A DNA stretch of 64,000 nt from an uncultured Candidatus Binatia bacterium (GCA_964291295.2 OZ219754.1:3360001-3424000); one strand, 5' to 3'; positions 1 to 64,000 are shown, counted from the stretch's first letter. The notes: generated by a model not told the origin, from the letters alone. Numbers and translations are program-made.

Positions 1-1
1 C

Positions 2-790
2 GCCGCCGCCGACCAGCTCCAGCTCGACATCTACGGCGAGATGATGGACTCGGTCTACCTCTTCAACAAGTACGGCACCCCCATCGACTCGGAACTGTGG
101 AACAACCTCTCGCGCCTGATGGAATGGGTCTGCGACCATTGGGATCAACCGGACGAAGGCATCTGGGAAGTCCGGGGCGGGCGTCAGCACTTCGTCTACT
201 CCAAGCTCATGTGCTGGGTCGCCCTGGACCGGGGCGTGCGCCTGGCGGAGAAGCGCTCCTTTCCGGCCAACCGCGAGCGCTGGCTTCGGAACCGGGACGC
301 CATCTACCAGCGGATCATGGCCGACGGGTTCAACACCCGGCGGAACGCTTTCGTGCAGGCCTTTGGCAGCGACACGCTGGATGCCAGCAACCTGCTCATG
401 CCGCTGGTGTTCTTCGTCTCCCCCACCGATTCCAAGATGCTCTCGACCCTGGACGCCATCAACTGTCCGCCTCACCAGGGCGGGCTGGTGTCGGACAGCC
501 TGGTCTACCGTTATGACGTAGCCCGGACGGACGACGGGCTGGCGGGCGAGGAGGGCACTTTCAGCATGTGCACGTTCTGGCTGGTGGAGGCCCTGACCCG
601 CGCCGGGCGCCTCGGCAACGCCCGCTTCATCTTCGAGAAGATGCTGAGCTACGCGAACCATCTGGGGCTCTATTCCGAGGAAACCGGCCCCCGGGGCGAA
701 TCCCTGGGCAACTTCCCCCAGGCCTTCACACACCTGGGGCTGATCAGCGCCGCGTTCAACCTGGACCGCAAGCTGGGATCAAGGGAATGA
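2..790 (+). CDS. Glycoside hydrolase family 15 (trehalase/glucoamylase-like), 5'-truncated by the window edge
   Basis: Frame is open from base 2 ([14 protein letters not shown]). GH15 motifs [47 protein letters not shown]. Confidence 0.9.
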
Positions 791-907
791 CGCGCCGCGG
801 AGGTTTGGCACCGGGCGGACCGGCGTGCGCCGGCCCCTGGACTGGACACGGACAGACGGGGCCGTGGCGCACGCGGCCCCGAGCCCACCCGGAAATGGAG
901 GACGCCC

Positions 908-2005
908 ATGTTCACAAGGATGCTCGCAGCATTGGTCATGACAGCGCTTGCCTTTCCCGCCTTCGCGGAGGAGAAGGTCTCGCCCGCGCTTCAGAAGGTC
1001 ATCGACGCCGCCAGGGAGGAAGGCGAACTCAAGATCCAGTGGACCTCCGGACGACTCGGAGGCGACGCCGGCGTGCGCAAGATGGTGGCCGCCATGAACA
1101 AGCGCTACGGAACCGATCTCAGGTTCCGTTTCACCCCGGGACCCAGCTTCCCGCGCATGACCGCCAAGCTGCTGCAGGAGCACGCCGCCGGTCAGCGGGC
1201 CAGCAGCGACATCCATCTCGGCACCTCGAATCACATCTCCCAGGGCACGGCCAAGGGCATGCTCACGGAACTGGACTGGGAAGGTTTGCTGGAGCGCCCC
1301 AACCCCGGGGACGCCAACATCAGCCGGACCGCCCCCAACGGTGCGGCGGTGGCCATCGCGTCGCGCGTGGTGGGCATCTCGTACAACGCGCGGCTGGTCA
1401 AGGGCGATGACGTTCCCAAGAGCATGGAGGACGTCTTCAACCCGAAATTCAAGGGCAAGATCGCTTCCACGCCCTACGCCACCGGACTCTACCAGTTCGC
1501 CGCGGACGACATGCTCGGGCGCGAACGCATGACCGACTACACCAGACGCCTCGCCGCGCACATCGGCGGACTGATGAGCTGCAATTCGATGGACCGCGTC
1601 GCCAGCGGCGAGTTCCTGATGCTGGTGTTCGACTGCGGCCACGACGACGCCCTGCGCATGACCCGCAAGGGCGCGCCGGTGAAGCAGGCCACCATCAAGG
1701 AGATCGCGCGGGTCAACGTCATGTACTTCGGCGTACCCAGACACGCGCAGCACCCCAACGCCGCCATCCTGTTCACCAACTTCATGAACACGGCGGAAGG
1801 CCAGAAGCTCCAGTGGGACCTGGGCGGTCATGACCTGCACATCTACCCGGAGGCGCATACGCGCGCGCCGGTGATGGCGATCGTCAAGAGCGGCGGCCTG
1901 CTCTTCATCGACACGGTGGAGCGCAACAACCGGCGCGACCCCAAGGAGTTGCGGAAGATCCAGGCGGAGTTCCGCAAGATCCTGAAGGACGGCGGAAAGT
2001 CCTGA
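908..2005 (+). CDS. ABC transporter substrate-binding protein (Fe3+/thiamine/polyamine cluster type)
   Basis: GGAGG RBS, signal peptide, DAAREEGEL, YNARLVK..PKSMEDV.NPKFKGKI, HPNAAILFTNF; first gene of an ABC operon. Confidence 0.85.
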   Translation: MFTRMLAALVMTALAFPAFAEEKVSPALQKVIDAAREEGELKIQWTSGRLGGDAGVRKMVAAMNKRYGTDLRFRFTPGPSFPRMTAKLLQEHAAGQRASSDIHLGTSNHISQGTAKGMLTELDWEGLLERPNPGDANISRTAPNGAAVAIASRVVGISYNARLVKGDDVPKSMEDVFNPKFKGKIASTPYATGLYQFAADDMLGRERMTDYTRRLAAHIGGLMSCNSMDRVASGEFLMLVFDCGHDDALRMTRKGAPVKQATIKEIARVNVMYFGVPRHAQHPNAAILFTNFMNTAEGQKLQWDLGGHDLHIYPEAHTRAPVMAIVKSGGLLFIDTVERNNRRDPKELRKIQAEFRKILKDGGKS

Positions 2006-2026
2006 GGGACGGCAGGAAGCCGCCAG

Positions 2027-2095
2027 CGCTTCGACGGGCTCCGGGCGGCCTTCGGTCTCCCGGAGCGGTTCGGGGCATGCCCTGAACCGCTTCGC
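2027..2095. repeat. Degenerate REP-like intergenic palindrome (CTTCGACGGGCTCCGG type)
   Basis: Contains the GCGGTTCGGGGCATGCCCTGAACCGC hairpin and resembles the common CTTCGACAGGCTCAGG repeat class. Single copy in the window. Confidence 0.35.
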
Positions 2096-2139
2096 AGCTG
2101 ACGGACCGTTCACCCCCGCCGCGAGAAAGGCCCACAGCC

Positions 2140-3852
2140 TTGCGCCTGCCGCGTCTTGACTCACCGGTTTCCCCGCTGCTGCCGGTGGCGCTGGTGCCCA
2201 TGGCGCTGGTGGCGATGTTCATCCTGGTGATCGTCTGGGTGAGCGTCCAGACCGGCACCTTGGGCACCGTCCACTCCGAATACACCCTCGAGAACTACCG
2301 CGATGTACTCGGGGACACCGCCATCTACGGGGTGGTGTGGAACACCCTGTGGTTCGCCTGCGCCACGGTGTGCTTCGCGCTGATCATCGGTCTTCCCGTC
2401 GCCTGGCTGACCGAGCGCACCACCATCCCGGGCAAGCCCGTCATCTACGTCATCATGACCCTGGGGCTGCTGATCCCGGGCATCTTCGTGGCCATGGGAT
2501 GGACCTTCATCGCCCATCCGCGCATCGGCTTCATCAACCGCTGGCTGGTGGACCTGCTGGCACTGGACAGCGGCCCCGTGAACATCGCCACGCCTCTGGG
2601 CATGGGCTTCGTGCAGGGGCTCAACCTGGCGCCGCTGGCGTTCATCCTCACGACGCAGATGTTCCGGGCCATGAATCCGATGCTGGAGGAGGCGGCGCGC
2701 ACCGCGGGCCTGAGCGCGGCCGCCACCCTGCGCCGGGTGACGCTTCCTTTGGCCATGCCCGCCATCCTGGCCGCGGTCATCTACATCTTCATCGTGGGCA
2801 TCGCCACCTTCGACGTGCCCGCGGTCATCGGACTCGGCAACCGCGTCTACCTGTTCAGCACCTACCTGTTCACGCTGACGTTTCCCGAGGACATGGAACC
2901 CCGCTACGGCATCACCGGCGCGGTGGGAGTGTTCATGATCGTGCTGGCACTGGCGCTCACCGCCTGGTACGGCGGCGTGCTGCGGCGCGGCAACCGTTAC
3001 CAGGTCATCACCGGCAAGGGCTACCGTCCCAGGATGCTGGACCTGGGCGGGTGGAACTGGGCGGCGTGGGCGATGATCGGCCTCTATGCCATCATCTCCA
3101 AGCTCGTGCCCATCGGACTCGTGGGCTTCATTGCCTTCGCCCCCTACGTCGCACCGCCGTCCCTGGAGATGTGGGAACAGCTCTCCCTCGACAACTTCCA
3201 CAACGTCAACTGGGAGCTGGTGTGGCGCGGCATGAAGCATACGCTCATCCTGATGTGCGTGGTGCCGCTGCTGGTGCTGGTGTGCGCCTTCGCCATCTCC
3301 TGGCTGGTGGTGCGCACCCGCAGCCGCGGGCGCTACCTCCTGGAGTTCGGCGCGTTCCTGCCGCACACGGTGCCGGAGCTGCTGTTCGCCATCGGCGCGC
3401 TGCTGGTGGCGCTGTTCGTGCTGAGGGATTACGTGCCCCTGTACGGCACCGTGTGGCTCATCGCGCTGGTGTACCTCATCACCCGCCTGCCCTTTGCCAC
3501 GCGCGCCCTCAACGGCGCGCTGCTGCAGGTGCACAAGGAACTGGAAGAGGCCGCCTGCGTCTCCGGTCTCACCATGCTGCGCACCAGCCGCCGCGTGTTG
3601 CTGCCGCTGCTGCGCCCCACGCTCATGTCCGTGTGGATCTGGACCGCGCTGCTGGTCTACCGCGAGGTCACCGTGGCCGTGTTCCTCGCCACCGAGAGCA
3701 ACATCACGCTGACCGCGGTGGTGTGGAGCTACTGGGCGGCCGCGGGCATGACCGAGGCGTCGGTGGTGACCACCCTGATGATCCTGTTCTTCTCGCCGTT
3801 GCTGCTGCTGTTCTGGATCTTCGGCCGGCGCAGCGCCCTGGCGGAACAGTGA
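2140..3852 (+). CDS. ABC transporter permease, two TM modules (FbpB-like)
   Basis: Two EAA motifs (LEEAARTAG, LEEAACVSG) and many TM helices; TTG start is uncertain. Confidence 0.88.
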   Translation: MRLPRLDSPVSPLLPVALVPMALVAMFILVIVWVSVQTGTLGTVHSEYTLENYRDVLGDTAIYGVVWNTLWFACATVCFALIIGLPVAWLTERTTIPGKPVIYVIMTLGLLIPGIFVAMGWTFIAHPRIGFINRWLVDLLALDSGPVNIATPLGMGFVQGLNLAPLAFILTTQMFRAMNPMLEEAARTAGLSAAATLRRVTLPLAMPAILAAVIYIFIVGIATFDVPAVIGLGNRVYLFSTYLFTLTFPEDMEPRYGITGAVGVFMIVLALALTAWYGGVLRRGNRYQVITGKGYRPRMLDLGGWNWAAWAMIGLYAIISKLVPIGLVGFIAFAPYVAPPSLEMWEQLSLDNFHNVNWELVWRGMKHTLILMCVVPLLVLVCAFAISWLVVRTRSRGRYLLEFGAFLPHTVPELLFAIGALLVALFVLRDYVPLYGTVWLIALVYLITRLPFATRALNGALLQVHKELEEAACVSGLTMLRTSRRVLLPLLRPTLMSVWIWTALLVYREVTVAVFLATESNITLTAVVWSYWAAAGMTEASVVTTLMILFFSPLLLLFWIFGRRSALAEQ

Positions 3853-3930
3853 GGCGATGGCTGGAGCCGCAGGCCCTGACCTGACCCGGCGCCCGCGCAC
3901 CCGCTCCCTCGGGAGCCGGAGACCCTGCTC

Positions 3931-5004
3931 ATGATCCGCATTCGCAAGCTGGAAAAGATATTCGACTCGGCCCGCGGACCGGTGCGCGCCGTTGGCGGTA
4001 TCGACCTGGAGGTGGCCCAGGGGGAGTTCATGGTGCTCCTGGGGCCCAGCGGCTGCGGCAAGACCACCACCCTGCGCTGCGTGGCCGGCCTTGAGCGCCC
4101 CGACGGCGGCGCCATCGAGATCGACGGCGCGCTGGTGGACAGCGCCGCGGGGGGGACGTACGTGCCGCCCGAGCGCCGCGACATCGGCATGGTGTTCCAG
4201 AGCTATGCCGTGTGGCCGCACCTGAACGTCTACCAGAACGTGGCCCTGCCGCTCACCGAAGGGCAGCAGCGCCTCCCGCGCCCGGCGGTGCGGGACCGGG
4301 CGCGGGAGGCGCTGCGGCTGGTGCGGCTGGAAGGGCTGGAGGAACGCCCGGTCACGGACCTCAGCGGTGGACAGCAGCAGCGCGTGGCGCTGGCCCGGGC
4401 CGTGGTGACCCGGCCCAAGGTGCTGCTCATGGATGAACCCCTGAGCAACCTCGACGCGCGCCTGCGCGACCAGATGCGCGACGAACTGCGGCGTATCGCC
4501 GAGTCCGTCCATGTCACGTCCCTCTACGTCACTCACGATCAGGCCGAGGCCCTGAGTCTGGGCGACCGCGTGTGCGTCATGAACGAGGGCGAGATCCTTC
4601 AATTGGGCACGCCCAAGCAGGTCTATTCCGAGCCCCCCAACCTCTTCGTTGCGCGCTTCGTCGGCGAGATGAACTTCCTGCCGGCCAAGGTCATGGACGC
4701 CGGTCGGGTGGAATCCGGCCTGGGCGCCATCGACTGCGCGGTGCCGCCGGGATGCGCACCGGGTGCCGCGGTCACCCTGGGCATCCGCCCCGAACACATC
4801 GGTATCGCGGCGGGCGAGGCGCCCGCGGGTCTGCGCGGCCAGGTGCGGCGTCAGACCTACCTGGGCGACGCGCTCCACTGCCAGGTGCAGGTGGGGCAGG
4901 TCGAGTTGACGGTCAAGGCGGCAGGCAGCGCCGAGTATACCCGCGGCGAGACGGTGACCGTCTCACTGCCCGAGAAGGGCTGGCACGTATTCCCTGAAAC
5001 GTAA
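3931..5004 (+). CDS. ABC transporter ATP-binding protein with TOBE domain
   Basis: Walker A GPSGCGKT, LSGGQQQR signature, LLMDEPLSNLD, YVTHDQ. Confidence 0.95.
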   Translation: MIRIRKLEKIFDSARGPVRAVGGIDLEVAQGEFMVLLGPSGCGKTTTLRCVAGLERPDGGAIEIDGALVDSAAGGTYVPPERRDIGMVFQSYAVWPHLNVYQNVALPLTEGQQRLPRPAVRDRAREALRLVRLEGLEERPVTDLSGGQQQRVALARAVVTRPKVLLMDEPLSNLDARLRDQMRDELRRIAESVHVTSLYVTHDQAEALSLGDRVCVMNEGEILQLGTPKQVYSEPPNLFVARFVGEMNFLPAKVMDAGRVESGLGAIDCAVPPGCAPGAAVTLGIRPEHIGIAAGEAPAGLRGQVRRQTYLGDALHCQVQVGQVELTVKAAGSAEYTRGETVTVSLPEKGWHVFPET

Positions 5005-5126
5005 CCCGCGCCGTGGCCGCGAGCCGGCTCGCCAGGAGCGCTGCCCGTCCGTTCCACCATGGTGGGGCGGCACCGGCGTCGCCCCACCGGGCGGGCGCTG
5101 CCGCACGGCCCGGGAAAGGAGACCCC

Positions 5127-6065
5127 ATGGCCCTGATCATCAGTGCCGAACAGACCCGCGAACTCGTGGACATGACGACATGCATGCGCCTCCTCGACCG
5201 GATGTTTCGCGACCGGGCTGCGGAGCGCGTGCGCATCGTGCCGCGGCGGCGGCTCCAGGGAAGCGCCCGGCAACTCAACGTGATGGCGGCCTGGCACCAG
5301 GGCTCGGATCTGATGGCGCTGCGCGCCTACGTGGCCAAGGCCAATACCATCACCCTGTACGACGGCGCCTCCGGCAATCTCAGGGCCATCATGAGCGCCG
5401 CCTGGCTGAGCAGCCTGCGCACGGGCGGTGCCACCGGCGTCGCGGCGAAATACCTGGCGCCGTCAAGGCCGTCGGTGCTGGGGCTCATCGGCCCCGGATG
5501 GCAGGGCACGTTCCAGGTGGAAGCCGTGGTCAAGGCCTGCCGGCCGAAGCAGGTGCTGGTGTTCGGCCGCAACGCCGAGCGGCGCAAGGGCTTCATCGAG
5601 GCCATGCGCAAGGTGGTGCGCACGCCCTTCCGGGTGGCGGCCTCCGTGGACCAGGTCGAGAGCGAGTCCGATATCCTGATCCTGTCCACCGACTCCACCT
5701 CGCCCATCGTGGACGGCCGGAAGCTCAAGGACGACGTGCTGGTGGCCAGCATCGGCGCCAATCAGCCCGTCAAGCACGAAGTGTCCGGAAGGCTCATCCG
5801 GTCCATGGACCTGGTGGTCACCGACGACCTCGCCACCGCACGGAACGACAGCGGCGACCTGATCGATGCCTGCGCCCGCCGGCAACTGCGCTGGCGCGAC
5901 GTGGTACCGCTGGAGCACATCGTCGCCCGCGGCGTCCAGGGCAAACCTCGCAAGGTCCTGTTCCAGTCCAACGGCATACCGGACGAGGACCTGGCGGTGG
6001 GCACCCACGTCCTGCGGCAGGCCCTGCGGAAAAAGATGCGGCTGCGGGAGATAGCGGAGTTCTAA
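5127..6065 (+). CDS. Ornithine cyclodeaminase/mu-crystallin family protein
   Basis: AAGGAG RBS before ATG 5127; LRTGGATGVAAKYLA, GLIGPGWQG, SIGAN, FQSNG..DEDLA. Confidence 0.85.
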   Translation: MALIISAEQTRELVDMTTCMRLLDRMFRDRAAERVRIVPRRRLQGSARQLNVMAAWHQGSDLMALRAYVAKANTITLYDGASGNLRAIMSAAWLSSLRTGGATGVAAKYLAPSRPSVLGLIGPGWQGTFQVEAVVKACRPKQVLVFGRNAERRKGFIEAMRKVVRTPFRVAASVDQVESESDILILSTDSTSPIVDGRKLKDDVLVASIGANQPVKHEVSGRLIRSMDLVVTDDLATARNDSGDLIDACARRQLRWRDVVPLEHIVARGVQGKPRKVLFQSNGIPDEDLAVGTHVLRQALRKKMRLREIAEF

Positions 6066-6216
6066 CCCAACCTTGCCGCCTCTGGAGTCGTGGCAGGGCA
6101 GGAATCCAGAAATCAGCATTGATATATCGTGAGCATGTCGTCGGGCGGGCCAATGTAGTGCCATAAAGTGCAAATTGGGTATCGCTGAGGGTGGCGCGCC
6201 ATGCTGCCATCCTCCC

Positions 6217-7999
6217 ATGTTCATCCGCCACACCCCTACTCGCAGTAGCAGCGAACCTTGCGTCACCCACCGCCCGGTGCGCTCCGAACGCGACGGTTCA
6301 AAGGTGCGTCAACGCAATCTGCTCAATCTCGGGCGGCACTTCGACGTGGCTCCACAGGAGTGGCCCGTGCTGTGCCGGCGCATTCAGGAGATGCTTGCCG
6401 GCCAACTTCCCCTGTCTCCGGGCTGCCCCCCGACACTCGAAAACCACGCCCAGCGCATCACCGCCCAACTCCTCGACCGTGAGCGCGTCGGCACCGCGAC
6501 CGCGTCCACAAGCCAAGAGGGCAATCTCCAAAGCGTCGATGTCGACCCCCTGGAGTTGGTTCGACCACGCTCGGTGGGCGTCGAGCACGTGGGCCATGGA
6601 CCAACTCGGCCTGCGCACCCTGCTCGACCAACTCGGCCTCGGCGCGTCGATGCACGCAGCCGCCATCGGCTCGATCATCGCGCGTATGGCGCAGAGCGCG
6701 CCACCCGGCGCTGGCTTGGCGACCGCAGCACCCTGGGTGAACTGCTCGGGGTGGAGTTCGCCACCATGGGACCGATGCGGCTGTATCGCGCCTCCGATGC
6801 CCTGATGGCCCACCGCGACGTCATCGAAAAGCATCTGTTCGACCGGGCCATGGACCTGTTCGAGATCGAACCCACCGTCACGCTCCATGATCTGACCACT
6901 CTATTCTTCGAGGGCAAGGCGCCCCTCCAACCGAAGGCCCTGCGCGGCCACTCCAAGGACAAGCGCACCGATTGCCCGCTGCTCACCCTGGGGCTCGTGC
7001 TCGACTCCGGCGGCTTCGTGCGCCGCTCCCAGGTCTTCGCCGGCAACGTCCGCGAGCACCACACCCTGGCCCGGATGCTGGATGCGCTCAACGCCCCGCG
7101 CTCCGCCCTGGTGGTGATGGACCGGGGCTTCACCACCGAAGAGCGCCTGCAGTGGCTGCACCAGCAGAGATACCCCTGCCTGGTGGTCAGCCGTGAACGC
7201 AACCGGCACTTCAACCCCCAAGCGGCACAGCGCCTCAAGACCGCTTCCAGGCATGGCGTGCAATTGCACAAGGCCTTGTCCCAGGAGGCCAGGAGGTGCG
7301 CCTGTACTGCTTCTCCAAACAACGTGCCGCCAAGGAACGCGGCATCGTCGAGCGCTTCGCCCGGCGCTTCGAGAACGCCCTCAACAAGCTCTCCGAAGGT
7401 CTCTCCCGACCCCGCATCCAAAAACGTGTGGAGCAGGTCTGGCAACGTATCGGGCGGCTCAGGGAGAGCACTCGTGGCATCGCCCAGCACTACGACATCG
7501 CACGCGACACCGATGAGTCCGGACAACGCGCCACCGCCGTGCGCTTCACCCGCCGCCCTCTCCCCGGCTCGATGATGACCCATCCGGGCGTCTACTGCCT
7601 GTGCAGCAGCGAAACCCACTGGAAGGAAGAAACCCTGTGGCGTACCTGGTTCAGGCTCACCGACATCGAAGCCGTCTTCCGCTCCCTCAAATCTGAACTC
7701 GGCCTGCGCCCCGTCTACCACCACAAGCCGCTCCGCGCCGAAGGACATCTGGTTCATTACCGTGCTCGCCTGCCAACTCGTCCAGGTCATCCGTACTCGC
7801 CTGCGTCAATCGGACGAGCACGCCAGCTGGACCACACTACGCCGCGTCCTCCATGGACAACACCGCGTCACCACCACGTGCTGATGGGCGCACCCTGCAC
7901 GTGCGCAAGGCGACCCGCGCCGAACCAACCCAGCAGGCCATCTACAAAGCCCTGCGCATCAATCCCGCTCCCGGAGGAACTCGCAAAACCGTCGTGTAA
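6217..7999 (+). pseudogene. IS1634-family transposase, multiply frameshifted
   Basis: MFIR start, HDLTT.FFEG, RGHSKDKRTDCP, VVMDRG. Continues in other frames with LTDIEAVFRSLKSELGLRPVYHHK. No matching right terminal repeat recognised. Confidence 0.85.
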
Positions 8000-8085
8000 C
8001 CAACCTTCAAACCTGTCCCCTTCCATATTCTGTCATGTGCTGCAGAGCTTGCATCTGAAACCGATACTACGACTAACCCGCAGGT

Positions 8086-8580
8086 TCACAAGCCGGAATA
8101 GGCGCGAAGCCTGGCGCGAACTTCTGTCCGGGGGAGCCGGCACCGAGGATGCGCGGCAATTCGCCGGAGCCCCTCGATCAAGGCGTCCTGGCCGAGGATT
8201 CGATGGCCTTGCAAGTGATCGAGCAGCCACAGGACACCGTGGCATTCGACATCTTCTTCGAGTGCCGCGGCGCGTAGCCGGGCGTCTCCGGAGAGCAGCG
8301 TCCATGAATATGTCTTGGCCAGGGAAAGCGCGAAGCTGTCGGGAAGCGAGAGGCTGCGGCGTATGCGACGGTACGCAAGGGCGAGGGCGACTGCGTTTCC
8401 GTCCAATTCTTCAACGCGGAGCCCCAAGTTGATGAGCATGGGGCCGCCGTGATCCTTGAGTTCGCGTTCATAGAGCAGGTCCGGCACGGCGAACTCGACC
8501 GGAAGACGAAAGACAGCTTCCAGGAACGAGCCGCGTTCAAGGTCGATGAGCACCGAGGTGTCGGAGACGAGCACCGGCAT
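8086..8580 (-). CDS. PIN-domain protein (VapC-like, type associated with COG2856 peptidases)
   Basis: MPVLVSDTSVLIDL, LSLPDSFALSLA, LLSGDARLR, HGVLWLLD; starts 5 nt after the XRE-M78 gene stop. Confidence 0.85.
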   Translation of the reverse strand: MPVLVSDTSVLIDLERGSFLEAVFRLPVEFAVPDLLYERELKDHGGPMLINLGLRVEELDGNAVALALAYRRIRRSLSLPDSFALSLAKTYSWTLLSGDARLRAAALEEDVECHGVLWLLDHLQGHRILGQDALIEGLRRIAAHPRCRLPRTEVRARLRAYSGL

Positions 8581-8585
8581 GAAGG

Positions 8586-9674
8586 TCAAACACTGACGGG
8601 AGCGGCTTTCATGGTCGGTGGTTCGTCCATGAGCCGGACGAGCTCGTGGACCGAGTGTCCGAGCAGTTCGGCGGCCTTGGACTCCGAGATGGCACCTTCC
8701 GCCAAGGCGCGGAAGCATAGACGACCGAAACGCCTGGGCTCTTCGCCGTCCATCGCCCACGGCTCCCTGTAGGGTGGACTGCGCCAGCCGCGACGCTTGA
8801 ATTCGTTGAACAGGCGCTGGAACAGAGGGCTACCGAAGATCCCCAGATCCTTGCAGCGATAGGTGAGGGCCTGCACGCTGACCCCGAAAATCCGCTTGAG
8901 GTCGAACAGCTCGCTCCAGCCAATGGACTGGCGATGCCTGCCTACCTCGGCACGCAGCGTTTCGGCTGGCATGAGGAAGGCACCCGCAAATCGGTGAGCG
9001 GCCCTCTCGTCATCAATTTTCGGCGCGACGTTCAAAACCATGTGCCCGAGTTCGTGGGCGACGGTGAATCGCTGGCGCTCTCCCCAGTCCCGTCGATTGA
9101 CGACGATCACCGACGCGATGCTCCGGTCTTCACGGCGCACGCCGGCCGTGAGACCGTCCATGTTGGAAAGAGGCATCGAAAGAACCTTGATGCCGCGTTC
9201 CTCCAGAAGCTCGACCAGATTCGGTATTGGATCGAGTCCGAGTCCCCAGTGACCACGGAGGCCGTGCGCGGCCTGTTCCGCCTCCACCAAGTCGTGGAGC
9301 AAAGGCCAAGGGGCGTCGCGCGGCATGTCCCAAGCGACAGTATGCAGACCGAGAATTCCCTCCACCGTGAGATAGCGCTCCAGCAGATCGAGCACCTTGG
9401 CCTCGACCTGAGCTTCTTCGCGCTTGCTCGTCAGCCGCTTCCGTCGGAAGTCGACGTCTTCCAGGGCGATGACGCTGTCGCTGGCCAAGTAATCCACGGA
9501 TACGCCGAGAGCGCTCGCGAGCGCAATGAGGACACCCGAGCTCGGCATCGACTCATCGCGCTCGTACTTGCTGATCGCCTGCGCCGTGACGCGGTTGTCG
9601 ATTCTGGATTCAAGATCGCGGAGCGATAGACCTTCCGCACGCCGTGCTATCCTGATGCGTTGCCCTATTGACAT
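8586..9674 (-). CDS. XRE HTH fused to ImmA/IrrE (M78) metallopeptidase
   Basis: N-terminal HTH (RIRIARRAEGLSL...AISKYE), RQRFTVAHELGH zincin motif, FAGAFLMP. Confidence 0.93.
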   Translation of the reverse strand: MSIGQRIRIARRAEGLSLRDLESRIDNRVTAQAISKYERDESMPSSGVLIALASALGVSVDYLASDSVIALEDVDFRRKRLTSKREEAQVEAKVLDLLERYLTVEGILGLHTVAWDMPRDAPWPLLHDLVEAEQAAHGLRGHWGLGLDPIPNLVELLEERGIKVLSMPLSNMDGLTAGVRREDRSIASVIVVNRRDWGERQRFTVAHELGHMVLNVAPKIDDERAAHRFAGAFLMPAETLRAEVGRHRQSIGWSELFDLKRIFGVSVQALTYRCKDLGIFGSPLFQRLFNEFKRRGWRSPPYREPWAMDGEEPRRFGRLCFRALAEGAISESKAAELLGHSVHELVRLMDEPPTMKAAPVSV

Positions 9675-9728
9675 TTTCTCCCACCTCGCATGGTTGACAT
9701 TCTCTCATCTATCGACAATACTTGTCAA
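9668..9728. promoter_or_regulatory. Overlapping divergent sigma70-like promoters/operators
   Basis: TTGACA at 9694-9699 (+) with AATACT 17 nt later; TTGACA on the minus strand at 9723-9728; direct repeat TTGACATT(T/C)TCTC at 9668 and 9694. Confidence 0.55.
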
Positions 9729-9752
9729 GCACAGAGGCTTGAAACGCCTCAG

Positions 9753-9852
9753 GGAAGGTCCGAACAAGGCGACGGAGCAACAGTGGCCTGCTTACAACCC
9801 ATTGGTTTTTCCTGATTCAGCCCCATCGAACTCGGGGGTGTCCAGACCTTCC
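9753..9852. mobile_element. IS5-like MITE, about 100 bp, family B copy 1
   Basis: Ends GGAAGGTCCGAACA...TGTCCAGACCTTCC resemble IS5 TIRs, followed by TTAA; homologous copy at 38742-38840. Confidence 0.75.
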
Positions 9853-9920
9853 TTAAGGGCGACTCGTGTCGTGGAACGCACCTGTTCTCGAATCTGTTCC
9901 GGTTATCGGAGGTTGAGACC

Positions 9921-11096
9921 ATGACTGCATCCCTTTCGTTTTTTCCCGTTGGTAATGGCGACATGACGCTTGTCGAAACCGAGGAGGGCTTCAGGATATT
10001 GATCGACATGAACATCCGGGCCGCCGCGGACGACCCGGACGACGACACACCGGACGTGGCGAAGGAGCTCCGGGACAGGCTGACCCGGGATTCGCAGGAT
10101 CGGCTCCATGTGGATGCGTTGCTCGTCAGCCACCCTGATGAGGACCACTGCCGGGGGCTGTGCAAGCACTTTCACCTGGGTCCGCCGGACGAATGGTCAA
10201 AGCGTACCGACAAGATACTGATCCGGGAGGTCTGGTCGTCGCCAATGGTCTTCCGGCGTGCCTCGCGACAGGACCCGCTGTGCGACGATGCGAAGGCGTT
10301 CAACAGCGAGGCGCGGCGCAGGGTGCGCAAGCACCGTGCGTCGCGGCGGCCGGCCGGCGATGGCGACAGGATCCTCATTCTCGGCGAGGATGAAGGCGGC
10401 AAGACAGACGATCTGCAGGACATTCTGGTACGTGTGGACGACGAATTCTCACACATCAATGGTCGATATGATGGATCGATGCATGCCCGGCTGCTCGCGC
10501 CGCTGCCGGCGGCGGATGTCGATGACGAGGAGGTTCTATCAAAGAACAACTCGAGCACGATCTTGCGATTCTCGTTGAAGGGTGGCGGGATCAGGGATAA
10601 GTGCCGGTTCCTGACAGGGGGCGACGCGGAGGTCGCGATATGGGAGGAACTGTGGGGCCGTCACGGCCGGCAGGCCGACCGGTTGTCCTACTACGACATC
10701 CTGCTGTGCCCGCATCATTGCTCCTGGCACAGTCTGTCGCACTACAGTTGGGGCGAGTTGCGCAACAAGGGCGCAGTCTCGGAGGAGGCCCGGAATGCCC
10801 TGTCGCAGGCAAGGGATGGCGCAACGATCGTGGCGAGCAGCAATCCGATTGAGGACGATGACAACGATCCGCCCTGCATAGGCGCCAAGCAGACATACCA
10901 CGCCATCGCAAAGGGCGCAGCCGGCTCCTTCGAATGCGTCGGAGAGCGACCGTCGAAGAAGTCGCCCGGTGTGATGAAATTCGAGATCGGCGCGCACGGC
11001 GCACGCTTGAGGACCGCGCTCATGGCGGCGCCCGCAGTCTTCGGGGCCGGAGCCGTCGGGCGGCAGGCACTGGCGCACGGCAACGGTACGTCATGA
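9921..11096 (+). CDS. Metallo-beta-lactamase-fold hydrolase (ComEC/Rec2-like) with flexible C-terminal tail
   Basis: FFPVGNGD, SHPDEDHC, GGDAE, PHHCS motifs; tail GAGAVGRQALAHGNGTS; stop overlaps the next ATG (ATGA). Confidence 0.85.
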   Translation: MTASLSFFPVGNGDMTLVETEEGFRILIDMNIRAAADDPDDDTPDVAKELRDRLTRDSQDRLHVDALLVSHPDEDHCRGLCKHFHLGPPDEWSKRTDKILIREVWSSPMVFRRASRQDPLCDDAKAFNSEARRRVRKHRASRRPAGDGDRILILGEDEGGKTDDLQDILVRVDDEFSHINGRYDGSMHARLLAPLPAADVDDEEVLSKNNSSTILRFSLKGGGIRDKCRFLTGGDAEVAIWEELWGRHGRQADRLSYYDILLCPHHCSWHSLSHYSWGELRNKGAVSEEARNALSQARDGATIVASSNPIEDDDNDPPCIGAKQTYHAIAKGAAGSFECVGERPSKKSPGVMKFEIGAHGARLRTALMAAPAVFGAGAVGRQALAHGNGTS

Positions 11097-13474
11097 CCCG
11101 CTCTCGGCCCAATGACGCGATCCGGCGTGCCCTTGCTCTGATCTCCGAACATCCCAACGTCCATGGAATGGATGCACCGCTGTATGACGCGACGAGGGGC
11201 GCGGCCACTGTCGACGTGACCTTCAGGGTCAACCTGCCGAGCGAGTGGCGGCGGCAGGGAGAGAGCCCCTCGGGCGTCAGGAGTCGGGAGGTCGTGCGGT
11301 TCGACTTTTCCGCCGTGTATCCCTTGTATCCACCAGCCTTGTCGCTTCGCGAGGACTTCACCAGAAATCTGCCGCACATGCAGCCGTGGATGACGGACGG
11401 ACGGCCCGTACCGTGCATTTGCGACGGCGATACGGCCGAACTGCTCCACCGGGACGGACTGGTGGGCATCCTCAACCAGATCTCCCTGTGGCTGGAAAAT
11501 GCCGCACTCGGCAAGCTTATCGACCCGGAGCAGGGGTGGGAGCCGGTCCGCCGCGACTCGTTGCACGATGTCGTTATTGCCGACGCAGGGCATTTACGGG
11601 GCTTGGTCAACCGGCAGGGCGACTGGTGATTCCTGAAGGTCAGCTACCTGAAGAGCGCCGCGCTGGATGGAAGCCATCTCTTTCATGGCCAAGTCTTGAA
11701 CGAAGTGATCAGAGTAAATCCAAAGTCGATCGGACAGCACTTTTGTGAGGCAGAACTGAATGGTCATGCCGGACTGAGCTGGGGCATTTCGCTGGCACTG
11801 GTTGCCTGGCCGGGGAAGCGACCGTCGGGCGAGGTCATTGTCAGCGACAGCTATTTCCCGGAGACGGTCGAGACCATCGACGGCATGAAGAAACGCGCGG
11901 CGATGTACGGTTGCGGCCGAGAGCTGGACGACGGGCTGCGCTGGCTCAGAAGGCGTCTGTCGGGCTGCGCGAAAGCGGGGCCGTTTCCGATGCCGGTAAT
12001 CATCCTGGTTCGCCGGCCGTTCCACCTGATCGGAAGCACGAGCCCGATTGAACTCTGCCCGTACATGGTCGAAGTCCATTTGCCCGGTCTGTTCAGTGAC
12101 GGAGGGGCCACGGCCGTACGCGCGGCGGCGCACCGCCACACAATATCCCGGCCGCTTCTCGCCGGAATGGCCGGATGGCCGTCAACGACCGATCAACCGC
12201 GCTGGACGCTCGTGGGCGCAGGCAGCCTCGGCTCGAAGATCGCCCTTCATCTCACCCGCGCGGGCAATGGCCCTGATGTGGTGGTCGATCGGTCGGTGAT
12301 GAGCCCGCACAACGCGGCCCGGCATGCGCTCGTTCCGGTAGCAGGGGACATGCAGATACTCTGGATGGATAGCAAGGCACGGAGTCTATCCCGTGCCTTG
12401 CGCGGCCTGGACCAGGACGCGACGGCGCTGTTGGCGGACGCGGTCACGATGGCGATGGACCGGCAGGACACACAAGGGGCATGGTCGGAAAAGTCCTGGG
12501 CCGTGGTGAATGCCACGGCGTCGCTTGCCGTCCGGGAAGCGATCGGCGCGAGCAAGTGCATCCGTTCGCGGGTGGTCGAGGCATCACTGTTTGCCGGAGG
12601 AGCTCTGGGGGTCATCACAGTCGAGGGACCAAGACGCAATCCGGGCACAACAGATCTGATGGCGGAATTCTACGCAGTGCTGCAGGAGGAGCCGGAGCTC
12701 TCATCCATCGTCTTCGACAACGGACAGGCACTGGCGAGACAGGACACCGGTCACGGATGCGGCTCGCTGACGCTGGCCATGTCGGATGGCCGGTTGTCTT
12801 TGTTTGCTGCGGGGATAGCCGAGTACCTGCTCTGCAGGCAGAAGGATGGACTCCCCGATGAGTGCGGAGAGGTCGTGATCGGGCGGATGTCGGACAACGG
12901 TTTGGGTGTGGCATGGCGGGCAAAGCGAATCCCACCTGTCACCGTTGTGGAAACGAAGAACGGCTCACCCTGGCACATTCATTTGCACCATCGGGCACTG
13001 TCCAAGATGCAGGCGGAGGCCGGACGCTGGCCGAATGCGGAGACTGGGGGCGTGCTCATGGGCCGGCTCTCGGAGGTTTCGCAAGTTGCCCATATCGTGG
13101 ATGTGTTGGACGCTCCAGAGGACAGCGAGCGCTCGTCCGACGAATTCATCCTCGGCAAGCAAGGCCTTGGACGAAGCCTGGAGGACTACTCAACGTCCGT
13201 CGGCTGGTCGCTCTACTGCTTGGGAACGTGGCACAGCCATCTGTCTCCGGGCGGTCCATCGCTCACGGATCGGGCGACGGCAAGAGCAGTGTCGCTGGCG
13301 CGCCTGGCACCCTCCATATTCGTGATCAGGACGCCAACGGGGTTCGAAGCGTTGACGGCGGATGGGGATGATTCCATGGTTCCGGGTGCGGATATGCTCG
13401 CAGGCGGTGAACGAGGACGTGGGAGCCGGGCCTCGCCCGTGCCGTCCGCGACGCCTGTCACTGGTGGGAGGTAG
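11093..13474 (+). CDS. E2-E1(ThiF)-JAB fusion (Cap2/Cap3-like) with one in-frame TGA at 11627-11629; possible pseudogene
   Basis: ORFs 10934-11629 and 11696-13474 share a frame (66-nt gap). E2: YPLYPP..LREDF..NLPH...PVPC. E1: VGAGSLGS, HNAARH, GHGCGS. JAB: ETGGVLMG, GTWHSH..PS.TD. Confidence 0.85.
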
Positions 13475-13479
13475 ACCTC

Positions 13480-14022
13480 ATGGACGCGTTGCTGGACAAA
13501 CTCTCCTCCTACAACATCTTCAACTACCTTCTTCCAGGCAGCCTGTTTGCAGTGATTGCGGATGCCGTGACCGGGGCCGAGTACCGCCTTGTCCAGGAAG
13601 ACATCGTAGTCGGGCTCTTTCTCTACTACTTCATCGGTTTGGTGGTCAGTCGAACAGGATCCCTGATCGTCGAGCCCATTCTGAAGGCAGTCGGATTCGT
13701 TAGGTTCGTCGAATACAGCAAATTTGTCGAAGCCTCAAGGGCCGATCCGAAGATCAACGTGCTTTCCGAAACGAACAACATGTACCGTACTCTATTCGCG
13801 CTCTTTCTTCTTCTGATACTTGTCGCTTTGTTTGACCAATTTGCCTCCTTCCTTCCTTGGCTCGTGGGCGGGTTGTCGTATATCGTCTGGACTGCTCTCC
13901 TGATAATGTTCGTGTTCGCTTATCGAAAACAGACCGACTACATCGTCAGGCGAGTCAATGAAGCCATCCATGAGGAAAAGGCCGGACCCGACGTAGGGGA
14001 TGGGAGTCAGAAGCTGTCCTGA
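13480..14022 (+). CDS. Predicted multi-pass membrane protein, last gene of the MBL/E2-E1-JAB operon
   Basis: GGAGG RBS; about 4 hydrophobic segments (YNIFNYLLPGSLF, LFLYYFIGLVVSR, LFALFLLLILVAL, IVWTALLIMFVFAYRKQ); more T-rich than the flanks. Confidence 0.8.
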   Translation: MDALLDKLSSYNIFNYLLPGSLFAVIADAVTGAEYRLVQEDIVVGLFLYYFIGLVVSRTGSLIVEPILKAVGFVRFVEYSKFVEASRADPKINVLSETNNMYRTLFALFLLLILVALFDQFASFLPWLVGGLSYIVWTALLIMFVFAYRKQTDYIVRRVNEAIHEEKAGPDVGDGSQKLS

Positions 14023-14327
14023 TCGAGAGTAACCGGGGGGAGGGACCGTTCAGGACTGTCCCACGCTGCATGTTTGTGCGGGCGGTGAGGTTTGGGTCAG
14101 GCACTGGCGTTCTTGCGCTGGGGTAGTCATAGTATGGGAATATTGGAACGGATCTGCGATGGGTCGAGCGCGATCCACTGTGAGGCTCCGGAAGGGTACT
14201 CGCTGTTGGAGGTGGAGGTTTGTCTGATGACAGCCGGGGGAGCGTCTGGACTGGGACGTGCTGATGGACACGCATCCTCATCCGGGCTTTCGCCGTCTGG
14301 CAGGCTGCGACCTTCAGAGGCCGTTGG

Positions 14328-14505
14328 CCAGGAGTCTGCGCCGCACAAAATTTTCGTGGGACAGATATCCACCAGAATCCCGCTTGGCGCCCAATTCATG
14401 TCCAATAATGGGACAAGGCTACACGTTTCTGGCATTTTGGACGAAAATCCGGTCATGCTCTCCCACCGGTTGCATCCCGAAGCGTCCTGCGGCACAGGCT
14501 CCTAG
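14328..14505. mobile_element. MITE, 178 bp, family A copy 1
   Basis: TIRs GAGTCTGCGCCGCA / TGCGGCACAGGCTC, flanked by CCAG and CTAG; close to copy 2 at 36384-36561; terminal CTAG contains the amidohydrolase stop. Confidence 0.85.
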
Positions 14506-15527
14506 CAGGTCACGCCGTACAGCCGCTTGGCCGAATCGGCCAGCAGCCACTTCTTCTCCTCGGGAGACAGATCTTCCCGGCGGCCGAGCTGGTCGATGTT
14601 CTCGGGGAACTCCATGTCCCAGTGCGGAAAGTCGGAAGCGTAGTAAAGCACGTCCGGGCTCAGGAACCTGGCGGTCTCGCCGACAAAGGGCTCGTAGTCC
14701 TCGGCGTGAAAGTAGATGTTGCCGCCGCGCACGTACTCGCTGGGTCGCTTCTTGCAGAGCGGCGCTTCCGCCTGGCCGCGCTTCTCCCATTCCTCGTCCA
14801 TGCGCCCGGCCCAGTAGGGTGCCCACGAGCAGCCGGCCTCCATGAACGCCACCCGAAGATCGGGGAAGCGGTCCATCACGCCGCGAAAGATCATGCTGGT
14901 CATCTGCATCATCTGGGCGAAGGCGTGGGACAGGGTGTGCACCTCGATGAACCGGTCGAATCCGTCGGCGCCGAAATACTGCGGCCCGCGCACGGTGGCG
15001 TGCACGCCCACCATGCAGTCGAGCCTCTCTGCCTCCTCGTAGATGGGCCAGTAGTCCTGGTGTCCCAACGGCAGCCGCAGCCCCACGGCCGGCAGCATGA
15101 GTCCGGTGAGGTGCAACTCCCGGACCGCCCGGCGCAACTCCTTGACCGCCTCGGGCACGTCCTGAAAGGACACCAGCGCCACCCCCTTGAGCCTGGGGCT
15201 GACCTTCTGGAACTCTTCGGAGACAAAGTCGTTCCAGGCCTTGCAGAGGGCCACCGCAAGGTCCGGCTCGCGGATCCAGCCGATGCCCAGGCCGCCCGTC
15301 GGATAGAGGTAGGCGGTGGTGAGCCCGCCGTCGTCCATGGCGTCAAGCCAGGTTCTGGCGTCACACGCCGTCGTCCCCAGCGTCCCGCCGATGGAGCGGT
15401 CCCAGTTGTCTATCGGGTAGAGGGTGGCGGTGCGGTCCACCCAGGGCGCCTCCATGTATTTCTTGAGCTGCGCGTCGGTCTCGGTGATGTGTCCGTCCGC
15501 ATCAATGACTTCGACGTCTCTGGCCAT
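14502..15527 (-). CDS. Amidohydrolase_2 family protein
   Basis: GAGGAGG RBS; IDADGHI, YWPIYEEAE, VAFMEAGCSW, YASDFPHWD. Confidence 0.9.
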   Translation of the reverse strand: MARDVEVIDADGHITETDAQLKKYMEAPWVDRTATLYPIDNWDRSIGGTLGTTACDARTWLDAMDDGGLTTAYLYPTGGLGIGWIREPDLAVALCKAWNDFVSEEFQKVSPRLKGVALVSFQDVPEAVKELRRAVRELHLTGLMLPAVGLRLPLGHQDYWPIYEEAERLDCMVGVHATVRGPQYFGADGFDRFIEVHTLSHAFAQMMQMTSMIFRGVMDRFPDLRVAFMEAGCSWAPYWAGRMDEEWEKRGQAEAPLCKKRPSEYVRGGNIYFHAEDYEPFVGETARFLSPDVLYYASDFPHWDMEFPENIDQLGRREDLSPEEKKWLLADSAKRLYGVTC

Positions 15528-15765
15528 GATTCCTCCTCGACGGATTGCCGAAAACCGGCGCAAGCTGCGCCCGATGGCCCTGCCGGCCACCCTTCCGTGA
15601 ACACGCCGGGAGACTCTACGGCCACCCGCGCCGCGCTGTCAACCGTGCTGGAAAGGCCAGGGACGACAACGTGTTCGTCCCGAAGTCCCGGCCGGTGCCG
15701 GACCCGGACGGTTACGGACTGGCCGTCGCGATCCCGCGGCGCTGACCGAAGAACGCCAATTTGTT

Positions 15766-15782
15766 ATATCGATATTCGATAT
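15766..15782. promoter_or_regulatory. Palindromic operator candidate ATATCGA-TAT-TCGATAT
   Basis: Perfect 7-bp inverted repeat in an AT-rich patch 35 nt upstream of the ATPase start, overlapping a TGTTATAT -10-like element. Confidence 0.5.
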
Positions 15783-15817
15783 CGGAGCCGTGCCGACCCG
15801 ACAGCGGGAGACCCGCA

Positions 15818-17029
15818 ATGTCCGACCGCCGCCTGCTTACGCGCATTGCGTTGCGAAACTACAAGAGCATCGGCGCCTGCGATGTGAAGCCGGCGCAGCT
15901 GTCCTTCCTCGTCGGGCCGAACGGCTCCGGCAAAAGCAACTTCCTTGATGCACTCCGATTCACCGCGGAATCCCTCGGTTACTCCATGGACCACGCGCTG
16001 CGCGACCGGGGCGGCATCGGAGATGTCCGCCGGCGCTCGGGCGGCCACCCGACCCATTTCGGCATTCGGCTCGAATTCGCACTTGAGGAATGGACCGGCT
16101 ATTACGCTTTCACGGTCGGGGCCATGAAGCGGGGCGGCTATGAGATTCAGAAGGAAGAATGCCGCGCCGCACCGCGAAACGCCCTCGGCGAGCACCGTTA
16201 CCGAGTCGAGCGGGGCCGTGTGGTCGAAAGCACCTTCGCGACTCCTCCCATTGCCGCCGCCGACCGGTTGTATCTCGTCACGGTCTCGGGTCTGGAGCCC
16301 TTCCGCGCGGTTTACGAATCTCTGGCAACCACCGGTTTCTACAACCTGAGCCCGGAGGCGATCCGGGACCTCCAGCCGCCCGACCCGGGAAAGCTTCTGG
16401 AGCGGGACGGGAAAAATCTGGCCAGCGTCCTGCACAACCTTTCCGAGAACGCTCCCCACTTCAAACAAAGAATCGAGGACTATCTCGGAAAGGTGGTTCC
16501 CGGGATTGCCGGCGTCGAGCGGCGCGCCTTGGGGCCAAAGGAAACCCTGGCATTCCGCCAGAAGGTTCGAGGGGCGCGACATCCCTGGCAGTTCCTTGCC
16601 GGGAACATGTCGGATGGCACACTGCGCGCCCTCGGCATTCTGGTGGCGCTGTTCCAGAGCCGCGCGCAGGACCATGGGAGGCGCCGGCTCGTCGGCATCG
16701 AAGAGCCGGAGATCGCGCTGCATCCCGCCGCCGCCGGCGTGCTGGTGGACAGCCTCCGGGACGCCGCCGAGCATACCCAGATCCTTGTCACCAGCCACAG
16801 CCCGGAACTGCTCGACAATTCGGACATATCGGCGGACCAGATCATCGCGGTCACGGCGGAAAGCGGCGAAAGCCGCATGGGACCGCTGGACGAGACCGGA
16901 CGGTCGGCGTTGAGAGATCGTCTTTACACAGCCGGCGAATTGCTCAGGCTGAACCAACTCGACCCGGTCCCGTCGCTCTCAAGACCGGGTGTCCGCCAAA
17001 TGGACCTGTTCGGCCCGGTGGCCGAATGA
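15818..17029 (+). CDS. ABC-type (AAA_21-like) ATPase
   Basis: LRNYKSI, VGPNGSGKSN, MSDGTLR, GIEEPEIALHP, VTSHSPELL. Confidence 0.9.
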   Translation: MSDRRLLTRIALRNYKSIGACDVKPAQLSFLVGPNGSGKSNFLDALRFTAESLGYSMDHALRDRGGIGDVRRRSGGHPTHFGIRLEFALEEWTGYYAFTVGAMKRGGYEIQKEECRAAPRNALGEHRYRVERGRVVESTFATPPIAAADRLYLVTVSGLEPFRAVYESLATTGFYNLSPEAIRDLQPPDPGKLLERDGKNLASVLHNLSENAPHFKQRIEDYLGKVVPGIAGVERRALGPKETLAFRQKVRGARHPWQFLAGNMSDGTLRALGILVALFQSRAQDHGRRRLVGIEEPEIALHPAAAGVLVDSLRDAAEHTQILVTSHSPELLDNSDISADQIIAVTAESGESRMGPLDETGRSALRDRLYTAGELLRLNQLDPVPSLSRPGVRQMDLFGPVAE

Positions 17030-17628
17030 TGCGCAGGACCGTCCTGGCCATTGTGGAAGGACATGGCGAGGTGTTCGCGCTGCCGGAGTTGATCCGGCGC
17101 ATCGCCCGTGAGGTGTCGCCGGATGTTGTTGTCGAGACGCCCCGGCCCTTCCGGCTGCCGCGCAACAGGATGGTGAAAGATGGCGAATTGGAACGCGCCG
17201 TCACGCTTGCTTCGCGCAAGGCGGGGACCGGCGGATGCATTCTGATATTGCTCGACGCCGACCGCGACTGCCCGGCGGAGCTCGCCCCGCGGCTTCTTGC
17301 CCGCGCTGTGGCGGCCTGTCCGGGCCGGGACATCCGTGCGGTGGTGGCCACGACGGAATACGAAGCCTGGTTCCTGGCAGCCGCCCGCTCGCTCGCCGGG
17401 AAGAACGACCTCGACGAAACCCTTGAGCCGCCGGATAGTCCCGAAGCAATCCGGGACGCCAAGGGCTGGCTCAGCGCCAGAATGCCGCGTGGCCGGAGTT
17501 ATCGGGCAACGCTCCACCAGGCAGCGCTCACGAAAACCTTCGACATGACGGCCGCGCGTCGGCTTTCCCCTTCCTTCGATAAATTGTGGCGGGACATCGG
17601 AAGCCTTCTCCGGCCGCCGCCAGCGTAA
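17026..17628 (+). CDS. DUF4276-like TOPRIM-fold protein
   Basis: ATGA overlap with the ATPase; AIVEGHGE, ILLDADRDCP, EYEAWFLAA, SPSFDKL. Confidence 0.8.
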   Translation: MMRRTVLAIVEGHGEVFALPELIRRIAREVSPDVVVETPRPFRLPRNRMVKDGELERAVTLASRKAGTGGCILILLDADRDCPAELAPRLLARAVAACPGRDIRAVVATTEYEAWFLAAARSLAGKNDLDETLEPPDSPEAIRDAKGWLSARMPRGRSYRATLHQAALTKTFDMTAARRLSPSFDKLWRDIGSLLRPPPA

Positions 17629-17639
17629 GCCCGCAGTTT

Positions 17640-17800
17640 CGGCACAGATGGCAGGCGACCGTGTGGGGCTTCGCGACGTGGCGAAGCCCCGTGGATTCGA
17701 CCCGGGAGCGTTCCTCCGCATGGGGGACGGCGTGTGCGGAAGTGGCAGCCGGACCGGCGGTTGATCGGACTTGGCACATCGCCATGGAGCAGCGTCTTTT
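17640..17800 (-). pseudogene. Remnant of an oligopeptide ABC ATPase C-terminus
   Basis: LLHGDVPSPINRRSGCHFRTR and HTVACHL in two different minus frames. Confidence 0.65.
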
Positions 17801-17837
17801 TCCAGCGCAATCGCAGGTAGGGTACCGCCTCGGCCAA

Positions 17838-17896
17838 GCGCCCGTCACTCGCCGCGCCACCGCGGCGTCCGCTTCTCCACGAAGGCTCGTGCGCCC
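17838..17896. repeat. 59-bp direct repeat copy 1 (3' end of the enoyl-CoA hydratase gene)
   Basis: 53/59 identical by manual alignment to 21914-21972; minus strand encodes GARAFVEKRTPRWRGE-stop. Confidence 0.85.
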
Positions 17897-17971
17897 ACGA
17901 CGGGTTTTGTCAGCCTGGTGATAAGCGTGAAGTGGTGGCGACGCTGACCATTTCATTTTCGATATGGCAGT

Positions 17972-18334
17972 ATGTCGGTCATGGCGAAGCTGCCGGCGCT
18001 CGATTCGTCCATTGATCTGCACGCGGTCAAGGTGCTTCCAACCTTGGGTTCGCACGAGCACCGGGACCGAATGTTCGAGGCGCATCACGGTACGCAGCGG
18101 GGTTACGCTGTGAACGAGGATCTGGCGCTGATGCCCGGGCTCCTTTTCCACACCGCGGCGCCGATGCACAGCCGCGAGAACATGCGCGCCGTGGCGGAAG
18201 GGGTCGGGGCAATGGACTGCGAAAAGGCAGCGTACTGGCTGGACATGGCGACGCACCGCAGGTATCCGCGCCGGGCACTGGCGTCGTTGCGATGCCGGCT
18301 GCCGGTGCCCGAGACGAGGGAGTGGCGATCATGA
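17972..18334 (+). CDS. Hypothetical protein, possibly degraded; resembles small proteins of DUF499/DUF1156 defence loci
   Basis: ENMRAVAEGV.AM..E.AAYWL.MA.HR..PRR motif recalled from such loci; stop overlaps the next ATG. Confidence 0.45.
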   Translation: MSVMAKLPALDSSIDLHAVKVLPTLGSHEHRDRMFEAHHGTQRGYAVNEDLALMPGLLFHTAAPMHSRENMRAVAEGVGAMDCEKAAYWLDMATHRRYPRRALASLRCRLPVPETREWRS

Positions 18335-19611
18335 AGCTGGAGCGTGTGGAGATCGAGAACTATCGTGCCATTGAGAGGCTCGATCTGCCGCTGAACCCCG
18401 GTTTGACCGTGTTTCACGGGGACAATGCGCATGGCAAGACCAGCGTCCTGAGCGCGATTGCGACCGGTCTCGGGAGCATTCCCATGCTCCTGCCCGGTGT
18501 GTCGGGGGTTGGTTTTCGCAGGACCGACGGTCACGACCCCTGGCGGGAGGTGAGGGTCGGACTGACGGCCCTCGACGGTGTGGCATGGGACCGGCGCATG
18601 CGCGGACCGCGGCGAACGACAGTCAGGCGGGATTTGAAGGACGCCATGGATGCCATCGCAAGTGCGGACCGGGAGGGAGCGGAACCTGTTGTCCTGCCCA
18701 TCGTGGCCTTTTACGACACCGACCGGGCGGTGTTCGATCAACCGCAACGTCGGAGAGGGTTCAAGGCCGAGTTTCCACGCTACGCGGCGTTGCAAGGCGC
18801 GCTATCCGCTCGCACCGATTTTCGGGACTTCTTCAAGTGGTTCTATGCCAAGGAGAACGAGGAACTCCGGGAGCAAAAGGAACGCCGGGACTTCAACCAT
18901 CGGCTCAACGATTTGAAGGCCGTGCGCAGGGCCATCGAAACCATGGTCCCCGGTGTATCCGGCCCCCGCATCGAACTCCGTCCCCTCCGGTTTGTCGTCT
19001 CCGTCGAGCCGAACGAGGGCAAACCGGAAAAGCTCTCGCTCGACCAGTTGAGCGGGGGTTACCGGATCATGCTCGCACTGGCGGCCGACCTCGCGCGGCG
19101 GATGGCCCAGGGGAATCCCCATCTCCACGATCCTCTCCAGTCGGAGGCGGTCGTGCTGATCGACGAGGTCGAACTGCACTTGCACCCTTCGTGGCAGCAA
19201 CGGATTCTCGCCGATCTCGCGAAGACCTTCCCCAATACCCAGTTCATCGTTTCCACCCACAGCCCGCAGGTTCTGACCACCGTCAAGCCGCAAAATATCG
19301 TGGAGCTTCGGCGGGAGCAGGGCAGAATCGTGGCCGTGCCGGCGTCTACCTCGGCCCCGACCTACGGCGCGGAGGCCGGTGATGTGCTGGCGACCGTGAT
19401 GGGAGTGGACGAACGGCCGGGCGGCAACGAGTTCTCGAAGAAGCTGGCGCGTTATACGGAACTTGTTGCGGATGGCAAGGGCGATTCCCCGAGCGCCGTC
19501 AGCTTGCGGCGAATACTGAACGAGTTGTCGCCGCGCGATCCCGCACTCGACCGAGCCGACATCGAGATCAGGCGGCGCAATCTGCTCAAGCGCATGGACC
19601 GATCCCGGTGA
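18331..19611 (+). CDS. PtuA-like ABC ATPase (Septu/retron-effector type)
   Basis: IENYRAI, HGDNAHGKT, LDQLSGGYR, LIDEVELHLHPSWQQ, STHSPQV. Confidence 0.88.
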   Translation: MKLERVEIENYRAIERLDLPLNPGLTVFHGDNAHGKTSVLSAIATGLGSIPMLLPGVSGVGFRRTDGHDPWREVRVGLTALDGVAWDRRMRGPRRTTVRRDLKDAMDAIASADREGAEPVVLPIVAFYDTDRAVFDQPQRRRGFKAEFPRYAALQGALSARTDFRDFFKWFYAKENEELREQKERRDFNHRLNDLKAVRRAIETMVPGVSGPRIELRPLRFVVSVEPNEGKPEKLSLDQLSGGYRIMLALAADLARRMAQGNPHLHDPLQSEAVVLIDEVELHLHPSWQQRILADLAKTFPNTQFIVSTHSPQVLTTVKPQNIVELRREQGRIVAVPASTSAPTYGAEAGDVLATVMGVDERPGGNEFSKKLARYTELVADGKGDSPSAVSLRRILNELSPRDPALDRADIEIRRRNLLKRMDRSR

Positions 19612-20357
19612 AACACATCCGGGCGCTGGATGGGCCAACCCCCGGTCTGGCCGACTATCTGGCCTGCGATGGTGGGCACGCGAGTTGGGAGGGATTCCAC
19701 AGTCACCGGGCGGGTGCGGCCTACCGTGAAATCATTGAGACGCTCTGTTCCATCCAGCACGGGCTGTGCGGATACTGCGAGATCGACATCACCGAACGCG
19801 ACAAGCAGGTCGAGCACGTCATACCACGGAGCAATCCGCTTCAAGGCGTGGCTCGTGCCCTCGACCCGACCAACATGATCGCCTGCTGCAAGGGCGGCAC
19901 TCGTGAGACTGACGATCCGATGCGATGGCTGGAACCCGCCCGGCGCAATCGCAGTTGCGGAGAAGCCAAGGGCAATCGGACAGACGCGGATTTCGTCGAT
20001 CCAAGGACTTTGACCGACTTGCCGTCACTGACACGGGTGAGCTTCGACGGCCGAATCAGAGCCGATGCCGAGTCGTGTGACCGTTGCGGGATTCCTGTTG
20101 CCAGGATGGAGAAAACGATCGAGATACTCGGACTGAACATTGAGCGGTTGCGGCGAGCACGAGAAAAACACTGGAACGCGCTGACCGACAACTGGGAGTT
20201 GAAGACGGACGATCCCTTGATGATCGAAGCGGCTGCAAGAGCAGAGCTTCTTCCGGGCAAGAACAGTCGCCTGCCGCGATTCTTCACCACAAGCCGAAGC
20301 TACTTTGGCGTGTACGCCGAGAGGGTTCTTTCGGAACCTCCACGGGACTGGATATGA
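19608..20357 (+). CDS. PtuB-like HNH endonuclease
   Basis: GTGA overlap; QHGLCGYCE, VEHVIPRS, NMIACC, SCGEAKG, TIEILGLN. Confidence 0.88.
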   Translation: MKHIRALDGPTPGLADYLACDGGHASWEGFHSHRAGAAYREIIETLCSIQHGLCGYCEIDITERDKQVEHVIPRSNPLQGVARALDPTNMIACCKGGTRETDDPMRWLEPARRNRSCGEAKGNRTDADFVDPRTLTDLPSLTRVSFDGRIRADAESCDRCGIPVARMEKTIEILGLNIERLRRAREKHWNALTDNWELKTDDPLMIEAAARAELLPGKNSRLPRFFTTSRSYFGVYAERVLSEPPRDWI

Positions 20358-20384
20358 GCCGATGTCCGACACCCGTCTGATCGA

Positions 20385-20560
20385 GCGTTGGCTGCCGATC
20401 GGGACCGCCCGCGACGAGGCAGAAACCCACATGCTCGGACCCGGCGGCATGCTCGGCAGCAAGACCCCGGCTCCCGTGTACCAGGAACTCCACGGCTTGA
20501 TGCCGGCCCATTACGCCGTGCGCCGCCTCATCCAAGAGGCCGCACGAAGATCCGGATCGG
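20385..20560 (+). pseudogene. IS4-family transposase C-terminal remnant
   Basis: ERW..TARDEAETHML...SKTPAPVYQELHGLM.AHYAVRRLIQEAAR fits the IS4 RWEIE..DE.KTH..LRSKTP..V.QE pattern. Confidence 0.6.
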
Positions 20561-21643
20561 CTATCCTTCCTTCACGCCGTGAACGTCGCCCGTCGCCTTC
20601 GGTCCGTACTCCACGACCGCTTGCGCCACGGCCCCGCACCATCCCGCGAGCGCATCCACTTGATCATCGGTGAACGCCCGGTCGATCGGGCATTTCAATT
20701 CGCTGCCCGCAGGCATGAACAGCCTCGTCGCGTCCGCGGCGGTCCGAAGTCGGTTGATAGCCTCGGGGGGAGCACTTGTCTTCCCTGCGATGCCGTAACC
20801 GTCAGCCAAGGCCGTGTAGAGCGTCTGCTTGTTCCCTGAAGAGGGTGGGTAGCAGTAGCAGACGACCACGCGCGCTCCGTTGACCTCGACACCGACCGTG
20901 AAACTCGTGTCTCGTATTCTGACGGACATCGACCGGCTGCGTGCCAGTTCGAGAATTCTGGAGAAGACACGTTTCCCGTGCTCGTCGCATTTCTTCAGGA
21001 AGTCGCCTTCCGAAACCACGGGCGGTGGTTTGGACGCCACGTGGCGCGGCTTTACGTCTCCTACCCCGACGACGGTCTCCTGAGACAGCAGACGACCGCC
21101 CTCGGCAGCCTTGAAGAAGGCGAACTCGACGCACGTCACGCGGACGCCCTTGGATCCAAGGAACGAGGCCGTCTGCCTGATCGCCGGCGTCACCTGCTGT
21201 CCGACAACCACGATGCGTTGGTCCTGGTTGAACGCGACGGCTTCCGATGGATCGACGCTGAAACAGTCCCGGTGGCAGTCGGCAAGACTGAGTGATTCGT
21301 CCTGCTCGTGGCGGCGGAGGATGCACTCCAGCGTGTCCACATCCAGCCGCGCGGCGAACGCGGCGTATTCGAGTGCCTGGGCGAGGACATCCCGCGGCGT
21401 GCGGTCTCGCTTCAGTTCCACCACGACCACATTCCCCTCGCGGTCTACGCCGAGGAGGTCGATGAGCCCGCCGAGGTCGGTTCGCACCTGGCGCCCGAGG
21501 ATCAGAATCCGGCCGTCCTCGAGAATCTTGTCGGGATTGGACACCAGCCACTGTTCAAGGACGGATTCCTGATGATCGACCTCGAACGGCAACTGTTCGT
21601 ATTCCGTGAAATCGCCGTCGGAACCAACGCGGAAGAGTCTCAT
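20561..21643 (-). CDS. PD-(D/E)XK nuclease, NucS/DUF91-like, with an extra C-terminal domain
   Basis: ESVLEQWL..NP, IDLLGVDREGNVVVVELKR, VLAQALEYA. Confidence 0.8.
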   Translation of the reverse strand: MRLFRVGSDGDFTEYEQLPFEVDHQESVLEQWLVSNPDKILEDGRILILGRQVRTDLGGLIDLLGVDREGNVVVVELKRDRTPRDVLAQALEYAAFAARLDVDTLECILRRHEQDESLSLADCHRDCFSVDPSEAVAFNQDQRIVVVGQQVTPAIRQTASFLGSKGVRVTCVEFAFFKAAEGGRLLSQETVVGVGDVKPRHVASKPPPVVSEGDFLKKCDEHGKRVFSRILELARSRSMSVRIRDTSFTVGVEVNGARVVVCYCYPPSSGNKQTLYTALADGYGIAGKTSAPPEAINRLRTAADATRLFMPAGSELKCPIDRAFTDDQVDALAGWCGAVAQAVVEYGPKATGDVHGVKEG

Positions 21644-21699
21644 GGTTGCCCATGCCATCGGGCGTCGCCGGGCCTGCATCCAGGGTGAACGTGCTTCCC

Positions 21700-21876
21700 G
21701 CACGGCCTCCGGCCACCGCGGTCTCCTCGTGGCGGCACACGATGATATCCGAGTGGTTGCAGATCACCAGCGAATCGTGAATGCCGCGAAAGCCCGCCCC
21801 GGGATTCAGCGCGGCGTACCTTGTCCCCAGGCTCCCTGAACATGTCCACGATCAGGTCGGAGCCGCATTCCGCCAT
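21700..21876 (-). pseudogene. N-terminal remnant of a thiamine-pyrophosphate enzyme
   Basis: MAECGSDLIVDM then, after a frameshift, YAALNPGAGFRGIHDSLV...IIVCRHEETAVA; truncated before the nuclease gene. Confidence 0.7.
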
Positions 21877-21913
21877 GTCAAAATTCGTTTCGTGGACTGC
21901 TCGTTCCGGTACG

Positions 21914-21972
21914 GCGCCGGTCACTCGCCGCGCCACTGCGGCGCCCGCTTCTCCACGAAGGCCTGCGCGCCC
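21914..21972. repeat. 59-bp direct repeat copy 2
   Basis: Overlaps the hydratase stop; matches 17838-17896. Confidence 0.85.
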
Positions 21973-22706
21973 TCCTTGATGTCCGAGGTGGTCCTCAGCA
22001 GCGCTGACAGGTCGGTCTCCAGACGCAGGCCGTCGTCCAGGGACATCTCGTAGCCTTCGCGCACCGCCTCCTTGGCGAAGACCACGGCCAGCGGCGCGTT
22101 GGCGGCCATGGCCCGGGCGTACTCCTCGGCCGTGGCCATGAGCCGGTCGCGCGGCACCACCTTGTTCACGAGGCCGATGCGGCCGGCTTCCCGGGCGTCG
22201 ATGACGCTGCCGGTGAGGATCAGCTCCAGCGCCTTGCCGAGTCCCACGACCCGCGACAACCGCTGGGTGCCGCCGCTCCCCGGGATCATGCCGCGGGAAA
22301 CCTCGGGGAGACCCAGCTTCGCCTCTTCCACCGCCACCCGGATGTCGCAGGCCAGCGCCAGTTCGCAACCGCCGCCCAGGGCGAAACCGTTGATGGCCGC
22401 GATGACCGGCTTGTGGAGCCGGGCGATCATCTCGGTGTCGCTGATCTCCAGCTTGGCCTGCCGGGCCGCCACCACCCCGACCTGCTCCCGGGCGGCCTCC
22501 TTGAGGTCCCTGCCGGCCGAGAAAGAGCGATCCCCGGCGCCGGTGATGATGGCCACCCGCACCTCCGGGTCCGCCCGGATGATACCGACGGCATCGATGA
22601 GTTCCTCGCGCATCTGCCGGTTGCGCGCATTCAGCACCTCCGGACGGTCCAGCGTCACGCGGGCGATGCCGTCCCGGCGCTCGAATCGTATGGTTCCGTA
22701 GTCCAT
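21921..22706 (-). CDS. Enoyl-CoA hydratase/isomerase
   Basis: LDRPEVLNA, FSAGRDLKE, INGFALGGGCELALACD, LGLPEV..G.IPG.GGTQRL. Confidence 0.93.
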   Translation of the reverse strand: MDYGTIRFERRDGIARVTLDRPEVLNARNRQMREELIDAVGIIRADPEVRVAIITGAGDRSFSAGRDLKEAAREQVGVVAARQAKLEISDTEMIARLHKPVIAAINGFALGGGCELALACDIRVAVEEAKLGLPEVSRGMIPGSGGTQRLSRVVGLGKALELILTGSVIDAREAGRIGLVNKVVPRDRLMATAEEYARAMAANAPLAVVFAKEAVREGYEMSLDDGLRLETDLSALLRTTSDIKEGAQAFVEKRAPQWRGE

Positions 22707-22783
22707 GTCGCTCCTCGTTGTCGTTCCCGCATCCGGTGTCGTTGCAACTCCGGCGCCAACCCCCGTTTCCGCGGCCCTGCGGT

Positions 22784-23905
22784 TCAGCCGCGCCGATCCA
22801 GCGGTTCGAATGCGAGACCCGCCGCGCCCACGTAGCGTGCGTTGGGCCGGAACAGGCGGTTGTGGTCGAGCTGTTCGATGACGTGCGCCGACCAGCCCAC
22901 GGCCCGGCTCATGGCGAAGATGGGCGTGTTGAGGCTGACGGGGATCTTCATCATGTGGTAGATGGGAGCGGCGTAGAAGTCCACGTTGGGGCAGAGGTTC
23001 TTCTCCCGGCGCATCACCTCCTCGACGGCGGTACAGATGTCGCTCAACCGGGTATCGTCGAGTTGCCTGCCGAGCAACGCGCCCCACTTCCGGGCCACCG
23101 CCACCCGTGAGTCCGCGGTCTTGTAGATACGATGGCCGAAGCCCATGACGCGCCTCTTCTGTCGCAGGCTTTCCCGCACCCACGCCTCGGCCCGGGCCGG
23201 TTCCCCGATCTCCAGGACGACGTCCAGGGCCTTCTCGTTGGCGCCGCCGTGAAGCGGTCCCTTGAGCGCCGCGATGGCCCCCACCACCGCGCCGTAGAGA
23301 TCCGCCAGCGTGGAGGCGATGACCCGGGCGGTGAACGTGGAGGCGTTGAACTCGTGCTCCATGTAGAGGATGAGCGTCACCTCCAGCACCTTGGCCTCGA
23401 ACGCATCCGGCCGCTCGCCGCGCAGCATGTAGAGAAAGTTCGCCGCGTGGTTGAGTTCCGGGTCCGGCGCCACCACCTCCAGGCCCCGGGAGAGCCGGTG
23501 CAGCGCCGCCACCATGGAGGGCAGGCGCGCCAGCAGCCGGGTGGCCTTTCTCAGATTGGCGCCGCGGGAGTCGTCGCCGGCGTCGGGGTCGTAGAGTGCC
23601 AGCACGGAAACCGCGGTGCGAAGGGCATCCATGGGAACCGCGTCCGAAGGGAGCCGTTCGAGGCTTTCGATCACCCCCGGCGGCAGCGCCCGTCGAGAGC
23701 GCAGTTCCGCATCGAAGGCCGCCAACTCGGCCCGGGCGGGAAGCCTGCCGAACAGCACCAGGCAAGCCACCTCTTCGAAGCCCGCCTGCTCCGCCAGGTC
23801 GTGCACGTCATAGCCGCGGTAGACCAGCTTGCCTTCCGGGCGCACCGAACAGATGGCCGTCTCGCCGGCCACGACCCCTTCCAACCCGGCCTTTGTCTCT
23901 GCCAT
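22784..23905 (-). CDS. Citrate synthase / 2-methylcitrate synthase
   Basis: GLEGVVAG, EHEFNASTF, GPLHGGANE, MGFGHRIYK, PNVDFY. Confidence 0.92.
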   Translation of the reverse strand: MAETKAGLEGVVAGETAICSVRPEGKLVYRGYDVHDLAEQAGFEEVACLVLFGRLPARAELAAFDAELRSRRALPPGVIESLERLPSDAVPMDALRTAVSVLALYDPDAGDDSRGANLRKATRLLARLPSMVAALHRLSRGLEVVAPDPELNHAANFLYMLRGERPDAFEAKVLEVTLILYMEHEFNASTFTARVIASTLADLYGAVVGAIAALKGPLHGGANEKALDVVLEIGEPARAEAWVRESLRQKRRVMGFGHRIYKTADSRVAVARKWGALLGRQLDDTRLSDICTAVEEVMRREKNLCPNVDFYAAPIYHMMKIPVSLNTPIFAMSRAVGWSAHVIEQLDHNRLFRPNARYVGAAGLAFEPLDRRG

Positions 23906-24300
23906 CGCTGCCTCCCCGCGCCCGCGTACCGGACACCCCGCAAGAACGCTGTCGGACACTTACTCCAACAGGCGATGGCGTTCAACCGGCATCGGACGCC
24001 TCCTCCATTCCCGCATCGCCGCGTCCCTGCCGTACTCCGGTCCCAGGGCCTTGCACCGCCGCCTTTGCGGCCTCCCGTCCTTGACGGGCCGTGACGGCAT
24101 CACGGGCGGCGGCCTTGGACAGGCGGGCGACAACGCCGGGAAACCATCGTCCGCATCCGCCGGGCGGTCCCGGCGTTCAGGGGAGCGGCCGCGTGGAGAA
24201 CCTCGCGGCACGCCAGCCACTGTTGAAACGGCGTGCGGACTGGTCTATCGTACGCCCGTCGAATCGCGTCGAATCTGTCTGTCCGACAAGGAGGATCCCC

Positions 24301-25344
24301 ATGTTGCGACGAAGGGTCTGGATCGGGCTCGTCACGGCCGTGCTGTCGTCGTTCGCAAGCGCTGTCATGGCCGAATCGTTCTACGACGGCAAGACGGTCA
24401 AGATCGTGTCGGTGCATGCGCCGGGCGGCGGCTACGACACCTACTCGCGCCTGTTCGCGCGTCACCTGGGCAAGCACCTGCCCGGCAAACCCAAGGTGAT
24501 CGTCATCAACATCCCCGGCGGCAGCGGCCTCATCGGCACGAACTACGTGTTCAATGTGACGAAACCGGACGGCCTTACCCTTGTCCAGCCCAGTTGGGGC
24601 CTCGCACAGGCACAGTTCCTGAACTTCCCCGGGATCAAGTACGACGTCAACAAGTTCATCTGGCTGGGGCTCGCCAATGCCGGTCCCGTCACCGTGGTGG
24701 TGCGCAAGGGATCCCCGGTCCGGAGCATGGACGATTGGCTGGATCCCGGGACCCGGACGCTGATCTTCGGCTGTACGTCACGCAACAGTCCGACCTGCAG
24801 CATCCCCTTGGCCATGAACGACATCTTCGGTCCCACCACCTCCAGGATCGTGCCGGGCTACCGGGGCACGGCGCCGATCCGCGCCGCGCTGTTGCAGAAC
24901 GAAGTGGACGCCCTTACCGGATGGAGCTGGGACTCGGTGAAGTCCACGGGCATGTCCATGATCGATGAGGGCGCGGCCAGCATCATCGCCTACATCGGCG
25001 AGGAACGCCATCCGGAACTCGAGGCGCGCAACGTCCCGTATCTGAACCCCCGCATCACCCGGGCGAACGACATCGCCTTCATGAAGGTACTGATGCTGCC
25101 GGCGGCCATGCTGCGGCCCTGGGCGCTGCCGCCCGGAACCCCGCAGGACAAGGTCCGGATCGTGCAGACGGCCTTCGACGCCACCTTGAAGGATCCCGCG
25201 TTCCTGGCGGACGCCCGACGGGCGCGGCTGGACATCAACCCCAGGAGCGGCGGGTATCTCGTGAATCTCATGAACGACATGAAGAACCGGATGACGCCGG
25301 AGATCGTCAGCCGGGCACGGAAGATCATCGGCCTGGACAAGTAG
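24301..25344 (+). CDS. Tripartite tricarboxylate transporter substrate-binding protein (Bug/TctC-like)
   Basis: AGGAGG RBS, signal peptide, FYDGKTV, PGGGYDTYSR, NIPGGSG, KPDGLT, GYRGTA. Confidence 0.88.
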   Translation: MLRRRVWIGLVTAVLSSFASAVMAESFYDGKTVKIVSVHAPGGGYDTYSRLFARHLGKHLPGKPKVIVINIPGGSGLIGTNYVFNVTKPDGLTLVQPSWGLAQAQFLNFPGIKYDVNKFIWLGLANAGPVTVVVRKGSPVRSMDDWLDPGTRTLIFGCTSRNSPTCSIPLAMNDIFGPTTSRIVPGYRGTAPIRAALLQNEVDALTGWSWDSVKSTGMSMIDEGAASIIAYIGEERHPELEARNVPYLNPRITRANDIAFMKVLMLPAAMLRPWALPPGTPQDKVRIVQTAFDATLKDPAFLADARRARLDINPRSGGYLVNLMNDMKNRMTPEIVSRARKIIGLDK

Positions 25345-25414
25345 GAAGGCGGGAAGCCGGGACGCTTCGTGCGACCCCGCGGATTCCCGGACCCGCGCGG
25401 ACAAGGAGGCAATC

Positions 25415-26569
25415 ATGTCGAACCTCTCGGGAAAGTACGCCGTGGTGGGCGTGGGCGAGACCCGGGTGGGCAAGCGGCCGGAAGCCACCACCCACTCGCT
25501 GCATCTGGAAGCCATACGCCTGTGCCTTGAGGACGCCGGCGTCGACACCTCCCAGGTGGACGGCCTGCTCACCAACCAGCCGCTCACCGACGCCCACCGG
25601 AGCTACGCCGTGCGTCTCGCGCACATGGCGGGCATCGACCCCAGCTATGCCACCGACCTGGCATTGGGGGGTGCCACCCCCATCGCGATGATCCAGAACG
25701 CGGTGATGGCCATCGAAGCCGGCATGGCCCGCTACGTGGTATGCGTCCACGCGCGCAAGCGGGCGACGCCAGACCCCACGCCGGGCTTTCCCATCCGCAG
25801 CGGTGACGAGCACTGGGAGCAGCCTTGGGGGCATTTCTCCGCGGTCGCCAATCACGCATTCGCGGCCACACGTCACATGCACGAGTTCGGCACCACGAGC
25901 GAGGATCTGGGCCAGATCGCCGTGTCCACGCGCAAGCACGCATGCCTGAACGGCAACGCCGCCATGCGGAAACCCATGACCATCGAGGACCACCAGGCCT
26001 CGCGGTTCATCGTGGAGCCGCTCCACCTGTTCGACTGCTCGCTGGAGTCGGACGGCGGCGCGGCCCTGCTGGTGACCGACATGGAGCGAGCCAGGGACCT
26101 TCCCAGGAAGCCGGTGCAGGTGCTGGGCATGGGACAGCACCACCCCCACTCCAGCGTCATGGATGCGCCCACCCTCACCACCCTGGGGAGCCGGAAGTCG
26201 TCGGAGGCCGCCTACCGGATGGCCGGGCTCGGACCCGGGGAGATGGACTTCGCCCAACTCTATGACTGCTTCACCATCACCACGATGATCACCATCGAGG
26301 ACTACGGCTTCTGCGACAAGGGCGAGGGCAAGGACTTCGTCAAGGACGGCCGCATCGAGGTGGGCGGCGAGATCCCGGTGAACACGCACGGCGGGTTGCT
26401 GTCGCAGGCCCATCTCGAGGGCATCCTGCACGTCACGGAAGGCGTCCGGCAGCTGCGTGGCAACGAGGTGGAGCCGGAGCGTCAGGTCCAGGGGGCCAGG
26501 GCCGGCATCATCAGCGGCCACGGCGGCAGCCTCAGCATGCACGCATCACTCATATTGGGGGTATCATGA
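25415..26569 (+). CDS. Thiolase-like (SCP-x type) protein
   Basis: VVGVGET, PLHLFDCSLESDGG, QLYDCFT, VNTHGGLLS; paired with an OB-fold partner. Confidence 0.9.
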   Translation: MSNLSGKYAVVGVGETRVGKRPEATTHSLHLEAIRLCLEDAGVDTSQVDGLLTNQPLTDAHRSYAVRLAHMAGIDPSYATDLALGGATPIAMIQNAVMAIEAGMARYVVCVHARKRATPDPTPGFPIRSGDEHWEQPWGHFSAVANHAFAATRHMHEFGTTSEDLGQIAVSTRKHACLNGNAAMRKPMTIEDHQASRFIVEPLHLFDCSLESDGGAALLVTDMERARDLPRKPVQVLGMGQHHPHSSVMDAPTLTTLGSRKSSEAAYRMAGLGPGEMDFAQLYDCFTITTMITIEDYGFCDKGEGKDFVKDGRIEVGGEIPVNTHGGLLSQAHLEGILHVTEGVRQLRGNEVEPERQVQGARAGIISGHGGSLSMHASLILGVS

Positions 26570-27006
26570 GCAAACCACACGACGAACGCGGGCGCGCGGT
26601 GCCGCGCGCCGAACCGTTTCTCGCGGAGGTGGAGGCCAGGCCCTTCTGGGACAATCTCAGGGAACACATGCTCACGGTGCAGCGGTGCAACGCCTGCCAA
26701 GCCTACTTCAGCTTCCCGCCGCAGGCGCTGTGCGCCCGATGCCTGTCGCCGGACAACGCCTGGGTGCCGGTGAGCGGCAAGGGCACCGTCTATTCCTTCG
26801 TCACCTATCACCGGGCCTGGCACCCGGCCTACCGGGACCGGATTCCCTACAACGTCTCGCTCATCGATCTCGACGAGGGGCCGCGGCTCGTGAGCAACGT
26901 CGTCGACATCCCGCCGGACGCGGTGCAGGTGGGGATGGCGGTGGAGGTGGTGTTCGACGATCAAGGAGAGTTCACGCTGCCGAAGTTCAGGCCGAGCACT
27001 GCGTGA
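26566..27006 (+). CDS. Zn-ribbon/OB-fold acyl-CoA-binding protein (DUF35/ChsH2-like)
   Basis: QRCNAC..CARC, SGKGTVYSF, DLDEGPRL. Confidence 0.9.
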   Translation: MSKPHDERGRAVPRAEPFLAEVEARPFWDNLREHMLTVQRCNACQAYFSFPPQALCARCLSPDNAWVPVSGKGTVYSFVTYHRAWHPAYRDRIPYNVSLIDLDEGPRLVSNVVDIPPDAVQVGMAVEVVFDDQGEFTLPKFRPSTA

Positions 27007-27046
27007 ACGAGCACGTCCTGAAGGATGACGCCGCGGACGGCAAGGG

Positions 27047-28261
27047 CTACGCCAGCACTCCCTCCTCTTGCCACTTCCTGATGGCGTCGTCGTCGTAGCC
27101 AAGCACGTCGCGCATCACCTGCGCGGTGTGCGCGCCCAGCGGCGGGGTGAGAGGGATGTCCTCCTCCGGCATGTCCTTGAAGATGAGGCCGCCGCGGGGC
27201 ACCTCGAAGGGGCCGATGGGGGAATCGTCGTACTTCTGGAAATAGTCCCGGTGGCGAAGCTGGGGATCGTTGATCAGGTCGATGCCGTTCTGCACCACGC
27301 CGGCGGCGACGCCGGCCGCCTGCAGCCGGTGCGCGACATCCTCCACCGTCTCGGTGGCCAGCCATTCGGACATGAGCGCGTCCAGTTCGCCGGCATGGCG
27401 GCGGCGCTCCAGGCAGGTGGCGAAGCGGCGGTCCTCCACCAGCGCCGGCCTGCCCATGACGCCGCACAGGCGGCGCCACTCCTCGTCGCTGTTCACCGAC
27501 ACCACGCACCAGCGCTCCTCCCCCTGGCAGCGATAGCAGCCGTGGGGGGCCGCGGTGAGGCTCCGGTTGCCCCGGGGCTCGGGGTCGACGCCGTTGAGGC
27601 TCGACTCCAGGTAGCTCGCTCCGAGGGCATAGCCGGTCAACTCGCCCTGGGAGACGTCGATGGCGCAACCCTTGCCGGTGAGCCGCTGGCGCAACAGGGC
27701 GGCCACCATGAGGGTGGGTCCGGAAATGAAGCCCAGATGGTCGGGATAGACGCCCTGGTTGCCCACGGGGCGCTCCTGACCGGGATGGTTCCACAGGTAG
27801 GTCATGCCGCTGAAGGCGTTCAGATTGAAGCCCCAGGTGCCGTACCGATGCTTGGGTCCGGTCTCGCCCAGGCCCGGCATCTTCAGGATGACGATGGCAG
27901 GGTTCACTTTCCTGAGCTCGTCGTCGCCGAGGCCGAGGCGGTCCAGCACCCGGGGCCGGAAGTTGACCAGCACCGCGTTGGACCTGGCCGCCAACTCCCG
28001 GACGATCCTCTTGCCATCGTCATGCTTGACGTTGACGGTCATGGACCGTATCGCCAGATTGCATTCGACGAAGCGCGGCGAGGTGTTCACGTCGCTGCCC
28101 TGGCCGTAGTGCCTGAACGTGTCCAGCCCGCCCGGACTGGACTCCACCTTGATGACCTCCGCGCCGTACTGGGCCAGCAGCCGGCCGGCATAGGGGCCCG
28201 CGTATCCGGTGGTGAACGCGATGATCCGCACGCCTTCGAGAATCCGGTTGGGGCTGGGCAT
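27047..28261 (-). CDS. CoA transferase, CaiB/BaiF family III
   Basis: LEGVRII, AGPYAG, GAEVIKVE, NFRPRVLDRLGL, APHGCYRC. Confidence 0.9.
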   Translation of the reverse strand: MPSPNRILEGVRIIAFTTGYAGPYAGRLLAQYGAEVIKVESSPGGLDTFRHYGQGSDVNTSPRFVECNLAIRSMTVNVKHDDGKRIVRELAARSNAVLVNFRPRVLDRLGLGDDELRKVNPAIVILKMPGLGETGPKHRYGTWGFNLNAFSGMTYLWNHPGQERPVGNQGVYPDHLGFISGPTLMVAALLRQRLTGKGCAIDVSQGELTGYALGASYLESSLNGVDPEPRGNRSLTAAPHGCYRCQGEERWCVVSVNSDEEWRRLCGVMGRPALVEDRRFATCLERRRHAGELDALMSEWLATETVEDVAHRLQAAGVAAGVVQNGIDLINDPQLRHRDYFQKYDDSPIGPFEVPRGGLIFKDMPEEDIPLTPPLGAHTAQVMRDVLGYDDDAIRKWQEEGVLA

Positions 28262-29454
28262 CAGATGACTCCCTCCGCCGACAACACGCCGAGTTCGTCC
28301 CCGCTCAACCCCAACTCGCCGAAGACCTCGGCGTTGTGCTGGCCCAGCATGGGAGCGGGCCGGGGGCCGCGGCGCTGGCCGTCCAGCAGGAACGGCGCGC
28401 CCGGTTGCGCGAAGGAGCCGAGCACCGGGTGCGACACCGTGCCGAAGAATCCCCGCTCCACGATGTGCGGATCCTCCATGAAGTCCCGCGGCGAGTTCAC
28501 CGGCAGCGCCGGAAGGCCGTGCTCCTGAAACAGCACGGACAACTCCTCCTTGCCATACCGGGACGTGAACGACGCGACCATGGGATTGAGCCAGTCCGCC
28601 GCGGCGCGCCGGCTCCGGTTGTTCCGGAGCTCCGGGTCGTCCAGCTCCTTCGGATGCCCCTGCCACATTTCGAGGAAGACGGGCCAGTGCCGCTGAGTGG
28701 CAAAGAACGAGATCCAGCCGTCCTTGCACGGGAACAGATTGGCCGGGGCCACGTGCTGGTGCTGGCTGCCGGCGCGCTTCATGAGCCGCCCCTCCACCGA
28801 CCAGGTGAAGGCCACGTGCTCGTGGAGCGCCATGCTGGCCTGCACCGAGGCGTCGATGTGGGCGCCCGTACCCTTGGCCTCGCGCTGCCACAGGGCCAGC
28901 AGTGCGCCGTAGGCCGCGTAGAGGCTGGTGTAGACAAAGGATTGGCCGCCGGGCGGCGCGCACGGCGTCATGTCGGGGTCGCCGCTGATGAACAGCAGCC
29001 CGCCCATGGCGTTGGCCACCAGGTCGGGCGCCTGGTAGCCGCGGTAGGGGCCGTCCTGGCCGAAGGCCGAGATGGACACCAGCACGAGCCTGGGCCGGCG
29101 CGCCACCATTTCGCCGTAACCGACCCCCAACTCCCCCAGGTAACCGGGATCATGGCTGTCGATGACCACATCCGCCCCCTCCACCAGATCCAGGAGGAGG
29201 CCGCGCCCGGTCTTCCGGGACAAGTCCAGGGTGATGCCGCGCTTGCCCGAGTTGAAATAGGCGAACCGGAGGCTGCCCTCGCGGTTGCCGTGCCCGTTGG
29301 CGAAGGGCGGCTCGGTCCGGAGATCATCCCCCGAAGGCGGCTCGACATGGATCACGTCCATGCCGAGGTCCGCCAGCACCTTGCCGCAGAAGGCCCCCAT
29401 GGCGGTGCTGAGGTCCAGCACCCGAAAGCCGGGAAGCAGCGACGCTTCGCTCAT
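28261..29454 (-). CDS. CoA transferase, CaiB/BaiF family III (second subunit or paralogue)
   Basis: RVLDLS, LADLGMDVIHVEPP.GD, NSGKRGITLDL, APMLGQHN. Confidence 0.9.
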   Translation of the reverse strand: MSEASLLPGFRVLDLSTAMGAFCGKVLADLGMDVIHVEPPSGDDLRTEPPFANGHGNREGSLRFAYFNSGKRGITLDLSRKTGRGLLLDLVEGADVVIDSHDPGYLGELGVGYGEMVARRPRLVLVSISAFGQDGPYRGYQAPDLVANAMGGLLFISGDPDMTPCAPPGGQSFVYTSLYAAYGALLALWQREAKGTGAHIDASVQASMALHEHVAFTWSVEGRLMKRAGSQHQHVAPANLFPCKDGWISFFATQRHWPVFLEMWQGHPKELDDPELRNNRSRRAAADWLNPMVASFTSRYGKEELSVLFQEHGLPALPVNSPRDFMEDPHIVERGFFGTVSHPVLGSFAQPGAPFLLDGQRRGPRPAPMLGQHNAEVFGELGLSGDELGVLSAEGVI

Positions 29455-30620
29455 TTGTTCCTGGCGCGGGTGCGCAGGAGGTTCTGGGCCATGCGCCAGC
29501 GCAATACCTCGGTGGCGCCCTCGGTGATGCGTATGCTGCGCATCTGGCGGTACCACCACTCCAACGGCAACTCCCGGGTCAGACCGATGCCGCCGTGAAC
29601 CTGGATGGAGCGGTCCACGACGCGGCTGGCCATCTCGGTGCAGACGCACTTGACCATGTAGGCGAGATTGCGCACGTCCTCGCCCCGGTCGTGGCGCCAG
29701 GCGCATTCGTAGACCAGGTTGCGGGCCATGTGCAGTTCCATGACCGAGTCGGCGATCATGAACTGGACGGCCTGCCGCTCCGCCAGCGGCTGTCCGAATG
29801 TCGTGCGCACCTGCGCGTAGTCCATCATCATGTCCAGGGAGCGCTCCGCGATGCCGATGCAGCGCGCGCCGTGGCCCTTGATGCGCCCCTCCTGGAGCCA
29901 TCCCTGGGCAAGCCGGAAGCCCTGGCCCACCTCGCCCACCACATTGCCCGCCGGCACCCGGGCGTCCTCGAAGCGGATCTGGAACGGCGCATCGCCCATC
30001 ATGGTGGGCCAGCGCCGTTCGATGGTCACCCCCGGCGTGTCCATGTCCACCAGAAAGCAGGTGATGCCGCCGCGGGCGCGCTTCTCGGGATCGGTGACCG
30101 CCATGACCTGGGCGAAGTCCGCATGGCCGGCGCCGGTGATGAAGCGCTTGGTCCCGTTGATCACCCAGTGGTCGCCGTCCGGCACCGCCCGGGTCTTCAT
30201 GCCGGCGGGGTCGCCGCCGGCATCGGGCTCGGTCTGGGCGAAGCAGGCGGTCTTCTCGCCGCGGATGACCGGATGGAGATAGCGCTCCTTCTGCGCGTCA
30301 TTGCATTCGAACAGCACGGCGCGCACTTCCGGGCCGAAGATCGGATTGTTGCGAAACGGAATGGCGACGGTGCGGGAGACCTCCTCCTGGATGACGCAGC
30401 GCGTCAGCAGGTCGAGTTCGGCACCGCCGTACTCCGCGGGCACGTCCAGCATCCAGAACCCCATGGCCCGGGTCTTTTCCTGAAGCGGCTTGTACAAAGC
30501 CTCCGGCATCTCCTCGCCTTCCGGACGATAGTCCCGCTCCAGCGGAATCAACTCCCGGTCCACGAAATCGCGCATTGTCTTCTTGATGATCCTGATCTCT
30601 TCGGGAAGCTCGAAATCCAT
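29451..30620 (-). CDS. Acyl-CoA dehydrogenase
   Basis: FAQTEPDAGGD, INGTKRFIT, FGQPLAERQAVQ, QVHGGIG, RITEGATEV. Confidence 0.94.
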   Translation of the reverse strand: MDFELPEEIRIIKKTMRDFVDRELIPLERDYRPEGEEMPEALYKPLQEKTRAMGFWMLDVPAEYGGAELDLLTRCVIQEEVSRTVAIPFRNNPIFGPEVRAVLFECNDAQKERYLHPVIRGEKTACFAQTEPDAGGDPAGMKTRAVPDGDHWVINGTKRFITGAGHADFAQVMAVTDPEKRARGGITCFLVDMDTPGVTIERRWPTMMGDAPFQIRFEDARVPAGNVVGEVGQGFRLAQGWLQEGRIKGHGARCIGIAERSLDMMMDYAQVRTTFGQPLAERQAVQFMIADSVMELHMARNLVYECAWRHDRGEDVRNLAYMVKCVCTEMASRVVDRSIQVHGGIGLTRELPLEWWYRQMRSIRITEGATEVLRWRMAQNLLRTRARNK

Positions 30621-30741
30621 TCGTCCCCTCCGTCGCCGGCGCCGGTCCGACTGAAAGATGGCTCGTAACATAGGCCCGCTTCCGGTCGAAGGTCAAGCCA
30701 ACGTGGAACGCCGGCACACGTGGACGCGGCCGGGAGTCTGT

Positions 30742-30770
30742 TTGACAACAGAATGCTCGGTGTCTATGTT
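30742..30770 (+). promoter_or_regulatory. Sigma70-like promoter
   Basis: TTGACA-17 nt-TATGTT, 30 nt upstream of ATG 30801. Confidence 0.55.
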
Positions 30771-30800
30771 TCCGAAAATCCACCCGCGCGAGGTCGGCGT

Positions 30801-31106
30801 ATGCCCATCTACGAGTACGACTGTTCAAAATGCGGTGTTTTCGAGGCGACCCAGAGGATCACCGAGGAGCCGCTGCAAGAGTGTCCGACCTGCCGGGGCC
30901 GGGTCCGGAAGCTCATCTCGAACACGTCGTTCCAACTCAAGGGCACCGGTTGGTACATCACCGACTACGGACGTGGCAAGGGTTCCGACGGGGACAAGCC
31001 GGCATCGGGCGGGGCCGGGGACTCCGCCGACTCGACCAAGTCCACGGAGAGCGCCAAGGCCGGGAAGTCATCGTCCGGTGACGGTGCGGCCAGCACCGCA
31101 TCCTGA
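30801..31106 (+). CDS. FmdB-family zinc-ribbon protein
   Basis: [31 protein letters not shown], Ser/Ala-rich tail. Confidence 0.9.
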
Positions 31107-31142
31107 TTGCGGCATCACGCCCTCGCCCGTGTCCGAGCACTC

Positions 31143-31946
31143 ATGAGGACAAAGACACTCGGCGGCACGGAGATCCAGGTGCCCGAGATCGGCTTGGGGG
31201 TCTGGCAATACCGCGGCGGCGTCCATCCTCTGCGGCACGGCATCGAACTGGGCGCCCACCTCATCGACACGGCCGAGATGTACGGCACCGAGGGCGTGGT
31301 GGGCGAGGCGGTGCGCGGCATCCGGGATTCCGTATTCATCGCCAGCAAGGTGTCGGGCGACCACCTGGGATACGACGACGTGCTCCGGTCTGCCGAGGCC
31401 AGTCTGCGGCGGCTGGACATGGACACCATCGACCTCTACCAGATTCACTGGCCAAGCCGCCGTACGCCGATCAAGGAAACCATGCGTGCCATGGAGGCGC
31501 TGGTAGATTCCGGACAGATCCGCCACATCGGCGTGAGCAACTTCTCGACCGAAGAGTTGGCGGAAGCCCGGGCGGCCATGAACCACCACCCCATCGTCTC
31601 GAACCAGATCCTGTACAACCTCCGGCGACGGGAGATCGAGCGCACGCTGATGCCCTACTGCCAGCGCCACGCCGTCACTGTCATCGCCTACACTCCGCTG
31701 GATGGCGGCCGGCTGGCGGCCGGAGCCGACCTGCTCTCCTCCCGGGGCCGCAAGGTGCTCCGGGAGGTCGCCCGGCAACACGGCAGGACACCCGCTCAGG
31801 TGGCGCTCAACTGGTGTGTCTGCCACGACGGCGTCATCGCCATTCCCAAATCCGACAGCGCCTCCCGCACCGCCGAGAACTGCGGCGCATCGGACTGGCG
31901 CCTGTCCGCCGAAGACCGGGCTCGTCTGGAACAGGCCTTCGCCTGA
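31143..31946 (+). CDS. Aldo/keto reductase
   Basis: IGLGVW, IDTAEMYG, DLYQIHWP, IGVSNFS, PAQVALNW, IPKS. Confidence 0.93.
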   Translation: MRTKTLGGTEIQVPEIGLGVWQYRGGVHPLRHGIELGAHLIDTAEMYGTEGVVGEAVRGIRDSVFIASKVSGDHLGYDDVLRSAEASLRRLDMDTIDLYQIHWPSRRTPIKETMRAMEALVDSGQIRHIGVSNFSTEELAEARAAMNHHPIVSNQILYNLRRREIERTLMPYCQRHAVTVIAYTPLDGGRLAAGADLLSSRGRKVLREVARQHGRTPAQVALNWCVCHDGVIAIPKSDSASRTAENCGASDWRLSAEDRARLEQAFA

Positions 31947-32000
31947 CCGAGGCGGCGGAGAGCGTCACCCACCGGGAAGCACCGCGAGCCGAGGAAACCG

Positions 32001-33380
32001 ATGGACTTTCCCGCACTGACCCGCACCGGAGCCATGGCGTTCTTCTCCGAGTTCGGGAAAAGGATCGACAACCCCCAGGGAATCCTCTACTGGACCCGCA
32101 AGGCCAGGGCCAAGGCCCGGATCAACGCCACTATCGGCTCGGCCCGGGGACCGGAGAGCGCGGCGTACCCCGACGGCGGAGAGCGCGAGATCACGCTTTG
32201 CGCCCCACTGATCCATTCGTTCTTCAACGGGCTGGAAACCGAGGACATCTTTCCCTACACGCCGGAAACCGGCACCCCCGCCTTCCGTTCCGCATGGAGA
32301 AAGTGGATCCTGGCGCGGGCGGGCGATGCGTCCGAGCGGCTCGAACGACAACTGCATCAGCCGATCCTCACCCCGGGTATCACCGCCGCCATCAGCATCG
32401 CCGCGCGGCTGTTCGTGGACCCCGGGCGGTCCATCATCGTGGCCGACCGGCGCTGGGAGAACTACGACCACGTGCTCGGCGAGAACCTCGACCTCGACAT
32501 CGTCGATTTCCCGCTGTGCGACCGGGGCGAACTGAACATCGCCGGCCTCGTCTCGGTGATACGACGAGTGTGGCTCGAACAGGACACCGCCGTGGTGCTG
32601 CTCAACTTCCCCAACAACCCCACCGGCTTTTGCCCTTCCGCCGCGGCCGGCCACCGGTTCGCGGAGTCGCTGGATCGACTCGCGGCCGGGAGCGGGAAGC
32701 GGCTGGTGGTGCTGTTCGACGATGCCTACGAAAGCTACGTCTACGAACCCGCCGCCATGCAGTCGTCGCTGTTCTATCTGTGCCGGCCGCGGCCGAACCT
32801 TCTGCCGGTCAAGCTGGACGGCGTCACCAAGGAGCTTCTCTGGTACGGCGCGCGCGTCGGCACCATCACCCTCGCCTGCCCGGACGAATGGCGGGCCGGG
32901 GATGGCGCGGAGACCCTGGCTTCGGAGATCGACCGCAAGTTCGGCGGCGTCAACCGGGGCCTTTTCTCCAGCAGCTCGACGGTGACCCAGGCGGTGGCCA
33001 CCCGGGCCGTGGAGCAGATGGAGCGGCTGATGGAAGAACGGCGCCGAACCTTCGAGGTTCTGAAGGGACGATACCGGACCCTGAAGCACGAACTCGGCAA
33101 GATGGATACCGAAGGCGTGACCGTGGAGCCCTTTCAGGGCGGCTTCTTCTGTTTTGTCACCCTGAAGCCGGAGTCGGGGCTGCGGGCGACGGACGTCGCC
33201 AACCATTTGCTCGACGCGCACGGCATCGGCACCGTGCCGTTCGACGGAGACCGCATGAACGGCATCCGGATCGCGTTCTGCAGCGTGGACAGAACCGATC
33301 TGCCTGAACTGTGCCGGAGGCTGGCGCAGACGGTGAACGAACTGGCGGAGACCACGAAGCAGGCTCATGGGGAGGCTTGA
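32001..33380 (+). CDS. PLP-dependent aminotransferase class I/II
   Basis: INATIG, LNFPNNPTG, LFDDAY, KLDGVTKE (PLP lysine), YGARVG. Confidence 0.88.
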   Translation: MDFPALTRTGAMAFFSEFGKRIDNPQGILYWTRKARAKARINATIGSARGPESAAYPDGGEREITLCAPLIHSFFNGLETEDIFPYTPETGTPAFRSAWRKWILARAGDASERLERQLHQPILTPGITAAISIAARLFVDPGRSIIVADRRWENYDHVLGENLDLDIVDFPLCDRGELNIAGLVSVIRRVWLEQDTAVVLLNFPNNPTGFCPSAAAGHRFAESLDRLAAGSGKRLVVLFDDAYESYVYEPAAMQSSLFYLCRPRPNLLPVKLDGVTKELLWYGARVGTITLACPDEWRAGDGAETLASEIDRKFGGVNRGLFSSSSTVTQAVATRAVEQMERLMEERRRTFEVLKGRYRTLKHELGKMDTEGVTVEPFQGGFFCFVTLKPESGLRATDVANHLLDAHGIGTVPFDGDRMNGIRIAFCSVDRTDLPELCRRLAQTVNELAETTKQAHGEA

Positions 33381-34098
33381 GGGAAAGGTCGCCGTGGTCA
33401 CCGGCGCCAGCCGCGGCATCGGGCGGGCGGTGGCCTTGGCCTTCGCCCGGGAGGGTGCGACCCTGGCCGTTGTCGGCGTCCGGGACCACGCCGCCCTCGA
33501 GTCGGTACGGAATGAACTGACGGCCCAGGGCGCCGAGAGCATCGCGCGGAGGGTGGACGTCGGCCGGCGGGCGGAGGTGGACGGATTGATGCGGGAGGTC
33601 GAGGAACGCTGGGGCCGCATCGACATTCTCGTCAACAACGCGGGGATCCTCACGCTCAGACGGTTCGAGGATATTGCCGAGGAGCAATGGGATGAGACCA
33701 TGCGGGTCCATCTCAAGGGCACCTTCAACGGCATGCAGGCGGTGCTGCCCCTCATGAAGCGGCAACGGTCGGGCAAGATCATCAACGTGACCGGCCCGGC
33801 GGCGCTGCGGCCCTCCCACGGCGTAGCCGACTACGCCAGCGCCAAGGGCGGCATCATCACGCTGACCTTCAATGTCGCCAACGAGATGAAGCCGCACAAC
33901 ATCCAGATCAACTGCATCTCGCCGGTAGCGGACACGCGCATGACCGACGCCATCGTCGAGTTCCGCCAACGCCAGGGGATTGCCGCCGCCCGGCCTGCAC
34001 CGGCACCCGCCGACGTCGTGGCACCCGCGTTCGTCTTCTTCGCGTCCGGCGACAGCGACTACATTACCGGAGAGGTGCTCGGGTTTCAGCGCAAGTGA
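33367..34098 (+). CDS. Short-chain dehydrogenase/reductase (FabG-like)
   Basis: TGASRGIG, LVNNAG, YASAK. Confidence 0.92.
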   Translation: MGRLEGKVAVVTGASRGIGRAVALAFAREGATLAVVGVRDHAALESVRNELTAQGAESIARRVDVGRRAEVDGLMREVEERWGRIDILVNNAGILTLRRFEDIAEEQWDETMRVHLKGTFNGMQAVLPLMKRQRSGKIINVTGPAALRPSHGVADYASAKGGIITLTFNVANEMKPHNIQINCISPVADTRMTDAIVEFRQRQGIAAARPAPAPADVVAPAFVFFASGDSDYITGEVLGFQRK

Positions 34099-34184
34099 CC
34101 CCTGTGGTTTCGAGCGACAGGGGTGGACAGACGTGGACAAGGGTTGCAGGATTGTTGAACCCGCACGGGAAACGAGGTGAACCC

Positions 34185-35174
34185 ATGCTCCGAAAATCAG
34201 CGGCGCTCTCAATGGCCGTCACCATGCTGACTGCGCTCACCGCGCTGGCGGCCGCGGCCCCGCCCATCGGCTTCCAGGCGGTGCCGCGGGACGCCTTCCC
34301 GGTCTTCGACGACCCCGGGATGCTCAGCGCCGCGGAAGCGGAGAAGCAGGCGGTCATCTTCGACCGGGACGTGGTCATCGGCGTGGCGCACAACGGCGAG
34401 GCCAAGGCGTATCCGATCACGATCATGGGCGTCCACGAACTCGGCAACGACACCATCGGAGGGGTGCCCATCGCCGTCTCCTGGTGACCGCTGTGCCAGA
34501 CGTCTATCGTGTATAGACGCCAACTCGACGACAGGGTGTTGCGCTTCGGGCACGCCGGGATTCTCTACGAGAATTCGTTCATCATGTACGACCGGCAGAC
34601 CGAGTCGCTCTGGGTCCATGTCACCGGCGAGGCCGCGTTCGGTCCGCTCAAGGGGAAACGGCTGGAGTTCATGCCCTCCACGGTGACGACCTGGGTCCAC
34701 TGGAAGAAGAACTATCCCCATACCAGGGTCTTGCCGGGCTACCGGCGCGGCGGTTTCATGGGAACCTACATGGGCCCCTTCCAGAGCAACCTCCTGGGCC
34801 TGGCTGTGGTGATCCGGCTCAAGGCCAAGCTCTATCCATACGAGGCGCTCAAGGAGCGGAACGTGGTCAACGACGAGTTCAACGAGGCGAAGGTCGTGGT
34901 GTACTATTCGCCGGGCGACTCCACGGCAACGGCGTGGCGCCGGGAATTCGACGACCGCGTCCTCACCTTCACGCAGTCGGAACGCAAGGATGCGCAAGGC
35001 AACGCGCTGTTGCACGACAAGGAGACGGGGAGCCTGTGGTCATGGCTGCGTGGAGAAGCCGTGGAGGGACCCCTCAAGGGGCGCCAGTTGCGGCAACTCC
35101 TGTACAACCCGATCCTGAACGACCGGTTTGCCGCCTTCTATCCGGGGGCGCCCGTGTTCGAGGCCGTGCCGTAA
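34185..35174 (+). CDS. DUF3179-family secreted selenoprotein (UxxC), TGA 34485-34487 read as Sec
   Basis: ORFs 34095-34487 and 34509-35174 are in frame, giving AVSW-U-PLC where the family has CPLC; KAYP, MYDRQTESLW, DKETGSLW motifs; signal peptide; GAGGT RBS. Confidence 0.85.
34488..34520 (+). promoter_or_regulatory. Bacterial SECIS-like hairpin
   Basis: Stem CGTCTAT (34501-34507) / ATAGACG (34513-34519); loop CGTGT has G at position 2; 20 nt between UGA and loop. Confidence 0.65.
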
Positions 35175-35310
35175 TTGGCGGATCCCTCAGAAATCCGCTA
35201 AACATGCGGAATCCCCGGCGGTCGGCGCGGGATCCCGCGACTGCGGGGCGAAGAGCGATGCAAGGTTGAAAGTCGGTGCGAGAGCCGGTTCGAAGGTCGG
35301 TTCGAGATAC

Positions 35311-36387
35311 GTGAGCGGAACTGCCGAATATCTCCGGGAAGCTCGGGAGCAAAAGGGGCTGACCCTGGAACAGGTGGAGGAGGCAACGCGGATTCCGCGT
35401 TACTACCTCGAGATCCTGGAGGGTGGCGGAGACGACCGTCTGGTTTCGGACCGTCTCTACATGGTCCATTTTCTCCGCAACTATGCCGCTTTCCTCGAGG
35501 TCCAGGAGGAGACCCTGGCGGCTCGGTTCCTTCACGAGAACCGGCAACCGAAAACCACTCCGATCATCCCCACCCGGAAGCCCCGGTCATGGAAGGCCGT
35601 CCTCACGGCCACGCCGACCCTGTTGCTCGCCATCGGTATCGGCGCCTATCTGTACGATCCGGTGCTCCTCAGCCTGGTCGGCAAGCCGACGCAGCATCTC
35701 GTGACGAGGTCCGACCGCGCACCGACGCGGCCGGAAACAACGCAGCCGCCGGCCCCGGCCGCTCCATCCCGGGCCGACGATGCCGAGAGCTCGGTCCTGC
35801 AACCCGAGGCCAACGAAACGGATCCATCGACACCCAGGCTGGTGGCGAACCCGCCGGGTTCGGAGCCGGAGCCGGCGTCTGAAGCCGCAGCCGCCGGATC
35901 AGGGTCGGCTCCAACGGACTTGGGCGTATCGTCGCCCACCTCGTCCCTCAACCCGGCTGCTCCGCTCCCACCCGCACTGGAGACGACCGCAACCGACGCT
36001 GCCACCTCACGCGCCCCCGCGTCCACCACGGCCCCTGATGTTGCGGCGTTGCAAGGCGGCGAAACGGCGACGGAGACCACGGCCCCCGGCGGGCCGCAGT
36101 CGCCGCGGGAATCACTCGCGACCACCGCTGCCGAGCCTTCGGCGGGCCATCGCCTTACCATCTTTGCCGAGGAAAAGGCCTGGCTGAGGGTGTGGGTCGA
36201 CGACGAGGGGTTCAAGGACATGATGCTGGACCCGGAAGAAACCCTGACGCTGTCCGCGCAGACCCACTTCGTCATCACCTTCGGCAACGCCGGCGGCGTG
36301 CGTCTCGTGTTGAACGGGGAGGAGCTTCCCCCGGCAGGCAGGTCCGGACAGGTGGTGCGCAATTTCAGGATTCCGCCGGACTCCTAG
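35311..36387 (+). CDS. RodZ-like protein (HTH, TM, linker, DUF4115)
   Basis: YLREAREQKGLTLEQVEEATRI, FLRNYA.FL, one TM helix, Pro/Ala linker, GNAGGV.L.LNG; start uncertain; stop TAG lies in the MITE CTAG. Confidence 0.85.
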   Translation: MSGTAEYLREAREQKGLTLEQVEEATRIPRYYLEILEGGGDDRLVSDRLYMVHFLRNYAAFLEVQEETLAARFLHENRQPKTTPIIPTRKPRSWKAVLTATPTLLLAIGIGAYLYDPVLLSLVGKPTQHLVTRSDRAPTRPETTQPPAPAAPSRADDAESSVLQPEANETDPSTPRLVANPPGSEPEPASEAAAAGSGSAPTDLGVSSPTSSLNPAAPLPPALETTATDAATSRAPASTTAPDVAALQGGETATETTAPGGPQSPRESLATTAAEPSAGHRLTIFAEEKAWLRVWVDDEGFKDMMLDPEETLTLSAQTHFVITFGNAGGVRLVLNGEELPPAGRSGQVVRNFRIPPDS

Positions 36388-36561
36388 GAGTCTGCGCCGC
36401 AGAAAATTTTCGTGGGACAGAGATCCACCAGAATCCCACTTGGCGCCCGATTAATGTCCAATAATGGGACAAGGCTACACGTTTCTGGCATTCTGGACGA
36501 AAATCTGGTCATGCTATGCCACCGGTCACATCCCGAAGCGTCCTGCGGCACAGGCTCCTAG
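36384..36561. mobile_element. MITE, 178 bp, family A copy 2
   Basis: CTAG-GAGTCTGCGCCGCAG...CTGCGGCACAGGCTC-CTAG, with CTAG at both ends. Confidence 0.88.
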
Positions 36562-36571
36562 ACAGGCCCGC

Positions 36572-37606
36572 ATGATCGACCTGCGTTCCGACACCGTGAC
36601 CACGCCGACGCCGGAGATGCTCCAGGCGATGGCGGCGGCCGAAGTGGGCGACGACGTCTACGGCGAAGACCCCAGCATCAACCGGCTTGAGGAAGAGGTG
36701 GCGGGGCTGCTGGGCAAGGAGGCCGCGGTCTTCACCCCGTCCGGGTCCATGGCGAACCAGATCGCCATCCGGCTCCATACCCGGCCGGGCGACTCGGTGC
36801 TTTGTGAGGAAGGATCGCACACTTTCGCCTACGAAGCCGGTGCCGGGGCGGCGCTTGCGGGCGTGCAGTTCGACCTGATCCCGTTCGGCGACGCGCTTTC
36901 CGATGAAGCCATACGGGAGCGCTTCCGACCCGATGGCCTGCACGAATCGCCATCCACCCTGATCGTGGTGGAGAATACCCACAACCGCGGCCGTGGTCGC
37001 GCCCTGGCGCGGCAGGAGACGGGACGAATCGTCGCCACTGCCCACGGTCTGGGCCTCAAGGCGCACTGCGACGGTGCCCGGCTGTGGAACGCGGCGGCCG
37101 CCACGGGCCACTCGGAAAGCGACCTTGCCGCCGGGTTCGACACGGTTTCGGTCTGTTTTTCCAAGGGACTGGGCGCTCCCGTGGGCTCGGCCCTGGCCGG
37201 CAGCCACGCGGATGCCGCCAGGGCGCGCAAGATCCGCAAGCGGCTGGGCGGCGGCATGCGCCAGGCGGGGTTCCTGGCCGCGGCGGCACTCTACGGTGTA
37301 CGGCAACACCGCGGTCGCCTTGCGGAAGACCACCGGCGCGCCGTGGCCCTGGCCCGAGGCCTTCGGGAACTGGCCCATGACGGGCGTCCGCTCGAGGTCG
37401 ACATTCCGGATCCGCCCACCAACATGGTCTATTGGCGCGCCGGCAACGGCCCGCAGGTGGTGGAAGCGTTGCGCCGCAAGGGCGTGCTCATGAACCACGT
37501 TGGCAGCGGCTGGATCCGGGCCGTCACGCATCTCCAGCTTTCCGACTCGGACATCCACGACGCGGTTCGGCGCATTCGCGAGGCGCTGCCGGCATCCGTG
37601 GACTGA
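36572..37606 (+). CDS. ltaE: Low-specificity L-threonine aldolase
   Basis: [53 protein letters not shown]. Confidence 0.92.
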
Positions 37607-37632
37607 GGCGGGAGGAGCGCGGCGCGCAGGCC

Positions 37633-38775
37633 ATGCCACGCGAGACCACGCGATATGTCATCATAGGCGCCGGTTTCGCCGGCGCCGCCACCGCCTGCCA
37701 CCTGGCTTTCCAGGGAAAGCGGCAGATCGTCATCCTGGAGCAGGAACCCGTACCCGGCTTCCATTCCTCGGGCCGCAACGCCGGCTTCATACGTCAGGTC
37801 CTGGCGGAGCCCTCGGTGGCCGACCTGGCCGCGGAATCGGCCCGGTTCATCCGCAAGCCCCCGCCCGCTTGGCCCGTGCCGGTCTCGTACGACCCCATTG
37901 GCTGCCTGATCCTCGGACGCGGTGAAAAGTGGCAAGCCCTGCAGGAGGACGCGGACCTGGCGCGCCGGCGCGGCATCGAGGTCGAGTGCTGGTCGCCGGA
38001 GAGGACTCGTGCAGCCGTGCCCCTCATCCGGGACGCCGCCCTGGACGGAGCCCTGTGGTGCGTCTCGGACGGCGTCATCGACATCCACGCGCTGCTGTCG
38101 GGCTATCTCAAGACGGCCCAGGGCGCCGGCGCCGTCATCCGGTACGGCGCGACCGTGAACGAGGTGCGGGTACGACACGGGCGGGTACAGGGGGTCGCCA
38201 CCGCCCAGGGCTTTTTCGCAGCCGACGTGGTGGTCAACGCCGCAGGCCCCTGGGCCGGCCCGGTGGGCGTCATGGCCGGGGCCGCGCCCATTGCTTTTCA
38301 TCCACGTCGCCGGCACCTGTTCGTCACGCCGCCGCTGGACTGGGTCCAGCCGGACTGGCCCTTCGTCCTCAACGTCTCCGACGAGGTCTACTTCCAACCG
38401 AGTTCCGGCGGGCTGATGCTGTGCCCTTGCGATGAAGACGATGTGCCGCCGTGCGACCCGCCGACGCAACCGGAGGCCCTGGAGCTTCTGGCCGAGAAGC
38501 TGGCGGCCGCCTACCCCCATTTCCCCGACGTTCCCGTCGGGCGCTGCTGGGCCGGGCTGCGGACATTCACGGACGACAATCGGTTCGTCATCGGCTGGGA
38601 TCCCGGGGTGGAGGGGTTCTTCTGGGTCGCCGGACTCGCGGGCCACGGCGTCACCACCAGCGCCGCTGTGGGCTCCCTGGCCGCCCGGCTGCTTCTCGGA
38701 GCGGACGCGGACCCGAACTTCTCACCCGCGCGTTTCGGTTACGAAGGTCCGAACAAGGCGATGGCGCGACATTGA
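37633..38775 (+). CDS. FAD-dependent oxidoreductase (DAO/sarcosine oxidase family)
   Basis: IIGAGFAG, SSGRNAG, VVNAAGPWA, WAGLRTFT.D, AGLAGHG; the last ~11 codons lie in a MITE. Confidence 0.9.
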   Translation: MPRETTRYVIIGAGFAGAATACHLAFQGKRQIVILEQEPVPGFHSSGRNAGFIRQVLAEPSVADLAAESARFIRKPPPAWPVPVSYDPIGCLILGRGEKWQALQEDADLARRRGIEVECWSPERTRAAVPLIRDAALDGALWCVSDGVIDIHALLSGYLKTAQGAGAVIRYGATVNEVRVRHGRVQGVATAQGFFAADVVVNAAGPWAGPVGVMAGAAPIAFHPRRRHLFVTPPLDWVQPDWPFVLNVSDEVYFQPSSGGLMLCPCDEDDVPPCDPPTQPEALELLAEKLAAAYPHFPDVPVGRCWAGLRTFTDDNRFVIGWDPGVEGFFWVAGLAGHGVTTSAAVGSLAARLLLGADADPNFSPARFGYEGPNKAMARH

Positions 38776-38840
38776 GCCACTCGCAACCTGCGGATTGTAT
38801 TGATTCAGCCCCAGCGAATTGGGGGTTGTTCAGACCTTCC
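38742..38840. mobile_element. IS5-like MITE, about 99 bp, family B copy 2
   Basis: CGAAGGTCCGAACAA...TTGTTCAGACCTTCC; shares internal TGATTCAGCCCCA with copy 1. Confidence 0.75.
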
Positions 38841-39114
38841 TTGGCGACCCCGGTGTCGCGGCAGCCTTCCGCGACGGCGGTGCGAGTTCCACCGATCCGG
38901 TCAGTCCGGCCGGTACACCATCGCCGCTCCTTCCTGCGGGCACACGCCGGTGCCTTCGGCACCGCCCCGGCCACGACCATCGGCGCCAACCCCGCCCTCG
39001 ACGGCAACGTCGCAGCCTGCTCGGCGCCGAATCCGCATCTCCAGAGCGTGGGATGATCCGGTGCGCCCGGCGGCAGGCCTTGACTACCACAAGAACGTGT
39101 AGTAGGTATGACAC

Positions 39115-39468
39115 ATGACTCATTTTGGCTCCACCATCCGCGCCATCCGCGAACGCCTGCGCGAGGACGACCGGCGCTATTCCGTGCGCCAGGTCGCCGG
39201 GCGCGTCGGCATCGAGCCGGCGTATCTGAGCAAGATCGAACGCGGGGAGGTGGCGCCGCCCTCGGAGGCGACCACGGTGAGGCTCGCGAAGGAGCTCGGC
39301 CAGGATCCCGATGTCATGCTGGCACTCACGGGAAAGGTGTCCGCCGATCTGCAGGCCATCATCCGCAAGCGACCGCGCCTGTTCGCGGATCTGATCCGTC
39401 AGTTGAAGGAAGCGCCGGACGAGGCGGTCCTGCAGGTGGTGCGCAAAGTGCGCGAAGGCAACTGGTAA
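39115..39468 (+). CDS. XRE-family HTH regulator
   Basis: FGSTIR, SVRQVAGRVGIEPAYLSKIERG; TTGACT and an imperfect ACTAC..GTAGT palindrome just upstream (39080-39103). Confidence 0.88.
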   Translation: MTHFGSTIRAIRERLREDDRRYSVRQVAGRVGIEPAYLSKIERGEVAPPSEATTVRLAKELGQDPDVMLALTGKVSADLQAIIRKRPRLFADLIRQLKEAPDEAVLQVVRKVREGNW

Positions 39469-39520
39469 GCAGAACGATGGGTGGGAAGGAACGTCCGTCC
39501 ACGGACAAGGAGGAACGACC

Positions 39521-40513
39521 ATGATCATGCTCGAAGACGACTGTCTGGAGTTCCGTTTTCCGGAGGTGCATGAGGCCGCGCGCTGCGGCATCGGATTCCA
39601 GCGCACCCTGCGTATCCCGGACGACGGGGGCGATTATCCGCTGTCGCCGGGCCTGGGTTCGTTTCCGCTGCGGCATCTGGACGACTACGCCGTGCGCCTG
39701 CCGGAGTCGTGGCGGGTGCGGGGCGGCGTGATCGCGCCGATGCACCAGGCCGAGGCGCTGTGGATCAACTTCCATTCGGACTATCCCTTCGCCGTGAAGG
39801 TGGCCACCGGGAAGATCTGCGCGATCACCGGCGATTCCTGGGTCGACCGGCTGAACCGGGACCCGCAGGACTACGCGATGCTGCCCAGGCAGCCCTGGCT
39901 CGGCGGCTATTGCGTCGAGAAAGGCGTCGTCCGCCAGTTTGTTGCCATGCCGCTTGGCGAGGGATACACGGTTGAAGAACAGTTGACCGGGGCCGCGGTC
40001 CACGGCGGGGTGCAGATCGTGGCCTACCCCATGAAGGCCGAACGCCATGAGGCGCTCCAATCGAAGCGGCACGTGGCCAGACACCTCTCCGTGAGACGGT
40101 ATTCGGCCGCCATGGAGGCACCCATGGGTCTGGCACCGGGCGGCCGGATGAAGCAGGAGATCTACGACGACCCCTACGGGCTGGATGTCTGGGACCAGCG
40201 GCACGGCAGCCGCTGCTTCGTCTCACTGCTCAACTCCGCCCAGTGGATGGCGGTGACCGGAGAGCGGCCTCCCACCGAGCCGCCCACGGCGCAGGACTAC
40301 ACCGCCTGCGGCCTGCCTTGGTTCGGCTACTATGGCGGCGATACGCGCGCCGTGGCCGGCAGCGACAAGCTGCGGGGGCTCAAGAGCGTCGCCCAGCAAA
40401 CCGCGGCCACCGGGCAAGGGCCGCTTCCGGACAACGAGACGATTGCCACCCCGCATGTGATCGGGCTCGGGAAAGCCCGCCCGGTGCGGGAAAGTGCCGG
40501 CGATCAGGCTTGA
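39521..40513 (+). CDS. Conserved uncharacterised protein
   Basis: AGGAGG RBS; motifs FQRTLRIPDD, PMHQAEALWINF, QFVAMPLG.GYTVE.QLTG, MGLAPGG.MKQEIY.D, YTACGLPWF. Confidence 0.8.
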   Translation: MIMLEDDCLEFRFPEVHEAARCGIGFQRTLRIPDDGGDYPLSPGLGSFPLRHLDDYAVRLPESWRVRGGVIAPMHQAEALWINFHSDYPFAVKVATGKICAITGDSWVDRLNRDPQDYAMLPRQPWLGGYCVEKGVVRQFVAMPLGEGYTVEEQLTGAAVHGGVQIVAYPMKAERHEALQSKRHVARHLSVRRYSAAMEAPMGLAPGGRMKQEIYDDPYGLDVWDQRHGSRCFVSLLNSAQWMAVTGERPPTEPPTAQDYTACGLPWFGYYGGDTRAVAGSDKLRGLKSVAQQTAATGQGPLPDNETIATPHVIGLGKARPVRESAGDQA

Positions 40514-40541
40514 ACCTGAAGGAACCTGGCACACGGGCCTG

Positions 40542-40868
40542 TCATCGCCGGACCGATTGCCGCCGAGGGAGAGCGACATGACGACGGAACAGCTGCTTCC
40601 GAACGTCGATTCGATCTTCGCGGCTGCGGACCTGTGCGAGATCGTAGCTCGTCTGGCGGCGGAGCCAGAACTCCGCATTGGAACAGCCCGCCTTTTCCAG
40701 GCGGATCGCCATTTCCGGAGAAATACCCGCGTGGCCATTGAGAACCCGAGACAGCGTATGCCGGGCGACGCCCAGCATGCGCGCCGCTTCGGTCACGCTC
40801 AATCCGAGCGGCTCCAGGCAGTTCTCTCGGATACTGCGCCCAGGATGCGGGGGATTCATCATCGCCAT
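40542..40868 (-). CDS. higA: HigA-type addiction-module antitoxin
   Basis: [44 protein letters not shown]. Confidence 0.9.
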
Positions 40869-40882
40869 GTTCATGCCTTCTG

Positions 40883-41161
40883 TTAGTGGTAGTCGGTCAG
40901 ATCGACATCGTAAACGTCGCCTTCCTCAAGACGAAATACCACTCGCCAGTTTCCGGAAACTGAAATGCTCCAGTACCCCTTGAGACCGCCTTTCAGCGGG
41001 TGAAGCCGGTAGCCCGGCAAATCGAGGTCCGAGAGCCTGCAGGCATCGTCGAGGTCGGCCAGCACCAGAGCGACACGATCCCGCAAGTCGGATCCCACCC
41101 TGCTCGTATCTCCGCATTCGTACATCCGCCTGAGACCTCGATGACGAAAGCTCCGAATCAT
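40883..41161 (-). CDS. higB: HigB/RelE-type toxin (plasmid maintenance killer family)
   Basis: [42 protein letters not shown]; lies upstream of the antitoxin. Confidence 0.92.
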
Positions 41162-41283
41162 CACGGACTGTACCGCATACCGGCACGCATGGCAATCTGA
41201 GCCGCAGGACAATCCCGCGCGGTGGGTTTGTCCTTCCCTGTCGGGTCTTGCAGGTGTGACTTTGCGAGTGTGATGTTCTATAA

Positions 41284-41768
41284 ACGGAACCTCCCGGTGA
41301 TTCGGGACTGACTTTTGCGTCAAGTGACTCCGGTGTTTCACGACACCGCCCCGCGGGTCCGCGCCCATGTGCTGCTGTGCATGCTGGCCTGTTACGTGGA
41401 ATGACACATGCGACAGAAACTGGCCCCGCTGCTGTTCGAGGAAGACGATCCAGACGCTGCCGGTTTCCATCGTGGCACCGGCGCAAGTGCCGGAATCGCG
41501 CGGGCCAAGGCCCGCGGCAAGCGCAGCGACTCGCCGCACAGCTTCCGCACCCTGCTTGACGACCTGGCGACACTCACCCTGAATACGGTCCAGCCCCGCT
41601 TGCCTGACGCCAGGCCGTTCGAGGCCACCACCCGGCCCACCCCCCTGCAAGGCAAGGCCCACGATTTGTTCGGCGTGCGCCCGTAGCGTTCCCGACAGCG
41701 ATTCGCGGATTCTTCCATTACCTCCGGGAAACCAGTGCCTCGGATCAACTCAGCTCTGGAAGTTCCGT
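41284..41768 (+). mobile_element. Internally deleted IS1634-family element
   Basis: Inverted ends ACGGAACCTCC / GGAAGTTCCGT enclose only the transposase C-terminus (RVRAHVLLCMLACYVE*HMR, HSFRTLLDDLATLT, PTPLQ). Confidence 0.75.
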
Positions 41769-42243
41769 ATGATTGGCGTTGTGCAGACGGCGAGGTTGGT
41801 GGAGCTGGACAGGGGGTGTGCGGAGTTGGCGCGCCGTGTGGAGTCGCGGGCAGTGTCGGCGAAGGCGGCGTGCAGGCCAGGGTCTCGGCACGTGCCGGGC
41901 AGTCTGGCCCGAGCAGGGAGAAGCGGATCAAGCCGCCCTGTGAGAAGCCTCGGACGAGCGGTCCCATCATTCGGGCCGGGCTCCCGCTTCCCGTGCCGAC
42001 GTCCGGGCCAACGACAAACCCCCGCCCGGACACGGTGAACGCACCCGGATGGGCGAATGAAATCGACCCGGGAATTCCCAAAGCCCCACAGGCTGCCGGC
42101 CCCACGCCTTCGCGACGAACACCCCGCCCTTCAGGCGAAGAACTCCGGCCATGCCGCAGGTGGGGCGTACGGAACAGGGTGACCTTTGATCGAGGCCTTG
42201 CCGCCGCCGGTTCCGGGTCGATTCGAACAAGCGGCCGTCCGCG

Positions 42244-43200
42244 ATGGGAAACTTCATGATCTATCTGCAACTGATCGGCGGCTTCGTGCTTCTTCTGGGC
42301 GGAGCGGAATTCCTGGTGCGGGGCGCGGTGCAGCTTGCGGCGCGGCTCGGCATTTCGCCGCTCGTCGTCGGGCTTACCGTGGTCGCCTACTGCACCACCG
42401 TACCGGAGCTGTTCGTCAGCCTGGAGGCGGCGTTCCGGGGCGCGCCCGGAATCGCCATCGGCAATATCGTTGGCAGCAATATCTGCAACCTGCTCCTGAT
42501 CCTGGGCTCGGCGGCCTGCGTGTATCCCATCGCCATCGAACCGCGCGAAGTACGCTTCGAGGGCGCGGCGGTCATGGGCGTGACGCTCCTGTTCCTCGCG
42601 CTCGCCTTGAACGGCAGCCTCAGCCTGTTCGATGGCGTGCTGCTGCTGATCTGCCTTGCAGCCTTCACCGTGCTCTCCTACCGCCGCGCCCGAAGCGGCC
42701 ACGGCGCCCCCGAGGTGGAAGGGACGGAGACGGACCGGGCGCTCTGGATGATGCTCGGCGCCCTAGCCCTGGGCCTCGGCTGCGTCATCGGCGGGTCCAA
42801 CCTGCTGGTCGAGGGAGCCATCGGCCTCGCCCGCGCCATCAACGTCTCGGAGACGGTGATCGGCATCACGGTGGTGGCGGTTGGCACCTCGCTGCCGGAG
42901 CTCGCCACGGCGGTCGTCTCGGCCTATCGACGCCATCCGGAAGTGGCCATGGGCAATGTGCTGGGCGCCAATATCTTCAACCTGCTGGCCATCGGCGGCG
43001 TGGTGGCGACCATCCACCCGCTCGACATTCCGGGGCATCTGCTCGACCTCGCCGTGTGGGTGATGCTGGCCGCGACGGTGGCGCTCGTCTCCTGGCTGAT
43101 GTTCCGAGGCCGGTTCGGGCGTCCGGCAGGCCTGTTGTTCCTCGTCGTCTATGGCGTTTTCGTTGCCGTGGAGTATGGACCCGCGACGGGTGCGGGATAG
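42244..43200 (+). CDS. Calcium/sodium:proton antiporter (CaCA, YrbG-like)
   Basis: Two alpha repeats (TTVPEL..GNIVGSNI; GTSLPEL..GNVLGANI). Confidence 0.92.
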   Translation: MGNFMIYLQLIGGFVLLLGGAEFLVRGAVQLAARLGISPLVVGLTVVAYCTTVPELFVSLEAAFRGAPGIAIGNIVGSNICNLLLILGSAACVYPIAIEPREVRFEGAAVMGVTLLFLALALNGSLSLFDGVLLLICLAAFTVLSYRRARSGHGAPEVEGTETDRALWMMLGALALGLGCVIGGSNLLVEGAIGLARAINVSETVIGITVVAVGTSLPELATAVVSAYRRHPEVAMGNVLGANIFNLLAIGGVVATIHPLDIPGHLLDLAVWVMLAATVALVSWLMFRGRFGRPAGLLFLVVYGVFVAVEYGPATGAG

Positions 43201-43302
43201 GCGCATGGCGAAAGAACCGGCCGGACTGGAAACGCCGCGGCGCCTGGCCGGGTAGGTGCAGGCGGCCCGCCGGCCGCCGCGCGTCATGCCGGTGCTCCCC
43301 GC

Positions 43303-43947
43303 CTACGCGGACTCCCGCTTGACCAGGATCTTGTCGATGATGTGGTAGTCCAGGGCCATGGAAGCGGTCATGCAGCGGTCCCGCTCCGTATCCCGTTCGA
43401 TGGTCGGGATGGGCTGCCCGGTGTGTTTCGCGAGGATACCGTTGACTTCCTTGCGAACCCGAAGGATCTCCCGCGCGTGGATGTCGATGTCCGCCGCCGA
43501 TCCATGACAGCCCCCAAGGGGCTGGTGAACCATGACCCGGGCGTGAGGCAGCGAGAACCGCTTGCCTGCCTGGCCGGCGGCCAACAGCAAGGCTCCCATG
43601 CTCGCCGCCTCGCCGATGCACACGGTGGCGGCCTCGGGCCGGATGTACTGCATGGTGTCGTAGATGGCCAGGCCGGCCGTCACCTCGCCACCGGGCGAGT
43701 TGATGTAGAGGAAGATGTCCTGCTGGGGGTCTTCGGATTCCAGGTACAGCAACTGGGCCGCGATGCTGTTGGCCACCGGGTCGTCGATCTCTCCCACCAG
43801 GAATACGATACGATCCCGCAGCATGCGCGAGTAGAGGTCGTAGACCCGCTCTCCGCGTCCGCTCTCCTCCACCACCGTGGGGATTTCCCCGCTGACTTCG
43901 CATTGCCGTGAGCTTTTCGCCGGCTGTCGGGCATGCGCACCCGGCAT
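43303..43947 (-). CDS. clpP: ATP-dependent Clp protease proteolytic subunit
   Basis: PTVVE..GRGER.YDLYSR, YINSPGG, AASMG (Ser), HQP (His); start uncertain. Confidence 0.92.
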
Positions 43948-44295
43948 CGTCGTTGTCCCGGCTTGGTCGTCCTGGCCCGCCAGACTCACGAACTCGCACG
44001 CCGGTCCGGGAACGTCCGCAGCAGAGACCCTCCGCACACCCGGCTCTCCGGTTCCCCGGGCTGAAGCAGCCGTGTCGTCCCGGGCGCGAGCACCTTCTCG
44101 GCCATTCAGAACAGGACACGCGTCCGGCATCGGCAAGCAGCAGCGGGGCGCGGTCGGGCCGGTGCCGATGACCTTCCCGCCGCCCGCTCGCCGGATTCCA
44201 CCGGTGCCTGTCCTGCTGTCGCAACCGGGAATTTGTCGTTACAGTGGGACGATCCCATGCCCGCCGGGAAATCCACTGTGACGGAGACGAAAGAG

Positions 44296-45018
44296 ATGCC
44301 GGAGGACTACAATCTCGAAGGTGCGCCGGAGTCCATGCGCGCGCCCTTGAGGCGCTATGCCGAGACCCTCGGCCAGCTCGCCGGGGACCGCGCCCGGTCG
44401 CTGACCCTGTACGGCGCCATCGCCGTCGGCACCTTCCGTCCCCGGTCTCACACCGCGCGCAGCGTCTTCGTGGTGGACACGGTGGATCTGGACATGCTGC
44501 GGCAGTTGGCGCGCCAAGGCCCCCGCCTGGGGAAGGCGCGCATCGCCGCACCCCTGATCATGACGCCGGAGTATATCAAAGCCTCCCTGGATACCTTTCC
44601 GCTCGAGTTCCTGGAGATCGCCCGGCACCGCATCTGCGTGTTCGGCGACGACTACTTCCGGGAACTGCCGCTGCAGGCCGCCGACGTGAGACACCAGTGC
44701 GAGCGCGAGTTCAAGACCATCCAGATCGGCATGCGGCAGGCGCTGCTGGCGGCGGCGGGGCGGGACAGAACCCTCGGCACCGTGGAAGGGGACGTGGGAG
44801 AACGTCTGTTGCGGTCCTTGGGCGGACTGCTGTGGCTGCGCGGCGATGCTCCGCCCGGGGCGGCGCTGGACATGGTGGCGGCCGTCGAGGAGGGGCTTCG
44901 CCGTTCGCTGCCCGGGGTTCGCAGCGCGGTCGATGACCGCAGTCACCACGGATGGGAAGAGTTCAAGGCCCTCTACGCGGACGTGGATGCCCTGAGGAAT
45001 CACCTTGACGCCTGGTAG
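44296..45018 (+). CDS. Nucleotidyltransferase-fold-like protein in the LemA/TPM operon (degenerate active site)
   Basis: LTLYGA..G.F, MTPEYI..SLDTFPLEFLEI, FGDD, QCERE; GS and DxD positions not conserved. Confidence 0.65.
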   Translation: MPEDYNLEGAPESMRAPLRRYAETLGQLAGDRARSLTLYGAIAVGTFRPRSHTARSVFVVDTVDLDMLRQLARQGPRLGKARIAAPLIMTPEYIKASLDTFPLEFLEIARHRICVFGDDYFRELPLQAADVRHQCEREFKTIQIGMRQALLAAAGRDRTLGTVEGDVGERLLRSLGGLLWLRGDAPPGAALDMVAAVEEGLRRSLPGVRSAVDDRSHHGWEEFKALYADVDALRNHLDAW

Positions 45019-45829
45019 GCCGATTCTTTCCGTAACCGCACTGACGCTGTGCCTTGCCGCAGCGGGCGCGGCCGCCGTCACGATCAGGGACCCGGGAACG
45101 TACGTCGTGGACACCGCCGGCCTCATCGATCCGGCAACCGAACGCAGGATGGAGGGATGGCTGCGTGAACTGGAGCGCAAGACCACGGCCCAAGTCAAGG
45201 TGCTGACCGTGCCCACCACCGGAGAAGAGGACTTCTTTGGCTTCGTGCAGCGTCATGCGGAGGCCTGGAAGCTCGGCCGCGCGGGCAAGGACAACGGCGC
45301 CCTCATCGCTCTGACCCTCAAGGAACGGAGGGTGCGAATCCATACCGGGTACGGCCTGGAGGGCGTGCTGCCCGACTCCTGGGCGGGTACCGCATCCCGG
45401 CGCGTGGCCGCGGATTTCTTCCGGACCGGGAAATACGCCGAAGGGTTGATGGCCCTCACCATTGCCACGGCCAACCGTGTGGCGGAGGCGGCGCGCGTGA
45501 AGCTCACCGGCGCGCCCGAATACCGGCCCCTCGGCGGCCGGCAGCGCGTGACCGGCACCGGCATCGGCGGCGCGCTGATACCGCTGCTGATATTGCTGTT
45601 CTTCCTGAGCTCTCTGAGGCGGCGCCGCCATCGCACGGCCTGGGGCGGCCGGGGGGTCGTCTCCGGCATTCTGTTGGGCGCGGTTCTCGGGAGCCTGCTG
45701 GGGGGAGGAACGCGATCCTGGGGCGCCTCCATGGGCGGTGGCCTGGGCGGTGGTTTCGGGGGCGGCTTCGGGGGATCCTTTGGCGGCGGCGGCGGTTTTG
45801 GCGGCGGCGGGGGCGGAGCCGGGTGGTGA
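45005..45829 (+). CDS. TPM-domain (DUF477/YgcG-like) membrane protein with Gly-rich tail
   Basis: YVVDTAGLI, WKLG..GKDNG, TGYGLEGVLPD, GGGGGFGGGGGGAGW. Confidence 0.9.
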   Translation: MTPGRPILSVTALTLCLAAAGAAAVTIRDPGTYVVDTAGLIDPATERRMEGWLRELERKTTAQVKVLTVPTTGEEDFFGFVQRHAEAWKLGRAGKDNGALIALTLKERRVRIHTGYGLEGVLPDSWAGTASRRVAADFFRTGKYAEGLMALTIATANRVAEAARVKLTGAPEYRPLGGRQRVTGTGIGGALIPLLILLFFLSSLRRRRHRTAWGGRGVVSGILLGAVLGSLLGGGTRSWGASMGGGLGGGFGGGFGGSFGGGGGFGGGGGGAGW

Positions 45830-45840
45830 GGCCAAGGCCA

Positions 45841-45862
45841 GGGCGGGTTTGAAAACCGCCCC
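45841..45862. repeat. Solo REP-like hairpin GGGCGGGTTTGAAAACCGCCCC
   Basis: Imperfect palindrome between the TPM and lemA genes, similar to the GGGCGGGTTTGAAACCCGCCC repeat class. Confidence 0.4.
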
Positions 45863-45911
45863 GGCATGACCGATAATCACGGATGATGGCGGACGCGCAA
45901 GGAGAACAGGC

Positions 45912-46484
45912 TTGAGTGCATCGAGGATTCTTCTGGTGGTGCTGGCGGCGGCCGCGGGCCTGGTCCTGCTGGCGGGAGGCTGCGTCCTCAACGGATACAA
46001 CCGCGCCATCACGCTGGACGAAGGGGTCCGGAACCAGTGGGCGCAGGTGGAAAACCAGCTCCAGCGCCGCTTCGAACTGATCCCCAACCTGGTGGAGACG
46101 GTCAAGGGCGTCGCCGGGCAGGAAGAGAAGATCTTCCTGGGAGTGGCCAACGCCCGCAAGGCCTATTTCCAGGCCTCCACCGTCAACCAGAAGGCCCAGG
46201 CCGCCGTCGGCTTCGAGCGCGCGCTGTCCCGCCTGCTGGTATTGCAGGAGCGGTATCCGCAACTCAAGTCCAACCAGTCCTTCCTGAAACTCCAGGACCA
46301 GATCGAAGGCACCGAGAACCGCCTGGCGGTGGAGCGGAAGCGGTTCAACGACCGGGTGACCGCGGTCAACACCTTCGTCCGCAAACTGCCGGGGCGCTTC
46401 TACGCAGGGCTCGCGGGAGTGGAAAAAGCCGAATATTTCGCGGTGGAGGAAGCGGCCCGGGAAACGCCGAGAGTCAGCTTCTGA
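45912..46484 (+). CDS. lemA: LemA family protein
   Basis: WAQVENQLQRR.ELIPNLVETVKG, YPQLKSNQSF..LQ..EGTENR. Confidence 0.93.
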   Translation: MSASRILLVVLAAAAGLVLLAGGCVLNGYNRAITLDEGVRNQWAQVENQLQRRFELIPNLVETVKGVAGQEEKIFLGVANARKAYFQASTVNQKAQAAVGFERALSRLLVLQERYPQLKSNQSFLKLQDQIEGTENRLAVERKRFNDRVTAVNTFVRKLPGRFYAGLAGVEKAEYFAVEEAARETPRVSF

Positions 46485-46643
46485 TCCGCCGACCCGAGTG
46501 AAACGACCCTGCAGCCGGTCCGACTCCCAAGACCGGCCCGCCGAACAGGTTACAGCACCCCCGGACTCGCGATTTGCCGCGTGGCTCGAATACGGAGGCG
46601 CTCCGCGGACGGTTTCGAGACCTGCGCCCTCGCGCGTACGCCG

Positions 46644-49412
46644 TCAGCGGTTCGAGGGCCGCCGCGAGAGCGGCTCCACCCTTGCCGCGCAGAGCTTGTA
46701 CTCGGGAATCTTGCCGTAGGGATCCAGGGCCGGGTTGGTCAGAAGGTTGACCGCCGCCTCGGCAAAACAGAACGGAATGAAGACGCAGCCGTCGGGGACG
46801 GCGCTGTCGGCCCGCGACTTGATCTCGATGACGCCGCGGCGGGTGGAGACGCGCACCGGCTCCCCGGGAGTCACGCCCAGCCCGCGCAGTTCCTTGGGAG
46901 ACAGGCTGGCCACCGCCTCCGGCTCGAGTTCGTCCAGCACCGCCGCGCGGCGGGTGATGGCGCCCGTGTGCCAGTGCTCCAACTGGCGCCCGGTGGTCAG
47001 GATCATCGGGAATGCGTCGTCGGGCTGCTCGTCCGGCGGTATGATGTCCGCGGGCACGAGCCGGCCCCTTCCCGTATCCGTGGGAAAGCCGTCGCCGAAC
47101 ACCACCTCGGTGCCCGGCTGATCCGGGCCCGGGCACGGATAGGTCACCGAGCTGTCCCGTTGCAGCCGTTCCCAGGTTATGTGGTCCAGGGACGGCATGA
47201 TCTGCTTCATCTCGGCGAACACGTCGGCCGGCCCGGCGTAGTCCCAATCAAGGCCCATGCGGCGCGCCAGCTCCTGGATGATCCACCAGTCCTGCCGGAC
47301 TCCGGCCGGCGGCCGCAAGGCGGCCCGCCCCATCTGCACCTGGCGGTTGCTGTTGGTGACGGTGCCGGTCTTTTCCGGCCATGCCGAAGCCGGCAGCACC
47401 ACGTCCGCATGAAACGCCGTTTCGGTCAGGAAGATCTCCTGCACCACCAGGTGTTCCAGCCTGGCCAGTCCTTCCCGCGCGTGTTGGACATCGGGGTCCG
47501 ACATGGCCGGGTTCTCCCCCATGATGTAGATGCCCTTGATGCGGCCGGCGTGCACGGCGTCCATGATCTCCATCACCGTAAGCCCTTGCCGCGGGTCCAG
47601 GGCCATGTCCCAGACTTCCTCGAAACGCCGGCGCGTCTCCACCACCTCCACGGAGCGGTAGTCCGGATAGAACATCGGGATGAGGCCCGCGTCGGAGGCG
47701 CCCTGCACGTTGTTCTGGCCGCGCAACGGGTGGAGCCCGGTGCCGCGGCGGCCCACCTGGCCCGTGATCAACGCCAGGGCGATGAGGCAGCGGGCGTTGT
47801 CGGTGCCGTGGACGTGCTGGGAGATGCCCATGCCCCAGAAGATCATCGCCGCCCTGGCGCGCGCATAGAGACGCGCCACCGAACGGAGGGTGCCCGGGTC
47901 GATGCCGCAGACTTCCGACATGGCCTCGGGAGTGAACGCCGCCACGTGTCGTCTCAGCTCCTCGAAACCTTCCGTGTGGGCGGCCACGTAGTCGTGGTCG
48001 TAGAGCGCTTCGTCCACGATGACGTGGAGCAGCGCGTTGAGCAGGGCCACGTCGGTGCCCGGCGTGAACCGAAGCATCCAGTCGGCGTGCCGGTGCAGGG
48101 CATGACCCCGGGGATCCATCACGATGAGCGTCGCACCGCGCCGGGCGGCCTGCTTGAAATAGGTGGCCGCCACCGGATGGTTCTCCGTCGGATTGGCGCC
48201 GATGACGACGATGACATCCGAGTCCTCGCAGGCGGTGAAGGGCGCGGTCACCGCGGCGGAGCCGATCCCTTCCATCAGCGCCGCCACCGAGGAGGCATGG
48301 CAGAGGCGGGTGCAATGGTCCACGTTGTTGGTGCCGAAGCCCGTGCGCACGAGCTTCTGAACGAGGTAGGCCTCCTCGTTGGAGCCCTTGGCGGACCCGT
48401 AGCCCGCCAGGGCGTTGCCGCCGTCCCGGTCCCGTATCCGCCGGAATCCCGCAGCCGCGGCGTCCAATGCCTCTTCCCAGGTCGCCTCGCGGAAGTGGTC
48501 GCGGGGATCCGCCGGGTCCACGTCGGCCAAGGCATCCTTGGGCGCGTCGCGGCGTCGAATCAGCGGGACGGTGAGCCGGTGGCGGTGGCGGACGTAGTCG
48601 AAGCCGAACCGACCCTTGACGCACAGGCGGCCACGGTTGGACGGTCCGTCGCGTCCCTCCACCGCCACGATGGCGTTGTCCTTGACGCGATAGCCGATCT
48701 GGCAACCCACACCACAATAGGGGCAGACGCTGGGAACCTCGGCGAGGACCTCCCTCTTGTCCACCCCGGCCTCATCCACCAGCGCCGCGGGCATCAGGGC
48801 GCCGGTGGGACACGCCTGCACGCACTCGCCACAGGCCACGCAGGTGCTCTCGCCCATGGGATCGTCGAAGTCGAACACCACCTTGGCGTCACTGCCGCGC
48901 CCGGCCATGCCCATGACATCGTTCACCTGTACCTCGCGGCAGGCGCGCACGCACAGGGTGCAGTGAATGCAGGCGTCCAGCGCCACCCGCATGGCCGGGT
49001 GGCTGGCGTCGGCGGCGGGAGCCGGACGAGCCGGGAAGCGGCTGGCGGTCACCTCCAGCCGCTCGGCCCACTGCCACAGGCGGGACCGTGCATCGTGGGC
49101 CGCCTCGCGTCCGGGCTGGTCCGTCACCAAAAGCTCCAGCACCATCCGGCGCGCCCTCCGGGCGCGTTCGCTGTCCGTGCGCACCATCATGCCGGCGGTG
49201 GGGCGCCGGATGCACGAAGCCGCCAACACCCGCTCCCCTTCCACTTCCACCATGCACGCCCGGCAGTTTCCGTCGGGCCTGTAGCCGGACCGCGGGTCGT
49301 GGCACAGGTGCGGCAGCCGGGTGCCGTTCCGTTCCGCCACCTGCCAGAGGGTCTCGCCGCCGGCCGCCTCCACTTCCCGGTCGTCGAGAGTGAACCGCAC
49401 ACGCCCGCTCAC
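46644..49412 (-). CDS. fdhF: Formate dehydrogenase alpha subunit (FdhF/FdsA-type) with N-terminal Fe-S domains
   Basis: GNCRAC 2Fe-2S, CIHCTLCVRAC, CPYCGVGC, LCVKGRFG, RLCHASS (Cys ligand), RGQNNVQG; GTGA overlap with the upstream gene. Confidence 0.92.
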   Translation of the reverse strand: MSGRVRFTLDDREVEAAGGETLWQVAERNGTRLPHLCHDPRSGYRPDGNCRACMVEVEGERVLAASCIRRPTAGMMVRTDSERARRARRMVLELLVTDQPGREAAHDARSRLWQWAERLEVTASRFPARPAPAADASHPAMRVALDACIHCTLCVRACREVQVNDVMGMAGRGSDAKVVFDFDDPMGESTCVACGECVQACPTGALMPAALVDEAGVDKREVLAEVPSVCPYCGVGCQIGYRVKDNAIVAVEGRDGPSNRGRLCVKGRFGFDYVRHRHRLTVPLIRRRDAPKDALADVDPADPRDHFREATWEEALDAAAAGFRRIRDRDGGNALAGYGSAKGSNEEAYLVQKLVRTGFGTNNVDHCTRLCHASSVAALMEGIGSAAVTAPFTACEDSDVIVVIGANPTENHPVAATYFKQAARRGATLIVMDPRGHALHRHADWMLRFTPGTDVALLNALLHVIVDEALYDHDYVAAHTEGFEELRRHVAAFTPEAMSEVCGIDPGTLRSVARLYARARAAMIFWGMGISQHVHGTDNARCLIALALITGQVGRRGTGLHPLRGQNNVQGASDAGLIPMFYPDYRSVEVVETRRRFEEVWDMALDPRQGLTVMEIMDAVHAGRIKGIYIMGENPAMSDPDVQHAREGLARLEHLVVQEIFLTETAFHADVVLPASAWPEKTGTVTNSNRQVQMGRAALRPPAGVRQDWWIIQELARRMGLDWDYAGPADVFAEMKQIMPSLDHITWERLQRDSSVTYPCPGPDQPGTEVVFGDGFPTDTGRGRLVPADIIPPDEQPDDAFPMILTTGRQLEHWHTGAITRRAAVLDELEPEAVASLSPKELRGLGVTPGEPVRVSTRRGVIEIKSRADSAVPDGCVFIPFCFAEAAVNLLTNPALDPYGKIPEYKLCAARVEPLSRRPSNR

Positions 49413-51112
49413 GACAGCTCCTCCCGGAAGTAGCGGAATGCGCAACGCACCGAGTTGGGAGCGGCCTGGCCGAGGCCGCAGATGGATGCGTCCGCCATCA
49501 CCTCGCCCAGCGCCTCCAGCAACGGCTCATCCCACGAAGGCCGTTCCAGGAGCGCCACCGCCTTCTCCGTGCCGGTACGGCACGGGGTGCACTGCCCGCA
49601 GCTCTCGTGTCGGAAGAACCGCATCAGATTGCGCACCACGGCCCGGACGTCGTCCTGGTCGCTCAACACCACCACGCCGTGGGAACCCACGAAACAGCCG
49701 TGCGGCTCCAGAGAGCCGAACCGGAGCGGAAGGTCGGCCATGGAGGCGGGCAGCATCCCGCCCGAGGCGCCGCCGGGAAGGTAGCCCTTCAAGCGGTGGC
49801 CGGGCCGCATGCCGCCGCAGTACGCCTCCACCAGGTCACGCAGCGTGATCCCGGCGGGAGCAATCTTCACGCCCGGTTGTGCCACCCGGCCCGATACCGA
49901 CCAGGCATGCAGGCCGACGCCGCCGTTGCGGCCCTGGGCCGCGAACCATTCCGGTCCCCGCTCGACGATATCCCGGATCCAGTAAAGGGTCTCGACGTTC
50001 TGCACCAGGGTGGGGCGCCCGAACAGGCCGGTCTCGGCGACATAGGGCGGCCGGTGCCGCGGCAGCCCGCGCTTGCCCTCGATGCTCTCGATCATGGCCG
50101 ACTCTTCGCCGCAGATATAGGCTCCGGCGCCCCGGCGCAGATGGAACGCCACGTGGGCGTCGAGTCCCGCTTGCCGCAGCCGGGGCCACTCCCGCGACAG
50201 GATCTCCCGAATCTCGGCGTACTCGTCCCGCAGATAGATGTAGACGGCTTCCGCTTCCACCGTCCAGGCCGCCACCAGCGCGCCTTCCAGGAACCGGTGC
50301 GGATCGCTCTCCATGAAATAGCGGTCCTTGAAGGTGCCCGGCTCGCCCTCGTCCGCGTTCACGGTCATGAGCCTGGGGCCGGGATGGCCGCGCACGGTCT
50401 GCCACTTGCGGCCGGTGGGGAAGCCGGCGCCACCCAAGCCGCGCAGGCCCGACGCCACGACCTTGTCCAGCACCTCCTCCCGCGTGCGTCCGTCTCCGAG
50501 ACACGCCTTCAGCAACGCATAACCACCCTCCGCCGCGTACGCGTCATAGTCCTTGTACGGCGGCGGCGCCGCCTCGGTCTGCCGCCGCCGGACCGCCGCC
50601 GCCACCCGGTCCGCGGTGGCTTCGAACAGCGTGTGCCGCTCCACCCGGGCCACCGGGGCGCGGTCGCAACCGCCCATGCACGGCCCCGGCGTCACCCGGA
50701 CGCCCTTCCCCAGCGCACCGGGAAGCTCCGCCAGCAGCCCGGGCGCCCCCATCATCTCGCACACGAGCCCGTCGCACACCCTCACGGTCATGTCGGGCAC
50801 CGGCGCCGCCGCCTCCCGGGCGACCTCGAAGTGGGCATAGAAAGTCGCCACCTCGTAGACCTCCGCCAGGGCCAGGCGCATCTCCTCCGCCAACGCCGCC
50901 AGGTGAGCCGCGGTCAACACATGGTAGCGGTCCTGGAGAAGGTGAAGGTGCTCGATCAGGAGGTCACGGCGCCGCGGCCGATCCCCCAGCAAGGCCCGCA
51001 CCTGCTCCAACGCCTCGGGTTCGACCTGGCGCCCTCTCGGGCGGTTGCGCCCGCGGCCGCGCCCGGAGCCGGGATGCCGGCGCCGCGGTGTCGTCGACTG
51101 CGGGTCCGCCAT
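49409..51112 (-). CDS. NuoE/NuoF-like fused NAD-linked FDH beta subunit
   Basis: EVATFY..F, GLRGLGGAGFPTG, NADEGEPGTFKD, GAGAYICGEE, ESCGQCTPC, ICGLG. Confidence 0.92.
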   Translation of the reverse strand: MADPQSTTPRRRHPGSGRGRGRNRPRGRQVEPEALEQVRALLGDRPRRRDLLIEHLHLLQDRYHVLTAAHLAALAEEMRLALAEVYEVATFYAHFEVAREAAAPVPDMTVRVCDGLVCEMMGAPGLLAELPGALGKGVRVTPGPCMGGCDRAPVARVERHTLFEATADRVAAAVRRRQTEAAPPPYKDYDAYAAEGGYALLKACLGDGRTREEVLDKVVASGLRGLGGAGFPTGRKWQTVRGHPGPRLMTVNADEGEPGTFKDRYFMESDPHRFLEGALVAAWTVEAEAVYIYLRDEYAEIREILSREWPRLRQAGLDAHVAFHLRRGAGAYICGEESAMIESIEGKRGLPRHRPPYVAETGLFGRPTLVQNVETLYWIRDIVERGPEWFAAQGRNGGVGLHAWSVSGRVAQPGVKIAPAGITLRDLVEAYCGGMRPGHRLKGYLPGGASGGMLPASMADLPLRFGSLEPHGCFVGSHGVVVLSDQDDVRAVVRNLMRFFRHESCGQCTPCRTGTEKAVALLERPSWDEPLLEALGEVMADASICGLGQAAPNSVRCAFRYFREELS

Positions 51113-51116
51113 CGCC

Positions 51117-52925
51117 TTACGCCTCTCCATGGCCGGCGGGCAGACCCAGCTCCCTGAGCCGCGCCTCGGGGATGTGCCCGCGCACGTCCCACCGCCGGGT
51201 TTCGTAGTAGTCCCGAATCATCTCCCGGAGCTCCGAGCCGGTGAGGCGCGTCCCCCGGGCCACGCCCGTGGCCAGGGACTCCGTGAGCAGCCGGGGCGGC
51301 AGGCCGTCGTCCTCCGGACGCCAGCCTTCGCGCTGGTTGAACCAGCGTTTGAGCGTATGGATGCGCTCTGCGGTACGCCGCAGCTCGTCCGCGGTGTAGT
51401 CCCAGCCCGTGACCTTCGCCAGCAGGTCTGCCGCTTCGGCGTAGAAGTCGTCGAAGCAGCGCCGCAGGAACTTGCACACGATGAGGGAATCCTGCGCGGC
51501 GGCCAGATCTTCCGAAGCCGCCACCAGCGCGCCGCGGCCCGGACCGGACCTCAGCCGGTCCACCTGACCGGAAAAGTCCGCCTCGTAGGCGCCCGAGCGA
51601 TTGTGGCAGGCGCCTCGGGGGCTCACCGCCAGACCCAGCGCCAGGGTCTTGAGGCTGCGGGGCTCGTATCCGGGCAGCTCCAGCCCCTTGACCTGCATGG
51701 CCCAGTCCAGGGAACCGTGGCCCAGCGCCAGCGCCGCCCGCCGGGATCCTTCGGCCAGAAGGTCGCCCACGCCCTGGCGCTCCGCAATGGCCGGTATCGC
51801 CGCCAACACCGCCTCCGTCGCACCGAAGCGCAGGTCGCCGGCCTCCGGCAGAAGGCCCCGCTCCACGCACTCCATGGCCCAGGCCAGGGTGCCGCCGGTG
51901 CTGATGCTGTCAAGCCCGTACGCGTCGCAAAGGCGTGCCGCTTCCAGCACCGCCTCCGGCTCCTCAAGGCCGCACAGCGGCCCCAGGGCGAACAGCGTCT
52001 CGTACTCCATGCGCTGCTCGGTGCCGGACAACGACTTGAAAAGCCGTTCGCAACGGATCGTGCAGGAGGCGCAGCCGTGCCGGCGGCTGAAGCTGTTCTC
52101 CATCAGGCTCTCGCCGCTGAGCGCTTCGGCGCCCTCGAAGGTCGGCTGCCGGAAGTTGCGCGTGGGCAGCGCGCCGAGCCGGTCGAAAACGGCCAGATTG
52201 GCCACGGTGCCGATCTCCCGATACTTGGCGGTATGCTCCCCCAGGCTCCGCTTCCGCAGGTCGGCGGCCGCGGCCGCCACTCCTCGGGGATCCGCCACCG
52301 TCACCCGGGCGTTGCCCGACAATGCCACGGCCTTGAGGTTCTTGGACCCCATGACCGCTCCCACGCCGCCCCGGCCCGCATGCCGGCCCTCGTTGCTGAT
52401 GGTGGCGAAACGCACGCCGTTCTCGCCGGCGACGCCGACCGCGGCCACCCGCGCCGCGTCGTTGCCGGCCTCCGCACAGACCGCGGTCTCGGTGTCGGCG
52501 GCGCTTCGTCCCCGGAGATGGCGCGCGTCCCGCAACTCCACGGCGCCGTTGCCGATGAACAGCCAGGACGGGCTCCGGGCCCTGCCCGTGATGACCAGCG
52601 CGTCCACGCCCACGGCCTTGAGCTCCAGCGCGAAGTGGCTGGAGGACAGCGAATCGGCAATGAAGCCGGTGAGGGGCGACTTGGTCACCACCGCGTACTT
52701 GGCGGTGGTGGTGAGTCCGGTTCCCGCCAACGGCGCGCTGGTGAAGATCAGCGGATTTTCCGGCGCCAGGGGCTCCACGCCGGGAAGCGCCAGGTCGTAA
52801 AGCAGGCTCGTGCCGAGACCGATGCCGCCGAGAAAGGCCCGAAGGCGGTGCTCTCCGGTCTCCCGCCAGCGGTGGCGGCCGGTATCCAGGTCCACGTGCA
52901 GCCACCTGTCGTGAAACCCGTGCAC
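51117..52925 (-). CDS. Aldehyde:ferredoxin oxidoreductase (AOR family, usually tungsten)
   Basis: GGAGG RBS before GTG 52925; KSPLTG, GRGGVGAVMGSKNLKA, CASCTIRC, EYET, GLDSIS, RGACH. Confidence 0.92.
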   Translation of the reverse strand: MHGFHDRWLHVDLDTGRHRWRETGEHRLRAFLGGIGLGTSLLYDLALPGVEPLAPENPLIFTSAPLAGTGLTTTAKYAVVTKSPLTGFIADSLSSSHFALELKAVGVDALVITGRARSPSWLFIGNGAVELRDARHLRGRSAADTETAVCAEAGNDAARVAAVGVAGENGVRFATISNEGRHAGRGGVGAVMGSKNLKAVALSGNARVTVADPRGVAAAAADLRKRSLGEHTAKYREIGTVANLAVFDRLGALPTRNFRQPTFEGAEALSGESLMENSFSRRHGCASCTIRCERLFKSLSGTEQRMEYETLFALGPLCGLEEPEAVLEAARLCDAYGLDSISTGGTLAWAMECVERGLLPEAGDLRFGATEAVLAAIPAIAERQGVGDLLAEGSRRAALALGHGSLDWAMQVKGLELPGYEPRSLKTLALGLAVSPRGACHNRSGAYEADFSGQVDRLRSGPGRGALVAASEDLAAAQDSLIVCKFLRRCFDDFYAEAADLLAKVTGWDYTADELRRTAERIHTLKRWFNQREGWRPEDDGLPPRLLTESLATGVARGTRLTGSELREMIRDYYETRRWDVRGHIPEARLRELGLPAGHGEA

Positions 52926-52926
52926 A

Positions 52927-53820
52927 TCATCCTCCGGCATCGCTGGACATGATGAGAAGCCGATCTCCGGGTTTCACCGGCCGGCTGGTATCCCGCACGA
53001 AGTCGCGCCCGTTGAGGTTGCAGACGTTGCCTTGGGTGAGGCTGTCCCCGCCTGCGGTGATGACCGGACCCACCAGCGCCGGAAGCTTGAGAGCCAGCGC
53101 CGACAGTACCCGCGCCAGCGTCGCCGGTGCCGGCAACTCCAGCGAGACACGGGCCGTCCTGGCCCTCATCCGGGCCACGCCGAAGAGCTCCACCACACAG
53201 CGCGTCCCCTGGGGCGCCTCCCGCCAGCGGACCAGGGCGGCCTCGTAGTCCTCCGGGGTGTTCATGTTGAAGAAGCTCGACCCGTCCGGATCGCAGGTGC
53301 GCACCTCGTCCTCCTCCACCCTCAGGGTGCGGACCCGGTCGTACAGAAAGACCGGCCGCAATTCGCCGCGCTCGAGCTGTCCCTCCAGCAACGGCAGCAC
53401 CGAGCGCCGGTACACCGCGTGCAGCGGCTGGAAGCGCCCCTCCCAGCGCGGCACCACCACGTCGTGCTCCGGAAGCCGGGAAACCAGATGAGAGACCAGC
53501 GGAAGGCTGAGAAACGGCACGTCGCAGGAGGTGACGAAGGCCGCCCCGCTGTCGCATGCTCCGAGCCCGTACACGATGCCGCCCACCGGACCCTGATGGG
53601 CCACCGTGTCGCGCACCAGCGTGCCGGGCAACTCCGGCAGATCCTGTCCGGGCGCGGCCACCACCACGATGTGCGGAAACAGCAACTCCAGCTTCCGGAC
53701 CACCTGCACGATCAGCGGGTCTCCCCCGAAGGGAAGCATGGCCTTGGCCCGGCCCATGCGGCTGCTCTTGCCGCCGGCCAGAATGATGGCCGAGTCGGCC
53801 TTGTCCGATGCGACGGTCAT
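52927..53820 (-). CDS. mobA: MobA (Mo cofactor guanylyltransferase) fused to a C-terminal MoaD/ThiS ubiquitin-like domain
   Basis: ILAGGKSSRMG, GPVGGI, SCDVPF, PLHAVY, FFNMNTPED; then VELFGVAR...LNGRDF...VKPGDRLLIMSSDAGG-stop. Confidence 0.88.
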   Translation of the reverse strand: MTVASDKADSAIILAGGKSSRMGRAKAMLPFGGDPLIVQVVRKLELLFPHIVVVAAPGQDLPELPGTLVRDTVAHQGPVGGIVYGLGACDSGAAFVTSCDVPFLSLPLVSHLVSRLPEHDVVVPRWEGRFQPLHAVYRRSVLPLLEGQLERGELRPVFLYDRVRTLRVEEDEVRTCDPDGSSFFNMNTPEDYEAALVRWREAPQGTRCVVELFGVARMRARTARVSLELPAPATLARVLSALALKLPALVGPVITAGGDSLTQGNVCNLNGRDFVRDTSRPVKPGDRLLIMSSDAGG

Positions 53821-53934
53821 GCGTCAACCCGCCCGAAAGTCCGGCGGCGGCTCCACACGCCGCAGCCCTTGCCTGAAATGATCCCACAGCGGTTGCATCG
53901 ACACAACGCCTTCCGCATGCGAAGCCGATGAAGC

Positions 53935-54333
53935 TCAGCCGGCCCGAGCCTGGTTGAGGCCGGCTCCGGCAAGGTAGCCGAGCCAGACGGCAATCAGGCA
54001 GACCGCCACCGAAAGAACGATGTTACCCAGCGCGTGCAGCACCTGACCCTCGCGCAGAAGCTGGAGTGTCTGCAGGCTGAAAGCCGAGAAGGTCGTGTAG
54101 CCGCCGCAGAAACCGACCATGATGAAAGCCCGCGCCTCGGGTCCGGGCGCCCACGGAGGGCCCAAGGGTCCGCTCAACGGTGCCACCATGCCGATGATGA
54201 ACGAGCCCGCCACATTCACGAGCAGCGTGCCCCAAGGGAAGGCGGCGCCAAGATGCTCCGAAACCAGGCCGGTGCACCAATAACGTCCAACCCCGCCGAG
54301 GGCACTGCCGAGCGCAATCCACAGCCAGATCAT
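53935..54333 (-). CDS. crcB: Fluoride channel Fluc/CrcB
   Basis: GSALGGVGRY, FPWGTLLVNVAGS, GFCGGYTTFSAF. Confidence 0.93.
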   Translation of the reverse strand: MIWLWIALGSALGGVGRYWCTGLVSEHLGAAFPWGTLLVNVAGSFIIGMVAPLSGPLGPPWAPGPEARAFIMVGFCGGYTTFSAFSLQTLQLLREGQVLHALGNIVLSVAVCLIAVWLGYLAGAGLNQARAG

Positions 54334-54592
54334 TTCCGCGTTGGCTCCGCCAGGCAACAGGATGCCGCTGGTCTGGCGGGAACGGCCCGGTGCCCCGGTG
54401 AATCACGTGAATCACTTGCCGGGCCGCCCGCCATCCGCCGGGGGTACGACTGCGAACCGATAACGGCAAGTCGTCTCACGGGAGCCGGGGGATGCGATCG
54501 TCGACACGTCCGCAGAAGGCTGGAACACGCCCCGGCATCTCACTGCGCACCCGCGGCGGCGGGCCGGGACGTGCGCGAGTCCGCGATCCGGG

Positions 54593-54868
54593 TCAGTGTC
54601 CGATCGCCCAGGGGCGGCGTGCGCGCAGGCGGGCCGGGGCATGCCCGGATGGCTTTCCGGACACCACCTTGGGTTCATGCGCGCTTTTCTCGTTCCGCTG
54701 ATGCGCGATCCGGTTGCTCGGGTCCATGTCGGCGATGAACGGCGCGGTGAAGATGCGCCGGGCCGCGTTCCCGCAAGTCGTGCAGGGCACCGGATCCGAC
54801 GATCGGCTCATGCTGCGCCATTCGGTAAACGGGCCGCACGCATCGCAGCCATAGTCATATAATGGCAT
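54593..54868 (-). CDS. fmdB: FmdB zinc-ribbon protein of the formamidase operon
   Basis: MPLYDYGCDACGPF, CTTCG, AHQRNEKSAHEP, RPWAIGH. Confidence 0.88.
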   Translation of the reverse strand: MPLYDYGCDACGPFTEWRSMSRSSDPVPCTTCGNAARRIFTAPFIADMDPSNRIAHQRNEKSAHEPKVVSGKPSGHAPARLRARRPWAIGH

Positions 54869-54948
54869 GGCACTGTCCTTTCCCCACCATCACGACAGCG
54901 TGGCGGGATGCCGTCCGCCCCAAGGGAGAGGCGGACGGCATCCGCGGT

Positions 54949-55464
54949 TCATGCCAGAACGCCTTCCAGCAGCAGATAACCCGGAAGCCAGCCGGTAAGG
55001 ATACCCTGGATCGTGGTGACCGCACCGGTCACCTTCGCGATCGGCTTCTGCATCGCGAGCAGCAGGAAGAACATGAACCACAATACGGCCCATGCCGCCC
55101 AGCACAGCCCGAACCAGTATCCCCACAGCGTGGTGGCGTTGATCAGCGTGTCCAGCGCCACCGGCACGACCGTGATGGCAACGAACAGGCTGTACCAGCC
55201 CAGACCACGGCCGTCGACATCGTTGAATCGATTGTAGGCCACCCACAGGTAGGTGAAGGTGAAAAGAAGCGTCAGCGCCGCGCCCTTGATCGACGCCGCA
55301 TCCGCACCCGGCCCGAAGGCCATGAACGCCGCCACCAGCGCCGTGAGACCACCGACAAAGAAATTGATGATGGCGATCTCCCGATCGGCGATGCGGCCCA
55401 TGAGCCAGATGCCGTTCAGGAAGAGAACGGACCCGACATACAACAGTGCAAGTCCCAGGAGCAT
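54949..55464 (-). CDS. AmiS/UreI family amide/urea channel
   Basis: LLYVGSVLFLNG, LLFTFTYLWVA, GLGWYSLFVA, WAAWAVLW. Confidence 0.92.
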   Translation of the reverse strand: MLLGLALLYVGSVLFLNGIWLMGRIADREIAIINFFVGGLTALVAAFMAFGPGADAASIKGAALTLLFTFTYLWVAYNRFNDVDGRGLGWYSLFVAITVVPVALDTLINATTLWGYWFGLCWAAWAVLWFMFFLLLAMQKPIAKVTGAVTTIQGILTGWLPGYLLLEGVLA

Positions 55465-55625
55465 GGTTCAAGCCCTCCGTGTGTCGCACGTTGTCAGTTT
55501 GGCTGGTACGGGAACGCCCGCTCAACGGGGTGAGCCGGGAGCGGGCGCTCGCCGTCCGTCACCCAGGCAGCGCGATGGCGAGGCGGAGACGAGGCGAATG
55601 GCGCCCCTTCTCCGCCATGCATCCA

Positions 55626-56864
55626 TCAGCTGCAGGATGCCGCGTCCACACCGCTGACCTGAAGCGTCGGTCCGGAAGCGCTCGGCCGGATATCGAAATC
55701 GAAGATTTCGGTTGGAACCGCGACCGTACAACAGGCGTTGGGGATATCGACGATGCCGCTTACCCGACCCTCTACCGGAGCCGTCCCCAGTATCATGTAG
55801 GCCTGCTCGCCCGAATAGCCGAACTTCTTGAGGTATTCGACCGCGTTCAGGCAGGCGCGCCGGTATGCCACCGTCGCATCCAGGTACTTCTGGGATCCGT
55901 CATGCTCGTCCACGCAGACCCCTTCGAAGATCAGGTACTCGGAATAATGCGGCTCGACCGGGCTCGGCTTGAATACCGGATTGGTGATCCCGTACTTCTC
56001 GATGCCGCCCTTGATGACATTCACGCCGATGTCGATCCACCCGGCCATCTCGATGGCGCCACAGAAGGTGATTTCACCGTCCCCCTGCGACCAGTGGATG
56101 TCGCCCATCGACAGCCCGCCGCCGGGCCTGTAGACCGGGAAGTAGCAAGTAGAGCCACGCGACAGGTTCTTGATGTCGCAGTTGCCCCCGTGCTCCCGCC
56201 CCGGAACCGTCCGCGCACCCTCCTGACCCGCGGCCTGGGCGGCCGCGCCGGTCATCTGCCCCATGAGCGCCGTGGTCGTGCCGGCGAGTCCGTCCGGCAG
56301 CGTGCACAGCGGCGGCACGCGATCCGGATCGGTTCTGAACAGAGCCGATTCCCTGTCGTTCCACCGCTTCAGCAGATCCGCCGAAGGCAGGGTGCCGATG
56401 AGCCCCGGATGGATGAGCCCGGGGAAGCGCACGCCGGGAATATGGCGAGAGGAGGTGTAGATGCCGTGGAAGTCCCAGCAGGCCTTGCGCGCCTCGGGAA
56501 AATGCTTGTCGAGGAAACCGCCGCCGTTTTCCAGCGCGAAGATCCCGGTGAAGCCCCACTGTGAGTCTTCAAGCCAGCCGATGTCGTTGATGTCCACCAC
56601 TAGAAGGTCGCCGGGCTCGGCCCCTTCGACGCCGAACGGACCGCTCAGGTAATGAACTTTCGAAAGGTCGACATCACGGATGTCGTTGGCTGAATTGTCG
56701 TTGTGAATCTGGCCCCCGGTCCAATCGTAGCATTCGACACGAAACTCGTCGCCGGGCTTGAACTGTTCGACTATCGGGATGTCAGGATGCCACCGATTAT
56801 GGGTCTTGACGGCTTGGTCCTCGGGCCACTTGTCCATTTCCGCCCGAAAAACGGTTCTTGCCAT
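55626..56864 (-). CDS. fmdA: Formamidase (acetamidase/formamidase FmdA family)
   Basis: HNRWHPDIP, DWTGGQI, HYLSGP, HPGLIG, REHGGNCDIKNL, SQGDGEI.FCGAIE, VDIPNAC. Confidence 0.93.
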   Translation of the reverse strand: MARTVFRAEMDKWPEDQAVKTHNRWHPDIPIVEQFKPGDEFRVECYDWTGGQIHNDNSANDIRDVDLSKVHYLSGPFGVEGAEPGDLLVVDINDIGWLEDSQWGFTGIFALENGGGFLDKHFPEARKACWDFHGIYTSSRHIPGVRFPGLIHPGLIGTLPSADLLKRWNDRESALFRTDPDRVPPLCTLPDGLAGTTTALMGQMTGAAAQAAGQEGARTVPGREHGGNCDIKNLSRGSTCYFPVYRPGGGLSMGDIHWSQGDGEITFCGAIEMAGWIDIGVNVIKGGIEKYGITNPVFKPSPVEPHYSEYLIFEGVCVDEHDGSQKYLDATVAYRRACLNAVEYLKKFGYSGEQAYMILGTAPVEGRVSGIVDIPNACCTVAVPTEIFDFDIRPSASGPTLQVSGVDAASCS

Positions 56865-57051
56865 TGTCGTTCTCCCTTGCTTGCCTTCCCTCGAGTCGAG
56901 GCAAGGCATTCGATGCGCCTGTTACAGACAGATCCACAAGTCCATGTTACCGCTGTTCGTCCTCCTTTCCGTGTGAACGGCCTGTGTCCGCGACCCCTGC
57001 TCCCGCCTGAAGGCAGGGACAAGAGCCGACATCCTGCGAAAAAGAGCCCCG

Positions 57052-57080
57052 TCTGTAGCACAACCAAAAGGCCGGTGCAA
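57052..57080 (-). promoter_or_regulatory. Sigma70-like promoter for the fmdA operon
   Basis: Minus strand TTGCAC-17 nt-TACAGA with an extended TG and an AT-rich upstream tract. Confidence 0.4.
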
Positions 57081-57222
57081 GAAAAATTTATCAAGAAGAA
57101 TTTTCCCCGAAGGTCGCATCAGGGAACGCGCCCCCGGGAACCCGGCCGCCAAAGCCCACGAACCTCAAGCCCCCGTCCTCCTCCCTTCAGGATCATCGCC
57201 CTGCCGGAGAACACCGGGGAGA

Positions 57223-57678
57223 TCAGGAACACAGCCGCTGCCGCATCTCCCGCAATGCCTGTTGGAAGAGTTCGGGGTCCTTGGACAGGGCGGTCTTGTA
57301 GAGCGCGTATCGTTCATGTCCCGCCCAGCGGCCCCACTCGGAGACCGTCACGGCGACGCCCTCCCCTTCGCTTCGCACCGCCACCGACTCCGGCACCGCG
57401 GCCGCCGCCCACGCGCCCGGGTCCAGTGCCGGGCAATGCTCGGCTGCCACACCCGCGCGCGACGATGCCAGCGCGGCGACGAATGCGGCGAATACCCCTT
57501 TCTCCTCGTCGAGGTCCGCCGGCAGGTGGCACAGCGCCAGGCGCTCTTCGAGACTGAACGCGCGCCAGGTGTCCAGTGACACCCGGACCCCCGCGACATC
57601 GAGCTTCATCCGCACGTGGAACGGTACCCGATCCAGCGTGGGGTAGAATGCGTCCTCGAATTCGAACCGGTAGAACAT
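57223..57678 (-). CDS. Nitrate-reductase-associated protein family (NarM-like)
   Basis: FEFE..F..TL..VP..VRMKLDVAG..SL..W..FS.EER..L, and W.......RYALYK. Confidence 0.75.
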   Translation of the reverse strand: MFYRFEFEDAFYPTLDRVPFHVRMKLDVAGVRVSLDTWRAFSLEERLALCHLPADLDEEKGVFAAFVAALASSRAGVAAEHCPALDPGAWAAAAVPESVAVRSEGEGVAVTVSEWGRWAGHERYALYKTALSKDPELFQQALREMRQRLCS

Positions 57679-57726
57679 TCCATCAGCGCCTGGAGATCCA
57701 CGCCGTCCCGGGTCCGCGACGTCGCC

Positions 57727-58962
57727 TCATTGGAATGCCTGCTCCCTCGTCCCCTTCAGGAAGCGAATGCCCCACACCATCAGTATGGAGACCATGAAGT
57801 TGCCGAAAGCGATCATGAAAGGGACCGTGTAGTTGCCGAAGACATCGTGCAGGAAGCCCCCCAGCCATATCCCCACGGCACCGCCGATGCCGATGCTCAT
57901 GGTGAAATAGCCGTAGATGGCACCGAAGTTGCGCCCCAGGAAGACATCGGCGGAGATGGCTGACAGCACCAGCGCCCTGGATCCCTGACCAAGCCCGTAG
58001 CAGACGGCATAGACATAGAGCAGCAGAGCCGGATGGGTGGGGCTGTCGGCCCACACCAGCGCCAGGATCCCTGCCGACGAGACCACCTGCACCAGCGTAT
58101 ACACCATCTGGTGGCTCAGGACATCCGTCAGATATCCGAAGAGAACCCGCCCGAAGATGCTGAACAGACCCATGAGGCCCAGGACGGAAGCGGCGAACAA
58201 CGGCGTGTAGCCGATATCCACCGCATGCGCGACCTGGTGGTTGGTGATGATCTGGTTGCCCATGCTGGCGACGATGCGCGAGACGAAGAGCAACCAGAAC
58301 ATCGTGCTGGTCAACGCCTCCAGGACAGTCCAGTCGCCGGCCGCCGCCGCGTTTCGCGCATCGGTCTTCGGCGGCGCGGGCCTGTCCCGGGGCATGAGAA
58401 CAACCGAGGGCACCACCACCAGCAGGAATGCCAGGACTCCCATGCCGACGTAGGCCAACCGCCAACCCCAGACGTCCACCAACAGTTGCGCCACCGGGAG
58501 CAGCGCGGCAATGCCGAGGCCGCCGCCGCTCCAGGCCAGCCCCATGGCCAGGCCCCGGCGCTTGCTGAATTCCCGCGCGATGATGGCCACATGGGGCACC
58601 ATGCCCATGAATCCCAAGCCCAGCGCCGTGACCACGCCGACCCACAGATAGAGCTGCCAGAGCGATGAAACCGTGCCGCTGCACGCCAGTCCCGCGGCGA
58701 GCAGGAGACCTCCCGAAACCAGCGTCTTGCGCGATCCCCAACGATCCACCAGCAAGCCCGCCAGCGGCATGGAAACCCCTTCCACCAACACCGAGATGGA
58801 CAGCGCCGTGGCGGTGACGCCGCGAGACCATCCGAAGGCCTGGAACAGGGCGACATAGAAAACCGCATAGACGCCGCGAATGCCGCGGTTGCAGCCCATG
58901 TGCAGAAAACCCAGAGCGACCTGGCCGATACGCCGCGCGTTGTCGGTTCTTGAACCTTGAAT
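57727..58962 (-). CDS. MFS transporter (OFA/OxlT-like), probable ATT start
   Basis: About 12 TM helices, GLLVDRWGSR motif A; frame is open to an ATT 8 nt after AGGAGGT; the first ATG (58899) lies inside TM1. Confidence 0.85.
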   Translation of the reverse strand: MQGSRTDNARRIGQVALGFLHMGCNRGIRGVYAVFYVALFQAFGWSRGVTATALSISVLVEGVSMPLAGLLVDRWGSRKTLVSGGLLLAAGLACSGTVSSLWQLYLWVGVVTALGLGFMGMVPHVAIIAREFSKRRGLAMGLAWSGGGLGIAALLPVAQLLVDVWGWRLAYVGMGVLAFLLVVVPSVVLMPRDRPAPPKTDARNAAAAGDWTVLEALTSTMFWLLFVSRIVASMGNQIITNHQVAHAVDIGYTPLFAASVLGLMGLFSIFGRVLFGYLTDVLSHQMVYTLVQVVSSAGILALVWADSPTHPALLLYVYAVCYGLGQGSRALVLSAISADVFLGRNFGAIYGYFTMSIGIGGAVGIWLGGFLHDVFGNYTVPFMIAFGNFMVSILMVWGIRFLKGTREQAFQ

Positions 58963-59073
58963 GGGAAACGACCTCCTGGCGCGAGATGGGTGGAGACGGG
59001 TGCAGATGGGGGCGGCCCCGGTCCGGCCTCGCCAGCGGTGCGCATGCCGGCGCGCGCCGCCTGGTGGAACGGC

Positions 59074-59931
59074 CTACAGGAACTCGTCGGTCCAGGCGTC
59101 GTACCGGTCCTGGCCCAGCACGCGCTTCATCAACCCGGACGACGCCGCCTGGTCCTTGAGCCCGGCTGGCGGCTGCCCCTCCCGCAAGTGGGCGTAGGAC
59201 CGTTGCAGCGCCCGCACCGCCACCTGGAACGGCATGTGGCCCTGCAGAGCGACGCGGACGCCGTTGGCGGCGAGAAACTCCCGATCATGGAGCTCGGGCG
59301 GCGTCGTGCCCATCACCACCGGCAGGCGGGTCATGGCATGGATGGCCGCGACCTGTTCACGCGACCGCACTCCGGTGAAGAAGACGCCATCGGCGCCGGC
59401 CTTCTCGCAGGCCTTCACGCGCTCGGACAGCGCATCCTCGCCCTGGGTCGGCAACACGCCGGTGCGGCCCAGGACCACGGTTTCCCGATCCGACCGCGCC
59501 GCCACCGCCGCGCGAATCTTGCCCGCGAATTCCTCCAACGAGATGAACTCCTCCCTCTTCGTGCCGAAGCCCCTGGGCAGACGCGTGTCCTCGATGGTCA
59601 GAGCCGCCACCCCCACCGCCTCCAGCTCCTGCACCGTCCTCATGACGCTCAGGGCATTGCCGTAACCGTGGTCCGCATCCACCATCAGCGGCAGCCCGGC
59701 GGCCCGGACAATGCGGCGCGCCTGCTCGGCAAGTTCCGTCAGCGTGAGAACGACGATGTCCGGCGCCCCCAGCACCGTGGCCGAGGCAATGGAGCCCGCC
59801 AGCATGCCGATCTCGAAACCCGCCGCTTCGGCGAGCCGCGCCGACACCGGATCGAATACGGAAGCCGGATGATGACAGCCGTTGCCCTGCAGCAGGCCGC
59901 GATACCGGCGGCGACGTTCGACAGCCGTCAC
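59074..59931 (-). CDS. Isocitrate lyase/PEP mutase family (oxaloacetate decarboxylase-like)
   Basis: GAGGAGG RBS; SVFDPVSAR, LGAPD..LTLTE, VDADHGYGNA, TIEDT.LP, AGADGVF. Confidence 0.88.
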   Translation of the reverse strand: MTAVERRRRYRGLLQGNGCHHPASVFDPVSARLAEAAGFEIGMLAGSIASATVLGAPDIVVLTLTELAEQARRIVRAAGLPLMVDADHGYGNALSVMRTVQELEAVGVAALTIEDTRLPRGFGTKREEFISLEEFAGKIRAAVAARSDRETVVLGRTGVLPTQGEDALSERVKACEKAGADGVFFTGVRSREQVAAIHAMTRLPVVMGTTPPELHDREFLAANGVRVALQGHMPFQVAVRALQRSYAHLREGQPPAGLKDQAASSGLMKRVLGQDRYDAWTDEFL

Positions 59932-59998
59932 GGTTCCTCCTCAATGCCTCCGGGACGGCGTCCGGGATGTTCCCGGCTCCCGGACCCCGCGCCGCGCC

Positions 59999-61033
59999 CT
60001 ATTGGCCCGGGTTCAATCGCAGATAGTCGTAGCGGTCGCCGGACACCACCCGCACCTCGTCGATTCGAACGCCCTTCAGGATATTGAGCGGGACGGCCAC
60101 TCCGGGCGACCCCAGAGCCCAGACCTTGCGGTAGAGGTCGGAAAGTCCCTCCACCGGACTTCCTCCGACGCCTGCAATGAGGTCACCCGGACGGAGGCCG
60201 GCCTGCGCGGCCGGCCCTCCTCTGGATACACGACGAATGATCACGTGTCCACCGGCCTCTTCCATCCGCGCACCGAGCCACGGCCTCGGTGCGGCTCCGG
60301 ACCTCCCTGTCCGGGCGAGGTCCGGCAGGATCGGCTTCAGCAGGTCGATGGGAACGAACATGTTGCCCGGGACGGGTTGGCCGGCAATCGCCTCCGGCAC
60401 CTGAAGCGAGCCGATTCCCAGCAGTTCGCCGCTCCTGTCCACCAGGGCCGCCCCGCCGAAGTTGGCGTGATGCGGCGCGGTGAAGATGGCCCGCTCCAGC
60501 AGATACTCCCAGTAGCCGGCGAACTCGCGGCGCGACACCACGTAGGCTCCCTGTCCCGAGGGGCCGTTTGCCGCGTAGCTGAGGATCAGGACCTCCGCGC
60601 CCCGGTTCACGTCCGACGACGCGCCCAGCGGCAAGGGTGCGGCATCGGTCACCGTGGCAAGGGCGCGGAGCAGGCCGAAGCCCGTGGCGTGATCGTAACC
60701 CAGGACCGTCGCCGGCACCGTTCTTCCGGTGAAGTCGGTGACCTGCACCCGCGACGCCTCGAGAATCACGTAACCGATGGTCAGGATGAGGCCGTCGGGA
60801 TCGATGATCACGCCGCTGCCTTCCCGCAACGGCCCCAGGGAAGCCGCAGTACGCGCGTCCGCCGGCACTTCCGCCCGGACCTTCACCACCGCGTTGAGGG
60901 TTTCGGCGGTAAACTCCCGGGCGCCGACGTGCGCGGGAAGGGCCGGCACAAGGGCCAGCACAAGGACCGGCGCGAGGGCCGGCGCGAGGGCCGGCGCGAG
61001 GTCAAGGCGGGCAAGGAGACCTCCCTTTTCCAC
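59999..61033 (-). CDS. Trypsin-like (S1C) domain plus PDZ, lacking catalytic His/Ser
   Basis: AGGAGG RBS before GTG 61033; GSGVII, LTIGY, NFGGAAL, RPWLG, GPAAQAGLRPGDLI. Confidence 0.85.
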   Translation of the reverse strand: MEKGGLLARLDLAPALAPALAPVLVLALVPALPAHVGAREFTAETLNAVVKVRAEVPADARTAASLGPLREGSGVIIDPDGLILTIGYVILEASRVQVTDFTGRTVPATVLGYDHATGFGLLRALATVTDAAPLPLGASSDVNRGAEVLILSYAANGPSGQGAYVVSRREFAGYWEYLLERAIFTAPHHANFGGAALVDRSGELLGIGSLQVPEAIAGQPVPGNMFVPIDLLKPILPDLARTGRSGAAPRPWLGARMEEAGGHVIIRRVSRGGPAAQAGLRPGDLIAGVGGSPVEGLSDLYRKVWALGSPGVAVPLNILKGVRIDEVRVVSGDRYDYLRLNPGQ

Positions 61034-61049
61034 AAGACACCTCCTGTAT

Positions 61050-61215
61050 CCGGGAGCCTGCACCGCGGAAAATCCTCGTGGGACAGATATCCACCAGAGT
61101 CCCACTTGGTGCCCAACGATGGGACAAGACTACACGTTTCCAGCATTCTGGACGAGAATCCGGACATGCTCTCCCACCCGCCACCTGCCGAAGCGTCCTG
61201 CGGCGCAGACCCCTG
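61050..61215. mobile_element. MITE family A copy 3 (diverged, about 12-nt internal deletion)
   Basis: GAGCCTGCACCGCGGAAAATCCTCGTGGGACAGATATCCACCAG...CCGAAGCGTCCTGCGGCGCAGACCC aligns with copies 1 and 2. Confidence 0.8.
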
Positions 61216-61250
61216 CTCTGCGGGACACGACACGCTATAATCCATACGTC

Positions 61251-62177
61251 ATGGCGGCAAGGCCTCGCATCGGCGTCAGCAGTTGTCTTCTGGGGAACCC
61301 GGTTCGCCACGACGGCGGACACAGGCGCCATCGCGCCGTGACCGAAACACTGTCGCGCGTCTTCGACATCGTCGCCGTCTGCCCGGAGATGGAAGCGGGC
61401 ATGGGGGTGCCTCGGGAACCCGTGGCCCTGGTCGGAGACCCGCGGGCACCGCGGATGGTCGCCCGGCGGTCGGGCAGGGACTGGAGCGGGATCATGCGAC
61501 GCTACGGGCGACAGCGGGCGGACGAACTCGAGAAGCTGGAAGTGTCCGGGTTCGTTCTGAAGACGGGCTCCCCGAGCTGCGGGCCGGACCGGGTTCCCGT
61601 GTCCGGCGAAGCGCGCCGCCCGGGCAGCGGGCTGTTCGCCCGGGCGCTGCGGGACGCCATGCCGCTGCTGCCGGTGGAGTCCGAAGAGGGCCTTGACGAT
61701 GCGCCGCTGTGCGCGAATTTCGTCGAGCGCGTCCACGCCTACCGGGAATGGCGCGCCTGCACCCGGGAAGGGCCGTCGCTGTCATCGCTCATGGACTTTC
61801 ACGCCTCCCACAAGCTGACCCTTCTGGCCCACAGCGAAAAGCACATGCGCCGGCTCGGGCGGCTCCTGGCCGAGGCCGGGGGCATGTCCCCGGACGCCGT
61901 GACGACCCGATACGGCGCCGCCTTCATGGAGGCCATGAAGCAGCCCGCAACCCGGAGAACCAACACCAACGCGCTGCAGCACCTGGCGGGCTTCCTGTCG
62001 GCCCGGCTGGACCCGGACAGCCGGCAACGGCTCGCCGCGCTGGTGGAGGCCTATCGCCTGGGACGGGCAAGCCTGTCCGCACCCCTGGCCCTGATCCGCC
62101 GCCAGGCGGCCCGGCATCAGGCCCGGCAGGTCCTGTGCCAGAGCTTTCTCGACACCCATCGGATCCCCGAGCCGTGA
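61251..62177 (+). CDS. DUF523 (TudS-like) + DUF1722 (YbgA-like) protein
   Basis: IGVSSCLLG..VRHDGG, CPE...GMGVPRE, KTGSPSCG, FHASHKL.LLAHS, NALQHLAGF; TATAAT 9 nt upstream suggests a leaderless transcript. Confidence 0.88.
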   Translation: MAARPRIGVSSCLLGNPVRHDGGHRRHRAVTETLSRVFDIVAVCPEMEAGMGVPREPVALVGDPRAPRMVARRSGRDWSGIMRRYGRQRADELEKLEVSGFVLKTGSPSCGPDRVPVSGEARRPGSGLFARALRDAMPLLPVESEEGLDDAPLCANFVERVHAYREWRACTREGPSLSSLMDFHASHKLTLLAHSEKHMRRLGRLLAEAGGMSPDAVTTRYGAAFMEAMKQPATRRTNTNALQHLAGFLSARLDPDSRQRLAALVEAYRLGRASLSAPLALIRRQAARHQARQVLCQSFLDTHRIPEP

Positions 62178-62198
62178 CCGCAAAGACGACCCTGCAGA

Positions 62199-63047
62199 CT
62201 ACCGGACGATCAGGATCGGACAGGCGACGGAGTCCAGAACCCGCTGCCGGTCAGGCTCCTTGAGCGCGGGACAGTCGGCCGCCATCACCAGCACGCCGGT
62301 GCCGGCGTCGCGGGCAAGGCGGCACACTTCCCGGGCCTCGGGACGCGCGCCATGGAGGAACCGGAACTCCACCCCGAGGGGCGCCAACCGCTCCTCCACC
62401 TGCCGTCGCAACGTCTCGGCGCCGGCGTCGGTGTCGGCAAGGACCAGCACGGCGAGCTTCCCCTCGTGGAGGCCGAAGAGATGCAGCCCCGCCTCAAGGG
62501 CGCGGAGGGAACCGGCGCTCCCGTCGCAGCATATCAGCGGAACCCCGGCGGCCCGCACCCCGGGCTTCGATATCAGAACCGAGCGCGGCGCGCTTTCGGC
62601 CGCGGCCCGGGCCGTACGTCCGAGCCGGCCCCTGCCCCACGGGACGGGTTTCCCGGCACCCAGAATCAGCAGGTCGCCGCCGCCCGCCGAGCTGACGACC
62701 TCCGCATCCACCTGGCCCCGGGCAGTGCGGAACGCAAAGGCCACGCGTGCGCTTGCCGCCGCGGCGGCCACGGCCCGGCGGGCGGCGAACTCCTGAACCC
62801 GGGTTTCATCCTCCAGTGCGTCGGCGGTGAAGTCCCGGCCTTTTCCCGTAAGGAAGTGAATCTCCCGGCCCACGGGAAGCCCCGCCAGCCGCACCAGGTT
62901 GACGTCCTGGACAAAGACCCCTTCCAGTTCCGCGTGCAGCCGCGCGGCCAGGCGCGCCGCCTCCTCCAGGGCCGTCCCGGCGTCGGACGGCCCCTCGACG
63001 GCCACCACGATCCGACGCACCTCGAAACCTCCGGGCGGCGGGCTCAC
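62199..63047 (-). CDS. Universal stress protein-like (tandem USP folds)
   Basis: RRIVVAV, DLLILG, LGRTAR....APRSVL, DGSAGSLRAL, CPILIVR. Confidence 0.75.
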   Translation of the reverse strand: MSPPPGGFEVRRIVVAVEGPSDAGTALEEAARLAARLHAELEGVFVQDVNLVRLAGLPVGREIHFLTGKGRDFTADALEDETRVQEFAARRAVAAAAASARVAFAFRTARGQVDAEVVSSAGGGDLLILGAGKPVPWGRGRLGRTARAAAESAPRSVLISKPGVRAAGVPLICCDGSAGSLRALEAGLHLFGLHEGKLAVLVLADTDAGAETLRRQVEERLAPLGVEFRFLHGARPEAREVCRLARDAGTGVLVMAADCPALKEPDRQRVLDSVACPILIVR

Positions 63048-64000
63048 GGGATCGTCTCCGGCTCGGCGTCGCCGCCCGAGGCCAATGGCCCGGAGGAGCG
63101 GGCAAACTCACGGGAGTGGCGGGCGAACTCCAGCAGTGTGGCCTGGACCTTGCCGTTTACCGTGCCGGCCGGAAAAGTCCCCTGCGGATCCGGCTCCCCC
63201 GCGCTCATGCCGGTGAGGATCTCGATCCCCTGGTCGATGGTCTCCACCGGATGGACATGGAACTCTCCCCGGGCGGCGGCCTCCACCACGTCCCGGCGCA
63301 GCATCAGGTGCTTCACGTTGGACGCGGGAATCAGAACGCCCTGCCGCCCGCTGAGCCCACGGGCCGCACAGATGTCGAAGAACCCCTCAATTTTCTCGTT
63401 GACGCCGCCGATGGCCTGGACCTGGCCGCGCTGGTTGACCGATCCGGTGACCGCCAGGGATTGGCGGATGGGTACCCCGGACAGGGCGGACAGGAGCGCG
63501 TAGAGCTCGGCGGAGGAGGCGCTGTCGCCGTCTACCCCGCCGTAGGACTGTTCGAAGACCAGGCTGGCAGACAGCGCCAGGGGATGGCGGCGGGCGAACC
63601 GCGCGCCGAGAAAGCCCGAGAGGATCAGCACACCCTTGGAGTGGAGCGGCCCCCCCATCTCCACCTCCCGCTCTATGTCCAGCACCTCGCCACGGCCCAG
63701 CCGCACCCGGGCGGTAATGCGGCTGGGCTTGCCGAAGGAGAACTCCCCGAGTTGCAGCACGGAAAGCCCGTTGACCTGGCCCACCGCCTCGCCGCCGGTG
63801 TCGATGAGCAGGGTCTCGCGCAGTATCTGTTCCTGGCTGCGCTCTCGGACACGGTCGGACCGGCGGTTGCGGGCGTCGATGGCCTGCTCCACGTCCCGTG
63901 CCTGGGTCTCGGTGTGGCCGGCCTGGCCAGCCCAGTAGTCGGCCTCGTACAACAGGTCTTCGATGGACCGCAGGCACAGGGTCAGGCGCTCCGCGTCGGC
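63044..64000 (-). CDS. Lon-like (LonB-type) ATP-dependent protease, C-terminal part; 5' end outside the window
   Basis: GQVNGLSV, DIEREV.MGGPLHSKG, VDGDSAS (Ser), TGSVNQ.G..QAIGGVNEKIEGF (Lys). Confidence 0.9.
   Translation of the reverse strand, partial: ADAERLTLCLRSIEDLLYEADYWAGQAGHTETQARDVEQAIDARNRRSDRVRERSQEQILRETLLIDTGGEAVGQVNGLSVLQLGEFSFGKPSRITARVRLGRGEVLDIEREVEMGGPLHSKGVLILSGFLGARFARRHPLALSASLVFEQSYGGVDGDSASSAELYALLSALSGVPIRQSLAVTGSVNQRGQVQAIGGVNEKIEGFFDICAARGLSGRQGVLIPASNVKHLMLRRDVVEAAARGEFHVHPVETIDQGIEILTGMSAGEPDPQGTFPAGTVNGKVQATLLEFARHSREFARSSGPLASGGDAEPETIP

Follow-up and report, generated by a model that had tools for sequence, protein, structure and literature searches.

An interrupted copy of the 6A-MBL anti-phage system with a third, membrane-protein gene in an uncultured Candidatus Binatia bacterium

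The window, a stretch of 64,000 nucleotides from an uncultured Candidatus Binatia bacterium (GCA_964291295.2, OZ219754.1:3360001-3424000), includes a locus, inside a defence island, at which two operons are transcribed divergently. The minus strand carries PIN and XRE-M78 genes; facing them, on the plus strand, are genes for an MBL-fold enzyme, an E2-E1-JAB protein and a four-helix membrane protein. The features are as follows:

8086-8580, minus strand: PIN-domain protein, 164 aa, second gene of the XRE-M78 operon (Pfam PIN)
8586-9674, minus strand: fused XRE HTH and M78 (ImmA/IrrE) zinc-peptidase, 362 aa, with an HELGH motif (Pfam, PADLOC, NCBIfam)
9691-9731, no strand: palindrome TTGACA-N23-TGTCAA, candidate operator (inverted repeat I2, promoter-like sites)
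9747-9858, no strand: ~110-nt dispersed repeat with terminal inverted repeats of 20 nt, lying in the MBL operon's 5' leader (inverted repeat I1)
9921-11096, plus strand: MBL-fold enzyme of the 6A-MBL system, 391 aa (NF058524)
11093-13474, plus strand: cap2_3, E2-E1-JAB triple-module frame, 793 codons with one interruption (NF058523, Pfam, PADLOC)
11627-11629, plus strand: in-frame TGA at codon 179 of cap2_3, read as a nonsense mutation (alignment, sister strain)
13480-14022, plus strand: four-helix membrane protein (PADLOC family PDC-M48A), 180 aa, encoded by the operon's third gene (PDLC04670)

The plus-strand genes are coupled as the initial annotation had described: the ATG of cap2_3 at 11093 overlaps the MBL stop codon TGA (11094-11096) as ATGA, cap2_3 ends with TAG at 13472-13474, and the membrane-protein ATG (13480) lies five bases past it. 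The E2, E1 and JAB motifs that it had recognised in one frame are all found, together with Pfam matches to Prok-E2_A (E 2e-31), ThiF (E 2.4e-7) and Prok-JAB (E 2.5e-7). The XRE-M78/PIN module of the annotation is borne out by Peptidase_M78 (4.6e-20), HTH_3 (1.8e-13) and PIN (2.6e-5), all these domain matches being well outside what chance would give, and, as it had stated, neither a ubiquitin-like (Ubl) gene nor a cyclase (CD-NTase) gene is present at the locus.

The assignment of the first gene to the MBL fold is confirmed by NF058524 (E 4.5e-125, 417.4 bits), by an AlphaFold model (AF2; pLDDT 87.5, pTM 0.88) and by Foldseek. The Pfam Lactamase_B match is sub-threshold (17.4 vs 22.7 bits). 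The metal motif reads H71-P-D-E-D75-H76, complemented by D235 and H265/H266. The best Foldseek match of the model is the beta-lactamase-like domain of ComEC (9ic4, E 2.9e-12), and RNase J and INTS11-type nucleases come lower in the list. ComEC is a membrane DNA-uptake protein. Moreover, the PADLOC model for LmuA, a nuclease-type defence protein, matches the N-terminus at 1e-9. The C-terminal tail (367-391) is disordered in the model, with pLDDT below 50, and ends in GRQALAH386-G387 followed by four extra residues, NGTS. H386 and G387 are invariant across 55 aligned MBL sequences. His-Gly forms the exact C-terminal end in 56/68 homologues and is followed by 1-6 further residues in another 10; the frames of the remaining 2 run on or are broken. 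These observations suggest that the conjugated moiety is likely to be the MBL itself.

In cap2_3, the E2 part (11093-11626) includes H95 and C108 of the PVPC motif. In read-through numbering, the E1 part carries GAGSLGSK (375-382) and GHGCGS with C556, and the JAB part carries ETGG with E650 and the HSH...S..D motif at 714-726 (H714, H716, S723, D726). All catalytic residues of the MBL and of cap2_3 are present here and are invariant in the alignments. Translated across the stop, cap2_3 scores 562 bits against NF058523, and its two parts match the model separately at 6.8e-35 and 1.8e-128.

Both proteins thus pass the NCBIfam equivalog models that name an "anti-phage 6A-MBL system", the cut-offs being 220 bits for NF058524 and 320 bits for NF058523; in control searches of 14 reference genomes nothing scored above either cut-off. 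The architecture is row 6a of Table 1 in the accessible part of Iyer, Burroughs & Aravind (2006) and, in the accessible literature, 6A-MBL is counted among the known anti-jumbo-phage defences, after van den Berg et al. (2024). The locus is therefore a new copy of an already named anti-phage system, with a third, membrane-protein gene, and its description as an under-described system has to be abandoned. The copy shares with 6A-MBL an MBL gene directly upstream of one E2-E1-JAB gene and the lack of both Ubl and cyclase. It differs in the TGA that interrupts cap2_3, in the tightly coupled PDC-M48A gene and in the fused XRE-M78 and PIN operon that faces it.

Resemblance to type II CBASS extends to matches of cap2_3 with the PADLOC CBASS models for E1-E2 (1.1e-14) and JAB (3.1e-14), to the likely conjugated moiety, an enzyme other than a Ubl whose C-terminal tail is disordered, and to the gene order, in which an enzyme comes first, conjugation machinery second and a variable, membrane-directed gene third. 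Patatin and TM proteins are among the effectors of CBASS. However, the locus has no CD-NTase, and a single polypeptide unites the counterparts of Cap2 and Cap3. At the sequence level solved Cap2 is matched marginally (E 0.03-0.08, in the nucleotide-binding loop only), and no PDB chain is hit by a cap2_3 profile at E 1e-3. Since the enzyme has a hydrolase fold, no second messenger is evident. With the Bil (BilABCD) and Bub systems the locus has in common an anti-phage chemistry based on E1, E2 and JAB; those systems, as described in the accessible text of PMC11601596, encode a Ubl of their own and keep E1 and E2 as distinct proteins, whereas the locus has no Ubl. The same 2024 preprint speaks, in that text, of "MBL pathways" that conjugate their enzyme to unknown targets via a fused E2-E1 protein.

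The conservation of the locus can be followed in a 76-locus sample, which is biased towards relatives of the window copy because it was retrieved with two peptide patterns taken from cap2_3. The MBL gene lies directly upstream of cap2_3 in 68/69 loci, and cap2_3 is a single ORF in 63/65 full-length loci. In the window the TGA at codon 179 is the sole in-frame stop within the frame. The corresponding codon in 18 intact homologues (750-796 aa) specifies Arg in 14, K in 2 and C or S in the rest. At codon 179 the base is T in the contigs of runs X1 and X2, and C (CGA) in run X3, from a sister strain (97.5% identity, 38 differences over 1501 nt). The sister-strain codon indicates that the stop is a recent change rather than a design feature, and the sequence comparison identifies it as a recent CGA to TGA nonsense mutation. 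The operon leader is also altered. The stretch occupied by the dispersed repeat is missing from all 7 related intergenic regions aligned, and the repeat has 29 matches in its own genome, including this copy, at 69-85% identity; most are ~100 nt long and a few are partial (38-46 nt).

It is conceivable that the TGA is harmless, either because the E2 (178 aa) and a re-initiated E1-JAB act in trans or because low-level UGA read-through suffices. Apart from the TGA the frame is intact, so that residual function by one of these routes is possible, and the break falls in a linker past the E2 domain, where the Pfam match stops at residue 165. Other bacterial conjugation systems, Bil among them, work with E1 and E2 as separate proteins (PMC11601596, accessible text), and a 6A-MBL copy of the same genus also has one internal stop (TAG). 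However, the prevalence of single ORFs and the CGA of the sister strain make this quite improbable. The candidate re-initiation codons, TTG 11696 and GTG 11705, are weak starts that would cost the protein ~22-25 conserved residues, the invariant Y185 among them, and the leader repeat is a further alteration of the operon. Taken together, the TGA in cap2_3 and the repeat element in the leader suggest that the 6A-MBL copy of this strain is very probably dead or crippled. The proposal of an anti-phage Ubl-like conjugation operon akin to CBASS Cap2/Cap3 thus stands for the type of system, without its novelty and with this copy very probably inactive.

The third gene had been called a small multi-pass membrane protein, in agreement with its all-helical AF2 model (pLDDT 78.5) with four long hydrophobic helices. 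It matches PDLC04670 at E 1.2e-61. The PDC-M48A family comprises 1863 cluster representatives, all unnamed or "hypothetical" save for one stray annotation, and NCBIfam gave no model for any of the third-gene proteins tested. PDC-M48 is a PADLOC candidate system composed of a small membrane protein (A) and an MBL (B). A genuine A and B pair exists elsewhere in the genome, where a second PDC-M48A copy, 69% identical, adjoins a PDC-M48B MBL; judged from this second locus, PDC-M48 differs in having no E2-E1-JAB (cap2_3) gene. The window MBL, for its part, belongs to the 6A type and has a weak PDC-M48B match (3.3e-4, N-terminus only).

A membrane-protein gene lies directly 3' of cap2_3 in 63/71 loci and is missing in the other 8; orthologues of the window protein occupy this position in loci L020-L023. 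These membrane proteins fall into three families, found in 47 (I), 12 (II) and 4 (III) loci. Since no homology among these is demonstrable (hhalign probabilities 46%, 8% and 10%), position is the one argument for assigning them the same role. In a phylum sample, 5/5 further loci have a gene for a predicted multi-pass (2-4 TM) protein next to the operon, in one case 5' of the MBL gene. Other proteins can take this place. For example, loci of the same genus have a patatin there, as a separate gene in two and fused into an E2-E1-JAB-patatin protein (1136 aa) in two others. The third-gene position of a Methylocystis plasmid is taken by a 4-TM protein and a Tle1-like lipase, and that of an Acinetobacter plasmid by a second MBL (PDC-M48B, E 7e-153), with no membrane protein. 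In several 6A-MBL loci an MBL of the PDC-M48B type comes after the membrane gene or occupies the third-gene position itself.

The accessible text of Iyer et al. (2006) describes the 6A architecture as "usually two genes". The third gene, its PDC-M48A identity and pairing with a different MBL in the genome, and the invariant terminal His-Gly of the MBL all lie beyond the accessible descriptions of 6A-MBL, a comparison made with texts other than the primary account, van den Berg 2024. The suggestion that the membrane protein is an effector or a target gains strength from its presence in 63/71 loci and from the exchange with patatin. A more specific proposal, that an MBL nuclease is the sole effector and the membrane protein a lysine-bearing target or anchor that brings it to the membrane at the site of phage DNA entry, seems unlikely. 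It draws on the ComEC MBL domain as the closest solved fold, on the nucleases next in the Foldseek list, on the LmuA match and on the lysines K69, K81 and K150, which are conserved within the close clade and lie in likewise conserved cytoplasm-like segments of the membrane proteins. However, a patatin-like phospholipase, also in cap2_3-fused form, stands at the same position and a Tle1-like lipase can join it; these are effectors, not anchors. In addition, the membrane families interchange without detectable homology.

The minus-strand operon encodes a protein with both an XRE HTH and an M78 peptidase domain, a combination it shares with the CapH/CapP regulators and the RosmerTA antitoxin RmrA. 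It matches the PADLOC models RmrA (1.5e-52, over its full length), capP (2.3e-18) and capH (1.6e-7), and the NCBIfam spr1629-family repressor/antitoxin below cut-off (9.4e-27). It differs from those proteins in that both domains are fused in 362 aa and followed by a PIN gene, whose product matches no PADLOC model, RmrT included. It is likely a cleavable repressor and/or antitoxin. The longest ORF of the PIN gene reaches 8760 (GTG); the most likely start is the ATG at 8580, five bases past the XRE-M78 stop, and the resulting 164-aa form matches Pfam at E 9.1e-6 (26.7 bits, cut-off 23.6).

The palindrome between the operons supplies the -35 boxes of two face-to-face divergent promoter-like sites, 9694-9722 (+) and 9728-9699 (-), each with 10/12 matches. 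Across all 8 aligned intergenic regions, the columns of TTGACA and TGTCAA show no or almost no variation. By tblastn, XRE-M78 is divergent and upstream in 19 of 76 loci (15 near-complete, 4 short or partial), and the pair is missing from most loci. PIN homologues follow XRE-M78 in L020, L022, L023, L024, L026, L044 and L079, and a diverged PIN-like ORF does so in L027, L030, L033, L034, L036, L049 and L061; partners of the PIN kind thus occur in the close set of loci and in the distant set alike.

It is plausible that the XRE-M78/PIN pair controls the MBL operon, as had been proposed: the shared palindrome and the recurrent linkage speak for it, the minority of loci and the RmrA match against. 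A tentative alternative is that the pair stands alone as a toxin-antitoxin or defence module similar to RosmerTA and travels beside 6A-MBL in defence islands without regulating it. The full-length RmrA match, the "repressor/antitoxin" family match, the tight two-gene operon and the restriction to 19/76 loci would all suit such a module, as would the pair in L106, which lies downstream and is convergent. Against this, the palindrome covers both -35 boxes and is conserved in 8/8 loci, and the PIN protein has no PADLOC match. Moreover, the same divergent layout recurs with two dissimilar XRE-M78/PIN versions (28-32% and 59-89% identity), and split HTH and ImmA/IrrE genes adjoin the 6A-MBL operons of plasmids. 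Similarly, capH/capP occupy the same divergent upstream position at Bil operons in the accessible text of PMC10557695. The two readings are compatible with each other.

In the intact form of the system, XRE-M78 may bind the TTGACA...TGTCAA palindrome over both promoters until, upon a phage or stress signal, its own peptidase removes it. JAB would trim the MBL back to His386-Gly387 by removing its last four residues, a step suggested by the terminal His-Gly and the short extensions among homologues. By homology to Cap2/Cap3, E1 would then adenylate Gly387, and the MBL would pass from C556 to C108 of E2 and on to a target lysine; JAB could also reverse this conjugation. Conjugation may prime or localise the MBL, which its fold similarity to ComEC suggests to be a nuclease or phosphodiesterase-type enzyme. 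The membrane protein, encoded after cap2_3 in most loci, could be a killing or membrane-disrupting effector, or else the target of the conjugated MBL or the place where it docks. Taken as a whole, the locus probably represents (at a probability of roughly 0.8) a horizontally acquired, crippled 6A-MBL copy in a defence island, whose intact form would work as proposed here.

The locus at 8086-14022 is, judging from its proteins, a copy of a known and named anti-phage system, 6A-MBL. Its features are arranged as follows.

8086..8580, minus strand: PIN gene, 164 aa from ATG 8580, second gene of the XRE-M78 operon
8586..9674, minus strand: XRE-M78 gene, 362 aa (Pfam Peptidase_M78, 4.6e-20; HTH_3, 1.8e-13)
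9747-9858: dispersed repeat element of about 110 nt with 20-nt terminal inverted repeats, in the 5' leader of the MBL operon
9921..11096, plus strand: MBL ORF (NF058524)
11093 to TAG 13472-13474, plus strand: cap2_3 frame (E2-E1-JAB), with one in-frame TGA
11627-11629, plus strand: the in-frame stop TGA, codon 179 of cap2_3
13480..14022, plus strand: membrane-protein ORF, 180 aa (PADLOC PDC-M48A, 1.2e-61)

The MBL and cap2_3 genes share a strand and an ATGA overlap (11093-11096), and the ATG of the membrane-protein gene (13480) lies five bases past the cap2_3 TAG. On the facing strand, the PIN gene most likely starts at ATG 8580, with five bases between it and the stop of XRE-M78; Pfam matches the PIN domain at E 2.6e-5 on a long form of the protein and at 9.1e-6 on the short 164-aa form. 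The cap2_3 frame carries Prok-E2_A (2e-31), ThiF (2.4e-7) and Prok-JAB (2.5e-7) domains. This layout, the E2, E1/ThiF and JAB domains and the lack of a cyclase or Ubl gene had all been proposed in the initial annotation and are borne out. The six locus proteins have no cyclase (CD-NTase) match in Pfam, PADLOC or NCBIfam, the same databases and an ORF survey reveal no dedicated ubiquitin-like (beta-grasp) gene within 8086-14022, and there is no room between the locus genes for any further ORF. The locus therefore differs from type II CBASS, which has a CD-NTase, and from Bil and Bub, which have a dedicated Ubl gene.

Both enzymes score above the cut-offs of NCBIfam equivalog models named for this system. 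NF058524 ("anti-phage 6A-MBL system MBL-fold protein") matches the MBL protein at 417.4 bits (cut-off 220, E 4.5e-125), over residues 7-360 and profile positions 1-346 of 346. NF058523 ("anti-phage 6A-MBL system cap2_3 protein") reaches 562 bits across the in-frame stop in a genome search (cut-off 320) and 429.9 bits on the part after the stop alone. In a control search, none of 14 reference genomes scored above the 6A-MBL model cut-off. In PDB sequence searches, the E1-JAB part retrieved Cap2 chains at E 0.03-0.08, the cap2_3 profile no chain at 1e-3, and the E2 part alone a chance-level match only. The initial annotation had recognised the kind of system correctly, as anti-phage and based on ubiquitin-like conjugation, and overrated its novelty: what it called an under-described system has enzymes with named equivalog models and an architecture published in 2006, the label "6a" being that of row 6a in Table 1 of Iyer, Burroughs & Aravind (2006). 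In the passages that cite it, van den Berg et al. (2024) is credited with the system, which later papers count among known anti-jumbo-phage defences. Protection against phage is likewise stated in citing passages, among them one in a 2024 preprint (PMC11601596) that discusses type II CBASS in this connection. MBL operons are not mentioned in the 2022 Cap2 preprint.

Counting the window's own genome, a cap2_3 above the cut-off occurs in five of 61 related genomes and, in a phylum sample of 401 genomes, likewise in five. Relatives of the window MBL occur in 270 plasmid records. Copies of 6A-MBL in the same genus share only 22-31% identity with the window proteins, which rules them out as orthologues and implies that the window copy was acquired separately.

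The G+C content of the locus (0.60-0.63) is below that of its flanks, and its setting is a defence island with the following neighbours.

about 6175-8432, plus strand: transposase-like overlapping long ORFs in different frames, ahead of the locus
14502-15590, minus strand: 362-aa ORF between 6A-MBL and HEC-01, no PADLOC match
15761-17029, plus strand: HEC-01A AAA ATPase (E 1.2e-159)
17026-17628, plus strand: HEC-01B, DUF4276-like (E 1e-74), with a 4-nt overlap with HEC-01A

The HEC-01 candidate defence pair begins 1.7 kb beyond the end of the 6A-MBL operon. The transposase-like ORFs resemble the remains of a frameshifted IS at the island's edge, and the intervening minus-strand ORF looks like a metabolic amidohydrolase-type gene. 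No tRNA was found in positions 1-30000 of the window.

The cap2_3 protein of 6A-MBL is a single uninterrupted polypeptide, a property that the window frame lacks owing to the TGA at codon 179. The read-through frame, with X in place of the stop, retrieved 586 proteins at E <= 0.001, many of them intact, 793 aa long and 74-81% identical. The window frame was aligned with 18 intact homologues that are 750-796 aa long and 56-81% identical (19 sequences in all); at codon 179, 14 of these homologues have Arg, two Lys, one Cys and one Ser. The catalytic residues, by comparison of the same 19 sequences, are present in the window frame and invariant: H95 and C108 of E2, GAGSLGSK (375-382) and C556 of E1, and E650, H714, H716, S723 and D726 of JAB. 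The stop base is genuine, since base 11627 is also T in two public-run contigs, possibly from the source sample. A third contig from the same study, representing a sister strain (38 differences in 1501 nt, no indels), has C at this position and reads CGA. Selenocysteine or another recoding event at the TGA is ruled out by the Arg, Lys, Cys and Ser of the homologues and the CGA of the sister strain. The latter points instead to a recent C-to-T nonsense mutation. Because cap2_3 is a single ORF in 63 of the 65 related loci that span the whole gene, and because the sister strain reads CGA, the window gene is best classed by sequence as a broken member of 6A-MBL and not as a separate family; the copy is very probably a fresh pseudogene. 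The intact CGA allele and the TGA allele form a natural on/off pair for experiments. The stop in the window and those at two other loci (L027 and L046) and in another genome (G020), together with IS transposases inserted at two loci, suggest that related operons are often inactivated. One of these transposases lies within cap2_3 (L108, 4795-5742) and the other between XRE-M78 and PIN (L030, 4521-5525, minus strand).

The repeat in the leader, which resembles a MITE or REP element, is a second apparent lesion of the window operon beside the codon-179 stop. It is missing from all seven related intergenic regions compared. The window's genome holds 29 matches, this one included, with identities of 69-85%; most span about 100 nt and a few are partial (38-46 nt). 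A further copy lies in the window at about 38743-38848.

Two promoter-like sites face each other in the 246-nt intergenic region, and their -35 boxes make up a palindrome, TTGACA-N23-TGTCAA (9691-9731), with columns conserved in 8/8 aligned loci. Gene linkage was surveyed in 76 loci found by two cap2_3 peptide patterns, a biased sample. The MBL gene adjoins cap2_3 in the same orientation in 68 of 69 loci, and a multi-pass membrane-protein gene follows directly downstream on the same strand in 63 of the 71 loci with at least 700 nt past the JAB end (none in the other eight). XRE-M78 was found divergent and upstream by tblastn in 19 of the 76. Seven of these 19 are 59-89% identical and accompanied by a recognisable PIN, eight are 28-32% identical over most of the protein, and four are short or partial; in the distant set, XRE-M78 is followed by a PIN-like ORF of about 170 aa in at least seven cases. 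At one further locus the XRE-M78/PIN pair is downstream and convergent, and at plasmid operons split HTH and ImmA/IrrE genes replace the fused regulator. The same divergent arrangement is described for capH/capP at Bil operons in a passage of PMC10557695. XRE-M78 also matches the RosmerTA antitoxin RmrA (PADLOC, 1.5e-52), and the PIN protein has no PADLOC match at E 0.01, RmrT toxin included. The pair may have a toxin-antitoxin role, which would be compatible with a regulatory one.

The proposal that the MBL protein is the modifier gains support from its C-terminus. Among 68 MBL ORFs drawn from related loci, His-Gly is the exact C-terminus in 56 (typically ...GRQPLxHG) and is followed by 1-6 further residues in 10; the other two have run-on or broken frames. 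Across an alignment of 55 sequences neither residue (H386, G387) varies, and nor do the metal ligands H71, D75, H76, D235, H265 and H266. Four residues beyond the HG occur in the window protein (NGTS), in its closest clade (L020-L023) and at L044. The AlphaFold model (pLDDT 87.5, pTM 0.88) is disordered over residues 367-391. A terminal glycine on a flexible, sometimes masked tail is what one would expect of a protein that E1 adenylates and JAB processes, and conjugation of the MBL is predicted on this basis. The invariant His-Gly provides a precise, mutable candidate conjugation site, and pre-processing by JAB is predicted from the short extensions past the Gly. The closest solved fold to the model is the ComEC beta-lactamase-like domain (9ic4, E 2.9e-12), followed in order by the phosphorylcholine esterase Pce, PNGM-1 and RNase J/INTS11-type nucleases; ComEC is also the sole match of the MBL profile among PDB sequences (E 0.0011).

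The membrane protein encoded by the third gene belongs to one of three families.

Family I: 47 loci, protein of about 250 aa
Family II: 12 loci, protein of about 211 aa
Family III: 4 loci, protein of about 175 aa; the family to which the window's protein belongs; matches PADLOC PDC-M48A

Homology between the families was considered and dropped on hhalign probabilities of 46% (III versus I, N-terminus only), 8% and 10%, and they are treated here as analogous, going by sequence, and not homologous. Neither Pfam nor NCBIfam matches any of seven representatives of families I and II, and their only PADLOC matches, weak ones, come from the L083 protein. This family-I-like protein (10187-10846) resembles Csx27 (E 3.1e-4) and PDC-M48A (E 0.0089). 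Csx27 is a membrane protein associated with type VI-B CRISPR. An ESM Atlas search with the window protein returned unnamed "hypothetical" clusters only. The third gene is also exchangeable: at same-genus loci it is a patatin-like phospholipase, separate in two loci and fused in two. The fusion, a four-domain E2-E1-JAB-patatin protein of 1136 aa, is encoded in two genomes of the genus (L018, 8124-11534; L019, 7585-10995) and preceded by a 6A-type MBL with the tail ...HTYG plus three residues. Further upstream, both loci have an extra 274-aa ORF that matches nothing in Pfam and shows weak tblastn similarity to ORFs neighbouring other 6A-MBL loci. A separate JAB gene is present at L019 as well. 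In the 401-genome phylum sample, a gene for a predicted multi-pass membrane protein (2-4 TM) adjoins the operon at all five further loci, upstream of MBL in one. On a Methylocystis plasmid, the third-gene position is filled by a 4-TM protein, followed by a Tle1-like lipase. A near-constant third gene encoding a membrane protein, swappable with patatin, makes these proteins candidate effectors or targets. Prediction of a complex between MBL and the membrane protein gave an ipSAE of 0.00, below threshold, in both runs, a value that counts neither for nor against such a complex.

Through the shared membrane protein, PDC-M48, an orphan candidate system in PADLOC, is linked to 6A-MBL. PDC-M48 combines this protein (A) with an MBL (B); the window locus shares A, and its own MBL is only weakly B-like, matching the B models at 3.3e-4 and 5.2e-4 over the N-terminus only. 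At several 6A-MBL loci a PDC-M48B-like MBL comes after the membrane gene, and the third-gene position on an Acinetobacter plasmid is occupied by a second MBL, which is of the PDC-M48B type (7e-153). PDC-M48A was found in 2 of the 401 genomes of the phylum sample. The window's genome has a second defence locus (L099, G000:C1:2401000-2418000), without cap2_3.

8293-8817, plus strand: PDC-M48A, 69% identical to the window membrane protein
8951-9454, plus strand: unnamed 167-aa hydrophobic protein with internal repeats
9666-10445, minus strand: PDC-M48B MBL (2.7e-65)
11507-13699, minus strand: DUF1156/HmaB-like DNA methyltransferase (2.5e-22)

By homology with CapH/CapP, cleavage of XRE-M78 would derepress the operon. 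If the enzymes act as Cap2 and Cap3 do, JAB would trim NGTS off the MBL, Gly387 would be adenylated, and the MBL would pass via C556 and C108 to a target lysine, with JAB reversing the reaction. Conjugation might then activate or localise the hydrolase, and the third-gene product could damage the membrane.

It also seems possible, at roughly one chance in three, that 6A-MBL is a three-part CBASS-like system and not a two-gene one. Its core would be the MBL enzyme and an exchangeable membrane-directed effector, either one of three unrelated small multi-pass families or patatin, or joined by a Tle1-like lipase; this core would also stand alone as PDC-M48. The fused Cap2/Cap3 would be an add-on regulator, much as Cap2/Cap3 makes type I CBASS type II. 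It would act through the invariant C-terminal His-Gly handle, first unmasked by the JAB domain in some clades, including that of the window. Conjugation would attach the enzyme either to the membrane effector or beside it.

For the window's genome the outcome is mostly a correction, the supposed novelty being a named defence system in a freshly broken copy. The useful remainder is the His-Gly handle, the membrane/patatin third gene and the PDC-M48 link. These comparative findings may already be in van den Berg et al. (2024) or its supplements. No mechanism for 6A-MBL was found in the literature passages and sections examined, so such by-products could matter for the field. If the three-part reading is true, a hydrolase, and not a nucleotide cyclase, can head a conjugation-primed abortive-infection pathway.
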